A stretch of DNA of 5,303 nt, taken from the IMG/VR virus record IMGVR_UViG_2690316224_000003, one strand, 5' to 3'. Each line of letters starts with the position of its first letter. The first letter of the stretch is position 1. Source of the stretch: a virus. Lineage: Duplodnaviria > Heunggongvirae > Uroviricota > Caudoviricetes. Made by a program: the position numbers and the translations under genes. Below, piece by piece: positions 1 through 5,303 of this stretch. Under the pieces are notes generated by a model, which was not told the DNA's origin, made no database searches, and saw only the letters and a list, made by a program, of their open reading frames with translations.

Positions 1-281
1 ACATACATGCCGTAAATCTGCCCGACACCATCAATCAGAGGCCAGGGGCGTCCTGTATATGCCTGCGTGGTCAGCAACGAAAGCGACACTTCGCCACCTG
101 TAATTTCAGGATAAAGCACGCCGGAAAGCACGATGCGATCATCACCTGCGCCGATATACTGCCAGCTTGCTGAACGGTTAACGCGTTCATTTTTCACATG
201 CCGCCAGCTTTTGTTTTGCTGTAACTGCTGATGCGGCAATGTGCGCAGCTCAAAAACAAACATGCCGTAGATCATCATCAT
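1..281 (-). CDS. U: Phage tail protein U (P2 gpU-like), N-terminal part; 3' end lies beyond the window start
   Basis: My translation of the minus strand from the ATG at 281 (in-frame ATGs also at 287, 278, 275) gives MMMIYGMFVFELRTLPHQQLQQNKSWRHVKNERVNRSASWQYIGAGDDRIVLSGVLYPEITGGEVSLSLLTTQAYTGRPWPLIDGVGQIYGMYV, open to the window edge. The GVLYPEITGG / PWPL.DG.G.IYGM pattern resembles the P2 gpU family as I remember it. A GAGGAG Shine-Dalgarno at 290-295 overlaps the T stop codon (294-296), and the position directly downstream of T matches the P2 FETUD order. It is absent from the ORF track only because it runs off the window. Confidence 0.72.
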   Translation of the reverse strand, partial: MMMIYGMFVFELRTLPHQQLQQNKSWRHVKNERVNRSASWQYIGAGDDRIVLSGVLYPEITGGEVSLSLLTTQAYTGRPWPLIDGVGQIYGMY

Positions 282-289
282 GGCCATGA

Positions 290-295
290 CTCCTC
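290..295 (-). promoter_or_regulatory. Shine-Dalgarno (GAGGAG) for gene U, overlapping the T stop codon
   Basis: Minus-strand sequence reads TGAGGAGTCATGGCCATGATGATG. The spacing is 8 nt to the ATG at 281 and only 2 nt to the ATG at 287, so 281 is the more likely start. The arrangement suggests translational coupling of T and U. Confidence 0.6.
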
Positions 296-3116
296 AATCT
301 TTATCGTAAAAACTGCCACGCCCGGCACGGGCGCGCCGTTCCATTTCTGCCCTGACCATTTCGCCAATCAGTTTCGCCAGTTCGCGGGGATTCTGTGTAA
401 CAACGTTATGCAGATGAACATGAATTTCACCGCCAAATCCGGAGGCAACAGGCTCCCGGTTACGGGAAGTTGCAGGAACTGATGCCACTGGCGATCGTAT
501 AGCCTCCGCCACCGGGCGGGAGCTGGCCGCAACAACAGGGACCAGCGCCGGAGGCAGCGGAGCCGGAACCACGGGTGTGATAGTAATTGCGGGGGCAGGC
601 TTACTGACCTGCGCAATCTTCCGCTCCTGCCACTCCCCACGAACAGCAAGTGCGCGGGGCAGGTTCTTAAAGACAATATCGCCGGGGCCAATGCGTTTTT
701 TCGTCTCATCAACCAGCTTACCTGTGTTATCAGCAATTTTGCTGAGTCTGCGTAGCGTACCGGTATTGTTGTCTGTGAGCGGTTTGTTGTCTCTGGGTTT
801 ATCGCCTTTTTTGTCGTCGACCTTATCTGACGGGGCCGGGCCGGGAGTCCATGGTTTCTGAACCATTTTCTTGAGAACCGGATCCCATTCCCACATTACA
901 GGAGCCTTTGAAGCGTTCTCTATTTTCTTTCTCGCCCGTTCCGCTTCATCCGGAAGCACTCCGAGCTTTTCAAGTATCCACGCCAGTGAATCCATCAATG
1001 CTTTTGTTGGCGTCAGGACAAGCTCTATCGCTCCACCGAGTACCCTGCCGAATACCTCGCCAGCACTGGTACATTTATCCAGCGTTTCCTTGCTGGACTC
1101 CATCGGTGACAGCAGCGATTTAAACCAGTTAAAGACCTGAATAATCCCATCGCGCACGACATCAAAAACTGGACCGAACCGTTCAAAGGTTTCGCGCAAC
1201 GGAGCCAGCCGTTCCATAATCCCACTGAACACCCCTGCATAAAACGCCTTGATGGGTTCCCAGTATTTCCAGATGAGAACCGCCGCAGCCACAAACGCAG
1301 CAGCAATCAATCCGACCGGGCTGAACAGCGCCCCGATAGCGCCCCCCAGTAACGAAACGGAACCCGTCACCATTCCCCATAGTGCTGGCAGGAGCCTGAC
1401 AGCATTCATTGATCCGGTCAGGAGGGAAAAGCCAAGACGCAGTTTTGCCAGCGGGCCAGCAAGCACACCAATAGCCAACGACAACGAGCCGACCGTTGCA
1501 GTCATCGCCAGCAATGCCCCACCTGCAATCAGTAGCTGGCGCGTCAGTGCCGGATGGGCCTGCGCCAGCGCCGTCACCTTTGATACCACCCGCGTGAGCC
1601 ACTGCGTGACAGAACGCAGCGGACCGTCAATCAGATCTGCAATGCGGATGCGCAACCCTTCCCATGCACTGCCGAGTGATTTCAGATCGCCGTCAAGGTT
1701 GTTGTCCATAACCTTTGCTGTGCGTTCAGCCTCACCGCGCGCGCCTTCAAGTTCTTTTCTCAGTTTGGGTAAGGAGCCGTCACCCGCTGCATCAACGAGC
1801 GCCATAAACGATGTGAAAGCCTCTTCTCCGGCAATGTCCTTAAAGAACGATACCCGGTCAACTTCCCCGTATTTGCGGGTGGCTTTATAAAGGTCGGCCA
1901 GTACATCCTCCATCGGGCGCATTTTGCCGTTCGCGTCAGAGACAGCCACACCCAGCTCTTTCAGCGCCTCTGCTGCCGCCTTTGGCGGTGATGCCAGACG
2001 AGCCAGGCTGGCACGCATTGCCGTCCCGGCATCACTCCCTCTGATGCCCATATTCGCCAGCACGCCCGCCATCGCAGCGGCCTGCTCCAGCGATATTCCC
2101 AGCTTACCCGCCACCGGACCTGCATATTTCATGGTTTCGCCCAGCGCGCGAAGGTCAGTGTTGGTACGGGTAAACGCCGCTGTAAGCGTGTCGCCAACCC
2201 GGTCCATCTGGTCAGCAGAAAGGCCGAACTGCGTCAGGATATTTGAGCCAATATCTGCCGTCTCGCCGAGATCCATACCGCCAGCCGTTGCCATGCTCAG
2301 CACTCCGGGAAGCGCAGCCTGAATGGCCTGCGGTGTGAAGCCTGCCATTGCAAGAAATGCCTGCCCACTGGCGGCATCGCCTGCAGTGAACTGCGTTTCA
2401 GAGCCAAGTTTTAACGCCTGTTCACGCAGCGCCTTAAACTGCGGGCTGTTCTGGTCGATTCGCGTCAGTGCCTGAACGCGGGACATCTCTTTCCCGAACC
2501 CGATCGCAGGCTGCAAAAAACGCCCGGCAGCATAGCTGCCAGCCGCTGCCGCACCAATTGCCAGCGCACCACCTGTTTTCAGTTTTCCCGCGGTTTCCTG
2601 CGCGCGCGAATACCGCTCACGCGCACGTGTTACACGCGCAAGCGCCTGCCGTTCGCGTTCAAGCTGGTTGTTGTACTGTTCGGTGCGTCTGATGGCCTGC
2701 TGGATGGTGTTATCGCTGCCTGTCAGGGAAATGCCGTGGCGTTTCAGCTCTCCGCCAAGCTCCCGCATTTTCTGAATTTCCCGTGTGCGCGATTCATTCA
2801 GGCGTTCAAGCCGGGTGCTTAACTGCTGCATCAGCTTTTGTTGTTTTTCGCTGAGCACTGTACCCGTGCGTTGTAACTGATTAAGGGCGTTAAGCTGGCG
2901 TCGTGCTTTCACGATGCCCGCATCCGCTTTACTGACAGCGTCACGGGCGCGCTCAAATGAACGCGCCTGACGCTCGAGATTTTTGATCGCCCCCTGCGTT
3001 CGCTGGATGGAGTCACCAAACTGCCCCATCAGGCGGCGGGCGTTTTCGGCAGGCCGGGTCAGCCTGTCAACGGCGCTGAAAGCGACCCGGATATCAAGAG
3101 TCTTCATTGTCTGCAT
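294..3116 (-). CDS. T: Phage tail tape measure protein (P2 gpT-like), 940 aa
   Basis: Single long ORF from the track. It has a charged Arg/Glu/Gln/Leu-rich N-terminal ~180 aa (coiled-coil-like), a central region around aa 240-375 (FTAGDAASGQAFLAMAGF...GVLANMGIRGSDAGTAMRASLARL) typical of the tape-measure core, a Gly/Ala/Leu-rich hydrophobic stretch at aa ~527-617 (nt ~1266-1538), and a Pro-rich segment at aa ~838-884 (nt ~465-605). It sits between the chaperone E/E' and U as in P2. The start could instead be the second in-frame ATG at 3107, which has better spacing to a weak GGGA. Confidence 0.9.
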   Translation of the reverse strand: MQTMKTLDIRVAFSAVDRLTRPAENARRLMGQFGDSIQRTQGAIKNLERQARSFERARDAVSKADAGIVKARRQLNALNQLQRTGTVLSEKQQKLMQQLSTRLERLNESRTREIQKMRELGGELKRHGISLTGSDNTIQQAIRRTEQYNNQLERERQALARVTRARERYSRAQETAGKLKTGGALAIGAAAAGSYAAGRFLQPAIGFGKEMSRVQALTRIDQNSPQFKALREQALKLGSETQFTAGDAASGQAFLAMAGFTPQAIQAALPGVLSMATAGGMDLGETADIGSNILTQFGLSADQMDRVGDTLTAAFTRTNTDLRALGETMKYAGPVAGKLGISLEQAAAMAGVLANMGIRGSDAGTAMRASLARLASPPKAAAEALKELGVAVSDANGKMRPMEDVLADLYKATRKYGEVDRVSFFKDIAGEEAFTSFMALVDAAGDGSLPKLRKELEGARGEAERTAKVMDNNLDGDLKSLGSAWEGLRIRIADLIDGPLRSVTQWLTRVVSKVTALAQAHPALTRQLLIAGGALLAMTATVGSLSLAIGVLAGPLAKLRLGFSLLTGSMNAVRLLPALWGMVTGSVSLLGGAIGALFSPVGLIAAAFVAAAVLIWKYWEPIKAFYAGVFSGIMERLAPLRETFERFGPVFDVVRDGIIQVFNWFKSLLSPMESSKETLDKCTSAGEVFGRVLGGAIELVLTPTKALMDSLAWILEKLGVLPDEAERARKKIENASKAPVMWEWDPVLKKMVQKPWTPGPAPSDKVDDKKGDKPRDNKPLTDNNTGTLRRLSKIADNTGKLVDETKKRIGPGDIVFKNLPRALAVRGEWQERKIAQVSKPAPAITITPVVPAPLPPALVPVVAASSRPVAEAIRSPVASVPATSRNREPVASGFGGEIHVHLHNVVTQNPRELAKLIGEMVRAEMERRARAGRGSFYDKD

Positions 3117-3568
3117 TCCCGCTGCGAAGTGCCGCCCGCTCGCGCCAGCTAACCACTTCGCCGGGCGTCATCATGAAGATTTCGAGCGTTCAAGCCGGGT
3201 GCTTAACTGCTGCATCAGCTTTTGTTGTTTTTCGCTGAGCACTGTACCCGTGCGTTGTAACTGATTAAGGGCGTTAAGCTGGCGTCGTGCTTTCAATATG
3301 CCAGCATCCGCTTTACCGACAGCGTCACGGGCGCGCTCAAATGAACGCGCCTGACGCTCGAGATTTTTGATCGCCCCCTGCGTTCGCTGGATGGAGTCAC
3401 CAAACTGCCCCATCAGGCGGCGGGCGTTTTCGGCAGGCCGGGTCAGCCTGTCAACGGCGCTGAAAGCGACCCGGATATCAAGAGTCTTCATTGTCTGCAT
3501 TCCCGCTGCGAAGTGCCGCCCGCTCGCGCCAGCTAACCACTTCGCCGGGCGTCATCATGAAGATTTCG
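2801..3568. repeat. 384-bp direct tandem duplication, copies 2801-3184 and 3185-3568, spanning the T 5' end plus the last 68 bp of E'
   Basis: Base-by-base comparison: 3185-3568 matches 2801-3184 at a constant offset of 384, with 4 substitutions (2912, 2913, 2919, 2933 vs 3296, 3297, 3303, 3317) plus the junction base (2801 g vs 3185 a). The E' tail 3117-3184 is identical to 3501-3568. Confidence 0.9.
3171..3500 (-). pseudogene. Truncated tape-measure N-terminal fragment (T residues 1-105 followed by SKSS and a stop), created by the 384-bp duplication
   Basis: The track ORF 3171..3500 matches T residues 1-105 apart from the S->G and V->L differences, then crosses junction J1 (3184/3185) into E'-tail DNA out of frame and terminates. 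It has the same upstream context as full-length T. Confidence 0.6.
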
Positions 3569-3744
3569 GCGGGCGACCAGTTAAAAATGGCGGCAATATC
3601 CGCCACCAGATCTTCGATGTGCTCAAAGCACACCAGGGTGATTACGCTGCCGTCTCCTGCACGCTCTTCGCGCCAGAGTCTGGCTCGCTCATAAAATTTA
3701 CAGCCACAGCGCACAACTGAATAAAATCGCGTGACGACATTTTT
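3478..3744 (-). pseudogene. Duplicated E' (-1 frame) segment inside the middle repeat copy
   Basis: The track ORF 3478..3714 encodes a 78-aa protein identical to the native E' ORF 4144..4380 despite 3 nucleotide differences, all synonymous. It is preceded by a duplicated A7 slippery run at 3740-3746. Confidence 0.5.
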
Positions 3745-4166
3745 TTAATCATCACTTCATCCAGTCGTGGCGAGGTCACGCGAGGCAACAGCGTGAACAT
3801 GGTATCCGCTTTCAGATTCAGCACATCAGACAGCGACAGACCACGCAGGGATCCCGCCTGCTCAATAGCCCCGGTGATCTCCACATAATGTTGTTTTTCG
3901 CTGAGCACTGTACCCGTGCGTTGTAACTGATTAAGGGCGTTAAGCTGGCGTCGTGCTTTCAATATGCCAGCATCCGCTTTACCGACAGCGTCACGGGCGC
4001 GCTCAAATGAACGCGCCTGACGCTCGAGATTTTTGATCGCCCCCTGCGTTCGCTGGATGGAGTCACCAAACTGCCCCATCAGGCGGCGGGCGTTTTCGGC
4101 AGGCCGGGTCAGCCTGTCAACGGCGCTGAAAGCGACCCGGATGTCAAGAGTCTTCATTGTCTGCAT
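3642..4166 (-). pseudogene. In-frame chimeric ORF: tape-measure N-terminus (aa 1-92), one junction His, then chaperone E residues 44-124
   Basis: The track ORF 3642..4193 reads MQTMKTLDIR...TVLSEKQ then H then YVEITGAIEQ...SVQETAA. The likely start is the ATG at 4166; the track's 4193 is a GTG. Junction J2 lies at ~3888/3889. Whether it is expressed or functional is unknown. Confidence 0.5.
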
Positions 4167-4682
4167 TCCCGCTGCGAAGTGCCGCCCGCTCACGCCAGCT
4201 AACCACTTCGCCGGGCGTCATCATGAAGATTTCGGCGGGCGACCAGTTAAAAATGGCGGCGATATCTGCCACCAGATCTTCGATGTGCTCAAAGCACACC
4301 AGGGTGATTACGCTGCCGTCTCCTGCACGCTCTTCGCGCCAGAGTCTGGCTCGCTCATAAAATTTACAGCCACAGCGCACAACTGAATAAAATCGCGTGA
4401 CGACATTTTTTTAATCATCACTTCATCCAGTCGTGGCGAGGTCACGCGAGGCAACAGCGTGAACATGGTATCCGCTTTCAGATTCAGCACATCAGACAGC
4501 GACAGACCACGCAGGGATCCCGCCTGCTCAATAGCCCCGGTGATCTCCACATATGTGATTTTTTCGCCACCACGCTCAATTGGCCGGGAAAGTTTTACAC
4601 CACGTTCGACAGCCATATCCTCACCTGCCGTCACATCATCCGCTACGGTGTTATTCCGGGTTTCAGTATCGATATCTTTCAT
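4144..4682 (-). CDS. E': Tail assembly chaperone E+E' fusion made by programmed -1 ribosomal frameshift (predicted ~179 aa)
   Basis: Zero-frame codons ATT AAA AAA ATG (4415-4404) lie in a run of 7 A (4406-4412). The -1 frame has a TAA at 4411-4413 and is open from 4410 to the stop at 4144-4146, so a shift in the A-run gives E(1-92) then NVVTRFYSV then the 78-aa track ORF 4144..4380. The 3' end of E' overlaps the T-type start codon at 4164-4166, as in the P2 E/E'/T arrangement. Confidence 0.7.
4308..4682 (-). CDS. E: Tail assembly chaperone E (P2 gpE-like), zero-frame product of 124 aa
   Basis: ORF with a strong Shine-Dalgarno AAGGAG (4690-4695) 7 nt upstream of the ATG at 4680-4682. It lies between tail tube FII and tape measure T, as P2 gene E does, and contains an internal A7 slippery run followed by an open -1 frame. 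Confidence 0.8.
   Translation of the reverse strand: MKDIDTETRNNTVADDVTAGEDMAVERGVKLSRPIERGGEKITYVEITGAIEQAGSLRGLSLSDVLNLKADTMFTLLPRVTSPRLDEVMIKKMSSRDFIQLCAVAVNFMSEPDSGAKSVQETAA
4404..4415 (-). other. Putative -1 programmed frameshift slippery site (A7 run) of E/E'; a duplicate copy lies at 3738-3749
   Basis: Homopolymeric A7 in the mRNA sits exactly where the -1 frame opens. No obvious downstream pseudoknot was assessed. Confidence 0.6.
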
Positions 4683-4689
4683 CAGTTGT

Positions 4690-4695
4690 CTCCTT
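4690..4695 (-). promoter_or_regulatory. Shine-Dalgarno (AAGGAG) for gene E
   Basis: Minus-strand sequence reads CTGAAAAGGAGACAACTGATG, a 7-nt spacer to the start codon. Confidence 0.7.
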
Positions 4696-4705
4696 TTCAG
4701 TCAGA

Positions 4706-4724
4706 GGCGACGCACTGCGCCGCC
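4706..4724 (-). other. GC-rich hairpin in the FII-E intergenic region (8-bp stem, 3-nt loop); not a canonical intrinsic terminator
   Basis: Plus-strand ggcgacgc (4706-4713) pairs with gcgccgcc (4717-4724), with one G-U wobble on the mRNA strand. No U-tract follows on the transcript. Confidence 0.3.
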
Positions 4725-4737
4725 TGCATATTACTTA

Positions 4738-5250
4738 TCAGCCAAGCCCAAGCGCGGAACGAATGCGGTCAGGCACAATGTCCTTGCCGTCCTTCCGGTA
4801 GATGTGGTTCAACAGGTCGATTTCCCACAGCGGGCGATCGTTAACGCTCAGCTTGTAGTAGGTGTTTTTGACAGCGTAAGTGTGTGATGTGGCTTCGCCC
4901 TGTTTGGCCTCCCCCATATCAATTTCCGTCACACGCCCGCGCATCTCGATTTCATACAGATCGCTTTCTGCATCGGTGTAGTATTCACCCGCAAAACGCA
5001 GCAGCGTGCCGTCAATCGTGCCGCCATATTTAAGGAACAGCGCACGAACAGCTCCCCCCATGACAAAACTCGCATCAAGCGCGGAGTCGTCCAGACCGAG
5101 ATCAATACTTACCGCCCCCATCATGCCACCACCACGATAGCTGTCGGTTTTGCGCGTCAGTTTGGGTGGCGTGACGGATGTCACTTTACCCACTTCGTTT
5201 TCACCATCCACAAACAACGTAAAAAAGCGAAGATGTTTTGGTACAGCCAT
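4738..5250 (-). CDS. FII: Major tail tube protein (P2 gpFII-like), 170 aa
   Basis: The track ORF contains PKLTRK..SYRGGGMMGAV..DLGLDD, which matches the contractile-tail tube family as I remember it. A GGAGGTG Shine-Dalgarno lies at 5255-5261. It is immediately upstream of E in P2 order. Confidence 0.88.
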   Translation of the reverse strand: MAVPKHLRFFTLFVDGENEVGKVTSVTPPKLTRKTDSYRGGGMMGAVSIDLGLDDSALDASFVMGGAVRALFLKYGGTIDGTLLRFAGEYYTDAESDLYEIEMRGRVTEIDMGEAKQGEATSHTYAVKNTYYKLSVNDRPLWEIDLLNHIYRKDGKDIVPDRIRSALGLG

Positions 5251-5303
5251 CAGGCACCTCCCAGCACCGCAAATGCGGGACCAAAGAATTCATCAGTAAA
5301 CGA
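5250..5303 (-). CDS. FI: C-terminal 17 codons of the upstream gene, presumably tail sheath (gpFI-like); partial
   Basis: The minus-strand frame ending in TGA at 5250-5252 reads SFTDEFFGPAFAVLGGA then stop, and the stop overlaps the FII start. Identity is inferred from P2 gene order only; the fragment is too short to recognise by sequence. Confidence 0.45.
   Translation of the reverse strand, partial: SFTDEFFGPAFAVLGGA
5255..5261 (-). promoter_or_regulatory. Shine-Dalgarno (GGAGGTG) for FII
   Basis: Minus-strand sequence reads GGGAGGTGCCTGATG. The upstream gene's TGA overlaps the FII ATG (TGATG). Confidence 0.65.

Follow-up and report, generated by a model that had tools for sequence, protein, structure and literature searches.

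Three tandem copies of a tail-gene region in a P88-like prophage represent alternative phage haplotypes, probably set side by side in assembly

Introduction

The tail genes of P88-like phages (Xuanwuvirus; P2-like, Peduoviridae) form an FII-E-E'-T-U-D operon. In P2, translation of E' uses the -1 frame relative to E (PMC3091744), a frame relation shared by the locus described here, with a predicted frameshift site that is an A7 run as against TTTTTTG in P2. Temperate phages are mosaic through homologous recombination, and in ordinary mosaicism segments are replaced one for one. Versions of one locus can also come to lie next to each other in an assembly. In heterotype false duplication, which is known from heterozygous diploid vertebrate genomes, alternative alleles of one locus are set side by side like paralogues, and the listed marks include sequence peculiar to one haplotype in each copy and a gap separating the copies (Ko et al., 2022, PMC9516828).

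Here we analyze a 5,303-nucleotide stretch of viral DNA (IMG/VR record IMGVR_UViG_2690316224_000003; hereafter the window), which carries the FII-E-E'-T-U tail operon from a prophage of the P88-like group (Xuanwuvirus, P2-like) with E. coli or a close relative as host. Gene order and domains are those of the P88-like operon, but the window holds 1050 extra bases that the relatives lack, with the T start present three times and the E' and E end twice. Where ordinary mosaicism exchanges segments, the window stacks three versions in tandem. The original prediction, made from the letters of the window, was that the copies differ mostly at synonymous positions, look like distinct functional alleles, and derive either from two related P2-like phages, as a recombinational mosaic, or from reads of two related prophages braided during assembly.

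Results

The operon lies on the minus strand and comprises FII, E, E', T, and the start of U, together with the extra bases (Table 1). The order of tube (FII), chaperone (E), extension (E'), tape measure (T) and U matches the P2-like operon and the annotated order in relatives, where T is likewise annotated as tape measure and E as a tail protein. Over 98% of the window, the nucleotide sequence is 96.1% identical to that of Xuanwuvirus P884B11 and 92.5% identical to that of phage P88. The region as a whole is given as 96-98% identical to P88-like prophages and phages; phages P88, P884B11, 520873, and Shae_phiSM fall at 92-96%, and E. coli prophages reach 98%. In copy 3 the E' frame, -1 relative to E, opens within the A7 run (4406-4412), at which a predicted -1 frameshift would lead from E into E'.

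Position-by-position comparison resolves three overlapping head-to-tail copies of the region from the T start through E' to the end of E, all on one strand, with offsets of +384 and +666. The outermost gene parts are the intact ones, E/E' being supplied by copy 3 and T by copy 1, within which T codons 1-105 lie; the full 940-aa T is reached only from the copy-1 start. The 109-aa T stub of copy 2 lacks the tape-measure domain (Pfam). From the copy-3 T start, a 174-aa ORF crosses junction 2 in frame and finishes with the last 81 residues of the E fragment in copy 2; this T-E fusion matched no Pfam family. The copy-1 E' fragment has neither an E partner nor a frameshift site. None of the exact products of T (940 aa), the stub, or the 174/183-aa fusion was present among the protein records searched.

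Table 1. Coordinates of the tail genes, repeat copies, junctions and junction-derived reading frames in the window.
Feature	Position	Strand	Description
Gene T, tail tape measure	294..3116	-	940 aa, intact ORF; Pfam PhageMin_Tail, E = 2e-58
Repeat copy 1	2802-3184	-	T codons 1-105 plus 68 bases upstream of the T start (3' part of E')
Truncated T start, copy 2	3171..3500	-	109-aa ORF over junction 1; stop 4 codons past the junction
Junction 1	3185		Lone orphan A; differs from the native continuation (G at 3569) and from the base before the restart (G at 2801)
Repeat copy 2	3186-3887	-	702 bases; T codons 1-105, whole E' extension, 3' two-thirds of E
E' frame, copy 2	3478..3744	-	-1 frame relative to E
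T-E fusion ORF	3642..4166	-	174 aa, from the copy-3 T start; listed as 183 aa from an upstream GTG
Junction 2	3888		Lone orphan A; native base T on both sides (4554, 2838)
Repeat copy 3	3889-4553	-	665 bases; runs on into unique E/FII sequence
E' frame, copy 3	4144..4410	-	Pfam Phage_P2_GpE, E = 3e-12
Gene E, tail assembly chaperone	4308..4682	-	124 aa, intact; Pfam Phage_TAC_7, weak, under the curated cut-off
Gene FII, tail tube	4738..5250	-	170 aa; Pfam Phage_tube, E = 2e-45
Junction-spanning strings	3185, 3888		GATTTCGAGCGTTCAAG and CCACATAATGTTGTTTT
Further junction strings	3185, 3888		GAAGATTTCGAGCGTTCAAGCC and CTCCACATAATGTTGTTTTTCGC

The copies differ at the eight positions first predicted, and the predicted coding effects were recovered by codon mapping. 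Copies 1 and 2 differ at exactly four sites, 2912 (C/A), 2913 (G/T), 2919 (C/A), and 2933 (T/C), at which copies 2 and 3 are identical to each other. Two of these changes alter T, V to L at the first position of codon 69 (2912) and S to G at the first position of codon 62 (2933), and two are silent, in codons 68 (I; 2913) and 66 (A; 2919). Copies 2 and 3 differ at exactly four further sites, 3477 (A/G), 3526 (G/A), 3595 (A/G), and 3601 (C/T), all silent in the T or E' frame: the first falls in T codon 8 (D) and misses the E' stop by one base, and the others are the last bases of E' codons 63, 40, and 38. The E' ORFs of copies 2 and 3 thus encode identical 78-aa proteins despite three base differences, while the 117-aa antisense ORFs differ between copies at four residues.

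Six of the eight changes are therefore silent in the sense frames. Of all single-base changes that could occur in the repeated span, only 20.8% leave every sense frame unaltered at the protein level, and six or more silent changes of eight then has a probability of 0.0015 under random change, although the sites should not be counted as eight separate events (2912/2913 and 3595/3601 are linked, and four sites lie within 22 bases). This excess, together with the identical E' products, is what would be expected of true paralogues that diverged after duplication under purifying selection and were kept as distinct functional alleles. We regard that account as very improbable. The T of copies 2 and 3, cut at codon 105 or joined to E, cannot be a tape measure, and the E' of copy 1 stands without its partner and frameshift site. 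The predicted functional alleles consequently fail for the copies in place, two of the three T starts giving only the stub and the fusion. The number of differences (about 1%) is low enough to fit recent copies altered by sequencing or consensus errors, or by neutral decay of redundant sequence; we give this explanation almost no credence in view of the silent excess and of the complete lack of indels against relatives over 4252 bases.

Comparison with homologous sites in 77 single-copy relatives bears on both accounts. All eight sites are polymorphic in these relatives, with exactly the two bases found in the window and with minor-allele counts of 23, 23, 36, 2, 17, 36, 14, and 14 of 77. Eight random substitutions would all match observed alleles with a probability of 1.3e-11, and new mutations in diverging paralogues would coincide with them about as rarely (P about 1e-11). 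Among the relatives, perfect linkage joins 2912 to 2913 and 3595 to 3601 (3211/3217 in collapsed coordinates), and each pair also changes together in the window. Since all eight alternatives segregate in relatives and two pairs are linked, the differences are variation inherited from at least two phage lineages, and not errors, decay, or divergence after duplication. Both post-duplication divergence and sequencing error are contradicted by this allele match. The view that the differences do not resemble sequencing error or decay is in this way borne out.

The silent bias can be understood from the same population. Among natural variant alleles in the span, 53 of 92 are silent, so that six of eight is unremarkable as a draw from standing variation (P = 0.27). 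The differences are mostly silent because the alleles come from single-copy genes under purifying selection; the bias is the trace of selection on intact single-copy ancestors, not on the copies in the window.

The eight sites form 13 haplotypes among the 77 loci. Copy 1 carries CGCT-A-G (at 2912, 2913, 2919, 2933, 3093, and 3142), and its span is identical to three of the relatives (L001-L003). Copy 3 carries ATAC-G-A-G-T (at 3962, 3963, 3969, 3983, 4143, 4192, 4261, and 4267) and differs from another relative, L007, by two bases. Copy 2, with ATAC-A-G-A-C (at 3296, 3297, 3303, 3317, 3477, 3526, 3595, and 3601), has no exact match among the 77; it is of the L001 type except at the four left-hand sites, and so is a hybrid of the copy-1 (L001) and copy-3 types. 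E. coli CFSAN018748 has one more combination, ATAC-GA-AC. Complete E. coli genomes contained no exact match to copies 2 and 3 and so pointed to no donor, the best matches being 99.5-99.6% identical (three differences). The three copies therefore stand for two or three phage haplotypes of one locus. The proposed origin in related P2-like phages stands in that the alleles are those of related phages, but the haplotypes number three, not two.

Similarity to any one relative switches in blocks along T, and this, with the 13 site combinations, fits mosaicism by homologous recombination. The de-duplicated window is not significantly unusual as a chimera: 76 differences separate it from its nearest neighbour, the median being 31.5, but 7 of 72 relatives are equally or more isolated.

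The repeated layout was found in the window only. The 1369 E. coli records covering the window all give a span of about 4252 bases, as against 5303, and the single-copy layout is also that of 13 phage and 8 plasmid records. No direct repeat was present at the locus in 81 fetched loci, and no duplication in about 1,400 related loci (complete E. coli genomes, phage, and plasmid records). Co-resident related prophages are common, with 1556 places in 1391 records and up to three per genome.

At both junctions the flanks match native sequence right up to the orphan A, and the native base beside each junction is the same on the two sides (G/G and T/T). No usable microhomology was found at 3185 or 3888; at most one base is shared per junction, and that only if the orphan A is a miscall. 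No N is present in the window. Scans of the genome, viral, and metagenome contig collections turned up neither junction string, and strings with a wildcard at the orphan base were also missing from viral contigs. Copy ends beside polymorphic sites would suggest de Bruijn branch points, but only one end of four (3503) adjoins a variable column (3504).

These junctions bear on whether the triplication exists in cis. A real nested tandem duplication would have arisen by two illegitimate joins, of 3184 to the equivalent of 2802 and of 3887 to the equivalent of 2839, combined with homologous exchange in which one or two related P88-like phages took part, so that the copies would carry different parental alleles. 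Co-resident prophages or superinfecting phages could have served as these partners, and the stub and the T-E fusion would be encoded beside intact FII, E, E', and T. We consider this possible but doubtful. It would accommodate the head-to-tail copies in one orientation, whose outermost parts rebuild intact E/E' and T; the heavily mosaic population (with its haplotypes and block switching in T), which points to frequent exchange; the two to three related prophages in many genomes; the modest load, 1050 bases being about 3% of a 36-kb genome; and the agreeing native bases at the junctions, as with 1-nt microhomology. Yet it calls for two illegitimate joins, with an orphan A left unexplained at both, and for two or more homologous exchanges in a span of 1.7 kb. 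RecA-independent duplications in bacteria are expected to join where the partners share a short sequence and to contain no untemplated base, whereas here usable microhomology is absent from both junctions and the orphan base matches neither partner. Further examples among related loci are likewise wanting, as are the junction strings in every collection searched, and the truncated copies bring no apparent selective benefit.

Discussion

The make-up of the junctions and the lack of a second example of the structure favour assembly error over a real mosaic. We suggest that the triplication is probably a false "heterotype" duplication, created from contig ends that were abutted without being merged. 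The sample would have contained more than one related prophage or strain, from which the assembler may have produced three pieces with ends overlapping by 383 and 665 bases and four differences in each overlap. These pieces would then have been joined with one filler base each and no merging. Because overlaps hundreds of bases long do not arise between simple de Bruijn contigs, such an artefact would need an assembler of the overlap type, a scaffolder, or a gap closer. The filler-base reading also presupposes that a one-base gap or an ambiguous base was turned into A.

As in heterotype false duplication (PMC9516828), alternative alleles of one locus stand in the window like paralogues, haplotype-specific bases distinguish the copies at all eight sites, and an anomaly lies exactly between the copies and is accompanied by an apparent gain of genes. 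The gap differs, being one called base in the window and a run of N in the described cases, and the "haplotypes" would here be prophages or strains in a bacterial sample rather than the two of a diploid genome.

Two observations concern the structure itself. The G/G and T/T agreement could instead mean that a junction with real 1-nt microhomology has had one base miscalled. With full T, E, E', and FII all intact, a real prophage with the triplicated layout could be viable. Such a structure might be a captured intermediate of module exchange, made by repeated template switching or illegitimate recombination at the E'/T boundary among two or three co-resident P88-like prophages, a suggestion that we hold only tentatively and think unlikely.

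Our analysis carries a caution, since silent-biased differences between tandem copies resemble those of selected paralogues and are here only the alternative alleles of a single-copy locus. If the record is public, its tail operon is probably mis-assembled, and the extra "genes" (the T stub, the T-E fusion, and the second E') should not be annotated or tallied as gene gains. Should the structure be real, its interest would be modest, as a curiosity of recombination among P2-like prophages resident together, and an N-terminal stub of the tape measure and a fusion of T to the E chaperone would be predicted to be expressed beside the intact genes.

Tail operon and repeat layout

Judged from its ORFs and Pfam matches, the minus strand of the window carries a P2-like prophage tail operon, including the start of U (see table). 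DNA identity is 96% to Xuanwuvirus P884B11 and 92.5% to phage P88, and reaches 98% with prophages of E. coli; in the 1391 complete E. coli records concerned, related prophages occupy 1556 places, and two or three per genome are common. The same region spans about 4252 bases in every such relative, compared with 5303 in the window. The 1050 extra bases form a nested repeat with its copies head-to-tail, so that the start of T occurs three times and the E' extension with the 3' part of E twice in full; the final 68 bases ahead of the T start recur a third time.

Features of the tail operon, repeat copies and derived ORFs (window coordinates)
Feature	Coordinates	Strand	Basis	Remarks
FII, tail tube	4738-5250	minus	ORF list, Pfam Phage_tube	
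E	4308-4682	minus	ORF list, Pfam Phage_TAC_7	
E' extension	4144-4410	minus	ORF list, Pfam Phage_P2_GpE	-1 frame
T, tape measure	294-3116	minus	ORF list, Pfam PhageMin_Tail	940 aa
Copy 1	2802-3184			one base follows at 3185 (junction 1); haplotype CGCT-A-G, stops short of last two sites
Copy 2	3186-3887			one base follows at 3888 (junction 2); haplotype ATAC-A-G-A-C
Copy 3	from 3889			continues into unique E/FII sequence; haplotype ATAC-G-A-G-T
Antisense ORFs, 117 aa	3367-3720, 4033-4386	plus		overlap E' and T start
Chimeric ORF, 174 aa	3642-4166	minus		junction 2 keeps frame

Both junctions are a lone A that is neither the usual continuation of the left flank nor the usual predecessor of the right flank. 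The flanks follow native sequence right up to this A, and there is therefore no microhomology at either junction. In native sequence the two sides of a junction share one base (G at junction 1, T at junction 2), so the A may be an inserted filler, or else stand at a 1-nt overlap where a base was miscalled or masked. No N occurs anywhere in the window.

The E' -1 frame opens within an A7 run (4406-4412, minus; copy at 3740-3746), across which the E frame reads ATT AAA AAA ATG. A7 is the presumed slippery site here, whereas TTTTTTG has been described for P2, and E is 124 aa long compared with 91 aa in P2.

Differences between copies are standing phage variation

Position-by-position comparison found that the copies differ at exactly eight sites: 2912, 2913, 2919 and 2933 between copies 1 and 2, and 3477, 3526, 3595 and 3601 between copies 2 and 3. 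The original prediction had named these positions and bases without error or omission, and its coding effects held on a codon check. In T, the changes at 2913 and 2919 leave the residue as it is, while 2912 and 2933 give V69L and S62G; 3477 is silent (T codon 8), as are 3526, 3595 and 3601, all third positions in E' codons. The two 78-aa E' ORFs are, as had been claimed, identical, whereas four residues distinguish the 117-aa antisense ORFs. These antisense ORFs are almost certainly non-coding, because they change between copies and the sense products do not.

When all single-base changes in the repeated span were enumerated, 20.8% were silent in all sense frames, such that at least six silent changes in eight would arise by random change with P = 0.0015, the independent events being fewer than eight. 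The silent-biased pattern is real and non-random. Of related loci, IMG/VR supplied 80 and complete E. coli genomes two more; the 77 covering the region were aligned against the de-duplicated window. All eight sites are polymorphic in these single-copy relatives, for exactly the window's two bases (minor-allele counts 23, 23, 36, 2, 17, 36, 14 and 14 of 77). With 92 variant alleles among 2106 possible changes in the repeated span, the probability that eight random changes all match observed alleles is 1.3e-11. Perfect linkage in the population was found for 2912/2913 and for the pair equivalent to 3595/3601, and both pairs switch together in the window. The proposal that the alleles derive from related P2-like phages, and not from error or decay, is thus strongly supported by allele match and linkage.

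Natural variants are themselves silent in every frame in 53 of 92 cases, and eight drawn from them include at least six silent ones with P = 0.27. The silent excess therefore reflects purifying selection on intact single-copy genes of the phage population, and is uninformative on selection acting on the window's copies.

A common G/A polymorphism (44 of 77) lies in the T/E' overlap at position 3109 of the de-duplicated window (window 3109, 3493 and 4159). It alters T codon 3 and is silent in E', which shows that the two overlapping frames are unequally constrained.

Haplotypes and recombination

Three of the relatives (L001-L003) are identical to copy 1 over its length, and another, L007, is two bases from copy 3. 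No exact relative of copy 2 was found among the 77; it equals the L001 type except at the four left-hand sites. E. coli CFSAN018748 carries a further combination, ATAC-G-A-A-C, and 13 combinations occur in the 77 relatives. The window thus represents two or three phage haplotypes, from a population in which these sites are freely reshuffled.

The middle of T is much more divergent between relatives than the T 5' end, E, E' and FII, with as many as 79 differences in 250 bases (window 500-2250 against L007, L002 and L061). The nearest relative also switches abruptly, from L081-like (1-2200) to L007-like (2251-2911) and L001-like (from 2629), a pattern that points to frequent recombination within the tape-measure gene. 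L001 (IMGVR_UViG_2693429529_000027), a very short contig of 5139 bases, is identical to copy 1 and to the right part of the window and stops inside T near window 2148. As this end falls close to the switch of nearest relative, it suggests that the T region commonly breaks assemblies holding more than one related prophage. L081 (E. coli FDAARGOS_1059) carries an inverted repeat (58-401 and 918-1260, 77% identical) spanning two opposed tail-fibre assembly genes, with a gene for a recombinase alongside. This has the look of an invertible tail-fibre segment for host range, placed directly downstream of the tail operon.

Origin and coding state of the stacked copies

The duplication was absent from 1369 E. 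coli, 13 phage and 8 plasmid records, a direct repeat at this place was seen in 0 of 81 fetched loci, and neither junction string had a match in collections of genomes, viruses or metagenomes. Tandem artefacts of this kind are known to arise from gap closers, and some scaffolders put a single n where an overlap is unresolved. Mixed templates, together with a step that sets overlapping contig ends of differing sequence end to end with one spacer base, would be enough to produce the arrangement. It resembles heterotype false duplication, in which alternative alleles stand side by side with an anomaly between them (PMC9516828). A real structure in cis would require two illegitimate joins, both with the same odd A, and also two or more homologous exchanges involving other phages within 1.7 kb, and we regard it as rather unlikely; an assembly artefact is the reading we moderately favor. 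Where the original prediction had left recombinational mosaic and assembly braid side by side, the junctions and the uniqueness of the structure lean towards the braid.

We found no evidence that the de-duplicated window is a chimeric consensus: its nearest neighbor differs at 76 positions (relatives' median 31.5), and 7 of 72 relatives are equally or more isolated. Nor do the copy ends lie systematically beside polymorphic sites.

The description of the copies as functional alleles is not supported for them in place, two of the three T starts being truncated or fused. Only the copy-1 T start yields the full 940-aa tape measure. That of copy 2 enters junction 1 and ends after 109 aa, and that of copy 3 (about 93 codons) is fused in frame with the C-terminal 81 residues encoded by the E fragment of copy 2, forming the 174-aa ORF; Pfam found no tape-measure domain in either product. 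The copy-1 E' fragment has neither E nor the frameshift site upstream.

The differences are standing variation of a well-known phage family and hold no new biology; what the window puts on display, probably through mis-assembly, is that variation.

Follow-up and report, generated by a model that had tools for sequence, protein, structure and literature searches.

The window analysed here, by which we mean the whole stretch of 5,303 nt, carries all of its long ORFs on the minus strand. Because of the ORF list, the frame translations and the Pfam matches, we assign it to a P2-type tail module, and we read it as a P2/P88-type tail operon with predicted genes for the tube FII, E, E+E', the tape measure T and gpU in an E. 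coli prophage, as follows.

4738-5250, minus strand: tail tube gene FII, a 170-aa ORF (Pfam Phage_tube, E=2e-45)
4308-4682, minus strand: native E, predicted tail assembly chaperone, an ORF of 124 aa (Pfam Phage_TAC_7, 21.7 bits, a weak match that falls under the 25-bit cut-off)
4144-4412, minus strand: native E' extension in the -1 frame, translated from the A7 run (4406-4412) to the stop at 4144 (Pfam Phage_P2_GpE, E=2e-12)
294-3116, minus strand: full-length tape measure gene T, a 940-aa ORF (Pfam PhageMin_Tail, E=2e-58; also by the annotation of the relative L001)
1-293, minus strand: 5' part of a gpU-like tail gene (Pfam Phage_P2_GpU, E=2e-27)

The gene order, the family signatures and a -1-frame E' that overlaps the T start are all those of a P2-type tail operon, the native E' overlapping here the T start of the third repeat copy described below. 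Every ORF in the window with a Pfam match is a tail gene. In L001, the homologue of E is annotated as a "tail protein", and the T start that is annotated in homologues corresponds to position 3107.

The nearest public relatives are P88-like prophages of the genus Xuanwuvirus, which occur in about 1,377 of the 5,426 complete E. coli genomes (about a quarter) and in 13 phage records; some of these genomes carry two or three relatives, three being the maximum. The FII-E-E+E'-T-U module of these phages (L001-L005) shares its gene order, Pfam families and -1-frame E'/T overlap with the window, but its segments are single-copy, whereas those of the window are duplicated. In fact, every relative examined has one copy of each segment, and the span that measures 1,140 to 1,151 bp in unduplicated relatives reaches 2,201 bp here. 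The body of T is 86.6 to 99.1% identical to relatives whose E'/T-start region is 99 to 100% identical, and its best match (99.1%) comes from a different strain. Judged by their sequences, P88-like prophages are highly mosaic.

Repeat architecture and the two joints

Self-alignment of the window gives two periods. With a period of 384, positions 2802-3184 match 3186-3568 with 4 mismatches, and with a period of 666, positions 3223-3887 match 3889-4553, again with 4 mismatches. The resulting layout can be written as X-a-b, A, a-b-c, A, b-c-Y, where segment a is 2802-2838, segment b is 2839-3184 and segment c is the following 319 nt of E'/E, which makes three copies of b and two each of a and c. 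The repeats are direct and head-to-tail, and neither joint contains foreign DNA beyond one base. The three copies, none of them assigned to a strand, are the following.

2802-3184: repeat copy 1 (a1 + b1), in the T gene and its 68-nt native leader, forming the end of block C (1-3184); 0 mismatches over 383 nt to L001
3186-3887: repeat copy 2 (a2 + b2 + c2), equal to block B; best natural match 99.6%, with 3 mismatches
3889-4553: repeat copy 3 (b3 + c3), where block A starts, reaching to 5303; b3 has 0 mismatches over 346 nt to L003

The joints and their intact parental breakpoints, which were located by self-alignment and by comparison with relatives, are listed next, also without strand; a caret marks the breakpoint.

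3185: joint J1, an extra A between E'-derived ...GATTTCG and T-derived GCGTTCAAG...
3888: joint J2, an extra A between E-derived ...CCACATA and T-derived TGTTGTTTTTCG...
2801-2802: intact T parent of J1, ATTCAG^GCGTTC
3568^3569: intact E' parent of J1, GATTTCG^GCGGGCG, present in L001-L005
2838-2839, with a second copy at 3222^3223: intact T parent of J2, CAGCTTT^TGTTG (the T side reads CAGCTTT^TGTTGTTTTTCG)
4553-4554: intact E parent of J2, CCACATA^TGTG (the E side reads CCACATA^TGTGATTTTTTCG)

An initial annotation, made from the sequence alone, had placed both duplication junctions at short microhomologies, and most of the strings it quoted match their coordinates, namely ccacatatgtgattttttcg at 4547-4566 for native E, ccacataatgttgtttttcg at 3881-3900 for the hybrid at J2 and gatttcgagcgttc at 3178-3191 for the hybrid at J1. 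For T at 2838-2850, the coordinates are right but the text contains a one-base slip, the true 13 nt being ttgttgtttttcg. The annotation also proposed aligning the junctions to unduplicated relatives, and this alignment puts the parental breakpoints where they had been deduced: at all four, the parental sequence is present exactly in all five relatives (L001-L005), except at a natural T/C polymorphism in E right after CCACATA, that is, CCACATA[T/C]GTG. Each hybrid joint thus consists of the left parent, one A and the right parent, and the "single-base differences at the joint" of the annotation are these added bases at 3185 and 3888. The periods are 384 and 666, instead of the 383 and 665 that a clean microhomology joint would give, because of the one additional A per joint.

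In the true register, the two parents agree at the column of the extra base, with G at J1 and T at J2. The hybrid has A in both cases, a base that matches neither parent in the five relatives. On the coding strand, the extra A is a T, and J1 and J2 agree in the strand that bears the scar and in the side of the microhomology on which it lies. For comparison, among 31 E. coli amplification junctions, Slack et al. found a 1-bp insertion beside the junction in one isolate, which is unexplained there (PMC1428787). Since such insertions are rare in that collection and the two scars here are identical, they suggest one common error-prone process and not two independent accidents.

Several sources for the extra base were considered. 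A donor allele was rejected as a general explanation, less firmly for J1, given a single record: the G2801A allele, a synonymous Leu change in T, was found once, in a divergent IMG/VR provirus, while across 1,528 prophage places in about 1,370 E. coli genomes a 75-nt query bearing this variant had no match of at least 99%, and the T2838A allele is absent from all collections searched. A register shift, in which the strand pairs at ACA and re-pairs at GCGAAAAA, fits the T at J2 but predicts C and not T at J1. Templating of the J1 base from the opposite arm of a quasi-palindrome hairpin predicts C, not A.

The flush microhomology is GGCG at J1 (4 nt, p=0.020) and TGT at J2 (3 nt, p=0.058), measured against a null for which 200,000 pairs of breakpoints were drawn at random from the collapsed sequence; the product of the two p-values is about 1e-3, and by our own arithmetic Fisher's combined p is about 0.009. 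The TGT at J2 exists only with the E allele that is carried by one of the five relatives. J2 is also followed, six nucleotides to its right, by a patch of 8 identical nucleotides, TTTTTCGC, which keeps to the 666 register (p about 0.002). Gapped imperfect homology, or microhomeology, is not above chance (p=0.63 at J1 and p=0.066 at J2). Thus, the short microhomologies claimed for both junctions do exist, and they are modest. More generally, calls of "microhomology" that rest on 3 to 4 nt require explicit chance controls and allele checks. The patch and one structural feature near the joints are as follows, without strand.

4560-4567: the 8-nt patch TTTTTCGC as it occurs in E; its T counterpart at 3894-3901 is exactly 666 nt away
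3539-3576: quasi-palindrome hairpin in the DNA fold of 3530-3610 (plus strand), with the E' breakpoint of J1 (3568^3569) in its 3' arm

Further T copies of the patch are found at 2844-2851 and 3228-3235, and on the coding strand the patch, GCGAAAAA, encodes x-Glu-Lys in the same frame in E and in T. The hairpin folds at -17.4 kcal/mol (z=-3.4), with none of 200 shuffles equally good; it is plausible, from the modelled fold, that it acted as a stall site at the E' breakpoint. No comparable fold was seen at the T and E breakpoints.

The initial annotation held that the joints were not a signature of site-specific recombination or transposition, and named recombinase target sites or IS ends at the junctions as the observation that would speak against it. 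Neither was found when looked for. Around the parental breakpoints there are no terminal inverted repeats and no target-site duplication, the ORF list and the Pfam matches of the window include no transposase or recombinase ORF, and no hix/gix-like site is present even with 3 mismatches allowed; the window also has no Chi site. For site-specific recombination, for instance by the neighbouring invertase, transposition or RecA-dependent unequal crossover, one can point to a DNA invertase gene that adjoins gpU in relatives and to a 24-nt imperfect repeat inside T, its second copy beginning precisely where J1 has its breakpoint. Nevertheless, a base is gained at each joint, and a conservative site-specific exchange is excluded because it would add none. 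The longest exact identity between the partners near the joints is 8 nt, with the crossover outside that patch, whereas RecA-dependent unequal crossover needs tens of bp of homology. An IS-mediated duplication was likewise rejected, the only Pfam matches being those to tail genes. We consider this whole group of explanations extremely improbable.

Alleles of the copies and their occurrence elsewhere

The copies differ at 8 positions, namely 2912, 2913, 2919, 2933, 3093, 3142 and the equivalents of 3595 and 3601, and all 8 differences are natural polymorphisms for which both states occur among the five relatives; 6 are synonymous, and the other 2 are conservative changes (S/G and V/L) that also occur naturally. 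Across the 702-nt unit, no copy has a private base (chance about 5e-9). Segments a1b1 and c2 have 0 mismatches to L001, the same holds for b3 and L003, and positions 4120-4290 are 100% identical in many swine ETEC prophages. Across the window, the allele pattern alternates as P-Q-P-Q, and the joints delimit haplotype blocks, with C at 1-3184, B at 3186-3887 and A at 3889-5303.

Because all differences between the copies are natural alleles and there are no private bases, these three blocks resemble haplotypes from three phages. A natural parent with an intact haplotype was not confirmed for all three: in the sampled genomes, blocks B and A are nowhere intact, and their best matches are 99.6% for B and 99.4% for A. 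From this, the lineage would be an unsampled one, and three parents are what we infer from the alleles. Read from the sequence, the pattern fits joins between related but non-identical phage genomes, or else rapid later import of alleles.

These results also bear on the mechanism proposed in the initial annotation, which was replication slippage or illegitimate recombination. Illegitimate recombination stands, given the few-nucleotide identity, together with the direct repeat and the absence of foreign DNA that are typical of short-junction tandem duplications. Simple slippage within one genome is unlikely: it predicts a clean joint, but there is an extra A at 3185 and at 3888, and it predicts copies that are identical at birth and later acquire random new mutations, but the differences are natural polymorphisms in all 8 cases.

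A related possibility is that two independent slippage or short-junction duplications arose in one prophage, and that alleles were imported afterwards by homologous exchange or gene conversion with related prophages, for instance ones resident in the same cell. Either order of the duplications reproduces the structure, the parental breakpoints show microhomology, and the mosaicism of P88-like prophages, together with the E. coli genomes that carry two or three relatives, would provide material for exchange. However, this route requires two rare +1-scarred joints independently (the one isolate among 31 junctions, PMC1428787). It further needs at least 2 later exchanges for the P-Q-P-Q pattern, there is no private mutation in any copy, and no collection contains an intermediate. 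All of these steps would have to occur within unselected 384-666-bp tandem repeats, and RecA is expected to collapse such repeats quickly. We regard this sequence of events as unlikely, though it deserves some weight.

The structure is a singleton, a structural variant private to this member of a prophage family that is itself common. Exact k-mers for J1 and J2 (22 to 23 nt) have 0 matches in IMG/VR, the GTDB species representatives and the JGI metagenomes. In BLAST searches of the 5,426 complete E. coli genomes, a query spanning J2 found 0 places covering at least 80% of it, and the top matches of a query spanning J1 are all split in two, with the pieces 384 bp apart as in the parental layout; the phage and plasmid matches are all unduplicated. 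The initial annotation had suggested searching population data for intermediate structures with only one of the two duplications, and neither such an intermediate nor an independent occurrence of a junction turned up in any collection searched, including the E. coli genomes and the protein clusters.

For a structure seen once, an artefact has to be weighed, either in vitro polymerase template switching on related prophages or mis-assembly from chimeric reads, in which case the real genome would be unduplicated. The absence of both junction k-mers and of the junction ORFs from the collections searched is what an artefact would produce, and so are three blocks that look like three different templates. 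In addition, Sun et al. reported for Salmonella that junctions with less than about 7 to 11 bp of microhomology are indistinguishable from library chimeras (PMC3411829), and the 3 to 4 nt of the joints fall in this range. On the other hand, assemblers cannot invent junction k-mers, and two chimeras 703 nt apart would each need read support at the level of the consensus. Chimeras from random ligation would connect arbitrary loci, but J1 and J2 are each direct and local, and outside the joints the window is clean, with intact tail ORFs and no indels versus relatives. An artefact thus seems a minority explanation to us, with perhaps the same claim to attention as two separate duplications.

Template switching as the preferred reading

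Illegitimate, homology-independent recombination, probably in the form of serial error-prone template switching among related phage genomes in a P88-like prophage, is the reading that we prefer, and our confidence in it is evenly balanced. MMBIR is a published model of iterative template switching (PMC2621351). A triplication flanked by duplications, together with microhomology and insertions of 1 to 20 bp at the joins, is the published signature of such switching (PMC6902434), and the window contains this duplication-triplication-duplication arrangement, with two copies of a, three of b and two of c.

On this template-switching reading, the nascent coding (minus) strand would switch template backward during replication. 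The coding strand is taken as the nascent one because the priming microhomology must sit at the 3' end of the switching strand. For J2, the strand would copy FII, E, E' and T as far as codon 92, after which its 3' end, ...GCGAAAAACAACA, would find a new pairing partner in E at ACA and at the GCGAAAAA patch close by; with one extra T added, copying would resume at codon 44 of E. For J1, E' and 105 codons of T would then be copied, the 3' end ...GAACGC would re-pair at CGC(C) near the end of E', and after the addition of one extra T copying would proceed into full-length T. The outcome would be the direct duplication-triplication-duplication observed. The templates would probably be different but close phage genomes in the same cell, as in a polylysogen or a mixed infection, different templates being probable because the three blocks carry different natural alleles. 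The replicative mechanism, the strand, the single event behind both joints and its occurrence in vivo are all things that we infer.

Some features fit template switching poorly. The register shift accounts for the extra base at J2 (T) but gives C at J1; the shared bases at the breakpoints are few and exceed chance by a modest margin; and the reading asks much of a single cell, in which three relatives would have to replicate together. As an observation on the side of template switching, an E. coli genome may carry up to 3 related prophages. The most specific form of the proposal, in which the nascent strand hopped back twice in one event among three co-replicating P88-like genomes and left a +1 T scar each time, is therefore offered tentatively; we find it possible, and clearly less secure than template switching in general.

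Sequence alone cannot separate a replicative switch from the joining of double-strand-break ends, through a RecBCD/LigA-type alternative pathway or a Ku/LigD-like one, between sister or related phage genomes, with the extra base as a fill-in or an untemplated addition. The 0 to 4 nt of microhomology and the 1-nt addition at both joints agree with end joining, and near-blunt junctions form the end-joining class in a published scheme. Nevertheless, four coordinated breaks within about 1.7 kb would be needed, and both the 8-nt in-register patch at J2 and the E' hairpin suit a replicative switch better. E. coli is not known to have Ku/LigD, which also counts against end joining. We judge this route improbable, below both an artefact and two separate duplications.

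The class of rearrangement is already known, and two details are informative here, namely that J1 and J2 both bear a +1 scar and that the copies differ in their alleles. For instance, Slack et al. (2006) described direct tandem repeats with short imperfect homology at the joint, for which the authors invoke template switching, and point changes sometimes beside the joint, including the 1-bp insertion discussed above (PMC1428787). Their amplicons measure 7 to 32 kb, have 4 to 15 bp of G-rich homology and arose under selection (PMC1428787), whereas the units in the window measure 384 and 666 bp, with 3 to 4 nt of homology and a +1 at both joints; their copies represent different natural alleles, and nothing points to selection. 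The FoSTeS/MMBIR rearrangements show the same copy numbers of a, b and c, microhomology with the small insertions mentioned above, and microhomology that borders an imperfect block on one side, which may also be the case at J2 (PMC6902434). Those rearrangements are human, lie at the megabase scale and often have an inverted triplicated segment (PMC6902434), in contrast to the window, where the arrangement is 1 kb in size, all direct and inside a prophage, the templates are apparently distinct genomes, and one event may have made both joints. Sun et al. (2012) found short direct repeats at enterobacterial duplication junctions in Salmonella chemostat cultures, and the duplications that they verified experimentally had at least 11 bp of junction microhomology, so that the joints here lie in the ambiguous shorter range (PMC3411829).

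Products of the joints and their meaning

The joints create the following ORFs, which were read from the ORF list and its translations.

3642-4166, minus strand: in-frame fusion ORF T(1-92)-His-E(44-124), 174 aa, made by J2, with the junction codon CAT at 3888-3890
3478-3746, minus strand: a second A7 run (3740-3746) and E' frame, with a protein identical to the native one
3171-3500, minus strand: truncated ORF T(1-105)+SKSS, 109 aa, made by J1

The T-E fusion ORF keeps its own slip site, consisting of the second A7 run and E' frame, and between the end of the T stub and the T start downstream of it there are 55 nt. The window still has E, E+E' and T in intact form, T with 68 nt of its native leader. 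Among 5.8 billion clusters, no protein spans both halves of the fusion, the matches with 75% coverage being native 124-aa E proteins, and the exact-protein index has no record of the fusion with either of its two possible starts, of the T stub or of full-length T.

There is no sign that frame selection acted on the joints. Both 384 and 666 are divisible by 3, which is a 1-in-9 coincidence, and J2 alone gives an in-frame fusion, while J1 falls outside the E' frame. That J2 preserves the frame is explained by the patch, which encodes x-Glu-Lys in the same frame of T and E. As far as their sequences indicate, the T-E fusion and the T stub are by-products, and the rearrangement is probably functionless, neutral or mildly harmful.

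What the joints offer is a modest worked example of what was probably joining between related phage genomes. Phage mosaicism is thought to start from this process, but cases in which both parental contexts have survived next to the joint are rarely caught. If a single event among three genomes is the true origin, the window would be a natural snapshot of illegitimate recombination making new joints and gene fusions, and the combination of microhomology with one extra base would be a signature that could be searched for at the mosaic boundaries of other phages.

Natural variants and an internal repeat at the breakpoints

Natural variants lie at or next to parental breakpoints of the joints (J1 and J2) of the overlapping tandem duplications. 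Window position 4554, in codon 42 of the tail assembly chaperone gene E (ACA/ACG), carries a natural synonymous T/C polymorphism that coincides precisely with the J2 breakpoint on the E side; the TGT microhomology at this joint exists only with the T allele, which is carried by one of the five unduplicated relatives. For J1, a divergent P88-like provirus (IMGVR_UViG_2713896907_000006) has a synonymous G-to-A variant at about 6100-6121 (reverse complement), at the position of the tape measure gene T just left of the breakpoint. Among the natural sequences found, this one alone could make the "extra A" of J1 a donor base.

The T-side breakpoint of J1 is also the exact start, at 2802, of the second copy of a repeat within T, whose copies are spaced 147 nt (49 codons) apart:

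2655-2678 versus 2802-2825 (and 3186-3209): 24-nt imperfect direct repeat inside T (GCGTTCAAGC...), 79% identity

This repeat probably reflects coiled-coil periodicity, and its match with the breakpoint is probably a coincidence.

Mosaicism of T and the neighbouring invertase gene

Alignment of the window to its relatives revealed that T is strongly mosaic. Relative to L001, identity is 98-100% over 1-807 and 2802-3184 and only 86.6% over 913-2800, while no alignment to L001 or L002 was obtained for 808-912. The best match to the whole body of T is L005 (99.1%), a different strain from L001.

The relatives also encode an invertase immediately beyond the tail gene gpU, adjoining inverted tail-fibre assembly genes, a position just outside the window:

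L001 1-173; L002 1-171; L005 2174-2764: serine DNA invertase gene

No link was seen between this gene and the J1 and J2 junctions.

Quasi-palindrome and frameshift site of E/E'

A quasi-palindrome marks the end of E', the -1-frame extension of E:

3539-3576; copies 4205-4242; truncated at 3155-3184: quasi-palindrome just upstream of the T start

As single-stranded DNA, the plus strand folds significantly (z=-3.4); the fold of the mRNA-sense strand is not significant (z=-1.2). The element might be relevant to replication stalling or to E'/T translational coupling.

The extension itself is opened by a run of adenines:

4406-4412 and 3740-3746, minus strand: seven-A run, ATT AAA AAA ATG

Because the -1 frame opens at this run, with a TAA stop in that frame directly upstream, the predicted E/E+E' frameshift must fall here. 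Since the site is intact in its duplicate copy, the T-E fusion, the in-frame ORF created by J2, could undergo frameshifting as well.

Follow-up and report, generated by a model that had tools for sequence, protein, structure and literature searches.

An in-frame fusion of tape-measure and tail-chaperone sequences in an Escherichia coli prophage contig, probably arising from false duplication during assembly

The tail module and its native chaperone cassette

The stretch of DNA analyzed here, referred to as the window, is 5,303 bp long and makes up all of contig CYDA01000068.1, in the same orientation, from the Escherichia coli draft assembly GCA_001285085.1. Its minus strand encodes the tail module of a temperate, P2-type phage belonging to the genus Xuanwuvirus (P88-like), and both ends of the contig lie inside prophage genes. 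The window is 92-96% identical to Citrobacter phage Shae_phiSM, Xuanwuvirus P884B11, Escherichia phage 520873, and P88, and its identity to E. coli prophages reaches 98%. Following the minus strand, the native, single-copy tail tube gene FII (4738-5250; 170 aa; PF04985 Phage_tube, 154.9 bits) is followed by the native chaperone gene E (4308-4682; 124 aa) and by the -1 extension of E, E' (4144-4411), which ends 23 nt inside the start of the tape measure gene T. The full-length T gene (294-3116) encodes 940 aa, or 937 aa from the annotated second ATG at 3107, and matches PF10145 PhageMin_Tail with 197.8 bits. The 5' part of gpU (1-281; PF06995 Phage_P2_GpU) is cut by the contig end, leaving a 94-residue partial gene.

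The backbone of the module has a natural mosaic structure. Over positions 1-2250 it is nearly identical to the prophage of FDAARGOS_1059 (0-1 mismatch per 250 nt) and over positions 2500-5000 to that of strain 4/0, with the crossover at around 2250-2500; in mid-T, the strain 4/0 prophage differs from the window by 33-57 mismatches per 250 nt.

The product of native E matches phrog_103 ("tail protein"; 1.7e-36) and, over residues 29-109, gives a sub-threshold match to PF10109 Phage_TAC_7 (21.7 bits, below the 25-bit cut-off). A PDB sequence search with E returned no meaningful match, and the AlphaFold model of E (pLDDT 46.5) was unusable for placing a breakpoint. The native slip site is a run of seven A residues on the coding strand (4406-4412; ATT AAA AAA ATG), from which the -1 frame is open onward; E itself runs 32 codons beyond this site. 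The E' extension matches phrog_1756 (2.6e-41) and, read as E+E', PF06528 Phage_P2_GpE with 45 bits, against a cut-off of 23 bits. One copy of the A7 slip site was present in each of the eight relatives tested, including the divergent P88, in which the flanking codons are different, and a wider regular-expression count found one slip site in 19 of 20 loci and none in the other (L018). In related RefSeq and GenBank records (eight loci; in the first of them at 6094-6249 and 6258-6632), the label "GpE family phage tail protein" is given to E' as a stand-alone 51-aa entry, E carries the name "tail protein" or "hypothetical protein", and the E+E' frameshift product is unannotated.

The gpE and gpE+E' chaperone of phage P2 is said to have been described by Christie et al. 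in 2002 as relying on a programmed -1 frameshift, and on sequence grounds the native E/E' pair is predicted to follow the same logic. The two systems are alike in the position of the genes between tube and tape measure, the homopolymeric slip site, the GpE-family extension, and the overlap of E' with the start of T. They differ in the slip site, TTTTTTG in P2 vs. A7 here, and in the length of E: the P2 products are 91 aa (E) and 142 aa (E+E') long (PMC3091744), with E ending soon after the slip site, whereas E has 124 aa here. A functional analogy, with no sequence relation claimed, can also be drawn to gpG/gpGT of phage lambda, which resemble E/E' in gene position and logic and whose zero-frame part and frameshift extension bind the tape measure and the tube protein, respectively (PMC5009743).

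Overlapping repeat copies and the chimeric reading frame

The region between the body of T and the 5' part of E is present in an overlapping triplication, with offsets of 384 and 666 nt that add 1050 bp in total. Both underlying repeats, one of 665 nt with four mismatches (3223-3887 vs. 3889-4553) and one of 383 nt with four mismatches (2802-3184 vs. 3186-3568), are far above chance. We divided the repeated DNA into segment a (T codons ~93-105), segment b (the T start and the end of E'), and segment c (the remainder of E' and E codons 44-124). The window then reads as the rest of T, a, and b (to 3184); a single A; a, b, and c (3186-3887); a second single A; and b, c, and d (from 3889 on). Copy 1 (a+b; 2802-3184) comprises part of the intact T and a 68-nt E' remnant (3117-3184), and full-length T and the 68 nt upstream of it are undisturbed. 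Copy 2 (a+b+c; 3186-3887) carries T codons 1-105, E', and E codons 44-124. Copy 3 (b+c; 3889-4553) carries T codons 1-92 with the first two bases of codon 93, E', and E codons 44-124, and runs on into the unique E/FII flank. The native E/E' pair lies between the tube and tape-measure genes, in contrast to the duplicated cassette (3478-3887), which lies between two T starts, an abnormal context.

Junction J1 (3185) connects the end of copy 1, inside E', to the start of copy 2, on the T codon 105 side. Its product is out of frame with E' and yields a truncated T (3171-3500, minus strand) of 109 aa, T(1-105) followed by SKSS, which was deposited as 106 aa. This fragment matches phrog_28 and phrog_10546. 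The latter family, of "unknown function", matches T residues 3-107 at 1e-37 to 1e-43, and looks like a family built from tape-measure N-terminal fragments rather than an independent protein.

Junction J2 (3888) connects the end of copy 2, at E codon 44, to the start of copy 3, at T codon 93, and here the product is in frame. The resulting chimera, T(1-92)-His-E(44-124), occupies 3642-4166 on the minus strand and is 174 aa long, or 183 aa from a GTG at 4193 and 171 aa, as deposited, from a second ATG at 4157. Its residues 1-92 are those of T, apart from two allelic substitutions relative to the full-length copy (G62/S and L69/V); residue 93 is a new His encoded by CAT at 3888-3890, made up of CA from T and the orphan base at 3888; and residues 94-174 are exactly E residues 44-124. 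The peptide across the junction reads ...LSEKQHYVEITG.... In profile searches, residues 4-104 of the chimera matched the tape-measure family phrog_28 and residues 90-173 matched phrog_103, of which only positions 37-118 were aligned, and there was no TAC_7 match at E<=0.01. The J2 breakpoint falls inside the TAC_7-matching region of E (residues 29-109) and not at a domain boundary.

An earlier, sequence-only reading of this DNA had described an in-frame fusion of the T N-terminus to the E C-terminus through one His codon, with its own copy of the frameshift cassette, and translation of the ORF with residue-by-residue matching bore out this anatomy exactly. The duplicated slip site is present at 3740-3746, as seven T on the plus strand and A7 on the coding strand, and its 31-nt context is identical to that of the native site at 4406-4412. 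From there the -1 reading is open to the stop at 3478 (duplicated E' frame, 3478-3745, minus strand), and a product T(1-92)-H-E(44-92)-E' is formally readable, as that reading had also proposed; the modelled chimera+E' scores 44.5 bits against PF06528. The chimera cassette is thus a base-for-base copy of the native P2-type cassette. Set against the P2 system, the chimera is without E residues 1-43, has 92 T residues in their place in the reading frame, and was unseen in the other sequences searched. We regard the chimera as a confirmed feature of the deposited sequence.

Retention of these signals is the formal case for a selected function, in which the chimera and its frameshifted form would act as a decoy or poison that binds tape-measure or tube subunits and, for example, blocks tail assembly of superinfecting P2-like phages or tunes that of the prophage itself. 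Such a product would have a T-type start, an in-frame fusion, a slip site, and E', and the lambda precedent, with its tape-measure-binding G part and tube-binding extension, provides an analogy (PMC5009743). We nevertheless hold this explanation to be extremely improbable: the breakpoint leaves E with an incomplete TAC_7-like region (residues 29-109), the out-of-frame J1 gives a 109-aa T stub without evident purpose, a selected function predicts a second occurrence and none was found, and every point against a plain real duplication, set out below, applies to it as well.

The two seams share an unusual form. At each, the end of the left parent is followed by one base that comes from neither parent and then by the start of the right parent, with no N present, and at both J1 and J2 the deposited strand has A as the orphan base. 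The right parent opens with the 3 nt that would also have come next in the left parent (GCG at J1 and TGT at J2). Wider similarity around the breakpoints was not above chance for J1, for which 72% of random pairs scored as high, and was marginal for J2 (7%).

Microhomology-mediated tandem duplication is known in bacteria, and the arrangement resembles it in its tandem direct repeats, its novel junctions, and the 3 nt of parental identity at each. We therefore considered a genuine triplication, in which two illegitimate joins at the 3-nt microhomologies would have produced overlapping tandem duplications of 384 and 666 bp. The joins would probably have been made between co-resident related prophages, or gene conversion from one such prophage would have followed them. 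Translation from the duplicated T starts would then give the chimera and the truncated T as passengers of a recent rearrangement, neutral or mildly harmful. The seams themselves lend this account some weight, since the junction k-mers are novel, as expected of real breakpoints, and the parental identity is found at both. All three T starts also share identical upstream sequence and the slip-site context is preserved, and short, SNP-marked units with unique junctions should be resolvable by paired-end data. Yet two rare events would have to fall within one 1-kb stretch, both leaving an orphan A before the microhomology, a base by which these joins differ from known microhomology-mediated duplications, and J2 breaks within the putative chaperone domain. 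On balance, we consider a genuine triplication unlikely.

Non-proofreading polymerases add a single extra A at 3' ends, and the orphan base would also fit chimeric molecules formed in vitro during library preparation or amplification. For plus-strand synthesis, however, the orphan base stands before, not after, the shared 3 nt. Individual chimeric molecules are also rare and would be unlikely to win the consensus twice per kilobase. An origin in such molecules, or in a mixed culture of two strains, would likewise make the arrangement an artefact, and is in our view very unlikely.

Allele pattern and occurrence of the arrangement

The three copies differ at eight sites (about 8 in 700 nt), and at all eight, both alleles were found in independent natural prophages (4/0, FDAARGOS_1059, CFSAN018748, K_EC180, P88, and others). 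The sites correspond to window positions 2912, 2913, 2919, 2933, 3093, 3142, 3595, and 3601. The alleles exist in unrelated strains from different countries. Copy 1 is A-type (CGCT-A-G) and is 100% identical to the E. coli 4/0 prophage over segments a+b. Copy 3 is B-type throughout (ATAC-G-A-G-T), and its alleles occur in the CFSAN018748 and K_EC180 prophages; two comparison genomes were picked as best matches to copy 3, so that allele probabilities computed with them are overstated. Copy 2 (ATAC-A-G-A-C) is B-type at u110-131 and A-type from u291 on, and the switch falls within a 159-nt stretch that is identical between the templates. Read along the plus strand, both seams join an A-type left side to a B-type right side.

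At u110-131, copy 2 agrees with copy 3 and not with copy 1, whereas at u291 and u340, copy 1 agrees with copy 2 and not with copy 3. Because these two patterns of sharing conflict, neither order of two duplications explains the data without extra recombination, and the allele sharing looks like two haplotypes and one recombinant rather than a tree. We thus rejected a simple duplication in situ followed by drift, as the differences are pre-existing alleles and their distribution fits neither order. Microhomology-mediated duplicates are identical at birth and later acquire private mutations; the copies here differ instead by pre-existing alleles in a non-tree-like pattern.

This patchwork weighs on the explanations introduced above in different ways. 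A genuine triplication would need at least two conversion tracts to account for the natural alleles. RecA-dependent recombination soon removes direct repeats of this kind (346-665 bp, 99% identity), which would leave little time for several conversions. In its favor, the mosaic backbone implies that the lineage recombines with its relatives, and co-resident related prophages do exist, for example in ETEC4077. The in vitro or mixed-culture explanation gains from the fact that two templates are needed in any case, and homologous haplotype switches resemble template switching.

The closed genome of E. coli ETEC4077 (L010 and L011) carries two co-resident prophages of this type at two chromosomal sites. 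As an instance of A-type and B-type co-residence it had to be rejected, since its prophages are identical over the 702-nt E/E'/T-start region. Identical pairs of this sort are repeats at which short-read assemblies break or go wrong.

We then asked how often the arrangement occurs in other sequences. The module was present in 1,377 of 5,426 complete E. coli genomes, at 1,535 places with up to three per genome, and all 1,535 places had the collapsed form, in which 2,201 nt of the window fall on 1,151 nt. None of the 5,426 complete genomes covered 80% or more of the J2 80-mer, and J1 gave no joined match in them, only two-piece matches about 386 bp apart. The J2 32-mer and J1 30-mer were absent from the GTDB species representatives (one genome per species), IMG/VR, and the JGI metagenomes. 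When the chimera was compared with 5.8 billion protein clusters, only T fragments and E proteins were returned; none was homologous over the full length of the chimera, and the junction peptide was in none of them. All 13 phage records examined were collapsed, and the 20 related loci that we fetched had one T start each and the same FII-E-T order. The exact FII sequence occurred in 33,891 blocks; 10 loci among the matches listed were all canonical, and none was of this lineage.

Two matches to the chimera deserve mention as separate observations. One (P0073) is an E'-into-T read-through in a Logan contig. The other (P0074), on a 6.6-Mb NCBI contig, is 259 aa long and has an N-terminus (MQFDYIIIGAGSAGN...), which looks from its sequence like a flavoprotein dinucleotide-binding motif, joined to T residues roughly 40-180. 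Both may be indel errors or prophage remnants.

The deposited gene calls on CYDA01000068.1 include the 171-aa chimera and the 106-aa truncated T. The exact 937-aa T product corresponds to CTW23939.1/WP_053890905.1 (E. coli) and is recorded on this contig only. Exact-protein look-ups returned no record for the chimera (183, 174, or 171 aa), the truncated T (109 or 106 aa), or the 940-aa T. The absence of the arrangement from about 1,535 module copies and from every other collection searched argues against a genuine triplication.

Origin of the arrangement and its meaning

The reading that we favor, and regard as probable, is a false duplication, in which variant sequences of two related prophages or strains were chained together during scaffolding or gap closing. 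The isolate or culture would have contained two closely related Xuanwuvirus prophage sequences, either co-resident, which is common for such prophages, or from two strains, and three overlapping, near-identical pieces would have been set end to end instead of being merged: an A-type piece leading into full-length T (window 1-3184), then a recombinant A/B piece of 702 nt (3186-3887), and finally a B-type piece that continues into E and FII (3889-5303). A single filler base would have closed each seam. The true locus would then be an ordinary FII-E/E'-T-U module of 4,253 bp, made up of window positions 1-3184 and 4235-5303, and the 171-aa chimera and the 106-aa truncated T would be by-products of annotation.

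Several observations are consistent with such a false duplication. The whole contig is a 5.3-kb draft piece that ends within prophage genes at both ends, and contigs tend to break inside multi-copy elements. The junctions are unique across all of the collections searched, the copies combine two natural haplotypes like a patchwork, and copy 2 changes type where short-read and k-mer methods lose phase. The same orphan A, a putative filler base, is found at both seams. Some assembly tools leave one-base scaffold placeholders, and a placeholder of this kind later written as A would suit the form of the seams.

Published accounts of assembly methods and errors are in keeping with this reading. Scaffolding and gap-filling tools proceed greedily and produce false joins, and for one widely used pipeline, the source of about 30% of the bacterial assemblies in GenBank at the time, 4-10 misassemblies per bacterial genome are reported (PMC5320598). 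GapFiller extends both gap edges by 30-mers with a majority vote at allelic differences and requires an overlap of at least 10 nt for closure (PMC3446322). We rejected this closure rule as the origin of the seams, which are without such an overlap.

The closest parallel is the heterotype false duplication, in which, typically, allelic variants come to lie one after the other, separated by a gap (Ko et al. 2022, PMC9516828). The window shares with these the near-identical variants in tandem, the variant-specific SNPs, the seam, and the spurious genes. It differs in that the variants there stem from heterozygosity in diploid vertebrates, whereas the "alleles" here would come from co-resident prophages, or from different strains, within a bacterial isolate; in that one base, and not a run of N, forms the seam; and in that heterotype false duplications are defined by read depth and pair discordance, whereas the present arrangement is known from the contig sequence alone.

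Some features sit less well with an assembly origin. De Bruijn graph assemblers do not invent junction k-mers, the 3-nt parental identity at both seams is the microhomology expected of real illegitimate recombination, and J2 is in frame. In addition, the contig is listed in "2 samples", which may be a GenBank/RefSeq twin or a second isolate; if a second, independent isolate had the same contig, the odds of a real arrangement would rise.

The sequence-only reading had gone on to propose a real chimeric gene, possibly dominant-negative. That proposal found no support: the nature of the contig, the uniqueness of the junctions, the haplotype patchwork, and the putative filler bases point to an artefact. 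The same reading had named the absence of the duplication from the real genome as what would count against it, and the indirect evidence leans that way, although it falls short of proof. We conclude that the living genome probably does not contain the chimera. The fuller claim, that the triplication is real and that an expressed T(1-92)::E(44-124), frameshifting into E', is able to disturb tail assembly of its own or related phages, seems to us unlikely.

Taken as an artefact, the case is mainly a caution that a striking in-frame fusion with its own recoding signal can come from the stitching of draft contigs. The probably spurious 171-aa and 106-aa coding sequences are publicly recorded and can seed false protein families or be mistaken for newly gained genes.

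In a real arrangement, translation of the chimera would begin, as for native T, at a T-type initiation site overlapping an E' stop, and the protein would be made in the late FETUD-type operon. Because the cassettes are identical, it would shift into E' at the rate of E itself. By analogy with lambda, part of a tape-measure-binding chaperone, together with a tube-binding extension when shifted, would be tethered to 92 helical T residues, and a dominant-negative effect of such a protein is conceivable. Even so, the arrangement would be confined to a single strain and show no sign of selection, and would represent a one-off natural experiment on the interaction between a P2-type chaperone and the N-terminus of the tape measure.

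What the first reader, a model, noticed from the sequence alone, without database searches (positions are those of the whole stretch)
4404..4415. A7 slippery run for the conserved E/E' -1 frameshift, present in two copies
The zero-frame codons AAA AAA are followed immediately by an open -1 frame that starts right after a -1-frame TAA. This fits the conserved tail-chaperone programmed frameshift of tailed phages, described for P2 E/E' and analogous to lambda G/GT. The duplication gives a second identical cassette at 3738-3749. The A7 run could also support transcriptional slippage.
Basis: partly seen in the sequence, partly recalled or inferred. Interest (0 to 1): 0.4.

Follow-up and report, generated by a model that had tools for sequence, protein, structure and literature searches.

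The report
Tail-chaperone frameshift; A7 is probably not its site
The window carries the well-known P2-type E/E' tail-chaperone frameshift cassette of a P88/PhiSM-like E. coli prophage (twice, because of an odd private duplication), but the ribosome most likely slips 47 bases downstream of the flagged A7 run, so the finding is ordinary biology with a misplaced site.

Summary
The sequence facts hold. On the minus strand, ATT AAA AAA ATG lies at 4415-4404. The -1 frame is open from the TAA inside the run to a stop at 4144. An identical copy lies at 3738-3749. None of this exceeds chance: Lys-Lys-Met gives A7 by default, and the 16-codon opening has P about 0.48.

The locus is FII–E–E'–T of a Xuanwuvirus (P88/PhiSM-like, P2 family). 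E and E' are homologous to P2 gpE and E'.

In 16 other P2-family lineages the slippery heptamer sits at one homologous position, '..xF|L', at the end of the E domain. It is TTTTTTG in 12 of them, as in P2. The window has A_AAT_TTT there (4365-4359; copy 3699-3693).

A7 is out of register (U_AAA_AAA). It is also present in the sister clade, where the -1 frame closes 4 codons later. The 40 nt between A7 and AAATTTT evolve as zero-frame-only coding. Eleven complete E. coli genomes carry a -1 stop in that stretch. A shift at A7 would delete the last predicted helix of E.

Verdict: the cassette is real and known, and A7 is probably incidental. The two tandem duplications (384 and 666 bp) occur in no other sequence searched and remain unexplained.

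The parts
4738..5250 (-). FII-like major tail tube gene (170 aa)
   Evidence: PF04985 Phage_tube, E = 2.1e-45. RefSeq relatives are annotated 'phage major tail tube protein'.
4308..4682 (-). E-like tail assembly chaperone gene, zero frame (124 aa)
   Evidence: BLASTP to P2 gpE: 35% identity, E = 2e-15. phrog_103 'tail protein', E = 1.7e-36. PF10109 Phage_TAC_7 scores 21.7 bits, below the cutoff of 25. The AlphaFold model is structured over residues 25-111, with the last helix at 95-110.
4404..4415 (-). Flagged ATT AAA AAA ATG (A7 at 4406-4412). Codes I90-K91-K92-M93 of E. Probably an incidental homopolymer, at most a minor slip site.
   Evidence: register is U_AAA_AAA. A7 is also present in 92 of 92 clade-A loci, where the -1 frame closes after 4 codons; no -1-frame constraint downstream.
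4359..4365 (-). A_AAT_TTT heptamer (codons GTA AAT TTT, V106-N107-F108), homologous to P2's T_TTT_TTG. Most likely the -1 shift site. Predicted product ...AVAVNF|YERARLWREER...
   Evidence: the slip heptamer is at this aligned position in 16 other P2-family lineages; window 'VNFMS' aligns to P2 'VGFLS'. PMC4066793 supplementary table: AAAUUUU shifts 0.07 / 0.36 / 11.4% (no stimulator / IS911 stimulators / IS3 pseudoknot) against 0.12 / 0.25 / 0.77% for UUUUUUG.
4144..4359 (-). E' coding region in the -1 frame (71 codons after the shift, plus stop). Contains the GpE domain and overlaps the T start codon at 4166.
   Evidence: PF06528, 45 bits. phrog_1756, E = 4.8e-42. 48% identity to P2 E'. -1-frame conservation 'LW..ER.GDG' begins right after the heptamer in relatives.
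3889..4567 (.). Distal copy of the 666-bp tandem duplication: E codons 44-124, E', and T codons 1-92
   Evidence: Self-BLAST: 3223-3901 ~ 3889-4567, 98.8% identity. Junction detail.
3223..3901 (.). Proximal copy of the 666-bp duplication, carrying the second cassette
   Evidence: Junction J1 at about 3888-3890. It is absent from E. coli complete genomes, IMG/VR and JGI metagenomes.
3642..4166 (-). In-frame chimeric ORF T(1-92)-His-E(44-124), 174 aa from the ATG. It hosts the second A7 and the second AAATTTT.
   Evidence: fusion ...LSEKQ|HYVEITG.... No gene with this product is on record.
3738..3749 (-). Second copy of ATT AAA AAA ATG (A7 at 3740-3746)
   Evidence: Same register in the chimeric ORF (index 447, frame 0).
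3693..3699 (-). Second copy of the A_AAT_TTT heptamer
   Evidence: Read directly (+ strand AAAATTT at 3693-3699). It lies 666 bases below 4359-4365.
3478..3693 (-). Second E' copy (-1 frame). Its protein is identical to copy 1.
   Evidence: the ORFs 3478..3714 and 4144..4380 translate identically. The two SNPs between the copies are silent in the E' frame.
2802..3571 (.). 384-bp tandem duplication (2802-3188 ~ 3186-3571): T codons 1-105 plus the last ~70 nt of E'
   Evidence: 98.7% identity. (junction J2 at about 3185). J2 is not contiguous in any complete E. coli genome and is absent from metagenome contigs.
3171..3500 (-). Truncated T' ORF (T 1-105 + SKSS, 109 aa) created by junction J2
   Evidence: Not on record.
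294..3116 (-). Intact tape measure gene T (940 aa from the first ATG)
   Evidence: PF10145 PhageMin_Tail, E = 2.3e-58. RefSeq annotation 'phage tail tape measure protein'.

Best explanation
The window is the minus-strand FII-E-E'-T tail module of a P88/PhiSM-like (Xuanwuvirus, P2-family) prophage.

Proposed mechanism:
- E (124 aa) is the tail assembly chaperone.
- A minority of ribosomes shift -1 near the end of the folded E domain and continue into E', which carries the GpE domain. This makes a 179-aa E+E', as shown experimentally for P2.
- The shift most likely occurs at A_AAT_TTT (4365-4359; copy at 3699-3693), the position homologous to P2's T_TTT_TTG. tRNA-Phe re-pairs UUU to UUU, giving ...AVAVNF|YERARLW...
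- In this lineage a T-to-A change (TTG to ATG) removed the canonical T6G and left the overlapping heptamer intact.

The flagged A7 simply encodes Lys-Lys-(A)TG. It may leak a little -1 product because the frame happens to be open, but it is not the conserved site.

The second cassette exists only because of a 666-bp tandem duplication. It lies inside a T(1-92)::E(44-124) chimeric ORF.

Shown here: homology, gene order, positional conservation of the site, substitution patterns, and the duplication structure. Inferred: that shifting actually happens, at this site and with useful efficiency.
For: (1) Family membership. tblastn of E+E' hits P2 E and E' in two frames. BLASTP gives E = 2e-15 for E and 7e-17 for E'. 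PF06528 scores 45 bits. Gene order is tube-E-E'-T.

(2) Position. In 16 other lineages a zero-register heptamer followed by a -1 ORF of at least 53 codons lies at the same aligned '..F|L' position. These are P2, 186, P88, SEN5, RE-2010, Menos, Smp131, and phages or prophages of Ralstonia, Zymomonas, Yersinia, three Klebsiella, Edwardsiella, C. youngae and Providencia. The heptamer is TTTTTTG in 12, TTTTTTT in 2, TTTTTTA in 1 and CCCTTTC in 1. The window has AAATTTT there. The same script reproduces P2's published 142-aa E+E' (PMC3091744).

(3) Selection switches frame at that site and not at A7.
- In the 40 nt between the two sites, clade-B variants are 11 synonymous / 3 nonsynonymous in the zero frame. 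In the -1 frame they are 3 synonymous / 10 nonsynonymous / 1 nonsense.
- Clade A versus clade B consensus differences in the same stretch are 9 S / 2 N in the zero frame, and 1 S / 9 N / 1 stop in the -1 frame.
- Downstream of the E stop, the -1 frame shows 8 S against 2-4 N.

(4) A7 is ancestral and unusable in the sister clade: 92 of 92 loci have A7 followed by TGA after 4 codons.

(5) The -1 stop allele (CGC to CGT) occurs on the window-type haplotype in 3 of 88 viral contigs and 11 complete genomes, against 513 with the canonical allele.

(6) The AlphaFold model of E has a confident helix at 95-110 (pLDDT 82-87) and is disordered from residue 112. F108 therefore sits at the domain boundary, whereas K91-K92 lie inside helix 87-92. 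D97, F98, L101, V106 and F108 are invariant in 9 homologues.

(7) A_AAU_UUU is a frameshift-competent heptamer in E. coli. With stimulators it is at least as good as U_UUU_UUG (PMC4066793).

(8) PhiSM carries the identical window-type haplotype and is a fully functional plaque-forming phage (PMC6456863). The lineage therefore works without T6G.
Against: - No experiment exists for this lineage.
- Without a stimulator, A_AAU_UUU shifts only about 0.07% in reporters, barely above background, against 0.4% for an in-register A7.
- No convincing or conserved downstream RNA structure was found: z = -1.74, with 11 of 200 shuffles as good, and no consensus structure in 6 relatives.
- The -1 frame is open from A7 in 85 of 88 window-type loci, so A7-derived E+E' is physically possible.
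- The substitution counts in the 40-nt bridge are small. A linker peptide could tolerate change, so only the nonsense allele is hard evidence, and it may mark a defective prophage lineage (mostly O26:H11).
Confidence: 0.7

Rival explanations
1. Slip-site migration. After the T6G heptamer was lost, the window's lineage uses the upstream A7 as its main or co-equal route into E'. The route would be ribosomal -1 slippage of tRNA-Lys on AAA AAA A. The resulting E+E' has residues 93-108 replaced by NVVTRFYSVVRCGCKF.
For: - T6G is TTTTATG in all 88 window-type loci.
- The -1 frame from A7 is open in 85 of 88 window-type loci, against 0 of 92 in the sister clade.
- A-runs are intrinsically shifty: AAAAAAA gives 0.405% without a stimulator, well above the 0.07-0.12% of AAAUUUU and UUUUUUG, among the values I looked up.
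- tRNA-Lys(UUU) is noted as highly shift-prone.
- The lineage contains a functional phage.
Against: - The register is U_AAA_AAA. As a tetramer, A_AA.A is the weakest of the six active ones.
- The open/closed contrast between the clades is a single phylogenetic event, and openness has P = 0.48 by chance.
- Zero-frame synonymous variation is not suppressed in the bridge: 11 synonymous variants in 40 nt against 30 in 207 nt upstream.
- A -1 nonsense allele occurs in 11 complete genomes and 3 viral contigs.
- The product would lose the conserved final helix of E.
- There is no structure downstream of A7 (z = +1.37).
Confidence: 0.13
2. Transcriptional slippage. RNA polymerase adds one A at the A7 run. 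The A8 mRNAs are then translated normally into the same A7-type E+E'.
For: - Sharma et al. suggest that AAAAAAA is under-represented in all frames of E. coli genes possibly because of transcriptional slippage or indels.
- Assemblies encoding the A8-type fusion exist in the protein database: P0020 with 15 members, P0021 and P0057.
Against: - Documented bacterial cases use runs of about 9 A/T (PMC5009743); this run has 7.
- No A8 allele was found among 600 matching complete E. coli records, so the database fusions look like homopolymer assembly errors or rare mutants.
- All comparative arguments against a functional A7 route apply here too.
Confidence: 0.04
3. No frameshift. E' is made as a separate small protein (51 aa) from the GTG 10 nt after the E stop, as RefSeq and GenBank annotate it in this phage group.
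For: Records annotate a separate 156-nt 'GpE family phage tail protein' CDS and no slippage.
Against: - No Shine-Dalgarno sequence is close to that GTG; the nearest AGGAG is about 20 nt upstream (read).
- -1-frame amino-acid conservation ('LW..ER.GDG..') starts about 20 codons upstream of the GTG, directly after the heptamer.
- In P2 the homologous E' is made only as a frameshift extension (AF063097 annotation; PMC3091744).
Confidence: 0.05
4. The 'two copies' are not biological. The 384- and 666-bp tandem duplications are an assembly or read chimera, or the module belongs to a decayed prophage. Either way the second cassette has no function.
For: - Neither junction, and none of the three chimeric or truncated ORF products looked up, was found in 5,426 complete E. 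coli genomes, IMG/VR, JGI metagenomes, or the 153-billion-gene index.
- The copies differ at sites that are natural polymorphisms elsewhere: allele a in 36 loci and allele b in 2. They therefore appear to derive from different parental prophage alleles rather than from in-situ duplication.
Against: - The junctions have only 3-8 nt of microhomology plus one extra A each. That pattern is typical of illegitimate recombination and not of k-mer graph misassembly.
- Both periods are multiples of 3, and one junction makes a clean in-frame fusion.
- The differences between copies are substitutions, not homopolymer indels.
Confidence: 0.4

Closest known systems
Bacteriophage P2 gpE / gpE+E' programmed -1 frameshift (FETUD operon; Christie et al. 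2002, cited in PMC3091744; annotated in AF063097)
   Same: - Same gene order, tube-E-E'-T.
- E is 35% and E' 48% identical to the P2 proteins.
- E' lacks a start of its own and overlaps the T start.
- The shift position is at the same aligned residue, the F of '..xF|L'.
   Different: - The heptamer is A_AAT_TTT rather than T_TTT_TTG, because TTG is ATG here.
- E is longer (124 against 91 aa). The zero frame continues 16 codons past the site, against 6 in P2.
- The cassette is duplicated in the window.
Phage P88 and P88-type Xuanwuvirus prophages (clade A)
   Same: - The tail module is about 92% identical in DNA.
- The same A7 encodes K-K-M.
- The same AAATTTT is present at the site.
   Different: - P88 keeps AAATTTTTTG, which contains both heptamers.
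- P88 has a TGA in the -1 frame 4 codons after A7.
Citrobacter rodentium phage PhiSM (OR565851) and Escherichia phages 520873 and P88_4B11 (clade B)
   Same: The haplotype from A7 through TTTTATG is identical. PhiSM is a functional plaque-forming phage (PMC6456863).
   Different: No duplications: these modules span about 4.25 kb against 5.3 kb here.
Lambda gpG / gpGT tail assembly chaperone frameshift (Levin 1993; Xu 2004, 2013, 2014, as summarised in PMC5009743)
   Same: - Same logic: a chaperone between the tail tube and tape-measure genes.
- A low-level -1 shift near the 3' end adds a domain that recruits the tube protein.
- The ratio of the two products matters.
   Different: - No sequence similarity to lambda G/GT.
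- Contractile-tail phage.
- Different heptamer (lambda uses G_GGA_AAG; this is my own knowledge, not checked here).
Klebsiella phage ST16-OXA48phi5.4 (Reipivirus) E/E'
   Same: It is another P2-family member in which the heptamer at the homologous site is not T6G (C_CCT_TTC). The position is conserved while the heptamer varies.
   Different: Different heptamer. E' is not annotated at all in that record.

Membership tests
P2-type E/E+E' tail assembly chaperone pair | Located between the tail tube (FII) gene and the tape measure (T) gene | tested here: met
   PF04985 tube at 5250-4738 and PF10145 tape measure at 3116-294, with E/E' between them. Relatives have the same order.
P2-type E/E+E' tail assembly chaperone pair | Zero-frame protein homologous to gpE (Pfam PF10109 Phage_TAC_7) | tested here: met
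   BLASTP to P2 gpE gives E = 2e-15 over 89 aa. phrog_103 gives E = 1.7e-36. Pfam alone is below threshold, 21.7 against 25 bits. The model's best PDB match is the HK97 tail assembly chaperone 2ob9, but it is not significant (E = 1.1). BFVD hits include 'tape measure chaperone'.
P2-type E/E+E' tail assembly chaperone pair | -1-frame ORF encoding the GpE domain (PF06528), overlapping the 3' end of E and the start of T | tested here: met
   PF06528 scores 45 bits against a cutoff of 23. Overlap with E is 4359-4308. The E' stop at 4146-4144 lies past the T-type ATG at 4166.
P2-type E/E+E' tail assembly chaperone pair | The P2 slippery heptamer T_TTT_TTG in the zero register at the end of E | tested here: not met
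   The window reads AAT TTT ATG (TTTTATG) at the homologous position. An alternative in-register heptamer, A_AAT_TTT, is present there. This lowers the claim 'identical signal to P2', not the claim 'same mechanism'.
P2-type E/E+E' tail assembly chaperone pair | E+E' actually synthesised by a -1 shift (about 10% in P2) and essential | not testable with these tools
   Needs mass spectrometry, a reporter assay, or phage genetics.
Canonical X_XXY_YYZ -1 PRF heptamer (applied to the flagged A7) | Both P- and A-site tRNAs can re-pair in the -1 frame. This requires the zero-frame register X_XXY_YYZ. | tested here: not met
   The run starts at codon position 1, so the heptamer is U_AAA_AAA. Only the A-site Lys-tRNA re-pairs fully.
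Canonical -1 PRF signal with a 3' stimulator | Stable, conserved stem-loop or pseudoknot 5-9 nt downstream | tested here: not met
   After A7, z = +1.37. After AAATTTT, z = -1.74 (11 of 200 shuffles). No consensus structure and no covariation in 6 relatives. P2 relatives are also reported to lack such a structure (PMC3091744).
Programmed transcriptional slippage site | Homopolymer run long enough for RNAP realignment (about 9 A/T in documented bacterial cases) | tested here: not met
   The run is 7 A. The threshold is taken from PMC5009743. Slippage itself was not measured.

The most novel reading that the evidence does not exclude
After losing the family's canonical T6G heptamer, the PhiSM-like lineage (about 600 of 5,426 complete E. 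coli genomes) has moved its tail-chaperone recoding site 16 codons upstream to the A7 run, or split it between two sites. The route would be ribosomal or transcriptional slippage. The resulting E+E' isoform lacks the last helix of E. In this window the duplicated cassette would additionally make a tape-measure-N-terminus::chaperone::E' chimera.
Probability: 0.12. Interest if true: 0.45.

Novelty: new member of a known kind. Interest (0 to 1): 0.2.

Why it matters
The practical value is for annotation.
- In this very common E. coli prophage group, public records annotate E' as a free-standing 51-aa ORF. None of the records inspected annotates a frameshift product.
- The comparative data place the shift at A_AAT_TTT / T_TTT_TTG and give the exact trans-frame peptide to look for.

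It is also a caution for sequence-only scans. A homopolymer with an open -1 frame beside a known recoding cassette can be a decoy. Positional homology and frame-specific substitution patterns tell the two apart.

The loss of the canonical T6G heptamer in a lineage that still makes infectious phage (PhiSM) is a modest natural experiment on how much heptamer identity matters.

The private tandem duplications would matter only if they are real. In that case they would show that illegitimate recombination can build chaperone/tape-measure chimeras.

Tried and rejected
- Looked for the duplication elsewhere. megablast of the whole window and of both junctions against 5,426 complete E. coli genomes and 50,697 phage records gave only the unduplicated ~4.25-kb arrangement. 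Exact junction scans of IMG/VR (J1 only) and JGI metagenomes (J1 and J2) gave 0 hits. Exact-product look-ups of the chimeric and truncated ORFs gave none on record. The source of the window stays unknown.
- RNA stimulators. Nothing significant or conserved was found.
- The genome-contig scan with an E alignment returned only 3 loci. Diversity therefore came from the phage collection instead.
- My first E'-finding script relied on a 'W[ST]P' motif and missed most lineages. I replaced it with a heptamer-plus-ORF test.
- I first read the database 'fused' proteins (P0020 and others) as A6 alleles. They correspond to A8. No A8 allele exists in complete genomes, so I do not count them as evidence of natural hard-wired fusions.
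- The region R3 within-clade variant counts are inflated by a few sequences with indels. I use only the consensus comparison for R3.
- The primary P2 paper, Christie 2002 (PMC135442), is not held in the library. Its content is cited through PMC3091744 and the AF063097 annotation. The ~10% efficiency figure is from my memory of its abstract.
- A sequence search of the PDB found no solved homologue.
Full report
**What is in the window**

All long ORFs lie on the minus strand:
- a tail tube gene at 5250-4738 (PF04985, E = 2e-45);
- a 124-aa ORF at 4682-4308;
- a 940-aa tape measure gene at 3116-294 (PF10145, E = 2e-58).

The whole window matches the tail module of P88-like prophages (Xuanwuvirus, Peduoviridae). 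It matches 1,391 E. coli records and 13 phage records at 90-98% identity. Every match spans only about 4,250 bp, against 5,303 bp here. Self-comparison explains the excess as two tandem duplications: 2802-3188 ~ 3186-3571 (period 384) and 3223-3901 ~ 3889-4567 (period 666).

**Checking the observation**

- The flagged 12 bases read ATT AAA AAA ATG on the minus strand and encode I90-K91-K92-M93 of the 124-aa ORF.
- The -1 frame has TAA across ATT/AAA and then runs open for 87 codons to a stop at 4146-4144.
- The predicted product is ...VMIKK|NVVTRFYS..., 179 aa.
- The second copy at 3738-3749 is identical and in the same register.

So the description is accurate. It is not statistically remarkable:
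- Shuffled windows give 1.24 A7 runs on average, and 64 of 200 give at least two.
- AAA is the majority Lys codon here, 48 of 71.
- Given the zero-frame peptide, the next 16 codons of the -1 frame are stop-free 48% of the time.
- The run is out of the canonical register. It reads U_AAA_AAA, not A_AAA_AAN.

**Is this the P2 E/E' cassette? Yes.**

- The -1 frame carries PF06528 'Phage P2 GpE' at 45 bits against a cutoff of 23.
- The zero-frame ORF hits PF10109 weakly (21.7 bits against a cutoff of 25), but it aligns to P2 gpE with E = 2e-15.
- E' aligns to P2 E' with E = 7e-17.
- tblastn of the fused product finds P2 itself in two frames. There GenBank annotates E, E+E' and the 'site of -1 translational frameshift'.
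- P2 shifts at TTTTTTG and makes a 91-aa E and a 142-aa E+E' (PMC3091744).

**Where is the shift site?**

I reconstructed the cassette in 16 other P2-family lineages. In every one, a zero-register heptamer followed by a long -1 ORF lies at the same aligned position. That position is the F of a '..xF|L' motif ending the conserved E domain. The heptamer is:
- TTTTTTG in 12 lineages;
- TTTTTTT in 2;
- TTTTTTA in 1;
- CCCTTTC in 1.

The procedure reproduces P2's 142-aa product. In the pairwise alignment, P2's 'VGFLS' aligns with window 'VNFMS', while window K91-K92 aligns with an unremarkable 'AA' in P2. At the homologous position the window reads GTA AAT TTT ATG. A T-to-A change has removed T6G, but the overlapping in-register heptamer A_AAT_TTT (4365-4359) remains.

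**Population evidence**

Among 180 distinct IMG/VR contigs there are two clades.

| Clade | Loci | A7 present | -1 frame after A7 | Sequence at the conserved site |
|---|---|---|---|---|
| A (P88 type) | 92 | all | closed by TGA after 4 codons in all 92 | AAATTTTTTG |
| B (window type) | 88 | all | open in 85, closed in 3 by synonymous CGC to CGT | AAATTTTATG |

In clade A, A7 therefore cannot be the site. In complete E. coli genomes the canonical clade-B 75-mer is exact in 513 records and the stop-bearing variant in 11.

Substitution patterns point the same way. Counts are synonymous (S), nonsynonymous (N) and nonsense.

| Region and comparison | Zero frame | -1 frame |
|---|---|---|
| 40 nt between A7 and AAATTTT, clade-B variants | 11 S / 3 N | 3 S / 10 N / 1 nonsense |
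| Same 40 nt, clade A vs B consensus | 9 S / 2 N | 1 S / 9 N / 1 nonsense |
| Downstream of the E stop, clade A vs B consensus | not coding here | 8 S / 2-4 N |

Zero-frame synonymous diversity in the bridge is not reduced, as it would be in a dual-coding stretch. Purifying selection on the -1 frame therefore begins at the conserved site and not at A7.

**Protein-level argument**

- Residues D97, F98, L101, V106 and F108 are invariant in nine homologues.
- An AlphaFold model built from that alignment has mean pLDDT 70, and 80-87 over the core.
- The model places a confident final helix at 95-110 and disorder from residue 112. K91-K92 sit inside helix 87-92.
- A shift at F108 keeps the whole domain, as in all relatives. 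A shift at K92 would replace the last helix with NVVTRFYSVVRCGCKF.

**Is A_AAT_TTT plausible?**

In the systematic E. coli study, R_RR.U_UU.Y motifs are singled out as frameshift-prone because UUY re-pairs cognately (PMC4066793). The supplementary values are as follows.

| Heptamer | No stimulator | IS911 stimulators | IS3 pseudoknot |
|---|---|---|---|
| AAAUUUU | 0.07% | 0.36% | 11.4% |
| UUUUUUG | 0.12% | 0.25% | 0.77% |
| AAAAAAA (in register) | 0.41% | 0.82% | 24.8% |

The window's A7 run is not in register. As a tetramer, A_AA.A is the weakest of the six active ones.

I found no convincing stimulator:
- Downstream of A7 the fold is weaker than shuffles (z = +1.37).
- Downstream of AAATTTT there is a modest hairpin (z = -1.74), which is not conserved among six relatives.
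- P2-like phages are reported to lack such structures (PMC3091744).

The lineage does work without T6G. PhiSM of Citrobacter rodentium has the identical haplotype and is a 'fully functional temperate phage' (PMC6456863).

**Rival explanations**

- *A7 as a migrated or second site.* This cannot be excluded, because the frame is open in the window. I give it about 0.13.
- *Transcriptional slippage.* This is less likely for a 7-nt run; documented bacterial cases use about 9 (PMC5009743). The A8-type fused proteins in the big protein database (P0020 and others) have no counterpart among 600 complete-genome matches.
- *Independent initiation of a 51-aa E', as annotated in RefSeq.* This is unlikely. 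-1-frame conservation starts about 20 codons upstream of that GTG, and no Shine-Dalgarno sequence is nearby.

**The 'two copies'**

The second cassette lies in a chimeric in-frame ORF, T(1-92)-H-E(44-124) (3642-4166). It is followed by a second E', then by a truncated T' (3171-3500, 109 aa), and only then by the intact T.

- Both junctions show a few bases of microhomology plus one extra A.
- Both periods are multiples of three.
- The copies differ at positions that are natural polymorphisms in other prophages. They therefore seem to derive from different alleles, either by recombination between related prophages or from a chimeric assembly.
- Neither junction nor any of the odd ORFs exists in any collection I could search.

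I cannot tell whether the duplication is real.

**Verdict**

This is a known recoding system in a common, under-annotated prophage group. The likely site is A_AAT_TTT at 4365-4359 (and 3699-3693). Interest is low. The remaining open points are the actual site usage in the T6G-less lineage and whether the duplications are real.

Noticed in passing
window 2802-3571 and 3223-4567: Two adjacent tandem duplications with periods of 384 and 666 bp, both multiples of 3. Each junction has 3-8 nt of microhomology plus one extra A. The copies differ at sites that are natural polymorphisms in other prophages. Nothing like this was found in E. coli complete genomes, IMG/VR or JGI metagenomes.
   Followed up: partly
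window 3642-4166 (-) and 3171-3500 (-): The duplications create an in-frame tape-measure(1-92)::chaperone E(44-124) chimeric ORF and a 109-aa truncated tape-measure ORF upstream of the intact T gene. The intact T is no longer preceded by a complete E'. Neither product is on record anywhere.
   Followed up: partly
L001 4594-4749; L083 663-818; L299 584-739; L300-L302 3088-3243: In the RefSeq and GenBank records inspected, this phage group has E' annotated as a separate 51-aa 'GpE family' or 'tail protein' CDS starting at a GTG, with no ribosomal-slippage feature. Some records (PhiSM L298, Klebsiella ST16-OXA48phi5.4 L084) do not annotate E' at all.
   Followed up: yes
L084 528-534 (Klebsiella phage ST16-OXA48phi5.4): At the position homologous to P2's TTTTTTG, this Reipivirus has C_CCT_TTC. 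This is a second natural case of heptamer replacement at a conserved shift position.
   Followed up: partly
E. coli O26:H11 str. 11368 (NC_013361.1 2402614-2402688) and 10 other complete genomes; L017, L020, L022: A synonymous CGC-to-CGT change in E creates a TGA in the -1 frame 4 codons after A7, on the window-type (T6G-less) haplotype. Whether these prophages are inducible was not checked.
   Followed up: partly
proteins P0020, P0021, P0057 (also P0017, P0048, P0059, P0077, P0078): The large protein database holds 'hard-wired' E-E' fusions with junctions at several different positions. The A8-type junction ...MIKKNVVTR... is one of them. One entry is named 'phage tail protein E''. No A8 allele exists in complete E. 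coli genomes, so most are probably indel errors in draft or metagenome assemblies.
   Followed up: partly
PMC6456863 versus OR565851 (L298): The paper describes PhiSM by electron microscopy as a siphovirus with a non-contractile tail. The deposited PhiSM genome is a Xuanwuvirus whose close relatives encode a tail sheath next to this tube gene, which is a P2-like contractile tail module.
   Followed up: no
window 4563-4568 (-), 'GAA AAA ATC': An A6 run in E (codons E40-K41-I42) lies next to duplication junction J1. The parental sequences at J1 share only TTTTTCGC-type microhomology.
   Followed up: no
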